A stretch of 64,000 bases of DNA, from positions 434,001 to 498,000 of the forward strand of contig AP026132.1 of NCBI GenBank assembly GCA_030295235.1, written 5' to 3'. Positions 1 to 64,000 of the stretch are shown here, piece after piece; the first letter of the stretch is position 1; the number at the start of each line of letters is the position of its first letter. Source of the stretch: Fistulifera solaris. Its lineage: Eukaryota. Position numbers and translations under genes: made by a program. The notes under the pieces were generated by a model. That model was not told where the DNA came from. It was given only the letters and a program-made list of their open reading frames with translations, and searched no databases.

Positions 1-125
1 TTCGAATTACCAGGTACTGATAACGTAGTACTACAAGTACAGTACTGATTACGCACTACGCACTACACGCACTCACTTTTCGAACACGGCAAATATTCCG
101 ACAGCTTTGGCGTCAACTGCCGCCT

Positions 126-1544
126 ATGTCAATCAAAATCGATTCTGACAACACTTGCTATCGTTGTTTCTCATCTGAGTTAACTTTTGAGAGAGTATTT
201 GTTGAAAAGATGCCTCCGGAAGAACGAGTCGAGGCCCGCAGTTGCGAGTTCACGGGAACGACAACGAATGCTACGTTTCATTGCTGCACCTCCACTCTGC
301 CTTACCCAAAACGTCCTCTCGAAGACATCAATCGGGGTCTCAATTTGAATTTGGGACAAAGTATCATTTCACCCAACAGCAAAACGCTTCTTTGGGTGAT
401 ACAATTTCTCGATCGCTTGCTCGTCCGATGGTGGGAACCTTATTTTCAGCGTCTCTGGAAATCCATTCCTCTGCACCTCCGAAAAAAGCTGACTTTCGCC
501 GCGTGGAATGTCTACTTTCCTCTTCACAAACGACTACTAGGTCGAACGACCGGAATTCATCCCGATGCGTCACTGGAATATCACGCCATGACGACACTGG
601 CTTGGTGGGGACGAATGATTCCGGTGACGATTGAGCGGATGCGCTTTTCGCTGTCCCAGCTGTCCGTCTGGTCGAACCATCCCGTACTCTCTCGCGTCGA
701 AGTCATTGACGAGCCCATTGCCTGTCCTATTCCTCCCGATCAACACTGGCATGTGAAGGGATTGTACGTGCATGTGGCGGATGAACCCACGGAGTACACG
801 TTACTGTGGATCTACGGAGGTGCCTTTCTCGCGGGCGACATGGAAGGTAATCTCGGACCCGCCGAACGTGTCGGTCGGGAAACGGGCATGGATGTCTTTC
901 TCGTGCACCATCGTTTGGTGCCGGAAGTGCAAATGAAGGATATGTTATGGGATGTAGCACTGGGCTATCATTGGTTGACTTTACAGAGAAAGTCAACAAA
1001 AGTGCTCGTATTGGGCATCTCGTCGGGAGCCGGACTCGCGACGCGGTTGTGTCAGAGCGTGGCAGAGGCCATGCATGGTCGATCGACGCTTCCCGATTAT
1101 CTTTCTTCGATTTTACAAGACACTCCGTTACCCGCCGGAGCCGTCTTGTTGGGACCGTTTGCGGATTACACCACCCCTCGGGGTTCATTGATTACAAACG
1201 CCACTCACGACTTGATTGTCAATCCTCGTGTCCTCGAGTCCGGTTTACCGTATTTGGAAACACACATGGGTGGATCCCGGCGTGATCATTCTCCGATTTA
1301 CCGATCCTTCGCGGGGTGTCCTCCCCTCTGTGTCGTGACGTCGGAACACGAAGCCGTGTACGATCATGCCATTGATTTGGTGAATGCAGCACGCTCCTAC
1401 GGTGTCCCGGTCACGCTGGGTGTGTGGAAGTACATGTGTCACGTCTTTACGTTCTTGTCGAGTTTTGTGCCGGAAGGAGAGGAGTCGATGCAATTTTTCA
1501 TTCAGTGGCTGAAAGAACAGCAACAACGCAAGCAATTATATTAA
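126..1544 (+). CDS. Alpha/beta hydrolase, GDXG/HSL-like esterase (Abhydrolase_3)
   Basis: Oxyanion motif YGGAF, nucleophile elbow GISSGAG, C-terminal E..D and MCHVF His motif. True start may be the later ATG at 210. Confidence 0.8.
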   Translation: MSIKIDSDNTCYRCFSSELTFERVFVEKMPPEERVEARSCEFTGTTTNATFHCCTSTLPYPKRPLEDINRGLNLNLGQSIISPNSKTLLWVIQFLDRLLVRWWEPYFQRLWKSIPLHLRKKLTFAAWNVYFPLHKRLLGRTTGIHPDASLEYHAMTTLAWWGRMIPVTIERMRFSLSQLSVWSNHPVLSRVEVIDEPIACPIPPDQHWHVKGLYVHVADEPTEYTLLWIYGGAFLAGDMEGNLGPAERVGRETGMDVFLVHHRLVPEVQMKDMLWDVALGYHWLTLQRKSTKVLVLGISSGAGLATRLCQSVAEAMHGRSTLPDYLSSILQDTPLPAGAVLLGPFADYTTPRGSLITNATHDLIVNPRVLESGLPYLETHMGGSRRDHSPIYRSFAGCPPLCVVTSEHEAVYDHAIDLVNAARSYGVPVTLGVWKYMCHVFTFLSSFVPEGEESMQFFIQWLKEQQQRKQLY

Positions 1545-1575
1545 CGATGCGTTAATTTACATTTCATTATTTATC

Positions 1576-2514
1576 TTAATACAAGTTTGATTGACGTACG
1601 ACAATCGCTGCCGTAGCTATTAACATAGTATTGAGAACGTCATGATGACGATTCCTAAATTGAAGAAGCAACGACAAGGCACACAGATCCCACCGCACTA
1701 CGGTCAGCACGGCACGCAGCGAAGCCACACTGGACACCAACATGAGCCATCGATTGAGTAGCAGCATCGTAGATTGATCCATATGACGACGTTTGACGAG
1801 ACTCTGGAGAAAGAACTCCATGACGTAGCTGGTGTTGAGACACAACCAAAAGATTCTCCACTCAGGAGCGTTCGTCATCGCCACTGGTTTCACGCACAGT
1901 GTCAAATTGAGACCGTGCAATACGACATGTTTGTAGAATAGATATTGTCCTTTCTTGACCTTGTACAAGATCGTTTCCATGGTAGTTCGTTGCTGCAAAG
2001 GCGTGGTTTGCCAGTTTTGTTGAAACGAGTGTACGGGGAGGTAATGTCGGAAATACCAGGGAGCTGTCACCACCAGCAACGCGCACCAGCGCATACTATA
2101 TTGTGATAGATACGAGATGCTGTGTAGATACAGAGCCTGCCACAGATTGAGAAACTGATAAAGCAAATGCTCCATCATTTCCGCTTGGGTCACAGTGGCT
2201 TTCTCGGACAATGTTCCCGATTGTCCTGGAGCATTGCGAATGGTACGATGCGGAAAGTCTTGTGCCGCCGTATACGTAAGTAGCATGCCGCTGCATCCCA
2301 AGACTACATCATAAATGAGATAGTGCGAGTCATCGCGTGGAAGGCAGCCCGCGAGTAACAACAACAAATATACGCCTCCCGTACATCGATGTCTCCAGCC
2401 GTGACGGTCGAAAAATAGCGCAGGAATCGACCTTGCTATTTGATACAAAAGAATGAGAAAGAACACTTGTAATCCGCAGAACGAGAGTTGTAACAAATAA
2501 TTGTCAACCATCAT
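1576..2514 (-). CDS. Multi-pass membrane protein, unknown function
   Basis: 312-aa ORF with several hydrophobic segments, convergent with the upstream gene; no family motif recognised. Confidence 0.6.
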   Translation of the reverse strand: MMVDNYLLQLSFCGLQVFFLILLYQIARSIPALFFDRHGWRHRCTGGVYLLLLLAGCLPRDDSHYLIYDVVLGCSGMLLTYTAAQDFPHRTIRNAPGQSGTLSEKATVTQAEMMEHLLYQFLNLWQALYLHSISYLSQYSMRWCALLVVTAPWYFRHYLPVHSFQQNWQTTPLQQRTTMETILYKVKKGQYLFYKHVVLHGLNLTLCVKPVAMTNAPEWRIFWLCLNTSYVMEFFLQSLVKRRHMDQSTMLLLNRWLMLVSSVASLRAVLTVVRWDLCALSLLLQFRNRHHDVLNTMLIATAAIVVRQSNLY

Positions 2515-3170
2515 TGTTGTTGCAGCGGACTTGGGGTATAAAAACGAAATATTTTCGTGAACTCTTCCTAAAAAATTCGTCTTGTCGCAGCGTGTCTAGC
2601 TATTCACTAAGGAGTACGTAGTGACTAGTCAGATGAACTTCCGACTGAATTTAGTCATGAGTCAACTGATCCTTCGAAAACTTTAGAGATTAAAAACTAC
2701 AAATACTGCTCTTTCATTAACCCTCCGCAATAAATACCAGGAGACGGTCTCCATCCGAGAGAAAAAGTAAAGCTATCTAAAGGCTATTATCACTTGCGAT
2801 GTTCTTCGTCAATTAGCGCAAGAAAAAACACGCATTCTTCAAGCGATACTGTGCAAAACAAAACATCTCTTCGCATCAATCAGTCATTGCCCTTCTCTCT
2901 CCCATGGTCCTTTACGAAATAAATCGAAATTATCTCTGGTGCGAGAAAAGAAAGGGCCTTTGTGTGAAACAATACTTCAGTCCAGGGGCTCGTGACTCGT
3001 GACAATGAAAAATAGAAATCGGGGAAAAGTAATCTACACTCTGTATGATAGTAGAATTTGGACCATCGCCAAAAAACATAAAAAATGCCTGAGAACTCAG
3101 AACAGGGTCACAACTCACAAAACATAAAAAACCCGTCGTTGCTATTCATTACGAACTCAGTAAACCCGTT

Positions 3171-4253
3171 TTGGGGCCAACCTTCGAGCTTTATGAACAT
3201 CTCATGAGTGAATCATTCCCACAAAGAGGCAGGAGTAAACGCATTGCGCTGGTTCTTTCGCTCTTGGCTTCCGTTTCGCTTACTTTGTGTCGGTTATGGA
3301 GCGATGGCGGCCTTCCAAGTGCTTTCATCGTCGAACAAGCGCACATCAATCGACAACCTTCCCCGTTTGCAGAAGCTTTTCCTTCAGTGAATATCACCGA
3401 TAGCCTGGACTCTTTTTCGAACTTAACAGAACTTGTACAGCTACAGAATCTACCGGTGCCTCGCAACCTCAATATTCTCTTTATGGGAGATTCGTTGACG
3501 CGTTATCAATATTTGGATCTCGTCTATTTCTTATCTCACAATGGCACGTGGCCGTCACCGAACGATCGACCCAACATGGTCATGGAAAAGACGCACCGGA
3601 ACGGCTGGACCCAATTTTACAGTTTCACGAAATCCGCGCTCCAACCGTACGAGCAATGCGATTGCTTTCGTGAATTCAACCTCACGACACTCATTGAGAA
3701 TCGGTACTATCACGATCCTGTCCGCAACAATCGTGTCACGTACTTGCAAAAATTTGGGAAATTGCCGTTCAAGAGCAATTGGAATGTCACGGAGGTGCAT
3801 CAGGAACATAGATTAGTACAAAGTGCGGCGGAATTAAATTTTTTGATTCAAGATGCCGACTGGGTCGACGCCATTCGTGATTTTGTGTGCCATTTGTCAC
3901 CGAAACCGTCTTTGTTCATATTCAATGCTGGTTTGTGGAGGGACCACGATTTGAAAGACGTCGCGTTGCAACAAAAGATCGTCCAAGCGCTGCAGGCGTG
4001 TAACATCCCGAGCATGTTCAAGACCACCACCAAACCAAAGACAAGCGCTCAACCAACGTGGGACGAGTACGAACGGCAATTGTGTAATCTCACGGATTAT
4101 TGTATGGACGTGAGATGGACGGCTCTGGTTCCGGAATCTTACTACTGGGACTGGTTGCATTTCCATGAGCCAATCTACTCCATGTTGAATGTTCAGCTAC
4201 TGTCTATGATCACTTCTCACGTCAACTTTGATGTTGTAGAGGCGATTTCTTAA
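3171..4253 (+). CDS. Type II membrane SGNH/PC-esterase-like (TBL-like O-acyltransferase/esterase) protein
   Basis: N-terminal TM, FMGDSLTRYQY (GDS motif), FNAGLW block and DWLH (DxxH) motif. Likely start is the ATG at ~3204. Confidence 0.7.
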   Translation: MGPTFELYEHLMSESFPQRGRSKRIALVLSLLASVSLTLCRLWSDGGLPSAFIVEQAHINRQPSPFAEAFPSVNITDSLDSFSNLTELVQLQNLPVPRNLNILFMGDSLTRYQYLDLVYFLSHNGTWPSPNDRPNMVMEKTHRNGWTQFYSFTKSALQPYEQCDCFREFNLTTLIENRYYHDPVRNNRVTYLQKFGKLPFKSNWNVTEVHQEHRLVQSAAELNFLIQDADWVDAIRDFVCHLSPKPSLFIFNAGLWRDHDLKDVALQQKIVQALQACNIPSMFKTTTKPKTSAQPTWDEYERQLCNLTDYCMDVRWTALVPESYYWDWLHFHEPIYSMLNVQLLSMITSHVNFDVVEAIS

Positions 4254-4617
4254 AGGGACAGATGTCAGAGACGAGTTACTTTGACTGGATTGCTCATCCG
4301 GAATGGTCGCTTTCGTTCTTGAGTCACTCTACTGAATGCTGACGGTCTCATGGGTCGTCGCTTTCCGCATGTTAAAGAAGCTTCATGATTAGTACTCCAT
4401 GAAAAATATTTGTAGAGTACTTGTAATAACTTTCTAAAGGGAGTGTAAAAAGTTATAAAAATATCCTTAGCGAAGACGAATCATGACTATGCGGGACTGA
4501 GTTATTTGTAAGCAAGTGGCGACGGACAGACACACAGCAACAACACTTGACTTGATAATAACGATCGGGCATGCGAACTCTTTTCATTTCAATTCAGAGC
4601 TTTGAATTCAGAACCAA

Positions 4618-5852
4618 ATGACCGAAGAGGCAACAAAGAAACGAACATTAGGCGGATCTACCGCAGTCGATGCTTATTGTTTAATTGATGGCTTTCTGGT
4701 GCGCGAGGACGACGACACGAACGGCGAGCGCGTGACGATCCCCGTTACGCGATTGCCCGCTATTTTTGGTCGAGATCATGAAGCTGCCGAACCGAATCAC
4801 TTCTTCGGAATCGGGACTTTAAAACTATTTTCGCGAGAGCATTTTCGGATCGATTACTGGAGCAAGGGAGGTCGATGGGGGCAGACGTCTTCTTTGGATG
4901 CTTTTCAATGGGATAACAGTATGGAGAGTAGTGAATTGATGAATCCAGAGGATGTCGATCTGGACAAGCCCTTCTTTACTATTACATGTTTGGGTAAAAA
5001 TGGAATCTTCGTCCAAGGGCGTAAAGTTGAAAGAGACCAGTCGATTGTAATCAAAGACCGCACTGCAGTCAAGGCGTCGTCTCTTTGCTTCTACTTTCTA
5101 CGACCCCTCCATCCTGAATATCGAGCCATAAGTATACCCAGCAATAACGCAAAACCTATTCTTGTTGACAACCGCGACGGCGACAGCGTCGATAGTCCCC
5201 CTTGAAAAAACGACGGGGATTCGGTGGACTCCAAGCCGAGCTGGATGTGTTGAGTACGGACGAACTGCTCGAACAATTCAGCACGGCGATTGCTACCAGC
5301 GTCTGGGAACGCAGGCATCAATTCGTCGGTTCCACCATTTCGGTACGAGCCGTCATGGCCGCCGCTCAATCGCCGGAACTGCACGCCTTGGCGGCCAAAT
5401 CGGGTGATTTGGAGCGAGCGGAAGTCATGGACTGGATTGCCGCATCGGAACGATTCTCCAAGTGGTCACAGCAGATGCTGATGAAATTGGAAGCGAAGAG
5501 TTATCAGGCAAGTATCACGAATGCCATGATCAAGGTGGGATTTACGAGGACCGCCGAGAAGGGTCGGTACATCAAATGGAGACTACCGCAGCAAATACAG
5601 CACTTGGGTGGAGCGGAATCGCCCAAGCCAAGCCCCAACACAACTCCGACCAATAAGACTGTTAGTGACAACGATTCCGTGGATGATAATCATTCTGTGG
5701 ACGAGAAAGATGATGACAAGCAATTGAATGTTTCGAATGATGGGACGCTCGAAGATGAGATGCATGTAGCGCAAACGGGTCATAATCCAACCGAAGAAAA
5801 TGACAAGTCCAATGAAGAAATGGAAGAAGTAGAAGAGGATAAGGGTGAATGA
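4618..5852 (+). CDS. FHA-domain nuclear protein; frameshift at ~5200-5210
   Basis: IFGR...SREHFRI...CLGKNGIFVQG FHA signature; ORF 4618-5205 joins ORF 5202-5852 at cccccttgaaaaaa, which gives a KKRR NLS-like stretch; acidic tail. Confidence 0.7.
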
Positions 5853-6135
5853 TCAACATCCGCTGCCATTTTGTGAAGTCTCGAAAACATTGAGCCGAAG
5901 GAGTGAATGAACACTGCTTTTACAAGGGGTGGATCTTCGATTATACTAGTACGTCCATTTTGAACTCGTATTTAGTCTTTATTGTTGAAAGAGTGAATTA
6001 TGAACTAACCAAATGAATATCTTAACTTATGAATTTATTAGTCAGTGAGCATCGCATCAGACTACCATGCCATCGTGACATGTCTTTAACAAATTATGAG
6101 AAAACTGCAACAACTTCTTGGACAACGTGAATAAC

Positions 6136-8043
6136 TTAGAGGTCAAAATCCGCCATTCCAAGATCCCCCGTGGAAAGGATATCAAAGATGCAAGCATCCC
6201 TGGACTCTTCCTCCATACCAGCACAAGCCTTGGCAGCTTCTTGGTAGGTGACCGAAGACTCAGCCAGACGTCGTCGGGCAATTGCTTCCGGAGGAGGCAT
6301 TTTGCAAGTTTGAGGGAATTGAATTCCATGAAGTTCGGTAAAGAGATGCTTGTCCGAGTCTCGGATTTGCCATTCCAAGCCGAATTCGTCCGTGTTCGTC
6401 ATGACTCTTCCGTCACGTCCTTTTAGTTCGCCAGTAACAAAGTCACCCATGAGACCAACGGCATCACTAAAGTCTTCCGACGCGCGCTGAACGGTAACAG
6501 CAAGGAAGTCGCCGTACATTTTGAAGGAAACGATGCCCTTGTCTCCCATGTCCACTTCAAACTTGTGGCGCCTGGTGTCGTAATTGACGTAGCTGATCGG
6601 GAAGCCAGCAATCTTCTGAGGAAGAACACCGTCGCGACCACCAAGGTGGTTGATGCCACGACGGCGGAAGCCATGGGTTGCCAGGTTGGAGTGGTACACC
6701 ATGTCTTTTGTGACCTCAAAGACCTGGTCGCCGATGCGAAGGGCAGCTTCCTTGATGAAAGACCAGTCACGACGAATTTGCGTGCGAATCTGAACTTCAA
6801 AGCCCAAGTTGTTGTGGAACTTCTCGCTTCGAACGAGAAGGAGATCACATTCGCCATGGAAATCATAAACCAGTCCATGCCACGTTTTCAAGTGCTGTAA
6901 AGAGTATAGTTAGTCATACTGCGAAACAATGATGTGCTTTCAGATTTGCTGTATGCACTTACAGGATCTCCGTAGCCTCCACCCTGATTCGCGGGTCCCA
7001 AGTCAATCGTGAGCGGGTTCAATTCTGATTCATCGATTTCATCTTCATCATCGCCTGCGTTGTTGGCATCGCCTAGGTCAATAGCAGGATCGGCCGGTGC
7101 AGCAGGATCGGCGGGAGCGGCAGGATCGGCGGGTTCAGCGGGAGCAGCCGGATCGGCAGGCGCAGTTTCAACTGGTGCCTCCACCGGGGCCGGAACGGGC
7201 GCTGGAACTGGTGCCTCAACCGGAACTGGAACGGGGGCTGCTACCGGAACTGGGACAGGGGCCGCTACGGGAACTGGAACAGGAGCAGCTACCGGCACTG
7301 GAACAGGAGCTGCCGCCGGCACTGGAACGGGGGCTGGAACAGGAGCTGCGACAGGAGTGCCAACAACAGCACCCTCATTCAAGCAAAGGTCCATTTTGGT
7401 GTATCCATGTTGCGCCTTTCCAGTAGAACCGGTCTCCCAACTGGTAGATTTGCCGGATTTGTAGTTCACATGAACTTCGATTTGACTGCGAGAGGGATCC
7501 TTCATCGCTACGTCGGGTATCTTGAAGCAGCCTTCCCAACCAACGGCTTTTCCACCTGCTCGGACGAACACAATTCCTGGGTCGCCCGTGTACTTGTCAC
7601 CGGTCATGCCCGAGCTGTAGTCTTTGAGCCATGCGTTATCCAGAGAAGGTTCGACTTCCACGCCTGGTTGTCCGAGGACCAAAATACACACTTGCTTCTT
7701 CTCGCAATCAACTCGTTTGTAGGCTACGGCGGCCAACTGGTATCCTTTCCATTTGGAATCGGCGTTTCCCTGTCGGTACATGTTGGCGAAAATGTCACCC
7801 GTAATCCATTCGGTGATATCTCCATCTACAACGATAGGGTTGGCGAGGGAATGGGCCTTCTTGGCATTGAGGGTGCCTCGTCCAGCCAGATGTCTCTCAA
7901 TCTGAAGAAAGCGAGGAAATGAGACGACGGTTCGTATGTTCCGCGATGCGTAGGAAACGCATACAATAACTTACCGACTCGGCATTGGTCGATGATAATA
8001 AAGCGAAGAGGAGCGCTGCTAAGCGTCTGTTTATCATTTTCAT
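6136..8043 (-). CDS. Secreted Pro/Ala-repeat protein with C-terminal GDPH/VWD-like domain (3 exons)
   Basis: Signal-peptide exon MKMINRRLAALLFALLSSTNAES; introns 7902-7974 and 6895-6962 (GT-AG); splicing restores GDPHLKTWHG...FHGECDLLL and C-terminal C..DILSTGD. Confidence 0.8.
7085..7350 (-). repeat. Coding tandem repeats (PVPVAA/PVPA and PADPAA) in the GDPH protein linker
   Basis: Repeats are visible in both the translation and the DNA (accggaactggaacaggagc-type units). Confidence 0.85.
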
Positions 8044-9128
8044 TGCTTGTTTATTGTTTGACTTTTTCTGTCCAAATGCAAAAGCTAAATTTGAAATGAG
8101 GGGCTTTGCTTTTTTCTTCCGTTTTTTTCATGTTGATCGCTTCCATTATTTTCGACGACCAGTTAAGAGTCATTTCCTTATTTCTTTACGATTAACCAAA
8201 TGCCAGTTTGACGTTGACTATGGTCTGACGTGTACGACAAAGAGCAAACAGCGTTCATCTTTACGATCGATGGCATATAGACTTCGGAATACCGAATGCT
8301 GCTGGCCTTGTACACCTCTGTATCGAATAACGAATACCTGGCATGTAAAAACCGTTAAACTATGTTCTACGTTATGACGAAAGACCTCTTAACTCAGTAA
8401 GAGAGTGGACGCTGACATAGTGCGCCTCAGTTATCAATTGTAAGTTCACACGTCTTAGTACAGTACATCCTAGAGTGTAATTTGTGAAACTTTTCCCTTT
8501 TCGCTGGTTAACTCTGGGCTCTGGGCTCTAATAAAGTACTGTGTATCGAGGAATGCTTCAAGGGCAAGCGGCATTCCGGCATTGCCATAGCATCTCAGTA
8601 CTAGTAGTAGAGGTTGAGGAGTTGAGGAGTCAAATTCGTAGGCAATAGTGGACAAGAAAATTAAAAATCTTATCGACAGTACAGCAATGATAGGAAAGAA
8701 CGCACAGACAAGTTTTAAAGTTGAACCGATGACCGTGACGTAAGACTTGAGTCTTCAGTCCCGTCTTTTCTTTCGCTAAGAGCCTCGAGACCTCGAGATT
8801 TTAGAGCCTAAATTTCGGCTTTACTTGTACAGGGTACAGTTACAGTATCCGAACTTCGGGCGTGAAGGAGGCTCTTCATCTACTGTACCAGGTACAGTAG
8901 AGATCGACACGTAGGAATCGTTTGTTCACATTTTGGTCCTGTTTGCTGCGTCACCTTGTCGTCTGTACTTTAACCGCCCTGACAAGAAGATGACGGTAGC
9001 GACAAAAGCGACGCGGCTGGAATCTCCCTCCGCTCGCTTCTGTCTGATCTTTCTTATCAACACTCTTGAAAAAGAATTTAAATTAAGAGGCTACTGGTAC
9101 TATCATCTAGCATTATTTTTTCCTTGTG

Positions 9129-12100
9129 ATGATATTCGAAAAAATGTCTGTCTCCGGTGAAAACGTAGTGGAAAACGATAAGTTGGCGTCAACTTTTGAA
9201 ACCGTTTCTCGCTGGGTCTCTGCGTCGAACGAAAACCCTAACGACGATGATACTTCGACCGACACCAAGTTGAAACTTTACGGACTTTTCAAGCGCGTCA
9301 AAAATGGACCCTGTGAAACGGAACCGCCGCCGGTGTACCGCGTCAAGGCTTACGCTAAGCACAAGGCATGGATGGAATGCTCGGACCTCTCGAAATTAGA
9401 GGCCATGCAAAATTATATTGATTTGGTGGCGCAGCAGACACAAAACACAGTTGGTCGAGAAGCGCAACGACTTGTCGATCAACTGCGAAGCGAAGAAAGC
9501 CGCGTTTCTCCACAAGTTGTGAATGACCAGAGTAAAGCAGCGTTGGCAAGCTCGGGAGCGAGCTCTGTGGAAAAGAAGACGTTTACCGAAACGTCGCGTG
9601 GCAATGTTGGCATCGTTCCGAGGGGAAGCTTGGATATTTCTTACAGCGACCTTTTGTATGCAGCCACGCACTGTCTTTTTTCGTCTCTCAATTTTGTTCC
9701 GAATCCTCGACACTACGAACAAGAAATCATTGATTTGTGGCAGCAAAGTTTGGGGAAGAATGTGGGTGTAATACCTGGATATTCTGCTAGGACTCTTCTC
9801 GATCTGTATTTGCGCACGAAACGATATCCTCTGGGATCGCAAATTATCATTTGTCCGCCTATTACGGTTCCCGGAATCGAAGAAGTCCTACGACATCATC
9901 AAATCGAATTCGTCCCTGTTGATATCCCAGAATACGACGGAGACAGTCCTTTCATATCGGTAGATACGAATGCACTGGAACACGCGATAACAGACAAAAC
10001 GGTCGCCATCATGGTCGTTCATATCTTTGGAATGCTAACGGCGAGCTCGGAAGATATGCAAAGGATACACACGATTTGTAAACGTCGCGGTGTGGAATTA
10101 ATGGAAGACTGTGCGGAGTGCTTTGGTGGGCTTTCTGAGACGGAAAACGATACCAGCACTTACCTCGGTAGTCCACATGCGGATCTTGTTCTTTTCTCTT
10201 TCGGTTTCATCAAAACGGCGACTGCCTTGGGCGGTGGCGTGGCTATCGTGCGAGACAAAGGAACGCATGAATCGATGAAGCGTCTGTTATCCGCTTGCTA
10301 CCTCGATCGCCAGTCCCAAGCAGTATTCTTCTCCAGGGTATGCAAAGCATTTCTGATCCGACTAGTGTCGGACCATCCCGTCATTTATGGACTTTTGGTC
10401 GTATTCATTCAAAACTTTGGCTTCGACTTCGATACTTTCGCTACAGCGCTTCTTCGTGGTTTCAAAAGCTCAACTGAAATGAGTGGTGACTACGTGACCC
10501 AGATAAGATTGATGCCGTGTTCTAGCTTGTTTGCTTTGTTGCTTCGCCGCATAAAGCAGAGAAACTGCACAGCTGAGCTCATTTCAGCGCGTCGACAGCA
10601 TTGCAGACGTTTGGTCGACGTTCTCCAGCATCAAGACGATGTGAGAGTCCCACGCTTTCTGGTTCCTTCCAACTTTCACGCATATTGGCTTTTCCCTGTA
10701 CTTGCTAACAATGTGCAAGATCTCTGTGTATATTTGACGAACCAGGGAATAGATGCCACGCAAGGTGCATCACAGCTCCGTTGCGTCGGGGCGTCCGAGA
10801 AATGTCCGCGCGCTTACAGTTTGATGAAACGAATTATGTATTTGCCCATGTCCCATGAGAGGCATTGGATATCAACACACTGGATCAACAATCTACCACA
10901 ATTCATAAACAATTTTGGGACCGGGGTAGGAATGAAGACCGTGAAAACAAAAAACTTTGGTTCTTCATTTCCTGTATGGGTTGCCTTTTCATTTATTTTC
11001 TTCATATACTATGGCTTCAGCACTTTGCTGGTAACAGTTTGCCCCATACTATTCTTTGTCATGGTGTGTGCCATTGCTACTGCGATCCTCGTGACGCTGT
11101 TTTTACGTTTGAGGATGGCCTCTTTTTACCTCGAAAGTTCCAACGCTTTCGCGAAATATTCATACTTGTTCGATTTGGGGTCTAAGCAACCTTTAAGAGT
11201 GAATAATACTCTGGATGATCTGAAATTTGTCGACGTCGTCGATGCAACTCTTCTGATTTCGATTCTGTCGACACGGAACGCTCCGTTTTATTAACAGGTG
11301 TTACCGGTTTTGTTGGTTCAACGATTCTCCGTGAACTGCTCTGCCGCCGAAGACAATACTCAATTAAACGAATCTATGTCATAGTTCGGCCGAAGGGGGA
11401 CCTTTCCGCCGAAGAGAGAATACATCGCTTGCTCGAAAACCCAATATTTTCTTGTGTGCCCACAGATGACCTATTTTCAGCCATTGTCGTCATCCCGGGT
11501 GACATCAGCCACGCAAACGCTGGTCTGGCCGCGGAAAGCCTTGAACAGCTAAAAAAAGAACGTTTCATTACGCATGTTTACAATTGTGCTGCAACTGTGA
11601 GCTTTACTCAATCATTGCAGGAAGCGGCTGAATCCAATATTACGTCGGCACTGAACGTCCAACGTCTAGCAGCTGAAATGCCATACCAAGAAGTCATTTT
11701 TGTTCATATCAGCACTGCTTTCGTTCATGGTGATCAAAAAGGAACAATAGATAACCCCTTGGGCAACAATCTATTTGACATGAAACCTTACGACCCTGTC
11801 GACGTGTACAAGTCGATGTGTGGAACCCAATACTATGCAACAAAAGCTATGAGTGATTTGGGTTTCTCCAACGCCTACCAGCTTAGCAAGTGCGTAGCTG
11901 AGCATCTCCTCCAGAATTGCTCTCTAAACACGATAATTATACGTCCAAGCATTGTCGGTCCTGCATTTTGTGAATCGTTGAAAGGATGGGCTGGATCCAG
12001 ACCCTCAACAATAACTGCTGCCCCGTGTCTCTATTTCTCGTATCAATGGAATATATGGTCCTTCGGTGACCATGCAGTGCCTTGCATCCCGGTCGATGTT

Positions 12101-15100
12101 CTTGCTCGATTTGTTGCTAACAAAACTATTTGCCACCGACTGTCATCCTCCGAATTAGAAGAAGATCGATCATTATCGTCGGATGAAGACTTTGAGAAGG
12201 TTTCAATCTGTGCTGGAAGATCGAAGCCTAGATACACGATACATGTTGCCGCATGGGATGTGTCGTCTAAAGCCAAGTCGCAGTTCACCTGGCTTCAGTT
12301 TGCTGTTGCAATTACTCAGACTGGTGTGATTCTTGGTTATTTCAGTCGCTCGACGGCATATCTAGGCCTTTGGGTTGCGACGCGTGTTCTCCCGAGAAAT
12401 TTAACGGCGTCACGCTTTAAGCAATTGCATGAGCTTTTTGTGCAAAGCTCTTTCAGCGCACTGCTTGCTTTGCATACTTTTTGTGGCTATTCCAAGAACC
12501 AATGTGGAAGGTTTCGTCGGTTTCTCGATCTACCCGTTCTTTTCTTTCCTTTCATGAATTCATCGTTCTGTTTTTCTTCCAACTTGATACCTCCTCCGGA
12601 TTTTGATGGTGAACGATATATGATGATCTGCCTATCAAGTGCGTCGCGCTTTTTACAGCGGGAACGGGTAGAAAATGCGATCCTGAAGGGGGCAGACATG
12701 CAAGTCGCAGGGAATGAACAGTGCTCTTGGATTCAAGCTTGGTTTTGGGCTTTCACACAGCCAAAGGGTTCGATCGCTATCAGGGCGGTGGCCGCTTTGT
12801 TGAACACACTTTTATGTTCAATATTCAGTAGTGTGATTGTTGATTTGGGGAGTATATGCGACGTTCTACGTGACCTGAAAAAGACTCAGAACACAAGGAT
12901 AATCCTAGCTCCGACACACCGATCATTTTTCGACTTCTTGCTACTGAGTTATGTATGCTTCGCGCTTCCAGAATTGGGTGTTGATGTACCTTTTATCGTT
13001 TCTGCGGATAGTTTTGAGCGGCTCCCCGTGCTTGGAATTGTGGCGAAACTTCTTGGTGCGGTCTTTGTAAGACGAAATCGTGGTCGCATTGACCCTTCAC
13101 TCGAAGCGAGTTTGAATGAGTTACCAGCAAGTTCAGTCATTGAAGTCTTCATTGAGGGCACTAGAAGTCGAGACAGGAGATTTGTGCGCCCTAAAACCGG
13201 TGTCCTCCGCTGCCTATCGGCAAAGAGTCAGAATTATTGCATTATCCCGATAACAATATCCTATGAAAGGATACCAGAGCAGTGTTCCTTAGTCGAGGAA
13301 ATCCGGAATGCTTCGCCTAATGATTTAAGTACCCAGGGTTTGTTCTCATGGGCATATGTAAGTGTCGTTGCCTGTGGCAATGTGTCATCGTCGTCGCTAA
13401 CACCCCATACCCTACGCACCCGTTCCACAGGCGGCCTTCAGCGGAAAAGTTCGGCTTGGCAAAGCTTGGCTCTCGGCTTGCGACGCAGTTACACTTTCCA
13501 GCACAGAGGATAAGAATATTGAGGATTTAGTGATCGAGGTTCAACGACGACAGGCATCTCAGGTGCTGCTATCTTCATACCATGTATCAGCCCTTGCTCA
13601 TCTTCTTGAACTTACCCCGTCAATTGTCAAGGAAGCTCTCTCCGAGCTGGGTTGTAGGTTGTGGTTGCGGGAAGAAGGTTATACTCCTTCGATTCCTTCT
13701 GATCAGGACGAACTCTGGACCGTAGCCCTTCAGGCTAGTGCGTGCCTTGCACCATTATTTTATGAGTCAAGATCCCTATGGGCCCAGTGGCTCTTTTGCA
13801 CGTTGAAGACACTGTGGACAAAACAATTGTTGATAAAACTTCTGTTTCCGCTGTGACACTGGCTTTGCAGCGTCACTTTGACGAGGCAACGGAGTGCGTG
13901 AAAGATGCTTTAGCGCATCTTAAAACGAACGGTTTTCCAAACCCCGAAGCCAATCATGTTCTTCACTTTATATCAACGAAGAAGAGGTGTCCAGTAGCTT
14001 TGGCTAAAGCTGCAATATCACACGAGTTTGGCATTAAGTTCCAGACTGACGAAAACGCTCCTCCGTTTCTCACGAAAATACCGAAGATGAATCAAGCAAG
14101 TCTTTCCTCGGGAGAGCGACTAGGCTTTTGGGGATTTAGCGACTCATTTTTTGTCATCAAGCCATATGAAAGCGGCGGAGCTTACGTCACAATGGCTGGA
14201 AATAGATATTCCTTTGCTGGAAGACAGATCGGTAAACTTATTCCATTTCTCCAACGAGAAACGGGGTTATCAATCGACCTCCTTAATGAAGCATTCCAAA
14301 ATGTTGCAACTGCCAGTGGATCTTCTTTGTCTGCTCTTTCTTCAGAAAACAAAGTATTCTTGGAGAAAATTTCCCGGAAAGTGTCGTACGAAGACAGCGA
14401 GCTAATTCGACATGGAACTGGTCACTCATTGGCGGACATTTGGGACGTACGCAACGGATCTGTTGGCCGAGTCCCTGATGCTGTTGTGTGGCCTTCCTCC
14501 GAAGGTCAAGTGGTAGAACTTATTCGCATGGCCCGATCCCGAAATTGGTGTTTGATTCCTTTTGGTGGGGGTACAAGTGTGTCTCAAGCAACAAAGTGCC
14601 CAAGTATCGAAGTTGACCCTAGACCAATAATATCTGTCGACATGACCGAAATGCGAAGAGTTTTGGCTGTTGACGAAGAAAATGAAGTCGCACATGTCGA
14701 GTGTGGAATTACTGGGAAAGAGCTTGTCCAAGAGATGAAGCGGCTTGGATATACAATAGGTCACCAACCAGACAGCTACGAATTTAGCACGCTTGGAGGC
14801 TGGATCGCCACGAAAGCCAGCGGCATGAAGAGAAACAAGTATGGGAATATTGAAGACATTGTTATTTCAGTGCGTGTTGCTGGTCCAGAAGGAATTATGG
14901 CCCATGGTAACCGAGGGGGTGATTTTCCGGTATGGGGACGTGAAGCTACGGGCTTGGAACTACTTAGCGTCGTCCTTGGTTCCGAGGGGTGTCTTGGAAT
15001 TATTACGAGTGCCGTGATACGGATTTGGCCGCTATCAAAAGTGGAAGATTATGACAGCGTTTTGCTACCCTCTTTTGATCACGGGCTATCTTTTGTTCGC

Positions 15101-15871
15101 GACGTACAAAGATTGGGGTCTTGTTGCCCAGCCAGTATTCGACTCCTGGACAACGATCACTTTCGATTAGGACGGGCTTTGCGAGCCAATCCGGTTTCCA
15201 TGCTACAATCTTTGCGACAAAGTGCTGGTGAATTTTACTTGAAACGACAAGACTTTGACTTCATGTCAACTGTATGTACAACCATCCTTTATGAAGGATC
15301 ACGCGAAGAAGTTGATTCACAAAAGCAAATGTTGAAGAAACTGATAAGTCGTCATGGTGGTTTTAGTTTGGGTGCAGCTGTGGGAGAACAAGGCTACAAT
15401 TTTACCTTTCTCATCGCTTATCTTCGCGATTTTGCGCTCACGTACAATTTTCTAGGAGACTCATTTGAGAGCTTTGTGCCATGGTCGAAAATTAGAACTG
15501 TGGTCGATTCTGTAAAAGATCGCATACGAAGGGAGCATGCAAAACGGTGTCTACCTGGATCTCCTTTCATTGGATGCCGTGTGACACAGTTGTACCACGA
15601 GGGTGCTTGTTTGTATTTTTACTTCTCGATGAGCAGTGCAAACGTTACAAACCCGAGTCGCGTCTTCATGGATATCGAGCATGCTGCCCGGGAAGAGATT
15701 CTACGACTTGGTGGCTCGCTCAGCCATCATCATGGGATCGGCAAAGCGCGTTCCGCTTTTCTCGATGACATTGACTCGCCAGAATGGATCAATGCAAAGC
15801 AAAGCGTCAAACGGGCTCTCGACCCAGACAACATATTTGGGGCACAAAATTGTGGCTTTTCTGCGCGTTAA
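9129..15871 (+). CDS. Putative single multidomain ether-lipid synthase: ACBP + DegT-type PLP aminotransferase + TM + fatty acyl-CoA reductase + DHAP/G3P acyltransferase + alkyl-DHAP synthase (~2,200 aa)
   Basis: Four same-strand ORFs joined by a -1 shift at 11219-11291, a phase-0 intron at 13358-13430 and a -1 shift at ~13795. All catalytic motifs are present (see sub-features). Confidence 0.75.
9190..9435 (+). other. Acyl-CoA-binding (ACBP) domain
   Basis: KLKLYGLFKRVKNGPC..PP......AKHKAW......S..EAM..YI.LV matches the ACBP consensus. Confidence 0.9.
9620..10865 (+). other. DegT/DnrJ/EryC1/StrS-type PLP-dependent aminotransferase domain
   Basis: AITDKTVAIMVVHIFG, LMEDCAE (PLP Asp), DLVLFSFGFIKTATALGGG (PLP Lys), AYWLFPV, LPM. 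Confidence 0.85.
11275..12650 (+). other. Fatty acyl-CoA reductase (NAD_binding_4 / male-sterility-type SDR) domain
   Basis: SVLLTGVTGFVGSTIL (TGxxGxxG, upstream of the ORF-track start), HVYNCAATVSF, FVHISTAFV, NAYQLSKCVAE (YxxxK), IIRPSIV, IPVD. Confidence 0.9.
12700..13800 (+). other. GNPAT/GPAT-like (PlsB/PlsC-family) acyltransferase domain, interrupted by intron 13358-13430
   Basis: ILAPTHRSFFDFLL (HxxxxD), GAVFVRR, FIEGTRSR, IIPITISYE; intron gtaagt...gctaac...cacag restores the frame. Confidence 0.88.
14110..15871 (+). other. AGPS: Alkyldihydroxyacetonephosphate synthase (FAD-linked) domain
   Basis: PDAVVWP, PFGGGTSV, GHQPDSYEFSTLGGWIATKASGMKRNKYGNIED, GSEGCLGIIT, CRVTQLYHEGACLYFYF, SHHHGIG, LDPDNIF. 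Confidence 0.95.
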
Positions 15872-16490
15872 GTGCGGTATTTACAGAACTAGCTGAGTAC
15901 GAGTTTCGGTTGATATAGCTGTCATAATTCTGTGAGGTTCCAAAGGTTTTGCTCATGGAAGCCTTTAGCAAGGCGCCAATGTAGAGAGCAGCTTTGCCAT
16001 AGTTTATTACCGGTTGTCTCTAGTTTACCAGGGTTGACCAGGGTTATGGTTTTCCAGTCAAGGTTCTTCATTCGGTTTTGTCACATCTGCTGTCGGTCCG
16101 GTATCATCAGTCTAAAGGTGGAAACTATGAATTTTCAAAAATCTCGCTCCATTTAGGACAGGTCACGCGGTGACACCAAGTACTTAGAAAACTTGCCTAT
16201 GCCGGCGTAATATTCATATACAAAGCTGTTGATTGAGGAACATTTCAACATTTCATGGGTCTCACGAAACGACACTCGCTTCCCTCATCGTTTTTTCTTT
16301 TGATCTTTTGGTTGCTTGCACATCATCGAGGCAAAACCTGTTCCTTTATTTCATTGATTACTTAGGCTAGTTCTTTATCGTTCTGTTATAGTTGCAAACT
16401 CTTTTCAAAGGAAAAGTGATGCTTGGCTCTAAGACTGTAAGTGTTATCTGGCGCGAATCCGTATCAATTATAGTGAGAGAACCTCAACTA

Positions 16491-19400
16491 ATGTCTGTCT
16501 CGTTTGCCTCAGCCTCCTCGACGTCAAGACGGCCGTCGTTTCGGAACTCTTATTTCGCACAACTCTGTCACTCCGAAAAGAAAGTGAAAGCGAAACTCTC
16601 ACATCGCAAAGCACCCAGACGAGATCATCTTCCTGATTATGTTTCGTACTCCGTCGTCTTCTCACCGGGGCCCATCGGTTTAGAATTGGACGAAGACAGT
16701 CACTCTGCCATTCGCGTGCAGAAGTTTGTTGACGGTGGCTTTCAGAATCCAGGAGCGGCACGAAAGTCGGGAATGATTCAGCCCGGAGATGAGGTCATTG
16801 CAGTGAACGGGCAACCGGTATCATCGTATGAACAGACTCTTGAGCTACTACAAGAGCAGACTGTTACACGAGAAATGACATTCAGACGTCCATGTAATAA
16901 GTCGATCATGAGTTCTCCTCCTAAAACGACGGGTCGAATCGGTCGCACCATTCAGGTCACTCCAAATCCTTCTTTGATGTCGTTGAGAGCCGTCGAAAGT
17001 GAGCCTCGTAAAATCGCTTCCGAAAGCAACAGAGCGGATAATCTACTTTCGCCTGCCCATGTCAAGGCACTTCCGCAGCAAAGTCGAGTCGTATTTGGCA
17101 AGAATAAACGAGCTGCCCTGCAAAGATTGTTGATACGGTCGCCGGCGTCGTACCGCTACGAAATTATGGTATCGGATCTATGCAACGCAGCACCCTCGAA
17201 TCGTCGCGATCGGACGGCAATAAAGAGTTGCGGTCGGCATTCGAGCAAAAGTATGATTTGCTGCAAGAATTAAGTCAAGCACGGATTGCGCTGCATCAGC
17301 AACAGGAATTGATTGATCAGCAAAATTTTCATGTCAAAGCGGAGAGACAGCGAATGGAAGAGGAGCTGATAATATCTCGCAGAGAGAAACAAATGGCCGA
17401 GGCTTCTCTGGCAGCCTACCGGAACACCCTTCAAAAACAGCAGACTGATGAGATCGAACAATGGAAGTTGGCGTTTGAAGATGTTTGTGCTCAAAATGAT
17501 CGAATGCGACAGGAGATGACTCTCATGGAGGGAATGGGACCGGGAAGTGAACGTCGAGATCACGAAGCATCTACACTCCACCTCTCCTCATTTGAAAACA
17601 CAAAAGTTCAGTATTTCGAGGCATCGGATTCTTTGTTGCAGCGAGATGTAGAGATCTACCAAGCTAGGTTAGAGGCAAGCGAACGCCAGCTATATCAAAT
17701 GAACGAAAAGATGGAAGAGCAAGAAAATATTCACAACCGAGAAGTCGCACGCTTGAATGACGTTTTATCAAATAAGATCAGAGCGTTTGACGAAGAAAGG
17801 TCCCGGATGGCTTTGGAAATACGTAGTATGCAGGGATCCCACGAAGCAGAGAAGCGACGAACTTGTGAGGACAAAGAGGCGCTGAAGAATAATCTGCATG
17901 ATCTACTTGCTTCTCTACGAGAGGACAGGGAGAGAGCCGAAGCTACTTACCAATCCAGAATCGAAGCCTTGGAAAATCAGCTCGAGACTCGAATGTCTTT
18001 GTTGGACGAACGAAATGACGAGATAAGCCGTTTGACGGATAATATGCAAAGCACTGAGCAGACAATCAGAGATCTTGAAAAGAATCTTGAGTTAGCAGAA
18101 GCAGAGAAGTTGCAGCAGCAGAATTCGATAAATGCTCTTCATAAGGAACTGATCATTTTGCGTGATACCGCTTCAGTAAATCAAGAGAAGTATCAACAAG
18201 AGCTGAATGAATTGTCTGAGAAAACTAAGAAGCAAAGCGAGAGGATCATATCTCAGTCCGAAGAAGCTACCGCAACTGCAAGGCGCCTTCACGACCTAGA
18301 AAATAAGTTGAACGAGACGATGACGAAGAAGGTCGACTGTGAGAAGAATCTTGCTGCTGCTTCGGCAAGGGTAGGGCAACTCGAAGAGGAACTACTCACG
18401 TGGCCATCTCGAGAGGCTATGGTTCGTAAGGAGGAAGAAGAACGCTTTGAAGTCCTGCTTGGAAGAGAAGGCAATTTTTGAAGCCAATCTTGCGGAGGCT
18501 AGAGGAGAGGCCGCAGAGATCGCACAAAAATGCACATCCCTTGAGTCTTCGAGGTCGATTTCCCAGCATGAAATTGTGTCTCTTCGACGTCTAAACGAGG
18601 AGTTGACAGACCAAATGGAAGAGCTTCGCAAAGCTTTAGAGGGTACAGAGGTACAGCTTTCTAAAAAAACGAGTAGAGGTTTCAAAGCGGGACGATGAGT
18701 TGCAGGATGTTCGAGACTCATTGTTTCGAGTCGAGGAGGAACTGACTAGCTGCAAATCAAGCTTGGAAGCAGCACATTCACAGTATTCTGATTTGAGTGC
18801 CCTCTTCTCGAAAACGAACGAATCTTATACTACTACCAGAGAAGAAATGAATTCCAAAATCGTGGAGCTGACCGAAGAATGCTCCTCTCTTCGTTCTCAA
18901 AAAGCGACAATGGAGACCATTCTCAGGTCAATTCGCAAGAGTGCATCTGAATCAGAAGATCGGTGCTCCCGACTGCGCTTAGAGTTACAGCGAGAGCGAG
19001 AGGACGCACTTGCCAAAGCGAAAGTGTCAGAACAAACGGTTGCTCTATCTCAAGAAGCTCTGTCTTCAGTCGAAGCGAAGTACTATGGATTGCTTCAGGA
19101 AAAGTCGCGTTTAGAAGAGCAGCTATCCACTATCAAGGAAGTCAACAGTTTACTCGAAGATGAGGTAAAATGCTTACAAAAGAAGAATGCACACACAGAG
19201 AGTGAAATTCAGAGTTGGAGGGCGGCGTACTATGCCGAGCGCCAGGAACTTGAGACAAACCTTGAATCCGCACAGGAGAATTGCAAGATACTTTCCAAAT
19301 CGTTGAAAGATGCAGAGTTGGAGGCGAGTAAATTGAAGAAAGAATTGAAAGAGCAGAACGAAATCTTCTTGGATCAAAAACAGCGCTACGAAGCGGATAT

Positions 19401-22400
19401 GGAAGTAGTTTCGAGGAAGCAAATTGCTCTACTTTCTGAAAAGGAGAGCGAGCTTGACAAGCTGCGTGCGTCCGTGAGAGAGACCGAGAGACTACGACAT
19501 GAGTTGCAAGACCAAGAAGATCAGCTAGCATGTGCTCTTTCTGACGTGAGACAACTTGAGAGCACTGTAGAGAAGCTCCGATGCGACGTGATACAAAAAT
19601 CTGCTTTGGAAGATAGTCGAAATGCCGAAGCTCAGAAAGCGAAAGCTGAAGTTGCAGAGTGCGAAGCAAGACTTGCGGAGTGCACAGAGCAGCTTAAATT
19701 ACTTCAATGCGAGATTCATCAACGAAACGTTGATATCGCAGTCGTTAGACGGGAGAAAGATCAGCTCCTCGGCGAAAAAGTGAAACTTATGAAATCGCTC
19801 CGTGAAGCAGAGGATGATTTGTGCCAATTGCGTCATGAACTTGAGATTGCAAGAATGGAGCAACATAACCTCTCTACCGATTCTTTAAACGACGACTATT
19901 CGGGTTTATCAAGGGATGAACTGAAACAAATGTGCGTATCCTTTCAAGAGGATATGAGAGTGCTTGAACGGCGGGCGTCAGAGGCAATGGACGATTCTAC
20001 CAGGCGTCAAAACCAAGTAAACCGGCTGGTCGAAGACATAGCATTGCTTTCCTCAGAAGTCGAGAAATTAGTTGAGGCCAACGAAAAACTGAACGAACAC
20101 CTTTCGAAATTAAATTCGGAAAAGTCCAAGTCCTTTCTTTTGAAAGAATCACTTGAGCAAAAAACGAAGGGCCTCGAAGATGAACTAGCGGCTACCCAAG
20201 GCGAGCTACATAACCAGCGTCGAATCAATGAGTCGCTATCTGAATCCATTACTGGGCTGCGCCAGCAAATCAATGCAGCCACGGTCAAGCAGAACTTTCG
20301 CGAACAGCAGTACAAAGAAGAGATTGAATTTTTGAAGCAATCCGTTTCTGAAACGGAAAAGAAGAAGACGTCTGCAGAGAACGAAATATTACGGCTTTCG
20401 ACAGAAGTCCAAAATTTGAAGCAAGATATTGATGCTAGCTTGATCAAAACAAGAGATACTGAACGGGCCCTCTCTGCAAAGAACCTCGAGTACGAAGAGT
20501 ATAAAAAAGCACAGGATGGAGTGGTTACTGAGATGAACCAAGAAATTTCCCGCTGTGAGAACCGATCGACAACGTTAAAAAGCGAATGTAACGTGTTACG
20601 TCGCCGCGTAACGGAACTGGAAATGGAAGGTCAATCTCAAAGAAGCCTTATTGAAAAGCTCAGCGAAAGCGAATTAAATAAGGACTCAACTTTGTCACGT
20701 TACTCCGATGACATTGAAGAAATGAAGAAAGAACATAAAACGCTGTCAGCTGCCCTATTTGATGTCCAACGCTTAGCGTCAGAACGTGAAGCGAAAATTG
20801 AACAACTCGAAAGACAAGTGGCAGGATCGGATGCAACCATATCCACTCTTTCCCAACAAGTGGAAAAATATAAGGATACGCTAAAAAAGTTTGAGTCTTC
20901 GGCTGAGACGAGTGGGAATTACAGAAGCCAAGAAGTTCAAGAGATTGAGTCAAGGTGTTCCCTACTGGAGAAAGAACGCGAGTCCTTAACGCATGAAATA
21001 TCTTGCTTGCGGGGCGATCTCCGAAAAACCCGCAATGACCTCCATGAGTCGGAAATGATGTATAAGTCTTTAAAAAGTCGTCACGACAACATGAAGGCTT
21101 CAATGGATTCGTCCAAGACAGAGCTTATACAAGCTCGCGAATTGAAAGAAGAAGCTGCATTGGAGGCAAGAAAGTCAGTCACAGAGCTTGAAAATAAGCA
21201 GATGGAACTGGATCAATTTCGAACTCAAGTCAAGTTGCTCACAGCCACGATTTCTAGAATGAAAGCAGATTATGCCATGTTACAAGAATCAGCTGTTCAA
21301 AATGAATTGAAGGCTGCTGCATCAGTGCAAGCTCAGGCGGAAATTAACAAACTAAAAGCGGAACTCCGGAAAACAAAAGCAAAGCTTGACTCCGTAGCTG
21401 CGTACCAGACAAACGAAACGGCTAGTTCCCCGGACACATTTGAAGAACAGCTGTTGCAATTCATAGAAGATGTTATTCAAGAAGCAGATTCTGTATTCCA
21501 GGACATCTTACGACATTCGAACATTGTTTGTGACTTGTCGTTAACGAAGTCAAATGACTTTACTGCTCTAGATCTAGCAACGTCCTCTACGCGACAAACC
21601 AAACTAGAAAACGTCAGAGAAAGCATGGATAGTCTTTCCTTAATTATACCAAAAGCCATATCCTATCTTAACGAGAAGCTCGAATTGGTACAGGAGTGGA
21701 AGAAGCATCGTCAAAGTCACACGGAAGCCAAGACGCCGAGAAGGAAGAATAAAACAAGCAAAGAAGCCTCTTCCCCGATCCTTGAGACTTTAGAAAAAAT
21801 GAAGGCTGTTATTACAGAGGATCTGATGAGCCCCATCCGAGAAAGTAGCCCTCACATCAGTCGTCCCGACCCTGAAATCCTTCAAAAAGTAATTATTTCC
21901 CTCGAAGACCAGATTGACAGTTTGCTTTCAGATTTGAAGGCAGCGAATGACGCCCTTCGCGCAAAGGAACAGCTTTTTGCGGACCTCGAAAACCTCGTTC
22001 ATCATCACGAGACAGAACGTGATATCCTTGAACGGAAGCTTGAATCAATGAGCGCACGTCTTCAAGAAGAGGAAGGACTAGATATAGCGTCTGTAGGCGA
22101 GATGAGTGTAGGTGCTACATCTTCACGCGACAGTAGTGCACAGAAGCTGGCAATTCAGTTGGCTTCCAAGGTGATGAATGGAGACAGACAGATGAGACTT
22201 GCTTTGGCATTCCAACACTGGTCAACTTTCACAGCTACGTCGCGTGATGTATCGATGCACAGTCAGGCGGCATCGGCACTAGTACAAGAACTCGAAACGA
22301 CAAGAGAGAAACTAGCGATCTTGAAAAAGCATCTGAAGAAAAGTCGCCGGGGTCGTGAGCCGACACTCGATCGCATCATTGAAGGCTTCGTAGTAGAATC

Positions 22401-22407
22401 ATCGTAA
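16491..22407 (+). CDS. Very long coiled-coil protein with N-terminal PDZ domain; three frameshifts (~17160, ~18470, ~18665)
   Basis: GPIGLEL...IQPGDEVIAVNG PDZ motif followed by ~1,600 aa of E/K/L/Q-rich heptad sequence in overlapping ORFs. Confidence 0.75.
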
Positions 22408-22444
22408 GAGCTCACTTTGACCTAAAAAATACATATTACTATAT

Positions 22445-23152
22445 TTAGCTATCTTTTGTCTTTTGAATTGTCGCCGGTCCTTGTATACTGTTGAGGCAAG
22501 CCAATCTTGCGGCAGGAAACTTTGCTAACTTTTGATCCTCATACTCGGATCGCTCCGCCCATCCTTCACTCTCGAGGATATCCACAGCACAAAACGTACA
22601 AGTTCCACCTCCACCGCAATTACCTAGCTTCTGTTTCATCCCCTGATATACCTCCACACCGTTATTGAGCATCACTTTTCTCAGATTATCTCCTACAGCG
22701 GCTTTCATTTCGAGTTCGCGCCCTTCACTGAGGAACTTGATTGTCACCGGAGTACCCACGGCGTATTCGTCAGTCGGAACACTTGTTGATACAATGAATT
22801 GCAGAGCGACGGTATCGGGAGCGTTCACAAGTTGGTCCATGACGGCATCAAAGTCCATGTTCGACACATCCGTTCCTTGTACAGAGGAAACTTTGGCACC
22901 CTGCAATTGGCTAGCATACTCCAAAGCCGAACCCTCCTCCGCGAGACCCGCGACATACACACCCGCTGCTTTTCCTTCTTCGACTTCTTCCAAAATCAAG
23001 CCTAAAGGTTTGCGGAGTGACAAGGACAAGACTGGTTCCGTACTGACGGCGAAGAATTGGGTGTGGCGACGTGCGGAGTGAAGACGGCTCACGAACGCGT
23101 CCGCCGAAAGAAAACACAACAGGGGTGTTAGCAATTGGAGAAGCCGAATCAT
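22445..23152 (-). CDS. Plastid-targeted PDZ + 2Fe-2S ferredoxin protein
   Basis: Signal peptide ending SADA-F (ASAFAP-like); KPLGLIL PDZ-like domain; NCGGGGTCTFC...RLAC 2Fe-2S ligands. Confidence 0.85.
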   Translation of the reverse strand: MIRLLQLLTPLLCFLSADAFVSRLHSARRHTQFFAVSTEPVLSLSLRKPLGLILEEVEEGKAAGVYVAGLAEEGSALEYASQLQGAKVSSVQGTDVSNMDFDAVMDQLVNAPDTVALQFIVSTSVPTDEYAVGTPVTIKFLSEGRELEMKAAVGDNLRKVMLNNGVEVYQGMKQKLGNCGGGGTCTFCAVDILESEGWAERSEYEDQKLAKFPAARLACLNSIQGPATIQKTKDS

Positions 23153-23276
23153 GTTAGATTGCTGTGTTCAATGAAATAATAATGAGTTGGACTTCACAGA
23201 AAAAGGGAAAGGTAAACGACAACAAGAGGTTCGCCAACGAATGACGCAAGACGAAAGAAACAAGAAACCTTGCCTG

Positions 23277-23308
23277 TGACGTGTGACGACGTGTGACGCG
23301 TCACACGT
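23277..23308. promoter_or_regulatory. TGACG cluster with a 20-bp perfect palindrome in a divergent promoter
   Basis: tgacgtgtgacgacgtgtgacgcgtcacacgt; palindrome acgtgtgacgcgtcacacgt at 23289-23308 lies between two divergent genes. Function is inferred. Confidence 0.45.
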
Positions 23309-23682
23309 TAAACTTTGCGACCGTTCGGTATCAAGCAGCATTATAGCGAACATAAACTCAGAAATGATGGTCACAACAAAACCGCATGACGTGGACCGAC
23401 TCACCTACTTTCAGCATCATACACACTGCAAGGAATCTGTACAGGTAACGTGTCTTGGCATTCCATCCACTCGCAATCTCCTTTCTCGCCACTCGCCACA
23501 CGCACATCATCACAGGCTTCAACTTGTTGCCTCAACGTTCAATAAAACGACGGTGTCGTTCGAGAATCTGTCGAATAACATCTGTTTCATCCAAGCCTTT
23601 CAAGAGATCGTCGCCGCTGATTCATCTCTTATTAGTTTACTCTTGTCAATCCGATCGTCTTCAGCACTATCACACGAGAACG

Positions 23683-24844
23683 ATGAGACGAGTAGGAACG
23701 TTGTCGATTGCCACCGTTTTATTATTCTATGTCTTTCATGCCGATGCGTTTCTTCCACAACGGCCGATTGTCTCCAACACTCGAATTCACAGCTCTGCGG
23801 AGCAAGATGATCATCGGAAGCAAAGTTATTTTCTGACTCTCGAAGAAATCAATCCGATCATTACCCTCAATAAAGACAAAAGCTCGATGAAAGTGGTCAA
23901 TGCCTTTGGCTTGTGGTGTGCGGTGGTGTCTTTAACGTTAGCTCCCATATGGACCCTCGCGATGAGCATGGTGAAAATGGCACACAACATGAATGAAGAC
24001 TTTGATCCGCAACGAGCCATTTACGATAAGTAAGTATCCGGTTTTTGTGATATCTCTGAAGGATGAAATAATACGGCTTCTCATGTTCGACACTTTAGGA
24101 CGGGCAAAATCTGGGCAAAATCGTGGCTCGCTTTGACCAATAGTGTTCCAACGTACTCGGGAGAAATAGAGTCGCTACGGCAGGGTCAAGGACCTTGTCT
24201 TTACGTCGCCAATCACGCGTCGTGGCTGGACATTCCCATTCTTTGCACCGTCCTTGACCCTGTGTTCAAGTTCATCGCCAAAGGAGAACTCAAGAATGTT
24301 CCTTGTATAGGTCAACAACTTACCGGGGTGAGTTTGAATTGTATTTCTGTTGGTAGCAGTATTCTCTTTTACTCATTGTTCTTAACAGGGCGATCACATA
24401 ATCATTGATCGCGAAGACAAACGATCCCAGCTGCGTACATTCAAAGACGGACTGAACTGGCTAAAAAATGGGGTACCGATTATGGCGTTTCCGGAAGGAA
24501 AACGGTCTCAGGACGGCCGACTGATGGATTTCAAAGGAGGGCTCTTTTCCATGGCGACCAAGGCCGGTGTTCCCATCATTCCCATTACCATCTCTCACGC
24601 CCACGCCGTGATGCCCAGTGTCTCGTTGTTTCCCGTGCAACCGGGACGTGGTAAATTGCATCTGCATGTCCATCCCGCCATTGATTCTGCAGGACGCACG
24701 GAAGCGGAACTGCAAGAGCTAGTGAGAGCGGCGTTTTTGTCGCAACTACCGGAGGACCAGCTGCCACTCAATGCTGCTTCATCCGATGAACCAACGGTTG
24801 TGGACCTTCCAGCGACTCCTAGCCCCGTCGAGGCGGGCAACTGA
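23683..24844 (+). CDS. plsC: Plastid 1-acyl-sn-glycerol-3-phosphate acyltransferase (LPAAT, PlsC/ATS2-like), 3 exons
   Basis: Signal peptide ending ADA-F; NHASWLD, FIAK, IDR, FPEGKRS, FKGGLF, IIPITI motifs; introns 24030-24098 and 24328-24388. Confidence 0.9.
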
Positions 24845-25105
24845 AATGCTTCCTCCATGCTATCGCTAATTTTATGTAACGCATCTATATTAAACGTAGC
24901 GTTCGCCGTGTATCAAGTTTGATTTCTCAATGCGATTTTTCACGGCAAGCACCTTCCTGACATACGATTCGATCGACCCTTCTTGAAAGAGCAGTCGTGA
25001 TCGATGCAAATGCTGTTGCATAAGAAATGGAAGTATTTATAGTCGAAAGTCTATTCAATTCAATAACATTATCAATTGCTCATTATTTGTGTCGTATGTA
25101 TAGTA

Positions 25106-25740
25106 TTACCATTTCGTTACGCGAGTAACTAATTCCGAAGGAAATACGTGAGTGCGTTGTGCAAGCATGAAACAAGGAACGAGATAAGTGGAAATGTACT
25201 TACGCTCCGGATTGCGATCTCGCAAAAGTAAAGTTTCGCCCTCTTCACCTTCCGCTTACCCTTGTAAACAAAGTTTTCTTCTAACAGTTTCACCGACTGC
25301 AAGAGAGGCGAATGCAGCAGAATACGGCGTTCGACGGGTTGCCCAAACACGACATCTCGTAACAGCACCGAATGATCGAGTCCTTTGCGGCTGATTCCTA
25401 AAACAACCCCACGGATCTTTTCAATTTCGTTCTTTTCGGCATTTTCACGTCCGATGACGAGCTCAATGGCATCCCCCACGCGAAAGTGCGTTCCCCAGAC
25501 ATCGGGTTTGTTAGCCTTGTTGCTTTTGACCAATTCACCTTGCAGTTCCTGCAGTAATTTCGAGGCTCGTTTTCGCGGTGACTTGAATTTGGGTGCCCTA
25601 TGACGGGGACGTAACCCGTGATGCAACACCGCCATTTCCTCGGGAGTGCGAAGGTTCGTTGAAAACGCTGCGGCGGTCCATCGCGGAAGACCGCTCGACG
25701 AAGCAGCGAAACGTCCGATTCTGGCAGCGATTCCCAGCAT
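25106..25740 (-). CDS. rplS: Mitochondrial ribosomal protein bL19
   Basis: Arg/Ala/Ser-rich presequence; FRVGD, GVVLG, VERRILLHSP, KVKRAKLYF; frameshift ~25225; intron 25129-25203 gives a ...PELTRVTKW* end. Confidence 0.85.
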
Positions 25741-26367
25741 GTTTTCGCGTACAAATATTATTTACAGGATAATAAGAGCAGGTGTCTATTGCAATGAAGA
25801 AGATGTTGTCATCAGGAAACTCATTAGGCTCGCACGTTGCTCAAATACGGTAAGCTCAACGCTGCTCAAGCTCAACGTGCCTATTGTCGAAGAGAATGAG
25901 GGACGGTTGAAAGGCAGACTTCCTGTAAGTTGTCGGTCGGTCACGGTTACGAGGGACTGGCCCGTCCCACTCTATCATCAAAATCAAAATAATAGATAAA
26001 CTATTTTACATCCGTATCTACCATCTACGGTATCATAGTTCATACTTCGTACATTGTATTTTTATTACAAGGCCTTTGAACTACAATTATTCGTCCTCGT
26101 TCCTCGTCCTCCGCTTTGCGCTACTTGTGCGCGCAAGCTTAATAACTTTCTTTCATCATTCTTCACCAATCACCAACTCTATTCTTTTTTACTCTGTTCT
26201 ATCTAGACTTTTTAGAGAGAGAAAGAGGATTCGGATGTTTCTCTCTCTAGACCTAATCTCCTCTCCTCCGTTCTCTCTGATGCAAGGAAAGAGGAAAGTC
26301 GCAGATCGCAGATCTCAAATAATACAGTATGCAGAATGCACTCTCAATTTCATCATTATTACCTGGG

Positions 26368-26633
26368 TAGGGATCCATTTCATACCGGTACGGTATGAAA
26401 TATCGTACCGGCGGGTCGATTTTTGGCCATACCGGATATCGTACCGGCCACCTTGACGATACCGGTATAAAACGATATTGAAGGATCAATATCTTAGCGG
26501 TACCCAATTGTAGGCAGATCACGTCCGCAACTCATACCGCCAAATACCGGTATTTCATACCGGGCGGGCCTAAAATCCGGTAAAATATCGGAATACCGTA
26601 CCGCCCCAAAAATCCCGGCGAAATGGAACCCTT
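26368..26633. mobile_element. hAT-like MITE copy A (degenerate)
   Basis: Imperfect TIRs TAGGGATCCATTTC / GAAATGGAACCCTT; many TACCG/CGGTA subterminal repeats; 5' part similar to copy B (cgtaccggcgggtcg.tttttggcc). TSD is not clean. Confidence 0.65.
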
Positions 26634-26681
26634 ACCCCTTACCTGGTATTACCCGTTTCCCGTTCTGCGTTCTGCTTCTTT

Positions 26682-26734
26682 TGTCACTTGTCACTTGTCA
26701 CTTGTCTTTTGTTACTTGTCACTTGTCACTTGAT
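26682..26734. repeat. Degenerate 7-bp tandem repeat (CACTTGT)n
   Basis: tgtcacttgtcacttgtcacttgtc...acttgtcacttgtcacttgat. Confidence 0.8.
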
Positions 26735-27037
26735 TAGGGATTCATTCCGTACGGGTCCGGTACGGAATACCGTACCGGCGGGTCGGTTTTTGGCCTTACC
26801 GAATACCGTATACCGTACCGGCCGTTTGGGGAATTGTCGGTAAAAACCAGGTGATATCTTAGTGGCACTTAACAGTAGAAATAAGTGTGGGATGATGTTT
26901 CAGAATGCTAGGGATTAAAACAATGCCACTGCCAAGTAGATACAAGTACCGGACATTTCCGGTATTACCGGACCGGGCGGGCTGCAAAATACCGGATACC
27001 GTACCGACTTCCTTGAACCGGACGGAATGAAACCCTA
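26735..27037. mobile_element. hAT-like MITE copy B with 8-bp TSD
   Basis: TIRs TAGGGATTCATTCCG / CGGAATGAAACCCTA (1 mismatch); perfect 8-bp direct repeat CACTTGAT at 26727-26734 and 27038-27045. Confidence 0.85.
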
Positions 27038-27197
27038 CACTTGATAAATCGATAAATCTTGATACTTCTTGTGCGTACTAAGTACTAAGTACAAAGTGGA
27101 CAGTACGACGAATCACGTATCATCACGATTTCGTACTACGAACGACGAAATATTGTGGGAAAAAGAATGCGGAGTCGCGAGTCTTAGTGCAAACTAA

Positions 27198-28918
27198 GGG
27201 TCGATCTTATCGAAATTATTTCTGGCCATCTGGCCAGCCATCTCGCTACATGGCCGTCGACATGGCTCGATACGTTTTATCGGAAAATTTTTGCCGGCCA
27301 CCAGCCATTTTGACAGTTTCGATACGACATTGCAGTGACTAAATAAGAATCCTCGTTTTTTCCTTTACAATTGCATTGAAAATCACGACACATTTTCATC
27401 GAAAGACGTCGACCTACATTTGTTGATAAAAAATCTCATTTTGAGGACTTAAAAATAATTATTACTCTATTGTAATCAAGAATTAATCATGGATGCATGG
27501 TGAAGGGGATTTGTCGCAGGTGCGGAAAGCGACTCGTCATCGGGAACGTCGAAAAGTAGCATCTAGATCATCGACGAGATCTATTTGTTTTTCGCGATTC
27601 ATATGCTGTTGCATCGAAAGGGAAACTTTACTTTTGCGAATCGTAGGAAGAAACTCTTAGAGTCAATTATCATGTCATTAATCTCGACTTTCATTTGCCG
27701 GGTAGAGCTGTGAGCGTCACTTCATCCTCCGTGAGGAGATCAAAGTAAAGTACTAGAGCTTCCGTCCTGAACGCTTTGCAGTTTATTCACTAGCAATCCA
27801 CAGTAAAGTAACTAACTAGATACTTGCGATTGTGTCCACTTCCTAGATGAGGTCTGCGAACAATGCAAGCTGTATCATGCTCAATCAACAATATAGACTG
27901 GCAAATAGATTTAGCTTTGCAAGAAGAATATTGACAAGATCTCAGAACCAAATACTCTTCGGAACGGATAGCACATGTAAAACAGAGCATCTGACACAAG
28001 ATCCACGAGGTCAAGAAGATAGAAGGTGGCATTATATCGTTTTTCCGTCTAAAATTAGGGAATAAAAACTACGTTCTGAAAAATTCGGTTTCCCCACCAT
28101 TCATCGATTCGTGGACGGCCAGATCAAATTGAGCATCGTAGCCGGCACCAAAACGTGAGATCTTCTGTTGTGATGTCTACACAATAGAAAGAAAAGCTCA
28201 CACTTGGTTGTGTGGACGGCATTTAAATTTACAGTCGGCCCGCGAAAAATTCCCATCGTCGTCGTCAATTGAGCTCTCCATTCTTCCGCCCCCGCTTCCT
28301 TCTTTAAGAGGAATAAATCTTTTTTGTATTGATGCATGATTTTCTGTGTCATTTTTCGATCACTGGTATGAGAAAGATCTCATAATTCGCAGAAGAAAGA
28401 AGCCGACTGGAGACCAAGCGCTCGTTCGATCGTCCGCTCGAGCGCCTTCGAGCGCTTATTGCAGAACCAGTGACTCCATGAGCTCCATCACACTATGAAA
28501 GTATGTCTTTGAGCCTTATTGATGGGAATACATGAAGAAGCGATGAAAAAAGTTGAATAACGATAACGGTCGGCAGGAAATACGCGATCAAAAAACGGCT
28601 GATTGTCGGAATATTGTGGGTACGAAGACGCAGTCTTTTCCCGGCTGTTCCCTACAACAAATAGATCAGCTGTAAATGAAAATAATGGCGAATGATTAAT
28701 CAATCAGAACATTTGAGTGACGATTGTAACAAATGGTCGTGTTGAATAAGGTGAAAAATTTTGAAATGGCCGCGTGGATGCGAGGTGGCCGAGAAAATGG
28801 ACATGTCAAAAATCTCGGCCATGTGGCTCGTCCGAAATGGCTGGAACGGTTGAGAACAGACGATTTTTGGTGGCTGATGGCCAGATGGCCGGGTTTTTTT
28901 GTCCGATAAGATCGACCC
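27198..28918. mobile_element. Non-autonomous PIF/Harbinger-like DNA transposon (1.7 kb)
   Basis: Perfect 15-bp TIR GGGTCGATCTTATCG / CGATAAGATCGACCC, followed by imperfect GGCCATCTGGCC subterminal similarity; TAA flanks both ends (27195-27197, 28919-28921); no long internal ORF. Confidence 0.85.
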
Positions 28919-29195
28919 TAAGGTATAAAGTACAAAGTATATGGAACAAAGTAGATAATAGCGATGTCACTATACGGAATTACAGTAGCCACTCCGCATT
29001 ATTGCCTTGCAACTTGCAACTTGCGACTCGACTCCTCCTCCTCCTCGCGGGATGCCTACTTCCTCCTGCTTTGCGGCCTCCTCCTTTTCGCGCCCCGAAA
29101 TAATGAAAATTGAAGCCACGAAGATTTAACTAGAAAGAATTTCGAACCTTCATTCCAGTGCTGGCTACAATAAACCGGTAAACAATCTTGTTGAA

Positions 29196-30389
29196 ATGTC
29201 GACGCGATCCCATCATTCTACGGCTGTAATCGTCTGTGTTTTCCTGGCGTGCTCTTCCATATTTTATGAAACAGTCGGGCGTATCAAGTTCGTTGAGAGC
29301 ATCAACACAGTCTGTGCAGAGAAAAGTGTCGATGACGGAATCGACCCCGTCGGGAGCGTAGCCGATACGTACAGTATCAGTGTCAGCAAAAATCCGATCG
29401 ACACGAGTTGTCTTCGCTTTGCCACGATGGAGCAAACGTTCGCCGCCGGTCTGGGGCACAAAGTTACGGAAGTGATCTTTGGTATGGTCATGGCCGAGGA
29501 AACAAACTCTGTTTTTGTTTTGGATGACCACATTTGGTTGGAAAACGGCACGCATGGATCTTACGACTGGTTGATGGATTTCCTCCCACTCAATGAGACC
29601 GAGTTCACCAAGTCAGAGCTTGAGGCACTCTCCAGCGACACCCCCGTAACGACGGTGTTGGACCGGTGGGATGTGGTTGTCAATCAATCCAAGGAGGAGA
29701 ATAACGCTTGCAACGTTTTGTTTTCAACGCGATTGGAGTGGTGCTGTGATAGCGCTGACATTTGTTACTGCACGATGCACCCACCACGGATCGGTTCTTT
29801 CGATCGCGTCAAATGGCGTATGCGCGAAGCTTTCTCACGGTCCAAATACGTCCCTTCACGCAGTCTTCTCGATCTGGGCGCACTTCCCAAGAACGAACCG
29901 ATTTTAACCATCGTGTGGCACGTGCGACAAGGAGATATCGTTTTGAATGCCAGAAAGGAGCACTTTGATAAGCTTGCATCGCAGATTGCGTCGGTATTGT
30001 CAATTGGACGTATCCCCGTCCACGTCTTCCTTTACGGAGACGGCGAAATTTTTGAAAACTTTCCTTTTCTTCCCTATCTCTGCCAACAGTACTTCGGAGG
30101 CAATTGTTCCTACCCGGCATTAGACGTGCGAGACTCACTCTATTACATGATAGAAAGCGACGTTCTCATCACTAGCGGAAGCAGTTTTCCCATCATTGCA
30201 GCAGTGTTAAGAGCTCACGGAGTCGTTCTTCACGAGTATCCAAAAGAATACGTTCTGGGTATCTATGAACTGGCGGAGCACGGACTCATTGAATATGATG
30301 GAACCATTTCGACACCGTCGTTGAGGGATCTGCAATATCAGTTGCAATTCATGTTCAATCAAAAGATAAAGAAGTTGAGAAACCCATGA
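29196..30389 (+). CDS. Type II membrane putative fucosyltransferase-like glycosyltransferase (paralog 1)
   Basis: N-terminal TM; GLGH, WHVRQGD (HxRxxD GDP-fucose-binding-like motif) and SDVLITSGSSF resemble GT11/GT23/NodZ-type motifs. Confidence 0.6.
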   Translation: MSTRSHHSTAVIVCVFLACSSIFYETVGRIKFVESINTVCAEKSVDDGIDPVGSVADTYSISVSKNPIDTSCLRFATMEQTFAAGLGHKVTEVIFGMVMAEETNSVFVLDDHIWLENGTHGSYDWLMDFLPLNETEFTKSELEALSSDTPVTTVLDRWDVVVNQSKEENNACNVLFSTRLEWCCDSADICYCTMHPPRIGSFDRVKWRMREAFSRSKYVPSRSLLDLGALPKNEPILTIVWHVRQGDIVLNARKEHFDKLASQIASVLSIGRIPVHVFLYGDGEIFENFPFLPYLCQQYFGGNCSYPALDVRDSLYYMIESDVLITSGSSFPIIAAVLRAHGVVLHEYPKEYVLGIYELAEHGLIEYDGTISTPSLRDLQYQLQFMFNQKIKKLRNP

Positions 30390-30896
30390 AAGAGCAATTT
30401 GTTGCCGCTGTTGGCCTAAAGAGAACGTAGTTTCGATGGTTTTTATTTTAGGCCAGCGACCCCACTCTTTCCTGATAAAACGTGTGGAAGGTTGTTGACA
30501 TAAAAACCATTGAAGTTAATCAATTTTATACGGAGCTTGTTCTATTAGAGGTGAATGAATGAATTCAAAGAAAGATGAGAAAGACCTCCTCTAAAGCGTG
30601 ATAAAGCGTGATTTGTTGAGAAGAGCCAGTCCCGTCATCAGTATTTTTTGTCGACGACATACTAAAAATGGCTAGACTACTCCGTGAACAATCGTTTATT
30701 CCTTGTTATAAAACTTCAAAAAACATCTATGAATGTTTTTGCGCCAAAAGTGGTCAGCTGTACAAACCTGCATAGAGTCTTTGGAGCATTCGAATGTATT
30801 GATTGCGGCAGCTCGTTGTGATCGCTCATGATACAAATCGAAAATATTGCGGAGAAGGCGCGACTTAGACTACAGCAACCCACGGCATTCTACTCA

Positions 30897-32085
30897 TCAA
30901 TCATGATTCTCGCTTTCGCAGCATGATACCCAATCACTGACTACTTGTAGAAAGTATCGAAGAATGGTCCCTGTTGCGGGGCAAAAGTTTGTCGCCCTTA
31001 ACTTGCCGCGCTGTTCATACGTTGCACTCATAGTCCTGGTGTCAGCATGAGGATCCGACGATTGATTGCCGTACACTGTGTAGTGATTCACGTGGCAAGA
31101 GTCACTGAGAGTACCGAAATAATGGGGAATGTAATAGCCGACCGGGAAAATCTCTATCAACGCTCCGCATTTGGGCATGAAAGGCATACCTGTTTCTTGA
31201 GCTCCATGGCCTGTGAAGATGATGTCATGCGTTGCAAACCAAGCAATTTGTTCACGGAAAGACTTCGCATCAAACGTCGTCACATCCATTTCCACCTGAC
31301 TGCCCCAATAACGCAGTACTTCATCACGTATATGCTCTGCGTTCAAGATCGAACGCGAGCCACTCCGATTGAGGATACCAATCCGTATGGGCCCCTTGCA
31401 GCCAACCCGTTCTACCTTTTCATGTCGTAGAATTCCCTCGGTCCATTTCCAAGCGTCATCCCTAAAGATATGAAATTCTCGTCTCGGATAATTAGGATCC
31501 ACCGCAGAATTCACGTCGGTATCGTTCAGTTGATCCGTTGTCGTCACCGTCACATTGAACGCTCCGTGCATTGCTTGAAGCATTTCTTCGACGAACTGAG
31601 GGGTAGACGACGGGACAAATCCTTTGTAACCAGGTGGTCCTACGATGACAGGGTGCTTGCCCGAATTTGCTTCCCAGAACGACCAACAGCTGTAAATTTT
31701 TTCCATTGCGTGAGGGAAATGAGCAGTAAAACTACTGTTCATGAACTTGCAAATAGCCCTTTCGCTTTCGCTCGTTTTGGGTGGAAAGGCCGACTGATTT
31801 GATTTCGCCCGGCGGTCGAAATTTCCTGGTTCAATCTCTAAACATTGTGCTGGCTCCTTCAACACGCCACTCAGTGTCATTCAGCTGACTTAAAAGGAGA
31901 CTAAAGTCGGGTGACGATTCCGTCTTTGAAACTTCGTAAAAGGAAGAGCTCCATTTTTCGTTCGCTGCCACAATTTCGGACTGATAGATAAAAAGAGCGC
32001 CAACTGCCAAAGCCGGAAGAAGAAACAAAAGCCGAAAGCTTGACCTTTGTTCCATCAACCTTACTGTGGGATTAGAGACCAACAT
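30897..32085 (-). CDS. Glycosyltransferase family 61 (DUF563) type II membrane protein; frameshift ~31830-31880
   Basis: ILNRSGSRSILN, SFREQIAWF..HDIIFTGHGAQ, LIEIFP; the TM anchor lies in the overlapping ORF 31831-32085. Confidence 0.8.
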
Positions 32086-32746
32086 TTGCTATTCTCGGAG
32101 ACTGATATAGATGAAGATAAACGCAACACATCAATCACATGAGACAGTATTGCTTTAGAAGGCGTTTTGATCGTTTTGGTCGAAGATGGTGAGGATAGTG
32201 TGGAGTGAGGACCATTATTATTTTTTCTAACCGGAATGTTCGCGTTTTTCGTAAATTCGTATTTCGCGCGGTCGCACACTTTCCCATTTTGCCCAAACGG
32301 TAGAGAAATAAAAAATACGAAAGTTTTTGTCTGTCATTTTCTCCGGCTACGAACGCGAAATGCGAAAATACGAATACGAAATTTCCAGTTAGAAATGGCC
32401 CTGAGGAGAGGGAGGACTATTTTTGTGGTACGGTACTATGTACTACTAGAGTACTTTGTAGGTACTCCGTAGCATTTTCTGAGTACCGTATGTTGTGCAG
32501 TGGGATCAATAAATAAAAATTTAACTATGAACTAACCTACTTTCCAAGCGACAGTAGAATAGGGCAATTGTAAGTTGTTCCTCTCATTTTTCTGTCAAAC
32601 ATTAAACCACTTCTTTACGGAGCTCATCCAACTTCTTTGAACCGAGAACCAAGGACCAAGAACGCTTTAATAAATAAATCAACATCCACGCTCTTGTTAG
32701 CTACCTATTTCGATTGGTATCTGTAAAGCAATTTAATTAAGTCGAG

Positions 32747-33979
32747 ATGGCGACAAGATCCCCAGCCACGGCAATCATTATCCTGCTCTCCGTTTGTGTG
32801 TTTTTTCTGGCCTGGACTTCCATGTTTCAGGTGTGCCTCTGCGTCACACCGGATCTTAAATTAAGCAACGAAGTAGCCGGGTCTACCAAAGTCGTCGCGG
32901 ACACGCTTTCTGCAGAAAACGACAAAGACCAACTAACCGTCGGAGACGTAGAGGAGAGGCATAGCTTCAGCGTAAGCAAGAGTCCGATTGACATGAACTG
33001 TCCTCGCTTTGCAACAATGAAGCATACCGGCAACGCCGGTCTGGGACACAAGCTAACTGAAGTGATTTTCGGTATGATTATTGCAGAAGAGACAAACTCA
33101 ACTTTTCTTTTGGATGACACGATATGGAATCACGTAGGCAATCATGGATCTTACGATTGGTTGATGAACTTCCTTCCTTTAAATGAAACTGAGTTCACCA
33201 TGTCTGAGTTTGCTAGAATTTCAAAAGATAACCCCATTCCGACTGTGTTAGACAGGTGGGATGGACTTGTCGACCAATCCAAGAATGAGAGTAATGCCTG
33301 CAACGTCTTGTTCATGACTTACTTGCATTGGTGCTGTGATAGCGCCAACATTTGTTACTGTACAACTCAGCAAGCAAGAATAGGAACTTTCGATCGAGTC
33401 AAATGGCGTATGCAGGAAGCTTTTTCAAGGTCAAAATACGTCCCTTCACTCAGTCTTCTCGATTTGGGCAAACTTCCAAAACATGAACCGATTTTAACCA
33501 TTGTGTGGCACGTGCGACAAGGAGATATCGTTTTGAATGCGCAAAAGGAGCACTTTGATAACCTGTCGTCGCAAATAACGTCTGTGCTATCGATAGGAAA
33601 AATCCCCGTTCATGTCTTTATTTACGGGGAGGGCGAAGTTTTCGAAAAATTTCCTTTTCTTCCCGATCTCTGCCAGCAGTATTTCGGAGGAAATTGTTCC
33701 TACCCGACCTTAGACGTGCGAGACTCGCTTTATTACATGACAGAAAGCGACGTTCTCATCACCAGCGGAAGCAGTTTTCCAATCATTGCCGCAGTGTTAC
33801 GAACGGGTGGAGTCGTTCTCTATGAATATCCAAAAGAAAATGTGTTGGGTATCTACGAACTGGCGGATCACGGGATCATTGATAGGGATGGAATGATAAC
33901 GACACCATCGATGAAAGATCTGCAATATCGGTTTCAGTTAATATTCAACCAGAAGATGAAGAAGTTGAGGAACTCGTGA
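32747..33979 (+). CDS. Type II membrane putative fucosyltransferase-like glycosyltransferase (paralog 2)
   Basis: Same motifs as 29196-30389, with long identical peptide and DNA blocks (EPILTIVWHVRQGDIVLNA, LCQQYFGGNCSYP). Confidence 0.6.
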   Translation: MATRSPATAIIILLSVCVFFLAWTSMFQVCLCVTPDLKLSNEVAGSTKVVADTLSAENDKDQLTVGDVEERHSFSVSKSPIDMNCPRFATMKHTGNAGLGHKLTEVIFGMIIAEETNSTFLLDDTIWNHVGNHGSYDWLMNFLPLNETEFTMSEFARISKDNPIPTVLDRWDGLVDQSKNESNACNVLFMTYLHWCCDSANICYCTTQQARIGTFDRVKWRMQEAFSRSKYVPSLSLLDLGKLPKHEPILTIVWHVRQGDIVLNAQKEHFDNLSSQITSVLSIGKIPVHVFIYGEGEVFEKFPFLPDLCQQYFGGNCSYPTLDVRDSLYYMTESDVLITSGSSFPIIAAVLRTGGVVLYEYPKENVLGIYELADHGIIDRDGMITTPSMKDLQYRFQLIFNQKMKKLRNS

Positions 33980-34358
33980 TGATTTCAACAAGTTTTGGTG
34001 GTTGTGTGATCGCTTTTGTATGGTCCGCCACCGTCAGAGCTGATGAATACAGTTAATGAAAGTAAAAGTCTACACGCTCAATGCGTTGCAACTAGACTAT
34101 AAACTTTTGGATGTATTGTATTATTTGAAAATCAATAATTTATATTCTCGTCGAAAAAATGGTTGTCACAGCAAACTAGACTATAGTCTACTGCTAATAA
34201 TTGGATGTCGCAGTGACTATAACAACCGATCGATGAATAAAAACGAGACCGATGATGCCGGCAGCCTGACAACGATGAATCAAAATCGTTAATGCTTTAA
34301 AACTTACCGGGGGTGCGAAAAAGGGAGTTCGATAGTTATAGGCACCGTAAAGAAGTCT

Positions 34359-35999
34359 ATGCGGAAGACGGGCGTTCAGAGACCCGTAATTCATACGAAG
34401 ATGGTGGATTCCGCGTCATTTGTCAGAGCCGCGCGCCATATAAACAATAGCAACAAAGAAAGCACGCCGCACATCATTCCAGAAACCGACAGCAAGTTAG
34501 GGTCTAGTCGACTGGCATCGCCAAAGTTAGACCCTCCCGGTAGTACAGAGAGCTCAAGAATGGCTTCGGAACGTCAGCCGTACACAATGGACAGAACAAG
34601 CTTTCCAGGTGAAAATCTGATAGGCTTACTCGACAGTCCCGAAGAAGATTTGGCGTTTCGCATAGTAATAGAAGAAGCGCGGAGGCAACAAGACAGAAAG
34701 AACTTGCAAGAGACTCATCATCGGCGGCACGACGCAAGACAGACACCCCCAGCCAAGAGTCCACCCTTTTATTCCTCGCATCGAACACCCGAGCCGCCTA
34801 CGCCAGTAAGGACACCGATTCTCACAGCCAACAAGCTGGATGATCAGTACTTGTATCCATCGTCCTTAAAGCATGAACAATACTCGCGTCGAGTCGACGA
34901 ATCGCGATGGAAAGAGACTTCGCCACTGACTTACCACCAAATTCACCGATCGCCATATCATAAAGTCGAAACAAACCTCATTTTGACGAAAGAGTACAAT
35001 TTTGACCAGTCACCCAAAATCTCATTCACCAAGAAGAAAGCTACAGATACATTCACAGAGACATCGGGATCTTTTGTTTCAACAAGGAAACACAAAGCTC
35101 CACTCTCCTTGGAAACGCCAGATCTTGCCCCGTCCAGTGCGACATTCGCATCTGTATCTCCCTTACGAAACGACAACAAACCGAATATTCCTTTCACAAC
35201 AAGCGTTTATCCTGCTACACTTTTTGAAACGTTTGAGAGCATTGAACGCGACGGATCGTTGAGATCGCTCATGGAGCAAGTGCAGAAACAGCGCGAAGAG
35301 CTGATACAGTCATTAGAATTTTCAAAAGAAATCAACAACACACACACCTCCAAACGAGACGCTGAGATCCGGATGAAAGTCAAGCATCCTCCGTATACGG
35401 ACAAACCCAAATCGCCTCTATCCGATCTTGACGATAAGGAGCAACATCGGCTATTCACTTTTGACCATACTGACGAAAGAATCAACAACTTGTCCGAAGA
35501 ACACAAGCAAGTGAATTGTACTAACGTGGGTGAGAGACTAGTCGCTCAGGAAACTATAGTCGGTGCTTCACTTGTGGCACCAAACGAACATGTACCGATT
35601 CATTCACCCGCACAAGACATTGCTTCTGCTCTTGGTCCCAGTTTTGGGTCCGCCAAAACTAGATCTGAATCCCTCATCCAGGCGGATAGCGATAGCATTA
35701 TCAAGTCGTTACTCGAGCTCGTGAACATGATGCAGGACACAATTGATAAACAAGAGACCCTGATTTCATTTTGGAAAGCCGATAACGGCAGTCTTCTATC
35801 TACTACAATGAGAGGCCTAGATACTCATTCACCGCAAAATGAGATGTCTACCAACGGCCAAGCTGCCGAAAACAGCGTTCCTCAACTTTCTAGTAGTGTT
35901 AATGGTAAGTCATCGTCCGCGAAGGATGATGTTTCAAGCGTAATAGATCGCCACTTGCTGCGCCTTAGGACACTCAGACGAAAACATGGCTGGGAATGA
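34359..35999 (+). CDS. Hypothetical Ser/Thr/Pro-rich, probably disordered protein with short coiled coils
   Basis: 546-aa ORF; no motif recognised. Confidence 0.6.
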   Translation: MRKTGVQRPVIHTKMVDSASFVRAARHINNSNKESTPHIIPETDSKLGSSRLASPKLDPPGSTESSRMASERQPYTMDRTSFPGENLIGLLDSPEEDLAFRIVIEEARRQQDRKNLQETHHRRHDARQTPPAKSPPFYSSHRTPEPPTPVRTPILTANKLDDQYLYPSSLKHEQYSRRVDESRWKETSPLTYHQIHRSPYHKVETNLILTKEYNFDQSPKISFTKKKATDTFTETSGSFVSTRKHKAPLSLETPDLAPSSATFASVSPLRNDNKPNIPFTTSVYPATLFETFESIERDGSLRSLMEQVQKQREELIQSLEFSKEINNTHTSKRDAEIRMKVKHPPYTDKPKSPLSDLDDKEQHRLFTFDHTDERINNLSEEHKQVNCTNVGERLVAQETIVGASLVAPNEHVPIHSPAQDIASALGPSFGSAKTRSESLIQADSDSIIKSLLELVNMMQDTIDKQETLISFWKADNGSLLSTTMRGLDTHSPQNEMSTNGQAAENSVPQLSSSVNGKSSSAKDDVSSVIDRHLLRLRTLRRKHGWE

Positions 36000-36036
36000 G
36001 AAATCTTATCGGTTTGCTGATGAATTTTTATGTTAA

Positions 36037-37917
36037 TTAAAAAGCGCGACCGAATAGCGCCATGTGAGTTGCTTCTTCGCCACTATAGAAGCATTTTTGG
36101 CCCTTGTGCATGCCCTCCTGATTCTCTTTAAGTGGATAGCATCGAATAGTTGCCTTGCATTCTTCTTTGATTTTCCTTTCGTTGTCAGCATCGCACTTCC
36201 ACGGGACGAGGAATAATCCAGGACCGTTGTACTCCGAAGCTTCGTCGTTTTCCAATAAGCTTTTCATTTCCGCATACGTCGCCCCTTGACGAATACCATC
36301 TTGCAGGCGTGCGTTCGCTCTTTCAAGGAGAGCACTCTGGAATTCTTTCAAACCACTTTCAACCATCTCCGGAGCATCTACCAAAGGTACACTTTTCTTC
36401 TCGACATCGCCCACTCTGTATTTGAACACGCATACTTCATTCTGAACATCGCGTGGGCCAATCTCGATTCTGAGTGGAACACCTTTTCGTTCCCACTCAA
36501 AGTACTTAGCACCGCTTCGCACATAGTCGCGATCGTCGACTTTCACCCGAATACCTTTCGCTCTTAATTTCTCTACCAAATCATCAACAGTTGCATCGAG
36601 TTTTTGCTGTACCTCGGGACCGTCTGATTTCTTCGGTGGAATAGTCACAATTACGACTTGCACCGGTGCTACCTTGGGTGGTAAGACAAGCCCTGCATCA
36701 TCGGAGTGTGTCATAATGAGCGCACCCAACAAGCGCGTCGATACACCCCATGACGTTCCCCAAACTGGTTGTTGCTCTCCATTTTGATCCTGAAACGTCA
36801 CATCAAACGCATTGCCAAATGACTGGCCCAAGAAGTGCGAAGTACCGGATTGTAGCGCCCAGCCATTCTGCATGAGGGCTTCAATGGTGTATGTATCTGA
36901 CGCTCCCGCAAATCGTTCGGAAGGACTCTTTACGCCTTTCACGACAGGGATCGACAAAAGATCCTGACAGAGATCCGCATAAACATCCAACATGGCCCTT
37001 GCCTCTTCAACCGCATCTTCTGCTGTAGCGTGGGCCGTGTGTCCCTCTTGCCACAAAAATTCGGATGTTCGGAGAAAGGGACGCGTTCGCATCTCCCAGC
37101 GCATCACATTCGCCCATTGATTGATCTTGAGCGGCAAATCACGGTGACTATTGATCCACTTGCGGAACATGTACCAAATCATGGTTTCGGAGGTCGGACG
37201 AATAATCAAAGGATCTTCCAATTTGGCCTCGGGATCGGCAATCAGACCACTGCCGTCCGGATCCGCCGTCAAGCGGTGGTGTGTCACCACCGCACACTCG
37301 GTGGCAAAGCCATCGACGTGCTCGGCTTCTTTGGACAAGAACGACTTGGGGATCAAGAGCGGAAAATACGCGTTCTCGACACCCCGATTCTGAATCTTGG
37401 CATCGAGTTCCGTACGAACCCGATCCCATAATGACATGCCCCACGGTTTGATGACCATGCATCCACGTACGGGCGATGTTTCCGCCAAGCCCGCGACGCG
37501 AATGAGATCATTGTACCACTTTGAATAATCCACCGAGCGCGCCGTAATGAAATCCGATTCCTCTTCGGACGATTGTTGTTTCTTCGGTTGCTGTGTCTTT
37601 TTGGTAGGTTTGGCTAGAGTAGGATCCAATTGGGCCTTGAGTTCCTGGAGTTCTTGCACCAGCGGTGCGAATGTATCCTTACTCGCCCCTGACTCTTTCA
37701 GTGCCCGTATTTGATCTCCAGTGGCTTTGATTCTCTCTTCCAGCGCGGCCTTTTCTTCACTTTCGTTGACGGTCGAACTCGCGAAACGGATCCATTGCTG
37801 ATGTCGTGTTCGAAGGACTGGGGAAAAGCCGTGTACCCGCTTGACGAGCGATAACAGTAAAAGCGGCATTAGGACCGAAAGGGTAAAATTCTTGTTTCTG
37901 AAACGGGTTGCACACAT
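36037..37917 (-). CDS. proS: Organellar prolyl-tRNA synthetase (archaeal/eukaryote type) with N-terminal WHEP domain
   Basis: RPTSET, QWANVMRWE, RTSEFLWQEGHT, LQSGTSHFLGQ, WGVSTR, WERKGVPLRIEIGPRD, ATIRCYP; presequence VHG-F; GDQIRALK..L.ELKAQL WHEP repeat. Confidence 0.95.
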   Translation of the reverse strand: MCATRFRNKNFTLSVLMPLLLLSLVKRVHGFSPVLRTRHQQWIRFASSTVNESEEKAALEERIKATGDQIRALKESGASKDTFAPLVQELQELKAQLDPTLAKPTKKTQQPKKQQSSEEESDFITARSVDYSKWYNDLIRVAGLAETSPVRGCMVIKPWGMSLWDRVRTELDAKIQNRGVENAYFPLLIPKSFLSKEAEHVDGFATECAVVTHHRLTADPDGSGLIADPEAKLEDPLIIRPTSETMIWYMFRKWINSHRDLPLKINQWANVMRWEMRTRPFLRTSEFLWQEGHTAHATAEDAVEEARAMLDVYADLCQDLLSIPVVKGVKSPSERFAGASDTYTIEALMQNGWALQSGTSHFLGQSFGNAFDVTFQDQNGEQQPVWGTSWGVSTRLLGALIMTHSDDAGLVLPPKVAPVQVVIVTIPPKKSDGPEVQQKLDATVDDLVEKLRAKGIRVKVDDRDYVRSGAKYFEWERKGVPLRIEIGPRDVQNEVCVFKYRVGDVEKKSVPLVDAPEMVESGLKEFQSALLERANARLQDGIRQGATYAEMKSLLENDEASEYNGPGLFLVPWKCDADNERKIKEECKATIRCYPLKENQEGMHKGQKCFYSGEEATHMALFGRAF

Positions 37918-38723
37918 TGCCGAGGAAAAGGAAGCTGGATGAACTGGATCACGTCGTTTATTCGGAAATTACACCCCTAACGTTGCCCTTGAAAGTGGCT
38001 CAATTTCCGTAGGAATAACTATTCAGCTGCTTCTAAGGATGTGCAACGAGCGGTTTTAGAAACGATGTCGAAGAGAGGAATGAAATAATAATAACTGTCA
38101 AGGAACGATGATCTCATTGCGATGATGTGTGTGCAAAATGTGTGACGATTGACGGCAGCAGAAAGGGAGACCCGGACATCGCATCGAGACATGTTCCATG
38201 ATCGTTTGTCCTTTGTCCGTCTGTGGAGCACCACCATCCAAGTCAAGTACTTTTACACTTATAGTAAATCGAACTTTCGGAGTGGACCATCCACTTCATT
38301 GTACTTGAACTTTGAACCCGGCACTCGGAGAGTTCCACAAAAATTGCGGAACCCAAAACAAGAAACTGTCTTCAAATTTTCGATCCGATACAAAAAGAGT
38401 ACGACAGGAAGTCATTCTATCGTTCCACTTAGCCTAATTATTTGAAGAGAACGACAATGACAGCACCACGTTCCTAACAAACGAGTACCAAACCAGCTTG
38501 TAGTATTGGTATTCGTGTAGAACACGCGGTCGCCATAAGGTCGCCGGTTCGGCTTTCTCCGCTGCGCCGCTCTCGTCCTTGTGCTCAAAAAACGGCGAAC
38601 GTCTCCTTTTGCGATGCAGACCGCCATCTCGGTACGAAATCACGTAGCGTTTTACGTGCGATGACCATGAAAATCATGAACCTAACAAGCCTTGCTTTTT
38701 GCTCGTTTCGTCTGTTTTTTTAG

Positions 38724-39787
38724 AATATCGTATCACCAAACGAGTGGGTGGAGGCTCCTTTGGTGATATTTACCTCGGGGTCGGTGCGAATGGCGAAAAG
38801 GTAAGATGAAATATTGCTGTGTTGCGGTGCGGTGTCGGTGGTAGTACAAAGTATACTTGACAGTGCTTGGAGGCTTAGGAAAACGACGGTTGATGAGGCT
38901 CTAATGAAGCGGATGCCATTGATGAATGTTTCGTCCGAATTACAATCGTCTAACACATGCTATCATTAGGTTGCTGTGAAATTTGAAAAGCACGGCTCAC
39001 GATGCCCGCAGCTCCGTCACGAGTATAAAGTCTACCGCGAGCTGCAAAATGCTCCCGGTTTCGCCAAAGTACACTATTTCGGAACGCAAGATTCGTACAA
39101 CCTCATGGTCATGGATCTTCTCGGTCCGTCCCTCGAGGATCAGTTTAACAAGTGCGGACGTCGCTTTTCGCTCAAAACGGTACTACTCATTGCGGATCAA
39201 ATGTTGGAGCGCGTCGAATTGATGCATTCGCGCCATCTCATTCACCGAGACATTAAGCCGGCCAACTTTGTGACGGACGTGACGGGAAAAGGCAACGACA
39301 ATATGGTGTTCTGCATCGACTTTGGGCTCGCGAAGCGGTACCGTCACCCCGTACGCTGCAGCACATTCCCCAGCGCGAAGGTCGTTCCTTGACCGGAACG
39401 CCCCGTTATGCGTCGATCAACAATCACTTGGGTGTCGAACAGTCTCGACGGGATGATTTGGAAACGATTGGTTACGTACTTGTCTACTTCTTGAAGGGAG
39501 GACTTCCGTGGCAGGGAATTCAGGCAAAATCGGCCAACCGAAAATACAAATTGATTTTGGAAAAGAAACAATCCATGACCATCCCGGCACTATGCCAAGG
39601 TTGCCCCAATCAGTTTGCCGAGTACCTCGCGTACTGCCGATCTCTCAAGTTTGAAGCCAAGCCGAACGTGGCGTATCTCCGAGGCATGTTCCGTGACTTG
39701 TTCCGCATGCAAGGATATACCGTCAGTCAGGGTGTGATGGACTTTGACTGGACGAGAGTTGACAATGGTATTGCTCCTTCGGGTTGA
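38724..39787 (+). CDS. CK1: Casein kinase 1 (first exon not resolved); intron 38801-38969; frameshift ~39348
   Basis: GGGSFGDIY, VAVKFE, HRDIKPANF, IDFGLAK, LTGTPRYASIN, EQSRRDDLE, LPWQG. Confidence 0.95.
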
Positions 39788-40095
39788 AGTGAACGGGGTT
39801 AGCAGACGAAATAGGGCGAGTTGCCCAGTTTGTGATTTACTGGGTGTCGGGTCATTTTCGTTGCAGGAAAATAATTTGAGAATCGTGTATGAACTTCCCT
39901 TGGGATAATAGGGGTGGCTTAAGGTTGATATAGAACGACTTACTGTATATCTTTAGGGTTTTTTTATACATCAGAAAATTGGTATTTACACTAAATTCGG
40001 CCGTGTCGTCTACAACAATCTAGTCCTGCTTGGTGCTACTCGGGTACAGGTGTTCGATGTCGACATGCATGAGGAGTCGTCGACAGTCTGCAGAT

Positions 40096-41292
40096 TTAGC
40101 CGCGATAGATGTAAGCCACCAGTCCCATCCAGCTAAAGACGATTAAGAGCACACAAATGGCAATCATCAGTTTCGGCTTGGCGACATCTTCGTGGTGACC
40201 ACAAAAGAAGAGACCACAGGGTAGATTGGCGCTGCTGGATATTTCATCCACCATGCGCCGATAGAGATCGGGAGGAGCATGAATGACGTAACGGGTCGGA
40301 GGCAACGCCGGTCCGGCATTGATTCGCGCGTCAACCAAGTCTTCTCCCTGGCGATGATAGTTTTCAAAGGTTTGATCGTTTTCTCGTATTTGATAGAATT
40401 CGTCACCATTTGGATGTTCCTCCACGGAAATTTGCACCGAGCTGATGGGTAAATTGAACAGCGCTTGACCGGTAAACTCGTCATACCCCGCAAACAGCGA
40501 CGACTTCTCAATATCCGTAACCAACGTCATCATGCTGGCATCCGTCATGACCGAGCCGACCGAAGAAAACACCGAATTGGAGGATCTGCGACGATGGTGT
40601 CGGGATGCGGGGACATTATTATTCAACGAGGACGAGGAAAGTGTCCGTGGTAGTGGTCGCGAAGGAGAACCTTCATAATTAGTGAGCGATCGAGCTCGTA
40701 CCGGAAGAGTGGCCGTCCGTGAATTGTCCGAATTGTGACGACGATGACTGCGTCGAGGTGAGACGTCGGGAGTGGTGGGAACGGCCGTCATCGGTCGTTT
40801 CGGTGGTCGCTTTGATTCCCCTACGAGACTCTTCTTGGCACTCTTGGAAGACATGTCCGATATTCGTCTATTACCCGAATCGACGGCACCGTAGGTTTCC
40901 TCCTGCATACCTTGAATCAGCGCAGTGAATTCATCTCCTTCGACGTAAGATGTGTCAAGGGATAAACTTTGTCTGGCTTGGTCGACCTTTTTGAGCGGAT
41001 GTATTCGCTCCAGACTCGGCACTACTGATGAAGGAGGCTGACGTGAATAGTCGAACGGCTTAGATTGTGTCGGCCACAGACTGGCCGCGTGTCGCATTGT
41101 TGATGGATAATGAGAGGCCGGCCGTTTGGATTCGGGAGATTGTTGTGAATATGGATATACGATAGACTCAGATTGTTGCGAGATCCTTCCCGGCAGTGAC
41201 ACTACCGAGGGAGGAAGTGACGGACGCACTCGTCGATGGCCTCGAGGCTGAGGAGGTTCTTTTCTTTCATGGATGTGTTGATTGTTCTTCAT
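40096..41292 (-). CDS. Hypothetical tail-anchored protein
   Basis: Ser/Pro/Arg-rich body, PCGLFFCGHHED motif and one C-terminal TM segment. Confidence 0.65.
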   Translation of the reverse strand: MKNNQHIHERKEPPQPRGHRRVRPSLPPSVVSLPGRISQQSESIVYPYSQQSPESKRPASHYPSTMRHAASLWPTQSKPFDYSRQPPSSVVPSLERIHPLKKVDQARQSLSLDTSYVEGDEFTALIQGMQEETYGAVDSGNRRISDMSSKSAKKSLVGESKRPPKRPMTAVPTTPDVSPRRSHRRHNSDNSRTATLPVRARSLTNYEGSPSRPLPRTLSSSSLNNNVPASRHHRRRSSNSVFSSVGSVMTDASMMTLVTDIEKSSLFAGYDEFTGQALFNLPISSVQISVEEHPNGDEFYQIRENDQTFENYHRQGEDLVDARINAGPALPPTRYVIHAPPDLYRRMVDEISSSANLPCGLFFCGHHEDVAKPKLMIAICVLLIVFSWMGLVAYIYRG

Positions 41293-41982
41293 TCTTTGCG
41301 ATGTTCTGGAGCTCGCAGCAGGAATCGAATATCGAAGGCTCTACTTTCCCCAACGAACACCACTGGTTGAATGCCTAAAAGCTCGTCCGTATGCCCTATT
41401 CCAAGCCTGGATCCTTCTTTTTAAATGATTGGAAGCCTTTGGACTGTGTTGCAATGGCATGAAACATTCTTTCGTTGTGAAGAAAATCAAACGCACCGGG
41501 GTTGATGTCTGTCGCATGAGTGGCACTCAACGGTTGAAGTCGCATCGTCATCGAATGAACATAAAAACTCGCGTCCCCATTCCCCATGTCTCAACAAAAC
41601 CAAAACTAAAGTGAATACCGGATGCATGCCAGCCGTGCATGTCACTTAAGGCCGAAATAACGTCTATACACGGTTTCTGGATGATATATGACGTGTCAGT
41701 ATTACCTGGTACTGTATGCTGTATGTCTGAAGTACCACACTTTTGTCACGCGTTCTGTGTACATTTTACTATCAGGAGGCGCAGATTCTTCTGCTCGATT
41801 TCACGTTTCATGTTTAAAGCACAAATGCCCTTCGTCACATCCTCTGTTATCTGCTTCGCGTTTTGACTTTTGACAAGACCGAAGACCGATAGTCTACACA
41901 GCGACAAAAAAACAACAAAAGTTTGGGCGATTGGCACTCCTTGCATTGACTTTCAATGCGAAACTGATCGAAGACGTTCATC

Positions 41983-43168
41983 ATGCATCCATTCTTGAGG
42001 TATGCGTTACCCATTGTGGTAACATTCTACATCATCAGCCTTTATTTGGAAACACAAACCGCACTTTTGAAATGCTCTCATTCATCGACGACATCATCCT
42101 TGCGACAAAAGAACGCCGAGGAAGTGACGTATCATACTCCTTCCTACGGCAACAGTAGCAACAGACGCGAACCGTACAATGATTACATTCCTGCCGTCGT
42201 CGAGAAATACGTCCTCGATCACGCCGCCGAGTTGAATTACAATACACCCACCACGGAAACGGGAAATTCGTGGTGGTGGAATATGCCTCAAATCCTTCCG
42301 GTTGCGCCATTTGGAACGATCCCACTTCCACACCTTATTACAAGGAATTACAACAATTCCTGCACGAACTGCGCGAGTATTCGCAACGCATCGCGGCCTT
42401 TCCGCCCGTTCCCGACCTTCGCCTGCAGATGCAAACGACACCCCAAGAACAAGTCTGTGCGAGTCTCGAACTGCATCCCGACGGGTTGCCGGCCCTCTTC
42501 CCAGTCAACAATTGTCGTACACGAAAGCGGGTTACGTCGAACCCTTGTTGACACCGATGCGGCATCCGTCCTTTTGTTTCGACCACGATACGTACAAATT
42601 AAACATGAATTATATGGTCCACGACTTTCCGACTATGTGTCGGCAATTGAAGAATCACACCCGAACCATCTTTGTCGATATGGGTGCGTCATTGGATTTT
42701 CATGCCGGCACCGAAAGTCCCGCCATGTACATATTGGATCTCTATCACCAATTCGGTTTTGTCTTTGATCACATATATGCGTTTGAAATTGAGGAGAAAC
42801 GTCCGGCGGACGTCTTTGCCAAAGTGCCGCCGCATTTGATGGCATCGTATCATTGGAACAATGTCGCCGTGAGTCCCGAACCCGGTCACAAATTCAATCC
42901 CCTCGACAGTATTTTGCGTCATTTTACGAAAGACGATTTGATTGTCGTCAAATTGGATGTCGATACCCCGGCCGTCGAATTGCCCCTCGCCGATCAAATT
43001 GTGACACAGTATGCCCATCTGATAGATCATTTTTATTTCGAACATCATGTGCACATGGACGAAATTTCCAGTGATTGGCGATCTTCGATGCAAGGCACGA
43101 TCCAAGACAGTTTAAGACGCTTCCAACGGTTGCGACAGCGGGGTATCGCGGCGCATTTTTGGCCTTAA
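41983..43168 (+). CDS. Type II membrane FkbM-like SAM-dependent methyltransferase; frameshifts ~42270 and ~42500
   Basis: N-terminal TM; TIFVDMGAS, HIYAFE, VVKLDVDTPAVE, FYFEHH, LRQRGIAAHFWP. Confidence 0.7.
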
Positions 43169-43254
43169 TTATTGTTAATAGTGTTTAACAAGGCTCTATA
43201 TAAATAATTAGGATAGAAATCAACTTACTGAAATGGATTTTCGCTAGAAAGAGC

Positions 43255-43276
43255 GGGGGGGGGGGGGGGGGGGGGG
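43255..43276. repeat. Poly-G tract (~22 nt)
   Basis: Seen directly in the intergenic sequence. Confidence 0.9.
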
Positions 43277-43476
43277 AGCTAAAGACTATAACATACAGTC
43301 TTTAGGTGGATGATTCACCTTAGCTCGCCGACAGGGTACTTTTGCATTTATACTTTGTAGAGAACTCACCACTGTGTCTCGAACTGTAAAGCACCTCTTG
43401 TGCTGTCATTTTTCGTTGAAATGCATCGATCACAAAGGAACGCCCTAATATTTATCTTCTTCCTTTCGTTTCTACA

Positions 43477-44815
43477 ATGAACTTGCGCAAAGCAGTTGTA
43501 GCTTTGAGTAGTCGCACGACGACTCGATACAGCAGTCGTCTCTTTTCGTCATTCTTGGCCGATCGATTGCACGGTTTGGATCGTCCGACGGTGTGGCACG
43601 AATTTTCGCCTCTTGCCGCACAACACCAGGCCATTAACTTGGGACAAGGCTTTCCCGATGGCGATCCACCGTCCTTTGTCCAAGACGCCATGCATGCCGC
43701 TGTTTTTCACAAAAGCGCGAATCAATACGCCCGGAGTGCCGCGCATATGCCCCTCGCCCAAGTCTTGGCCGACGAATACAACACCAAATTGAAACGCACC
43801 GATATTGCCGCCGAGACTCATATTGCAACGGCCGTCGGATGTACACACGCCTTGTATTGTGCCTTGACGGGATTGATTCAAGCCGGTGATGAAGTGATCT
43901 TATTGGAACCCGCCTTTGACATTTACAGCAGTCAAGTCCAAATGGCCGGTGGGAAAGCCGTCTATGTGCCGTTACGGCCTTCGGGGAAAGAAGGCGCCAG
44001 TCAGTATTTTCAACTCGATTTGGACGAATTCGAACGTGCCATTACGCCACGAACCAAAGCCTTTATTTTGAATACGCCGCACAATCCGACGGGAAAAATC
44101 TTTTCGCAGACGGAATTAGAAGGCATTGCCGCAGTGGTTCAAAAACATCCGCGCATCACAATTCTAGCCGATGAAGTCTACGAACATTTGGTCTTCGATA
44201 AAGCGAAAGAACCGCACATTCCCATTGCATCCTTGTTATGGGATCAAACGTTAACACTCAGTTCGGCCGGGAAAACGTTCAGCTGTACCGGATGGAAAGT
44301 CGGTTGGGCCGTCGGACCACCCCATTTGGTCCAAGCCGTCACCGCCGTTCAGCAATGGGTGACCTTTTCGGCACCGACCCCGAATCAAGATGCGATTGCA
44401 CAAGCCCTCGTGCAAGCCCGCCAACCTTACGCAGGCTTTGCGTCGTATTATGACTACTTGGCGGACGATTATCATCAAAAACAACAATTACTCGTGGCGG
44501 CCTTACAATCGGCCGGCATGACACCGATTGTCCCTGCCGGTGGCTTTTTCATCATGGCCGATACGTCCGCGATTGACTTTCCCTTTCCCACAAAGAAACC
44601 ACGCCCGCCATGCCTGCCACACCCATGCCCCGCGATTGGGCCCTCAGTCGGTGGATGACACAAACGGTCGGTGTGACGGCGATTCCGCCGTCGGCCTTTA
44701 CAGTCCTAACAACGTGCCGCTCGCGCAAAATTTGTTGCGGTTTGCCTATTGCAAGAATGCGGAAACCTTACAGGAAGCGCAGCGGCGATTCGCGGCGTAT
44801 TTTCAAAAACAATAA
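43477..44815 (+). CDS. Class I/II aminotransferase, kynurenine/glutamine transaminase (KAT/CCBL-like), probably mitochondrial; frameshifts ~44585 and ~44697
   Basis: INLGQGFPD, NTPHNPTGK, DEVYE, SAGKTFSCTGWKVGW, GGFFIMAD, IPPSAF, RFAYCK. Confidence 0.9.
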
Positions 44816-44870
44816 GTATAGTAGTAGTCGTTAAAAAGACTTTTTTGTTAATTCGATTCTTCTATTACTA

Positions 44871-45581
44871 TTACTTGGTTTCTTCTTTCTGGTCTCGTTG
44901 CAATTGCTGCAACCATTCGGCCCGCATCCGGTGCATTTCTTGAACACGTTCGTGTGCGTCTTGTTCCGTGATATATTTTCCATTCCGATCCATGAATTCC
45001 TTCAAGCCCATGACCGACAACAATAACAAAAGAGTGGCAAATTGTCCAAACACCCGGGTATGCATGATTTTACTACTGAGTGCTAGATGTTCCTTTCCCG
45101 AACGACCGTAAAAGATATAACCGACGGTCGGTACCGCGAGACTGGACAAGACTTGAATGGGATGTTCGTTGGCATAATTGAGAAACCGATGATGCCATCG
45201 TAAGGTGGGAACGATGCAGACACCCGATTCGGCAATGGATCGTTCGTACAATTGCGTTACTGTGATGGCGGGTTGCTGTGACAATTGCTGTTCGGCCCAT
45301 TGGACCGTTTCTCGGGAATGTTGCGATTCGTACGCGACTTGTTTCATGCGATGCGTCAGTTTGTGTTCCGATGTGAACGCAAATACGAATAAAGCGGGCA
45401 TGAGGGCCATGGCCGTTCGGGATTGTAAATTGGTGCGGGCCCGAAAGGCCGGAATGTTCTGAGTGGCCCAGTAGACGGCGGCCGTCGAAGGCACGAGGGT
45501 GAAGAAACCATTGAGGAGTCCTTCGTTCGTGGCGTCGGTGGCGACTTCTTGACTGCGTTCGATGGGTGTTAATGAGACCAT
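44871..45581 (-). CDS. HIG1-domain mitochondrial membrane protein (Rcf2-like)
   Basis: Two pairs of TM segments; KIMHTRVFGQFATL HIG1-type motif. Confidence 0.75.
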   Translation of the reverse strand: MVSLTPIERSQEVATDATNEGLLNGFFTLVPSTAAVYWATQNIPAFRARTNLQSRTAMALMPALFVFAFTSEHKLTHRMKQVAYESQHSRETVQWAEQQLSQQPAITVTQLYERSIAESGVCIVPTLRWHHRFLNYANEHPIQVLSSLAVPTVGYIFYGRSGKEHLALSSKIMHTRVFGQFATLLLLLSVMGLKEFMDRNGKYITEQDAHERVQEMHRMRAEWLQQLQRDQKEETK

Positions 45582-45761
45582 GTTTGTGAAGGAAGAAATT
45601 GGGGGATAGCAATGCTATGGTTTATTCGACTCGACCAGAGGAGAAGATTGAAAATGAAAGAGAATGTTTTTTTGCGTCTGACGACTCGGCATTTGGCTAG
45701 CTGACGTCATTGTGTCGCGTTACGACATGTTTCTATCTCATCCACCAAGTTTTTATAAGAG

Positions 45762-47156
45762 TCACAACAGAGAAAAGGAACATACAGATTCACCTTCCTC
45801 CGATTGCAACACAATGTCACCGTCCACATAATCCATCTGATGGACTGTTTCTTTTGAACATCGCTTCCAGCCCGCTAGAAATCGTTTCCACAACGGACTG
45901 TCGTCCAACATTTGGGCACCTTGCAAGGCCACCGTCATAAACGGCACCGGTTCGTCGGCAACAGTATCACGACGTTTCCATTCCAAATATTCGGCCTGAT
46001 CCAACCACACTTTAGTGAAACGATCCGTCAATGTTACCGAATGACCCGCCAGTCGCGATATCTTCAACGACACGACGTCTCCCAGTGTTTCCCGCGTCAA
46101 AGGTTGAAAGGGAATCACCGCATCCCATTCGTTTGGTAGGTCACGCTGCAAATCGTCCCACAAGGCCCTGTTTGCGAAATGAAATTGATCTTGTCGCAAC
46201 GCCCGGGCAATCGCGGAGCGACCGATTGTGGGACTGCAAACGATCACAATCGTACGAGACGTCCACGCGTCTTCCGCCCGGAGCAATGACAGTAGGTCCG
46301 TGTCTTCCACGTCTTGGATCAAAATCATGGCACCCGATGGATAGTATTGGGCGTGTTGTGTCATTTGGTGCCAGTCCTGGATCGGGGCTCTCGCTCGAAA
46401 CAGGCGTCGTTCGCGATCGACACAATCCCCGAACAATTCTTCGGCAATGGCTTGCGCCAACGTCGTTTGACCCGTATGCGGAAACCCCGTCAGCAACAAA
46501 AAGAGTGGTTTCGTGCGCGACCATGTTGCGATCGTATCGACGACCATTTCGACGGCGAGCGGTTGTCCTGTCACGGGCACCAGGGATGTCAAGGGACGGA
46601 AACGACATTGCGATTCGTGATATCGTTCGTACGTCAACTGTAAATCCATTGCAGCAGTAGAAACGATCCATTGCGAAACGTGGAGTGGAACTTGTATGGT
46701 CAAGACGGTCAACGATTGCCCGAGTTGGAAGAAATGATGGGTCAAAAATTCCGTCCAAGTCGTTGATATTGTCGTATCATCAAATGCCGGAGGAGCCGGC
46801 GGTAAATAGCGTTGCAACAAATAACTCAAGAGAATAACAAATAGAGAGACATTTCTCAGTGTGTTGAGGAATGATTTCGGTCGAGACGAATGAGGGACAA
46901 TCACGGCCGATGGGTCGGACTCGTCGTTTCGTCGTTCGTCACTCTTCACAATTAACGCCCCTTCTTCGCCCGGATTTGCTACAAATTCCCAACAGCAGTC
47001 GTTGTCGTCATTTAACGAAAAGCGACCCATGCGTGCTTTGAAATCATTTCGTTCGTTCGAATATGTGTTGGATGATTCGTCCTCGTTTTTGTTTTGTTTT
47101 GCGGTCCTCTCATCCGGTGGGAGGTATGGGAGGACGAGAATCTGCAGTGGGTTCAT
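45762..47156 (-). CDS. Membrane-anchored, degenerate Torsin/ClpB-like AAA+ protein
   Basis: TM segment; VTGQPLAV, LFLLLTGFPHTGQTTLA (Walker A with K to Q), ILIQDVE, VIPFQPL. Confidence 0.6.
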   Translation of the reverse strand: MNPLQILVLPYLPPDERTAKQNKNEDESSNTYSNERNDFKARMGRFSLNDDNDCCWEFVANPGEEGALIVKSDERRNDESDPSAVIVPHSSRPKSFLNTLRNVSLFVILLSYLLQRYLPPAPPAFDDTTISTTWTEFLTHHFFQLGQSLTVLTIQVPLHVSQWIVSTAAMDLQLTYERYHESQCRFRPLTSLVPVTGQPLAVEMVVDTIATWSRTKPLFLLLTGFPHTGQTTLAQAIAEELFGDCVDRERRLFRARAPIQDWHQMTQHAQYYPSGAMILIQDVEDTDLLSLLRAEDAWTSRTIVIVCSPTIGRSAIARALRQDQFHFANRALWDDLQRDLPNEWDAVIPFQPLTRETLGDVVSLKISRLAGHSVTLTDRFTKVWLDQAEYLEWKRRDTVADEPVPFMTVALQGAQMLDDSPLWKRFLAGWKRCSKETVHQMDYVDGDIVLQSEEGESVCSFSLL

Positions 47157-47471
47157 GTCGCATAGGGTACAATTTTTGGCTAAGTATACAATCTTATTAT
47201 CAATTTTTGTACTTGGCAATTTTTTTGAAACAGTGTTTTGAATTTTTTTAAGAAAATTTATGCATTTGTACAGTTTTGTAGAAAGATAAAAGCAAAATAG
47301 TATTCCGGAGGGTCGTAGGCGCCTTGGTTGGCGTACGTTGTGCCTTGTGCCAACAAAAAATGAAGTCCATTGCCTCTACTGTACAAGTAACATTCCGATC
47401 ATTATTTTTGCATTCGCTTTGTTCTTCGCTCTTGGTTCTTCTCTGCCCAAACAAACGAGAGCAATACACAA

Positions 47472-49093
47472 ATGTCAAAGAATAATTGTATCGATATCGA
47501 TGTATTCAAAGGGCTAACTTGCCAAGAACTGGCGCAACACGTTGTACCGGTCACGTTTGAGGGCCACGGCCCGAAAGCACTTAAAGCCAAACGACACTGT
47601 ATTCAAAATGCGATCAACTATTTCTTCCATACGTTAAACATGACTGTGGAATTAGCACCCAGACATTGGAAAACAACCAGGTTTGCGAAAATGGTCGGTG
47701 AGGAAGTCGTATCGGAGACAGAGAAAACGGTCGTTTATTGCAATCTGTCCATCACCAACAGCTGTCTTCTGTATTGCTTGCGCTGTAAACAGAAACAGAA
47801 TAAATGTACTCCCATTGCCAAATTCGTACTCAAAGAGGATAAGAGTCATGGATCTGAAACAGCCTGGTGCTATAAGGGAAACGTCATAATCGTTGGGAAG
47901 ACGCGAACTTCATGCTTTGTGCCGGAGGCTTTTGTAGGGTGCCGGTGTCTGTGGAATATGTGACACAAGGTCTCTATGCCAATGTCATTGAGCAGGGTAG
48001 AGAACTGCTGCATGCGCCCTCCGGTCATCCGATGAACCGTCTCTTCAAATACCACGAAAACGACTACCACTTGGCCATTCTGCCGGCATCCAAAACGACC
48101 CAGAAGGATTGGAAGAAGAAGAAAAAAACCCCGATCGTCGTTTTTCAAACAGATTGATTTCAATTCCCACAAAGCTGCTTTGATTCGCTTGTATTACCGT
48201 GTGTCCAATCACATTGGATTGGGGTCGATCGCGTCACCGTTTGAATACCAATACAATGACCAAATGAGGCTCATGGAGCCCGTCGTCAATCCCCAACACA
48301 CGTTGTTTCTGCAGGAAGAGTCTTTGGTGGCGGGTGGGTTTGTTCGGAACGGTGAACGCCCGGAGGTACAGCCCCGCACCCCGAACAGACATTCCATCAT
48401 CGAGATTCTGTCATCCCGGCCGGCCAGGACGCCGGGAGTTGTCACCAGCACGGTTTTACAATCATAATGCCATTGTTAGAGGCCGAACCGAAAACAATGT
48501 ATTATGGAAAATGGGGTCATGAACTGGTCATTCCTTACAACAAGGCCATGGTGGTGTGTGGAAATTTTCATTGCGGAGGTGTCATTCAACAAATCCGGGA
48601 GGGCGATCGATCCGTGTGGCCGGCCCTGTTTGTTCATTGGGACATGACCACCCGGAAGCGAAAATCCAGTCCCATTGGCAACGTTCGCTACAGTCTCTGG
48701 GCCAATAAGGAGAATGCACACAAGGAGAACAAAGATGTGGAATCCGTCAATGACGTGGAGGTTGACAGTGGAGGTGACAGCGGTAGTATTTACACTGGCA
48801 GTACTATCAGCAGTGAAGGCAAGATTCAAATTCTAGCCAAAACGGCAAAGGCAACCAAGAAAGTGTCGACCAAGAGAAAGCTGGAAGATCACAGCAATAA
48901 TGACAAGACAAAGATCCCCAAGAAATCCACTAGTTTCTCCAAGGAGGCGACCGACATCACGGTAATGTCAAACAATGCCCAGTATGGGGGTAACACGGGT
49001 GTTGCGATTGCCAAATCTGTTGCGAAGAAGGATAAAAAGGACAAGAAAGACAAGAAGAAGAAAAAGAAGAACAAGAAAGTATGGAAGGTCTAA
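47472..49093 (+). CDS. Frameshifted hypothetical protein, possible 2OG-Fe(II)/cupin-like domain, Lys-rich C-terminal tail
   Basis: Four overlapping same-strand ORFs. The frame of 48467 extends upstream to EQTFHHRD...FTIIMPL and is followed by GNFHCGG; ends KKDKKDKKDKKKKKKNKK. Confidence 0.45.
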
Positions 49094-49309
49094 GTGCCGT
49101 TTTTTAATGCAACAAGAGATAATCATTACTCGGTATTATTTATTAGCCAACTTGTTATGAACAAAAGAGGTATTTTTGTAGCGTCCCCCAAGTCCTAGCT
49201 CGTCGCGGGACTCCATGAGAACCGAAAGGACATGCGCTCGATCCGAAGCCTATCGACGATGACAAAAAAAACAAAAGCTGTTTTCATTATTTTATTCAAA
49301 ACGAAAATA

Positions 49310-50987
49310 ATGACCATGAAGACCTTATTGATTTTATTTGTGGCACCATTTCTTCTCGCGAGTCTCGCACATGCCGAAGCACCGGTATGTTCGGTCACAG
49401 ACGAGGAACACGATCCGGCCTTGCGAGAAATGATTTATAACATTGGTGGCGGAGAACAATCGACTTATGTCTATGTCGAACCCGACATTGCTTCCTTTTA
49501 TCGAGGCCAACCTCCCGCGTCGACCAAAGTCGCTCCGAAACACCGCGGTTTTTCCGCCAAATTCATCAATGCGAGCAATCGTCGTTTGGCGCTGTATTGG
49601 TACGTTCGAAAGAACAACACTGATTTCTTTCCTTCCTGACTCACACTTTATGTCGTAAGGGTCGAACCGGGCGGCAAGAAACATTTGATGCGCGAACATG
49701 CTCCCTTTACGGCATCCGGGACGGCATCCTTTCCCGGTCACACATTTGTCTTTACGCCTCCCAATCAACCGGACGAAGTCATTCATACTTTGTCGTCAAA
49801 GACTATCCCGACAATATTCAACTCTACGATCCGTATTTTGTACCCGGCGACGCCATACAAACGCAACAGAATTTAGCCACATTGAATGACGCGGAACGCC
49901 AAAAGTACCAACAATGGCGCGATACTATAAATTTTCATGAACAATATTTGGCGTTCACGGGACGATCGTATTTGGCCAATTATTTGCGAGAACCGCCCCG
50001 TCATTTTATGTGGAGAGCGGATTATTTCGGACAAGAACATTGGGTGACGACACAAGAAACGCGGTTTGTGGCAGAACCGCCGTCGGAGTTGTTGAATCCC
50101 ATTGCTGCTGGGAAAGATCGTCAGCTGGTAGAACCACTCATGAAAGAATATCGCGAACCCGGTGTCTTTAATATGACCTTGAAAACGTTATCGTGTGCTC
50201 CCCGGGCGTTTGAAATTCCGCACTTTTTATCGGACGCCGAAGTCGAACACATTCTCAAATTGGCCCAAGGCATTGATCTCAAATTGAGTTCGACCGGTGA
50301 CGTGAATGCGGGAGAAAAAGTCGTGACGGAAGATACCCGTCGGACCCGGACGTCGTTCAATTCGTGGGTCGAACGGGAACGATCGCCGATTGTCGATGCC
50401 ATCTATCGTCGGGCCGCCGATTTGTTGCGAATCGATGAATCGTTGATGCGGTATCGCGACGCGAACGAACATCCCGAATTGCCGACGCGCAAATCCGTCG
50501 CGGAAAGTTTGCAATTGGTACATTATGCGCACGCGCAGGAATATACCGGTACGTTCTGTGTTGTGTTGTGATGATAATCGTGTGGCGGATTCCATGTCTG
50601 ACACTTTATTTAAAAAAATCAGCCCACCACGACTTTGGCTTTTCCCGCATTGAAGACGACTATCAAGGCGCCCGGTTTGCCACCTTATTGTTGTATTTGA
50701 ACGAAGGCATGGTCGGTGGCGAAACGTCCTTTCCCCGTTGGGTGAACGCCGAAACCTTTTGCCCCTCAATGTGAAACCCGAAAAAGGCAAAGCCGTCTTG
50801 TTTTATTCGCAACTGCCCGATGGCAATTTGGATGATTTCAGTCATCATGCCGCCTTGCCCGTGACAGAAGGAGAAAAGGTATGTTGCAGTGAGTGTTGGC
50901 TCGCTTGAAGTATACTTGTTCTTGTTGCTCACCTTCTGTAAATAGTGGCTCATGAATTTGTGGGTATGGGATCCAATTTATGAGTAA
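49310..50987 (+). CDS. Secreted prolyl 4-hydroxylase-like 2OG-Fe(II) dioxygenase (paralog 1), multi-exon, frameshifted
   Basis: Signal peptide; LSCAPRAFEIPHFLS, RTS, ESLQLVHY, HHD, RFATLLLYLN, GGETSFP, HAALPV..GEKWLMNLW; introns ~49601-49659, ~50549-50622, ~50879-50945. Confidence 0.85.
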
Positions 50988-51303
50988 GAATGCAGTATAC
51001 CTATGAATAAGTCGAATTGTTTGGTATTACGGAGTATTCATAAACTGGAATCACCGTAGCGTCTCAAATCGTACCGGTACCCGTTGCACGTTGTTGTTTG
51101 CCTCGAGCCTCGATAGTAATTTCCGTTCGGGTACCGGACGACATTAGGAGGCCAAAAATAATAAAACCGTACTGCCAAAAATGCATTTACTCCGTATTTA
51201 TCATCACAAAAGAAAACAATGCGATGACAACAAGAACAACAATCTTTAACTCACCCAACTGACTTCTCTTCTAGAAGAGAGGATCCCACAGAGAGCGAAA
51301 CGA

Positions 51304-53958
51304 ATGATCGACAAAGACGACTATCCGACGGGTTCAACGGTAGCCTTTCCGTTCAATCCGTATCCGCAACAAGTCGCGCTCATGGATGCCTTGTTGCAGT
51401 CCCTGCAGCAGCGTGACCCTGCTACGGCTCCTTTATTTATGTTGGAAAGTCCCACCGGAACGGGCAAATCCCTCAGTTTGGCGTGTGCGGCCGTCTCGTG
51501 GTTGCGGTATCAAGAACAACAGGATCTGTTGCTGCATCCTGTGACGCAGGATGGAATTCAGGAAACAACGACCGGCATTGATTGGCTCGATGAATGGGTT
51601 CCGCAGTCGACGCGGGATCGACAGCAGGAACAAGAAAACGTCATAAAGACGGCACAAACAGCGCGTACGAAATTGCGACTACACCTTGCGGAATTGCGGC
51701 CCTTGCCACTGCAGCAACAATTACGAACGGCCGTGATTCGGGCGAAACAACAACAATCCACAAAAAAGCGTCTGCGGCCGTCTCCACCAAAACCAGAAGA
51801 AGTTAAATTAGAGTACAACTCAGAAGAAGAAGACGAAAATGACGATGCTTTTCTGAAAAAAGAGCCCGCGACATTGTCACAGGCTGCCTCGTTGTTGTAT
51901 GGACCCTACCTCGATGGCTCGTTCGCCGCCACACCTTCGGTCGCTCACGTCGTCGCAGGATCGGGTGTCCGGAAAATTATTTATGCAGCACGAACGCATT
52001 CGCAATTGACGCAATTTGTCCACGAATTGCGTCGGACGGTATGGGGATCCGACTTGCGTGTCGTGGCCTTAGGGGGTCGGAAAGCCTTGTGTGGGAATCC
52101 GCAACTCAACACGAAACCGGAAGCGGCATTGACAGAGTCGTGCTTGGATTTGCAAAAGGAACATCAACAGAAGGGAAGAAACGATCCAGTAATTGTCCGC
52201 TGTTGTCATCTCGGGATGCTGTCGAGACATTGGCCTTGCATACGTTAGTCCATCCCACCGACATTGAAGAAGCCGCACACATGGGGGCCACCGTAGAAAC
52301 GTGTGCGTATTATGCCAGTCGCGTGGCGTTGCCGGCGGCCGAAGTCGTGACCGTGCCCTATAACTTACTATTGTCGTCGTCGGTCCGCGCGGCCGTGGGT
52401 CTGTCGCTGCCACAATCGTTGGTGATCATTGATGAAGCGCACAATTTGCCGGAAGCCTTACGGGGATTGCATTCGTGTCGATTGTCGCTTCCCGTCGTGC
52501 AGACGGCGCACGTCCAATTGCGGAATTATGTGCAACGCTACGCGGACCGGTTTTCGGCACGGAACATTCAATTCTTGGGGCAACTTCGGAAAATCGTGCA
52601 AGCGTTGGAAAAACATTTGCAGGGTGAAAACAAAAAGACACGCGATGACGATAGGATGCGGACCGTGGCGGAGCTCTTGTTTGATTGGAAAGTAGCCAAT
52701 ATCAATTTGTTCAAGTTACTTCGATACATGGAGCGATCTCGTCTCTCCCAAAAGCTAATGGGTTTTCTTCCCAAACGTGAAGAAGAGACGGAAGTTCAGG
52801 AGCTCTCCAAACACGTGTCAGCCATGTCATTGGTGCAAGCTTTTATTGAAAAGTTGACACTTCCTGGTGATTCTGGAAAGATCGTGACAGATTGGCCCAA
52901 GTTGACCGTCGTCGAATCCGGCTCTCGACAGTCCACTCAACAACGCCATCCGGCACTACGATATGTCTTGCTGAAACCTTCGTATTTCTTTCAAGACCTT
53001 TTGCGCGAGGCTCATGCGGTAGCCCTCGTGGGTGGTACCATGCGCCCCTTTGCACATTTAGCGTCGGAGTTGTTAGGTCCCGATCATCCCTCCATCCTTC
53101 GACAGGCTCATACGGCGGATACGGAAATGAATTCTGCAAAGACAGTCTCTCAGCAACTTGTTTCGTCGTCGTTCACGGCCTTTTCGTGCGATCATGTGGT
53201 ACCTGACTCGAATGTCTTGTTTCAATGTTGGGGCAGTGGGCCCAACGGGGTGACTTTGGATTTTCGTCATACAGTACGAGGAAAAGAAACCGTCATTATT
53301 GAACTGGGCGAAGCTTTGATCAAGATTGTCGGAAATGTTCCCAACGGCGTTGTTGTCTTTGTTTCAAGCTACCAATATGAAGCACTATTGGTGAATCGAT
53401 GGAGAAAGACTCATGTCTGGGACAAGCTGGAACAGTTGAAACAATTACACCGTGAACCCAAACTGCAAAACCAAGTGGACTCGACGTTACTGGCTTTTTT
53501 CGCGCGATGCTGCTTCGTCCAAGGGAGCACTACTTTTTTCTGTCATTGGTGGTAAGCTTTCAGAAGGTATCAATTTTAGTAACGAAATGGCTCGCTGCGT
53601 TGTCGTCGTGGGACTCCCGTATCCGGATCTCACCGACCCCGTGCTGAAAGAAAAGATGTCATTGATGGATTCCTTTCAAATTACTGGCGGAGGATCCCCC
53701 GTCATTACAGGACAGACCTATTACCAAAATCTCTGTTTGCGTGCGGTCAACCAAACGGTCGGTCGAGCCATCCGACACGCCAACGACTTTGCCTCCATCC
53801 TCCTTCTGGATGCCCGCTACTTGACCGACCAGCGCATTCAAGAGGGTCTTCCGGGATGGTTGAAGCGGTCACCCACTTCCTTTGATGCCAAACCAGTCCA
53901 AAAGCACGTCGAGGAACTCCGAGCTTTTTTTCGAAGCAAGGGAGTCGGAGCACTATGA
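51304..53958 (+). CDS. DDX11: DDX11/Chl1 Fe-S DNA helicase; frameshifts ~52160 and ~53495
   Basis: FPFNPYPQQ, ESPTGTGKS, YAARTHSQL, CAYYASR, IDEAHN, GGTM, GGKLSEGINFS, GLPYP, NQTVGRAIRH. Confidence 0.93.
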
Positions 53959-53993
53959 TCCACATAAAGTAAGCTAATTTTATTTCATTCTTA

Positions 53994-55014
53994 TTAATTA
54001 TACATTGGATCCGAATCGGCGGTAGGCGGTTTCTTGTTGGACACATTTGATGGGCGTTGGATAGCGGGTCGCTTCTTGTCTCTGGGCGGTATCTGCGCCG
54101 TTTGCAGGGTCAGGGCGGCGGCATGACTGAGCGAGTGTAGTAAATCGGGCACCTGTGGTCGCGACGATGCTACGGCACCGAGGGATTGCTGTACAAAGAG
54201 CGCCAATTTGTCGTATTCGGCGTTCATCGAAGAAATCCGTCGATTGCATTCGTACGACAATTCGGTAATCTTGCGATTGTACTCCGATTTGACCCCCTGT
54301 AACTCTTCTCGCAAACTTAAAACTTCTTGTTTCAATGATTCGAGATCATCTTTGGAGTGTTGTTCGGCCTTGGTGGCTCGTTTAATATTCGAAAGGAGTT
54401 GCGGCTTGCCTCGCTGAAAATGTTCGTGATAGAAACGAATATAATCCGCCGTTCGTGGGTCCAGTTCCGACGTTAAAATGGCTTCAGAACGCAGCTTTCG
54501 AAAACCATAAAAATTCAGTTGACGAGCGAAGCTCGAAAAATTGGAGTGTTTAAAGTAAAGAGGAAGAACCGTCTGAAGAATCAAAACAGAATGAGCTTTA
54601 ATGTTCTTCTCTCCAACAAAGAAAAGTCATAAGTCTTCTATACTTACACAGGAAAACTTATCCACGTCTTTCACGACAAAATTGTCCCCACTTTCACTCC
54701 AGCAGGCGACATCCTGGTCGCATTTATCAATCATGTGATAGGTTTCTGCGACAAGGAAGGGTGAGTAAGCGTATGCGTCTGCCCGAAGCCCGATAACAAG
54801 CGCATAACTTACTGCTCAGAAACAAAGGCAACTGCAGTTGCTTCGGACACGATCGTTTCGATGTCTTTGTCGCTTTATCGGACGAGTCCATGGAGCCGTT
54901 CTCCCCGTTACTACCTCCGCTCGAAGCAATCAAGGAACACAACACATCGCACGTCAATTTCGTCGCCTCCATCTCAACGTAGGCATCGTTCGTCTTTTCA
55001 TTGTCTTCTGACAT
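53994..55014 (-). CDS. Heat shock transcription factor (HSF DNA-binding domain + coiled coil), 3 exons
   Basis: PLFLS|KTYHMID...WSESGDNFVVKD...|LPLYFKHSNFSSFARQLNFYGFRK, F.H..FQRG.P.LL..IKR. Confidence 0.92.
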
Positions 55015-55369
55015 ACTCAATGATTCGGGCCGTCGTTCAATGACAATAAGAACAGTCAAGAACGGATTCGATCGGGTCCAGCCAAACGACAAAACTCAAA
55101 TGCCACGATGAGACGCGAGAGAATTCCACGACGTTTCGCGTCAGATCTTCGAAGTTCTGTTTCGGAGGCTCACAGATCTTTCACGGATCGACCCACGGAC
55201 GTGTCTTTGGTGTTTGTATAGTCTAATGTGTAACCAGTCCTGTGTCTTCCGGAAGGACATACTGTACTGTAACATCAGTACTAAGAAACTCCCAGCGGTA
55301 CTGCATTATCGTGAAATGATGATGATTACAGTTTTCTTTTTATTTGTTACAAATCTCATTATTTCTCAA

Positions 55370-56648
55370 TTATTGCAAGCTCGCCACATCTTTCACGGGA
55401 TCCCAAAACCACAAATTGGCGAGCCACTTTTCCCCTTCGATGACCGGCAAGGCTTCGTGCAAGGACTTTTCGTCCATATTGCCATCGGGAGTCTGTGTAA
55501 ACAGGGTAAGTCTAAATTCCTTAGAAAAACAATCATTCAACAACATGTCGTACCTGCAAATAAAACAACACCGCCTTTCCTACTTCCGGACGCACGCGCA
55601 AATCACCACAAAGCGGAAACGCTGTTTCGCCGCCGTGTGCGACGGCATTCAAATACAGTAAGAGCGTCGCAAAGCGGGTCGGTTGTTCCGGATGCGATGG
55701 ATCGGGGTATCCGAAATCGGCATGCATCTTGTAAGCTTCCTTTTGTCGGTACCGCACCACTTGCAGTGGTTCCGTGACATCCAGAGTGTGCGGCACTTGC
55801 AACAGATTGTACGCGCGACGATACACTTCCTCGATCAGAGGCGACTCGCGACGTCCGATCCAAGTGTTGTACGAGGACCGTGTACCGTTGGCGGCAGCAT
55901 TGTCGCTCACTTGACTTTGTTGGAGTTCTTTGTGTTGCGCCAAATGCAACAAATGCTCGACTTCGGTCGACGACAAGAAATCGCGAACTTCAAAGACCCG
56001 GGGCGCACACGAAAGGACCGTCAGTGTCCAGTTTTCTACCTTGTGCTCTTGTCCCACGTATTCGGCCGGCCACATGAAATGTCGGGGCGGCAATCTTCCA
56101 TAACGTGACAAAAACGATCGTCCGGTCGCATTATAATAAAAGTCATTGTAGACAAGTGTTTTCGTCAACCACTGATAGGATTCTTCTTGTGGTTGCGTCC
56201 GCTCGGGCAATTGATAATACTGACTCATGCGATCGACGACTTTCAGAGGAATCGAAAAGACGTTACTGGCGTCGGCACGGACGCGAAATCGTTCTACGAC
56301 AACCTCGCGCAATCGGAACGAAAAGACGTGATCGACAAAGGCTGTAATACCGGCCGTCGATAACGGCCGCAACACTTTCACCAGTGACGTTTTTGTTTCT
56401 TGTTCCCAATACAGTTCGATTGGAACGGTCAATAAGTTGAAAAATTTGACATGCCGTCCGGAAAAGGAAGGTGGTGGTTGTGGTGAAGTCGAATTGTTTC
56501 GATCCAAAGGGGCTGGTTCTACATACACAAACGTTTCTTGCGGTCCGTCGCCGACATTGTATTCCATGCGATACAAATGGTTATCATTACACTCTTGTGA
56601 AAAAACACATGAAACGAATAGTAACAGAACGGATAATAAGCCTCTCAT
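55370..56648 (-). CDS. Secreted prolyl 4-hydroxylase-like 2OG-Fe(II) dioxygenase (paralog 2); intron 55493-55553
   Basis: Signal peptide; LSCAPRVFEVRDFLS, EPLQVVRY, HAD, RFATLLLYLN, GGETAFP; last exon SLHEALPVIEGEKWLANLW. Confidence 0.88.
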
Positions 56649-56979
56649 GAGAGGCGATCTCGACGACCAAAGGAAAAAATAATGTCATGTTTGAAAAAGA
56701 AAAGTGCCGTCAAATAATGTCAAAAAATCACGAGCGTTCTTGCTTTCAGTCACGAATGAGGTCTTCAGGACACTATCATCTGAAGTGTAGACAACTTTTG
56801 TCTCCAGCCCTATGTCCGAAAATCCTTCTGACTCGTACCGTTTCTATACCGTATTTCCACCTTCCACCCGCATTGAAGACAAAACGCTAGTAGACCCCTG
56901 TGGTTCCTAAATCATCATCAAAGAGCTGTGTCTTCCCTTACTTTTTTTGGTAATTCATTTTCTTTCTCCTTCTTTCATT

Positions 56980-58568
56980 ATGGTACAAGCCGAACCGCCG
57001 GTCAAGAAGCGAAAGCGCACCACGACGACCGTCAAAATTAAGACGGAACCGACAACAATGAGCAGTCTTCCGACTACGGCACCGACGCGCATTTTGGTCA
57101 TTGACAATGGCGGGGATTCGATCAAATTTGGATGGATGACGGACAAGGAACCACGTACAATGCCCAATCTAACGGCCCGATTGCCGCAACAATGGACGAT
57201 TTTGGCCGGTGATTTGGTCCAAGAAGTCCAAAATCCGACGCAATTGTTGCATCCAACGCGATCGATGGAACGTTCCTTTCCAGTGAATTTGGGCAATCAA
57301 ATCCAAGTGTGGAAACGCGTCTTGGACGTCTTGCATGTCGCTATTCCTTTAGCAACAGCACAAGTCTTTGGTTGGAAAAGAATCCCGAAGCCGTCCTGGC
57401 TCCCCAACAGTGTGCGATTCTACTCACAGTCCCACCCTTTTGTCCTCGGGTTCTGTTGGATCAAATCACCACGATTTGGATGGAGGATTTTCAATTTGCC
57501 CATGTCGGATTTGTCACAGCGTCCTTGTGTGCAGTACAGCCACATTCGACCTATCAAACGTGCTGTGTCGTTGATCTCGGATGGAGTCAAACGACCGTCG
57601 TGCCGACCTTCCAAAAGCGAATCATTCAAGAATCGGCCCTTCGGCGTATGGCGATCGGCGGACGACAGTTGCAACAGATTTGGAAATACCAAGCGAGTTA
57701 TCGACAATGGAATCTCATGGATCAAGACTTTTTACTGCAACAAATATTCGAAGAAACGGCCTTTTTGTCGTTGCAATTCAACCACGACATGAAGATCGCC
57801 CAAACGATACCCGCGGGTCGACGTCCGTACGATCGCGAGTTCGTCTTGCCGGATTATCAAACGACGTTTAAGGGACACGTCCAATTGCCGCCGTTTTTGC
57901 GGCGGGAAGCCGAACTGAAAGCCATGGGAAAGGTTTCGGAAGACGACGATGACGATAGTGAGGAAGATGATGATTTCAATGAACAAGACGCGGAAGAGGA
58001 GGACGAAGATTTTGACGCAAATCTCGAGGACGGCAACGATTCACCCGATGATGACGAAGAAGAAACGCTCGAACAGATCAAGGAACGACTTCTCGTGCAA
58101 CGCCAAGAAGAGGAACGGCGACGACGGGAAGCCGAGGCCCAGCAACAAATTCTGAACGTATCGGTCGAGTGCTTTGCCATTCCCGAAACGCTCTTTCGTC
58201 CGTCCGACGCGGGATTGCCGGCCGAGTGGGCCAATTTGCCCGAAACGATCCACCAGTCGATTGAAGCTTGTCCCGTACTCTATCGAGCCGCCTTGTATCG
58301 ATCGATTCGTTTGGTCGGTGGTTTGTCGCAATTACCCAATTTGAAAGAACGGCTCGAGCAAGAGCTGCGATGCCTGGTGGGATGTCGGTACGAAATTGAG
58401 ATTGAAACTTCCGAGACGGCGACCATAGACGCGTGGTTGGGGGCAAAGCAGTTGTCTATTGAAACACCGTTTGAAAATTGGAGTTTTAGTCGGATGGAGT
58501 GGGAACAGAGTTTCAAGAAAGGTGCTTGGGCTCGTCTACTTGCCTCTTCTGGTGGTAGGCTTGTCTAG
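56980..58568 (+). CDS. ARP6: Actin-related protein 6 (SWR1 complex); frameshift ~57345
   Basis: LVIDNGGDSIKFG, VVDLG.S.T.VVP, IGGR, SYRQWNLMDQ, EFVLPDY, IPETLFRPSDAG, acidic insert. Confidence 0.88.
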
Positions 58569-58670
58569 TTTTAAGAATCAACGTAATAGAGTGACGTTTT
58601 CCAGCTAATGGTCATGTTTATTCTATTATCAGTACTGCTACTTCCTGCTTGTAGTCGGTATTTGCCTCTA

Positions 58671-61600
58671 TTAGGATAGTTGGTGTCCGCCTTTACTTCG
58701 TCTTCCGCCACCTTTGATTTTGCCTGCCAGTAAACCAAACATACCCGATGCCTTTTGGCTCTGCAATTCATCGTCCGCATTGGAAGAGGTATGAGACTTC
58801 GTCTTTGCTCGTCGCTTTTTCTTGCCCTTACCGGCCTCTTTCACCAAAGTTCCCATTACTTCCGCGATTTGAGGGTTGCCTTCTGCCAAACCCAACTCTT
58901 GGAAGACACCATACGCCTCGGTCCAGCACTTTTGAGCTTCTTCTTCGTTTCCCTGCATCTTGTGGATATTGCCGATCATAAATAGGACGTTTACGTAGTC
59001 ACCGTCGGGTTCCGTTCCGTTCTCTTGTCGTATACGAATGAATTCGTCCAGAAGCTGGTAAGCACGGTCAAGCTCTGCTGCTCGAAATTCCAATGTACCC
59101 ATGTACTGCAAGACGGCAGCCACACTTTCGTCTTGTTCGCCAAAGATCCGGATACGAATGGTCAAAGCTAAAATAGCAAGAGAATTAGTTAGCAATCTCA
59201 ACGTGAACAACAATTTTCATCGCAACGTACCTTCTTTGTATGATTCCATAGCATCGCTCGTGGCGTTCATATCACTTTGAACGTTCCCCATTGCAATCAA
59301 GGCGTCCGCCAGCTTCTCGTGGTTATCGCCTAGCTCAGCCCGTCGAATTCGAAGGCATTCTTCGTAGCATTCGACTGCTAAATCGTACTCTGCTTTCTCT
59401 CTGTGTACATTGCCAATGTTCTTGAGTGTCTCTGATACTTTAATGTGATCCTCGTGTTGCTTTCTTATACGAAGCGATTCCCACAGTAATGATATTGCAT
59501 CGTCTAGTTCACTTCTTTGGGCTTGTAAATATCCCATCATATTAAGCGTGTCTCCCACTTCTTTTGAATCATCTCCCAGCTGGAATTTGCGAATGCTCAA
59601 AGACTCTTCAAAACATTGCAAAGCACGGTCAGATGCTTGATTCTTTTGTAAAGTGTAACCCATACTGTAATACGTCTCTGCGACTGCAAGATCGTCGGGT
59701 CCAAGACGGCTTTCACGGATTTCCAGAGCTTGAACATAATTCTTCATTGCCGAATCGTATTCGCCCAAATCGTCCATCAAGTCGCCAAGCTCTTGCAGCA
59801 CTGTAGCTACAGCCTCCTAAGAAATGAAACAACCGTGAGTATGGTTCATGTTCGCAAATGGAAAGCAAACGAGTATGTCAACGTACATGATTTTCCCCGT
59901 GCACAATCTTTCGGATTCTCAAGGCCTCCCCGAAAGCAATTTCGGCTTTCTTAGTCTTTCCCACCAGGCGTGCCAAGCTTCCAATTTTCTCGTGCGTTAC
60001 TGCTACTTTTCACTATCTGGTAGTCGGAGCTGACGGATTTTTAGAGCTTCCTCGAGGCATTTGAGAGCTTTGTCAAGCCGATTGCGACACTGATGCAAAA
60101 ATGCCATGTTAAAAAAGAGTACTAGCGACATCCAGATGAACGAAACCAAGTACTTTTCGACGCGCATGAAGACTTTCTTCGAATAATTTCATTGCCTTCT
60201 TATGCTCTCCGCTCATTAGATAAACACAACCGATAAGATGGAGAAGGGACGCAACCTTCTCTTTTCGGTGAGGAACCTTAGTTACCAATACCTGGAGTGC
60301 TTTTTCATAGCATTCAAGACCATGGCCTTGTCGACCGCGCAGATTGTGAAGCATGCCTTCAATGGTGAGAATATCAGCATCTCGCTCTCCTCCGCCCTCT
60401 GGATCTAAACTTTTTAGCCTTATAGCTTCCTCGAAATGGGCGATTGCTTCCTCTGTTTTACCCTGATCTGAGAGGCAGTTGCCAATATGATGGAAAGTGG
60501 TTGCTAATTCTGGATGATCATCTCCAAGGTCAACTTGCTGCGAACGTAAAGCATCTTGAAAGCATTGTAAGGCTTCTTCGATTTCCCCTTTGCTGTAGTG
60601 AATCTTGCCCATATTTTCAAGAATGTCTCCAATGTCTATGCGATAATGACTAGGCTCAATGTGCATAACATCGAGCGCCCAGTTGTAACTTTCCATGGCC
60701 TCGTGATAATCGCTCATGCTTAAAAACACATCGCCAATCTTTTGTATCGTTTGCGCATACAAAATATGCTCTTCGCCGTGAATAGCTCCTCTGATTTTCA
60801 GACACTGCTTTAAGGATCCTAGTGCTTGCTCGTACTCACTCATTTCAGCGTACACTACGCCTACATTGAACAAAACTGCAGCGACAAGCTCGACAAGACC
60901 GAGGGCGGAAACGAGAAGCTCCTGACTCTTATCCCAGTGTGATATTGCAGCTTCCCAGCACCTCTTCTCTGCCAAAGAAAAGCCAATGTCGAAATGACTT
61001 CGCCCAACCTCAACAGCTTCCGGTGACCCTTCTTCTTTAATCAAATCGTCCTCATCCATGTACAACAAATCGCCAAGTATGGAATAAGCTTTCTTGAGCA
61101 TCCCCTTTGGATCAAATTTATTCTTCCCTGAACCTTTTTGTTGCATCATCAGCTCAAATAAAGACTCACAATCTTTGATTTGGCGTCTAGTTCCGTTCTC
61201 GCGACCAAGCGCAAAAAGTCTCCCGCGTACAAATTTGGAATTGCATAGAAGCTGGGCAGCCTCGGTGAGCATCCCCCCTCTGAACATATGGGAAGGAATT
61301 GTTTCCAAAGCGTAATCAAGTCCCGCATCTGGTGCTTCGGTGTCCCAATCTATTGGCTTAGACAAATATGATTCCGCGAAGGCTCTGTTCCATCGACGCT
61401 CGCCATCTTTGACAAGGTCCGACAGAGCCTTTTCTTCTTCATACAAAAATTCTCCATATTCTTCTTGTATCTTATGCATAATCTGGTAATACTTCTCTTC
61501 TTGTTCTTCTCCTTCCTCGCCCTCTTCTACGAAAGTGATAATGACCTTAAACACTCCTAGTGACGAGAGGGCTTCGGGTATGAGTGCAGCTGCGTCGCGC

Positions 61601-64000
61601 TTGTCAGTGTTTGCTAGGCTTCCTTCGTTTCTCAAGAATTCTTCCTCCAGATCTATCAGAGAGTCAAAAAGCTGTTCGGTAATGGATAATGGGACGATCG
61701 GAGTAGAATCTGCTAATGCAAAGTCTGATATAAAGCTTCGATCGCAAAACACCTTAACAAATGCAGCAAAACAAAATTTGATGATGATTGTTGGGTGACC
61801 GTCAATTGCTGGTGATAGACTCATGTTCAAAATTTCAAACATCATGTCAGCATCCTCTTCAGTAGAGCTCCGGGTCACCGTTTGCATGCATTGGACCACA
61901 TCACGCTGAATTTCCTCAGCAGAGCTTATAGGCGATCCTCCAGGCGCATGTTTTAAATTCAACCATCGCCCCAGTGACTTGACAGCTAGAGCGTGGTGTG
62001 CGCATTCCACTACGACGGAGTTGATCTCAGCTGATTCTGGTTTTATCACCTTCATCAAGGCACCTGATTCTCGTACAAGTAACTTAACTGCTTCGTTGTG
62101 TTCTAACATTTCTACCTCAACAGTGTCAGCAGCTGGAAGTAAGTTGCGGCGCCGACTCGTTGCAAGTGTCACGCATGAGCCCTCCTCTTCCTCGGGCGGT
62201 ACTTGTGGCGTAAAATCAAACCAGTCTAAATCTGGGTCAAAGCAGACATCATCAAGAATGATAAGAACGTTCCTTTGCTCCAGAAACTCTACCATAGTCT
62301 CTTTCACAAAAACCATGAATCCCTCTTCGCGTCTCCTTCTCTTTGCTTTGGATTCCCCGGGTGTGTGAAGCAATTCAGGGAACAGGGGCTCTTCCTCAGG
62401 CTCTACTTCCAGTTGACCGATTAAATCCTGCAAACACTGTACATAGCGGGTGTAATTCAGTTCAGTTGGCCCAATGTAGACCCAGGCAATGCCATCATGA
62501 AAAAAGCGGCGCACGTCGGGATGGTTCGCGACCATGGCAGCAATTGTAGTTTTGCCCACTCCTGCAACGCCTAAAGACTCCTCATCATCCGGGTCTTCGG
62601 GAATGGAGGTCACTGAGACCAAAGTCGATGGGGAGAGACCAGCTGGAGCATCGGGGTTACGTATTTTGGGAAAACTATCTTTCATTCTCGTGTCAGTCAC
62701 TACCTCGGGAGGAAGAATCCGTCGCAAGACGCTCGCCATAATCGGTATTCTTGTTAGGAATTCTCCATTGATCTTTTCTAGAACTTGCAATGCTGCTTCG
62801 GGGGGAGGTACCAATTCATCATCATTCGGTTGAGCCGGAGTTTCGTCGTTTTCGTCGTCCTCTATAGCACAAATATCCATTAGAGCCTCAGTGTCGGGAC
62901 ACCATTGGTCGCAACTAAGTAAAACCTCATAGCAGATCTGCCGAAACGTTGTCAAATCAGGGCTATGGAGAAGAGTGGTCGCTTCTTCGTCATGCCCCGT
63001 AGCTTCCCACGCAGACTGGATTTCTTGAGTAATTGTGTAAGCGGGAGTATCCACGTCGTCATATATACATGTAATTTCAAGTGTGTCTCGACCAAGAAGC
63101 TCTAAGAGGGTAAGATAGGAAGTGTTCGCACGTGCATTCCACTGTTGTTTCTCAGCAACACGATAGCAAAGGTCTCCCACCTGCTCCACGGTCAAGTTGA
63201 CGCCGTACAAGAAATCCTCCATCTCTTCGCTCATTTCGGTGTTTAACCCTTGTAATAAAATTTGCTCTAGTTGACCAAAAATATCGTCAAGCAGCCCAGT
63301 GTAGCCGAGCAACGTTTTCAATCCATCTATGGTCGCACGATCAGAACTCTTAGCGAATGTACAAAGCAACTCATATTCGTCGGAAAGCCGTAGCAAGATC
63401 CCCACAATTCTTTCAAAGCCTTGTAAAACTTTAGTAGATAGAGCCTCGCCATCTTCCTCCTCGTCCTCGTCGGATTTTTTGTGCTTCTTTAGCTTTATTC
63501 TCCGTGTTTCCCTTTTTCGCTTCAATGTGTTTATCAAGTTCGATCATTGCCTCATTGACTTTCGAGGCGAAATCTAGAAGAGCTTCACTTTTAACTTTTA
63601 TTCGACTCCGCTTTCTGTTCTTTTTCGGTCTATGTTCATCAGCAAGGTGCGCATCGTCTTCTGAAACTATCGTATTCCGAGGCAGCTCAATTAGCTTCTT
63701 AATTTGCTCTCGTGTGTAGCCAACTGCACCTGTTGGTCGTTCAACAGTACTCTTGACTAGTGCCTGCATACGACTTCTTCGACTTGAAGCTGAAGCATTG
63801 CTAACTTTCGAGTCGACTGATCTTTCGCCATCGGGAAGTTCTGACCCTTTTCCAGCGGCCAGCATCGTTGTTAGTGTAACTGGTCCGCTACTTTCCCCAA
63901 GTAAGTTTCCGGCTAGGTATGTTCGTTTATCGCTTTTGTTTGTACTCTGGCTGGCAATAGTATAGTTGTCTGTCGGTCCATCGTTTTTGTCCGAAAGTAT
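58671..64000 (-). CDS. Large NB-ARC (STAND NTPase)-TPR protein, 5'-truncated by the window edge
   Basis: GVAGVGKTT Walker A, LIILDDV Walker B, TSRRR sensor, HALAV (GLPL-like), then more than 10 TPR repeats; frameshifts ~63515 and ~60112; introns ~59817-59886 and 59168-59230; frame is open to 64000. Confidence 0.85.

Follow-up and report, generated by a model that had tools for sequence, protein, structure and literature searches.

A DegT-like aminotransferase domain inside an ether-lipid fusion protein of the diatom Fistulifera solaris and its possible action on DHAP-type ketones

A single gene of the diatom Fistulifera solaris joins the three enzymes with which ether-lipid synthesis begins to a DegT-like domain. 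We propose, tentatively and with somewhat less than even confidence, that this domain is an active PLP aminotransferase from a distinct, uncharacterised clade of the DegT fold, that its substrate would be the C2 ketone of a DHAP backbone, and that in the diatom this backbone would probably be alkyl-DHAP. The proposal has been built on the conservation of the domain, on its place in the DegT tree, on the genes that adjoin or are fused to its bacterial relatives and on the C-terminal signals of its stand-alone eukaryotic relatives.

Results

The fusion gene

The window analysed is a stretch of 64,000 nucleotides (contig AP026132.1, positions 434,001 to 498,000), and all coordinates below are positions in it unless a bacterial locus is named. 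One gene of about 2220 codons occupies 9144-15871 of the forward strand, with the following parts:

9144..15871, forward strand: whole gene, in the order ACBP, DegT-like domain, two-helix hairpin, FAR, DHAPAT-type acyltransferase, AGPS (tblastn, Pfam)
9195..9428, forward strand: ACBP (acyl-CoA-binding) domain (PF00887, E 1.2e-18, residues 29-106 of frame 9111)
9621..10886, forward strand: DegT-like PLP aminotransferase domain (PF01041), 422 residues, protein residues ~160-581
10974..11105, forward strand: two-helix hairpin, predicted to be in the membrane (two hydrophobic helices of 20 residues with TVCP between them; Kyte-Doolittle peak 2.86)
11250, forward strand: first frame break, one T of a T run missing from the window (assembly error)
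11291..12112, forward strand: FAR (fatty acyl-CoA reductase) domain, NAD_binding_4 (PF07993, E 8e-46)
12887..13261, forward strand: PlsC/GNPAT-type acyltransferase domain (PF01553, E 1.1e-18), with HRSFFD at 12917-12934
13358..13430, forward strand: intron of 73 nt, GT..AG
13793, forward strand: second frame break, one T of a T run missing from the window (assembly error)
14474..15841, forward strand: AGPS (alkyl-DHAP synthase) domain, FAD_binding_4 (PF01565, E 1.2e-34) and FAD-oxidase_C (PF02913, E 1.6e-32), with HHHGIG at 15725-15742

In tblastn the protein P0001 (1456 aa) was 100% identical to the window and the Fistulifera solaris protein P0002 (2220 aa) showed 78-89% identity per segment, the two together spanning 9144-15868. 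Both frame breaks could be repaired: contigs of the independent runs X1 and X2 insert a T at full depth behind 11250 and again behind 13793, the database protein P0001, identical in sequence, continues across the first break, and the alignment of P0002 changes frame at 13793. The fusion is thus a single real reading frame. The intron is skipped by the P0002 alignment, and one spliced contig of run X3 joins 13357 to 13431, which gives a weak hint that the fusion gene is transcribed.

FAR, GNPAT-type acyltransferase and AGPS stand in one frame according to Pfam, reads and orthologues alike, so that the ether-lipid FARAT/AGPS module is present, with the HHH motif that we take to be AGPS-defining. 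The initial annotation had placed a DegT-type transaminase inside an ether-lipid fusion, and this assignment holds with the PF01041 match (E 6.3e-21) and the frame restored from the runs. The Pfam families found on the fusion were only ACBP, DegT, NAD_binding_4, Acyltransferase, FAD_binding_4 and FAD-oxidase_C, the NAD_binding_4 stretch also matching the overlapping Rossmann-fold families Epimerase, GDP_Man_Dehyd and RmlD_sub_bind. Among these matches there is no acyl/alkyl-DHAP reductase domain, as had been noticed before; this is weak evidence, since in other organisms, too, the reductase is a separate protein (available text of PMC13256971).

Elsewhere in the window there are an alpha/beta hydrolase (126-1544), a PDZ protein and coiled-coil proteins, none of them linked to the DegT-like domain.

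In Tetrahymena, Dictyostelium and Discoba alkyl-DHAP is made by AGPS together with FARAT, a FAR-GNPAT fusion (available text of PMC13012113 and PMC13256971). FARAT resembles the diatom protein in having FAR and the DHAP acyltransferase on one polypeptide, whereas the diatom protein also includes AGPS, ACBP and the DegT-like domain, carries the predicted membrane hairpin and lacks a PTS1. Genes of the ether-lipid pathway rarely co-occur in Diaphoretickes outside the ciliates, as stated in the available text of PMC13012113, in which the words diatom, aminotransferase and DegT are absent and whose Datasets S2-S5 might list diatom proteins.

The DegT-like domain and its conserved residues

The domain is part of the long frame 9111-11294. 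The span first given for it, 9620..10865, was right in this respect and was corrected at both ends: translation from 9620 runs into stops, so that the first in-frame base is 9621, and the end was moved to about 10886 as judged from full-length relatives. Within it the following features were located (domain numbering):

9786..9794, forward strand: Ser55-Ala-Arg57, placed by the BtrR alignment; Arg57 is clade-specific and near-invariant
10107..10109, forward strand: Asp163 (protein Asp322) in EDCAE, which presumably pairs with the pyridine nitrogen of PLP
10212..10214, forward strand: Lys198 (protein Lys357) in FSFGFIK, which presumably forms the Schiff base
10317..10625, forward strand: helical insert, domain residues ~233-335, with Arg279, Arg296 and Pro299 (secondary structure of the model)

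Membership in PF01041 (DegT_DnrJ_EryC1) is given by a score of 75.4 bits, where the cut-off is 19.8, in a match which covers only profile positions 65-202 of 360; stand-alone proteins align over residues 1-411 as full-length relatives with E 1e-35 to 1e-46. The AF2 model of the domain (pLDDT 89.4, pTM 0.92) has a fold-type I structure: all listed Foldseek matches are of the DegT fold, mostly aminotransferases together with E1 dehydrase and AHBA synthase. The best of them are DegT sugar aminotransferases, with TM 0.58-0.66 when normalised to the model and 0.60-0.75 when normalised to the target, 14-20% identity and E 1e-13 to 1e-15; the closest solved relative by sequence has E 1.5e-8.

The EDCAE (10104-10118) and FSFGFIK (10194-10214) motifs could be aligned by HMMER to EDAAQA/EDCAQ and FSF..K of QdtB, 7n63 and BtrR. 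The PLP-binding Asp and Lys, reported earlier as kept in the window, proved invariant, and the possibility raised at that time, that orthologous fusions might have lost the domain or its Lys, was not borne out: Asp163, Lys198, Ser193, His134, Arg57, Arg296 and Trp356 are each kept in 56/56 aligned fusion proteins. Across the clade Asp163 is found in 117/117 rows and Lys198 in 116/117, the remaining row having a gap. Judged by these alignments, the conservation of Asp, Lys and the other residues is far beyond chance, and it supports the view that the domain works as a PLP enzyme.

Another group of residues, Arg57, Asp61, Gly195, Arg279, Arg296, Trp356 and Asp378, is present in the window, near-invariant over the 117 clade rows and mostly missing from three ordinary DegT paralogues. 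Arg57 occurs in 113/117 rows (the other four are gaps), with T/T/S at the same column of the three paralogues, where Thr/Ser of ordinary DegT enzymes presumably contacts the PLP phosphate; the columns of Arg279, Arg296 and Pro299 are gapped in two to three of the three. The arginines confined to the clade (Arg57, Arg279, Arg296) would fit a phosphorylated substrate, and in the model the helical insert is a candidate for a lid that binds the substrate or its phosphate.

A distinct clade with peroxisomal relatives

By sequence the domain stands apart from the ordinary sugar aminotransferases, in a distinct, unnamed clade. The tree sets this clade off with SH-aLRT 100 and unites its eukaryotic members (SH-aLRT 97); among these, the fusion domains of diatoms (support 100) have stand-alone forms of protists as their sister group. 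Against profile A1 the member found in each of three bacterial genomes scored 449-498 bits, versus at most 85 bits, mainly in the N-terminal half, for the other DegT paralogues. When the domain was compared with the NCBIfam equivalogs (PseC, LegC, WecE, ArnB, DesI, RfbH), all seven matches remained far under the cut-off, the best being PseC with 49.5 bits versus 423.5, and 13 bacterial or archaeal clade members scanned in the same way also stayed far below. The names met in databases for clade members were either 'uncharacterized' or generic labels of sugar aminotransferases. On plasmids no clade member turned up; tblastn matched ordinary DegT genes there partially and none over 80% of the query.

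The sugar and cyclitol aminotransferases of the DegT/DnrJ/EryC1/StrS type (QdtB 3frk, GDP-perosamine synthase 3bn1, ArnB, BtrR) share with the domain the fold-type I structure and the ED.A. and S....K motifs. Besides low identity, modest model-normalised TM and scores below every equivalog cut-off, the domain differs from them by having Arg for Thr/Ser and a helical insert with invariant Arg residues; moreover the partners of the clade are lipid or triose-phosphate enzymes, and its eukaryotic members are peroxisomal by signal.

Stand-alone eukaryotic forms were found in cnidarians, molluscs, echinoderms, hemichordates, amphioxus and protists. Among named or eukprot proteins 34/45 of them end with SKL, AKL or SRL, and these PTS1-type ends point to peroxisomes. 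The peroxisome is the site where DHAPAT and AGPS act (available text of PMC13256971 and PMC13012113). The fusion itself has no PTS1: the window protein ends with ..GFSAR, and a C-terminus of the type [SA][KR]L was found in 0 of the 28 full-length fusions listed. This absence is a point against the reaction proposed below.

Gene partners of the bacterial relatives

A locus search with the 11-row alignment A2 gave 80 bacterial loci. In 15 of them the direct neighbour of the gene is AGPS (3), GlpD (6) or a DprE1-like oxidase (6), and none of these partners is seen in 64 or 65 of the 80. The products of AGPS and GlpD carry a C2 ketone beside a phosphate ester, and that of the DprE1-like oxidase may do so. 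Over all loci the recurrent partners were AGPS, GlpD, FAD oxidase, PlsC, SDR and PF05118. Antisense frames over the conserved gene had produced large false neighbour clusters and were removed from the counts.

The initial annotation had named FAR and AGPS as neighbours to look for in bacteria. AGPS stands directly upstream of the DegT-like gene in 3/80 loci (L010, L037, L045), and FAR-type reductases lie near it in L010 and L037. The neighbouring AGPS shares 31-34% identity with the window AGPS in L010 and L037, which also have its HHH motif, and 25% in L045, where it is truncated by the contig end. In the Opitutaceae locus L010 the genes stand on one strand (positions of that locus):

2822-4714: thioester reductase/FAR
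4659-5636: PlsC-type acyltransferase
5998-7995: AGPS
8001-9203: DegT-like gene

A FAAL-ACP gene lies on the opposite strand of this locus. The verrucomicrobial operons repeat the set of reductase, acyltransferase, AGPS and DegT-like gene, and a further protein, P0144, is a fusion of DegT, ACP and PlsC. A 1012-aa frame around the L010 gene was considered as an N-terminal fusion and rejected, its first 600 residues being Arg-rich nonsense and AGPS being encoded in another frame.

The informative partners reflect few independent events, because the AGPS neighbours belong to one verrucomicrobial clade and the GlpD neighbours to one clade, with one change each on the tree. Furthermore four of the five complete bacterial carriers (G004, G005, G006, G008) are without an AGPS-grade match, and the only one that has it, G007, has it at a distant place. 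Alkyl-DHAP can therefore not be the general substrate of the clade, and free DHAP and acyl-DHAP stay serious alternatives.

Discussion

Proposed reaction

From the domain, the conservation of its catalytic residues, its clade, the gene partners and the peroxisomal signals of its relatives we infer a reaction with its substrate, amino donor and product. Sequence comparison supports a functional tie between the domain and the ether-lipid steps, and fused domains usually catalyse consecutive steps. In the diatom protein acyl-CoA would be delivered by ACBP, a fatty alcohol would be made by FAR and 1-acyl-DHAP by the acyltransferase, and AGPS would exchange the acyl for the alkyl group. By its known mechanism AGPS requires a ketone, so that amination would have to come after this enzyme: the DegT-like domain would move an amino group, probably from glutamate, onto the C2 carbon of 1-O-alkyl-DHAP. 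This would yield 1-O-alkyl-2-amino-2-deoxyglycerol-3-phosphate (alkyl-serinol phosphate), an amino ether lipid of the serinol type, whose N-acylation would lead to a ceramide-like amide ether lipid.

The amination of alkyl-DHAP had already been suggested for this domain; what stands of it is the likely target, the C2 ketone of a DHAP-type backbone, to which the AGPS and GlpD partners and the PTS1-bearing relatives point, while alkyl-DHAP cannot serve the whole clade as substrate in view of the carriers without AGPS.

The acyl/alkyl-DHAP reductase (Ayr1, DHRS7B, the Dictyostelium SDRs) acts on the same carbonyl and at the same point of the pathway, according to the available text of PMC13256971. 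This NADPH-dependent SDR gives a 2-hydroxyl, whereas the DegT-like domain would give a 2-amine and divert the pathway to another class of lipid. Our literature search found no paper on natural 2-amino glycerol (serinol-type) ether phospholipids and none that links a DegT-like domain with ether-lipid enzymes or with peroxisomes; papers on the peroxisomes of Guillardia and on N-acyl-serinol likewise contained nothing about it.

Alternative reactions

The strongest alternative is that free DHAP is aminated to serinol phosphate, as by RtxA and Cj1437; the product would then serve as a head group, be acylated as a backbone or be a soluble metabolite, and the fusion would reflect a shared DHAP pool instead of consecutive steps. 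We regard this as unlikely, though worth serious attention. GlpD-type glycerol-3-phosphate dehydrogenase makes DHAP, and its gene is directly coupled in 6/80 loci, where it lies immediately downstream of the DegT-like gene in pairs with no conserved lipid gene alongside; in P0133 the two are fused. The lack of AGPS in most complete carriers points the same way, and P0175, which joins DegT with a phosphatase-type domain (Exo_endo_phos), would suit the conversion of serinol phosphate to serinol. RtxA and Cj1437 are probably HisC-like enzymes of class I/II, so that the present clade would be an independent invention of such chemistry. The PLP-dependent C2 amination of DHAP to serinol phosphate is established for Cj1437 and RtxA's N-terminal domain (available text of PMC3222319 and PMC11800397). 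This chemistry is like that proposed for the DegT-like domain; neither enzyme is tied to AGPS or peroxisomes, and no NCBIfam model of such DHAP aminotransferases was matched by the domain. Against free DHAP as the substrate stand the position of the gene directly after AGPS in the verrucomicrobial operons and two features of the diatom protein, where the domain and the fused acyltransferase would be rivals for DHAP and where serinol phosphate could not feed AGPS, which needs the ketone.

The second alternative, which we consider improbable, is a keto-sugar aminotransferase, acting on a nucleotide- or lipid-phosphate-linked keto-sugar, so that the ether lipid would receive an amino sugar as its head group. 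Known substrates of the DegT family are keto-sugars and cyclitols, and both the PF01041 membership and the structural neighbours, which are sugar or cyclitol aminotransferases, agree with this. A DprE1-like FAD oxidase, which resembles the maker of a lipid-linked 2-keto-sugar, lies directly upstream in 6/80 loci (a seventh locus has a partial match) and is fused in P0156; this partner could equally mean a lipid-linked keto-sugar, which is a point against our proposal. A myo-inositol-1-phosphate synthase is found near the gene in L010 and L077. However, neither a glycosyltransferase nor an NDP-sugar dehydratase was a recurrent neighbour in the 80 loci, so that an NDP-sugar or glycan context was not seen there; the sugar-aminotransferase equivalog scores are all far under their cut-offs, and the coupling with GlpD would be left unexplained.

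Still less probable in our judgement is that the domain runs backwards and supplies the pathway with a DHAP-type ketone by deamination of a serinol-type compound, that it catalyses another PLP reaction, or that it is mainly a scaffold. Transaminations are reversible, and the DegT fold includes dehydratases, ColD and E1 being among the solved enzymes matched. Dehydratases of this fold carry His in place of the Schiff-base Lys, which is kept in all 56 fusions, and the strict conservation of the catalytic residues speaks against a scaffold.

The amination of a fatty aldehyde released by the FAR domain to a fatty amine, the other possibility considered earlier, is very improbable: the fusion to FAR and ACBP, the FAR-type reductases near the gene in L010 and L037 and the occurrence of alkylamine-bearing lipids in Deinococcus count for it, but alcohol-forming FARs normally keep the aldehyde unreleased, the arginines that are invariant and specific to the clade hint at a substrate which is anionic and phosphorylated, and no reductase accompanies the GlpD, phosphatase-type and DprE1-like partners or the peroxisomal stand-alone forms, from which this reading gains nothing.

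Significance

Returning to the amination of a DHAP-type ketone, a wider suggestion may be attached to it, which we hold to be rather unlikely: diatoms, many marine invertebrates (cnidarians, molluscs, echinoderms, hemichordates, amphioxus) and some Verrucomicrobiota might make an undescribed class of lipids, 1-O-alkyl-2-amino(acylamido)-2-deoxyglycero-3-phosphate, an amide ether lipid resembling sphingolipids, with the DegT-like enzyme transaminating alkyl-DHAP instead of its being reduced, within or at the peroxisomes. This would also explain where the tunicate serinolipids and other O-alkyl-serinol natural products get their backbone.

If the proposed reaction is true, the ether-lipid pathway forks at alkyl-DHAP into a branch so far unrecognised, which leads to 2-amino in place of 2-hydroxy backbones, and nitrogen-bearing alkyl-glycerol-like lipids that resist phospholipase A2 would become a target for lipidomics. 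Peroxisome biology would gain a new matrix enzyme, and a third, independent type of DHAP-type aminotransferase would be added to the known ones. A function would thereby be given to a widespread orphan enzyme family, among whose carriers are ecologically dominant algae, most phyla of marine invertebrates and several phyla of bacteria.

Structure of the fusion gene

The DegT-like domain (9621-10886, 422 residues; residue numbers below refer to it) is encoded in the first of three long reading frames:

9111-11294, + strand: first long frame, ACBP and DegT_DnrJ_EryC1 by Pfam, with the domain under study
10974-11105, + strand: two hydrophobic helices of 20 residues each, between the DegT-like domain and FAR

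Downstream there are two more long frames and a short bridging frame (13401-13856); by Pfam, the second long frame encodes NAD_binding_4 (FAR) and Acyltransferase, and the last one FAD_binding_4 with FAD-oxidase_C, i.e. the architecture of AGPS. The domain order is ACBP, DegT-like, two hydrophobic helices, FAR, acyltransferase and AGPS. No further catalytic domain was found by Pfam in the three frames except Rossmann-fold families overlapping the FAR stretch, which agrees with the initial annotation that the fusion has no recognizable acyl/alkyl-DHAP reductase domain.

The frame breaks are assembly errors. Two database proteins, P0001 (1456 aa, identical to the window translation and named by JGI '1-acyl-sn-glycerol-3-phosphate acyltransferase') and P0002 (2220 aa, Fistulifera solaris, 'alkyldihydroxyacetonephosphate synthase'), are colinear with 9144-15868, and in comparison with P0001 or P0002 each break corresponds to one T missing from a T run. 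In contigs of two sequencing runs from different studies (X1, X2) the missing T is present at full depth after both 11250 and 13793, and there is one additional A at 9138; since one base is gained at each of these three positions, the window contains homopolymer deletions. A contig of a third run (X3) joins 13357 to 13431, removing a 73-nt GT..AG intron, so that with the restored T's the gene becomes a single reading frame of about 2220 codons. Other genes of the same assembly may carry false frame shifts of the same sort.

At 11599-12040 and 15245, X1 and X2 also hold a second contig set beside the identical one, with many substitutions relative to the window and, behind 15245, a GGA insertion at partial depth, which points to another allele, a homeologue or a closely related strain. 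Upstream, an ORF on the minus strand (6888-7970) encodes a long run of Pro/Val/Ala repeats of the PVPAPVPV type and then a stretch rich in Asp, Pro and Ala; it had no Pfam match, and its product is possibly associated with the wall or the frustule.

The domain and its relatives

The domain scored 75.4 bits against PF01041 (cut-off 19.8), and alignment to solved DegT enzymes placed EDCAE (10104-10118) and FSFGFIK (10194-10214) on their Asp and Lys motifs, as had been read from the sequence in the initial annotation. Loss of the Lys in orthologous fusions was looked for and not encountered: in an alignment of the window with the domain counterparts of 55 other longer homologues, Lys198, Asp163, Ser193, His134, Arg57, Arg296 and Trp356 were conserved without exception in all 56 rows. 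A looser pattern count found the Lys motif in 86 of 89 fusions longer than 1200 aa, the three exceptions coming from the pattern search and not from the alignment. Named fusions belong to Fistulifera, Thalassiosira oceanica, T. profunda and Cyclotella atomus. Two proteins of about 590 aa (P0101, P0158) consist of ACBP and the DegT-like domain only, and may be truncated fusion gene models or a real two-domain form.

By several measures the domain stands apart from ordinary sugar aminotransferases. Its best solved relative reached only E 1.5e-8 (others were weaker) with matches mostly in the central part, no NCBIfam equivalog was approached, and the best Foldseek matches of its AF2 model (pLDDT 89.4) had TM scores of 0.58-0.66, normalised to the model, at 14-20% identity. 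Exhaustive phmmer retrieved 243 proteins with E-values of at most 1e-30, where the fusions were followed by stand-alone proteins of about 400 aa that aligned along their full length with 30-38% identity. In three bacterial genomes (one of them, G001, flagged as unpublished) the clade member scored 449-498 bits against A1, the alignment profile of this DegT-like clade, whereas all other DegT paralogues stayed at or below 85 bits and matched mainly in the N-terminal half. Compared with three ordinary paralogues, the clade has Arg instead of Thr or Ser at position 57, where the Thr/Ser presumably contacts the PLP phosphate; also clade-specific are a helical insert bearing Arg279, Arg296 and Pro299, and the residues Asp61, Gly195, Trp356 and Asp378.

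A quick IQ-TREE phylogeny (LG+G4) was built from 120 rows: the window with 16 fusions, 21 stand-alone eukaryotic proteins, 79 bacterial loci (of the 80, one below 300 aa was dropped) and 3 outgroup paralogues. All eukaryotes formed one clade (SH-aLRT 97), in which the fusion domains (100) were sister to three protist proteins ending in SKL, AKL and SRL (81). EDCAE, with Glu, occurs in all 21 stand-alone eukaryotes and 11 of the 17 fusion rows, the other fusion rows having Gln, as do the bacterial members (EDCAQ).

Stand-alone eukaryotic members, all with 'uncharacterized' or generic names, were found in cnidarians (Nematostella, Exaiptasia, Dendronephthya), molluscs (bivalves, gastropods), echinoderms (sea urchins, starfish, one brittle star, one crinoid), hemichordates, amphioxus, tunicates, a nemertean, a centipede, Plasmodiophora and marine protists; there was no vertebrate or insect name among the 120 proteins listed. 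Among the 45 carrying a species or eukprot label (the count covers these, leaving aside unnamed metagenome and Logan proteins), the C-terminal tripeptide is SKL in 26, AKL in 6 and SRL in 2, 3 have weaker PTS1-like tripeptides, and 8, including the three tunicates, have no such end. The fusion proteins themselves have no PTS1. Two sea-urchin proteins (P0120, P0174) and one from Logan (P0114) contain Ser-rich low-complexity inserts of 200-300 residues that separate the catalytic core from the final conserved segment; the last three residues of that segment are SKL in P0114 and P0174, and GHL in P0120.

Bacterial gene partners

Two approaches, tblastn with queries for partner genes and clustering of nearby ORFs, were applied to the 80 bacterial loci. 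Neighbours of the FAR/AGPS kind, which the initial annotation suggested looking for, were found in a few of them: AGPS lies directly upstream of the DegT-like gene in 3 of 80 (L010, L037, L045), all from Verrucomicrobiota. In L010 a thioester reductase/FAR, a PlsC-type acyltransferase, AGPS and the DegT-like gene follow each other on one strand, with a fatty-acyl-AMP ligase-ACP gene on the opposite strand and a ketosynthase following. The AGPS of L010 and L037 are 31-34% identical to that of the window and share with it the SLSHHH motif; that of L045, a locus cut by the contig end, matches at 25%.

A GlpD-type glycerol-3-phosphate dehydrogenase is directly downstream in 6 of 80 loci (L050, L053, L067, L069, L076, L077; Dormiibacterota and Actinomycetota), with no conserved lipid gene beside these six pairs; L076 comes from the unpublished G001, and the other five are arranged in the same way. 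Directly upstream, a DprE1-like FAD_binding_4/ALO oxidase is present in six loci, with a partial match in one more. All three partners are absent from the remaining 64 or 65. Rarer neighbours were PlsC-type acyltransferases (4 loci), generic SDRs (5) and a PF05118 hydroxylase (4), whose family includes LpxO and OlsC, both of them lipid hydroxylases; the last adjoins the DegT-like gene in three alphaproteobacterial loci and in L063:

L061, 736-1557, - strand: PF05118 hydroxylase, alphaproteobacterial locus (Pfam run)
L063, 6250-7074, + strand: PF05118 hydroxylase, unclassified proteobacterial locus (clustering)
L070, 7052-7873, - strand: PF05118 hydroxylase, alphaproteobacterial locus (Pfam run)
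L072, 7048-7869, - strand: PF05118 hydroxylase, alphaproteobacterial locus (clustering)

Fusions of DegT with GlpD (P0133), with ACP and PlsC (P0144), with FAD_binding_4 (P0156) and with Exo_endo_phos (P0175) were also found.

Some further features of these loci were recorded. The Nitrospirales member in L001 (8001-9119; G003:C15:2267913-2269106) has an in-frame TAA, with IS elements downstream, between it and an Exo_endo_phos gene, which could reflect either a degenerating gene copy or an error in sequencing. A myo-inositol-1-phosphate synthase gene lies a few kb from the DegT-like gene in L010 (2008-3669, - strand; Opitutaceae) and L077 (12591-13910, + strand; Rubrobacteraceae), which might point to a head group of inositol or be coincidental. 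L076 encodes a TMEM164-related integral-membrane acyltransferase (TIGR02206; 4493-5215, - strand) 2.8 kb from the DegT-GlpD pair; animal TMEM164 is an ether-phospholipid transacylase.

Possible function

AGPS and GlpD each yield a product with a keto group beside a phosphate ester, and the DprE1-like oxidase, judged from its weak similarity to DprE1, may do so as well. We infer that members of the clade transfer an amino group to the ketone at C2 of a DHAP-type backbone. For the diatom fusion and the operons of Verrucomicrobiota, alkyl-DHAP would be the simplest substrate: the AGPS mechanism needs the ketone, and enzymes that are fused or share an operon tend to catalyse successive steps. The initial annotation had likewise proposed alkyl-DHAP, beside a fatty aldehyde released by FAR. 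In bacteria with a GlpD-coupled or lone gene, free DHAP or acyl-DHAP would be the more likely substrate. Against a simple alkyl-DHAP substrate stands the finding that of five complete genomes with the gene, G007 alone contains a match of AGPS grade (E 2e-84), which is located far away from the DegT-like gene; in the remaining four there are only weak FAD-oxidase paralogues or none at all. Furthermore, the AGPS-linked and the GlpD-linked genes each form one clade on the tree, so the independent associations are few.

RtxA and Cj1437 are presumably HisC-like enzymes. The serinol of tunicate serinolipids is presumably ether-linked. PMC3222319 and PMC11800397 describe the transamination of DHAP to serinol phosphate by RtxA and Cj1437, and PMC7344992 the existence of the tunicate lipids. 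According to PMC13012113 and PMC13256971, many protists have FAR and GNPAT as a single fused protein, FARAT, which works together with AGPS in the peroxisome; reduction of alkyl-DHAP follows the AGPS step and is carried out by separate SDR enzymes. The words aminotransferase, DegT, diatom and ACBP do not occur in the main text of PMC13012113, and in the literature searched we found no description of such a domain in ether-lipid enzymes or in peroxisomes. If our reading is true, both the predicted substrate class and the product of the domain would be new.
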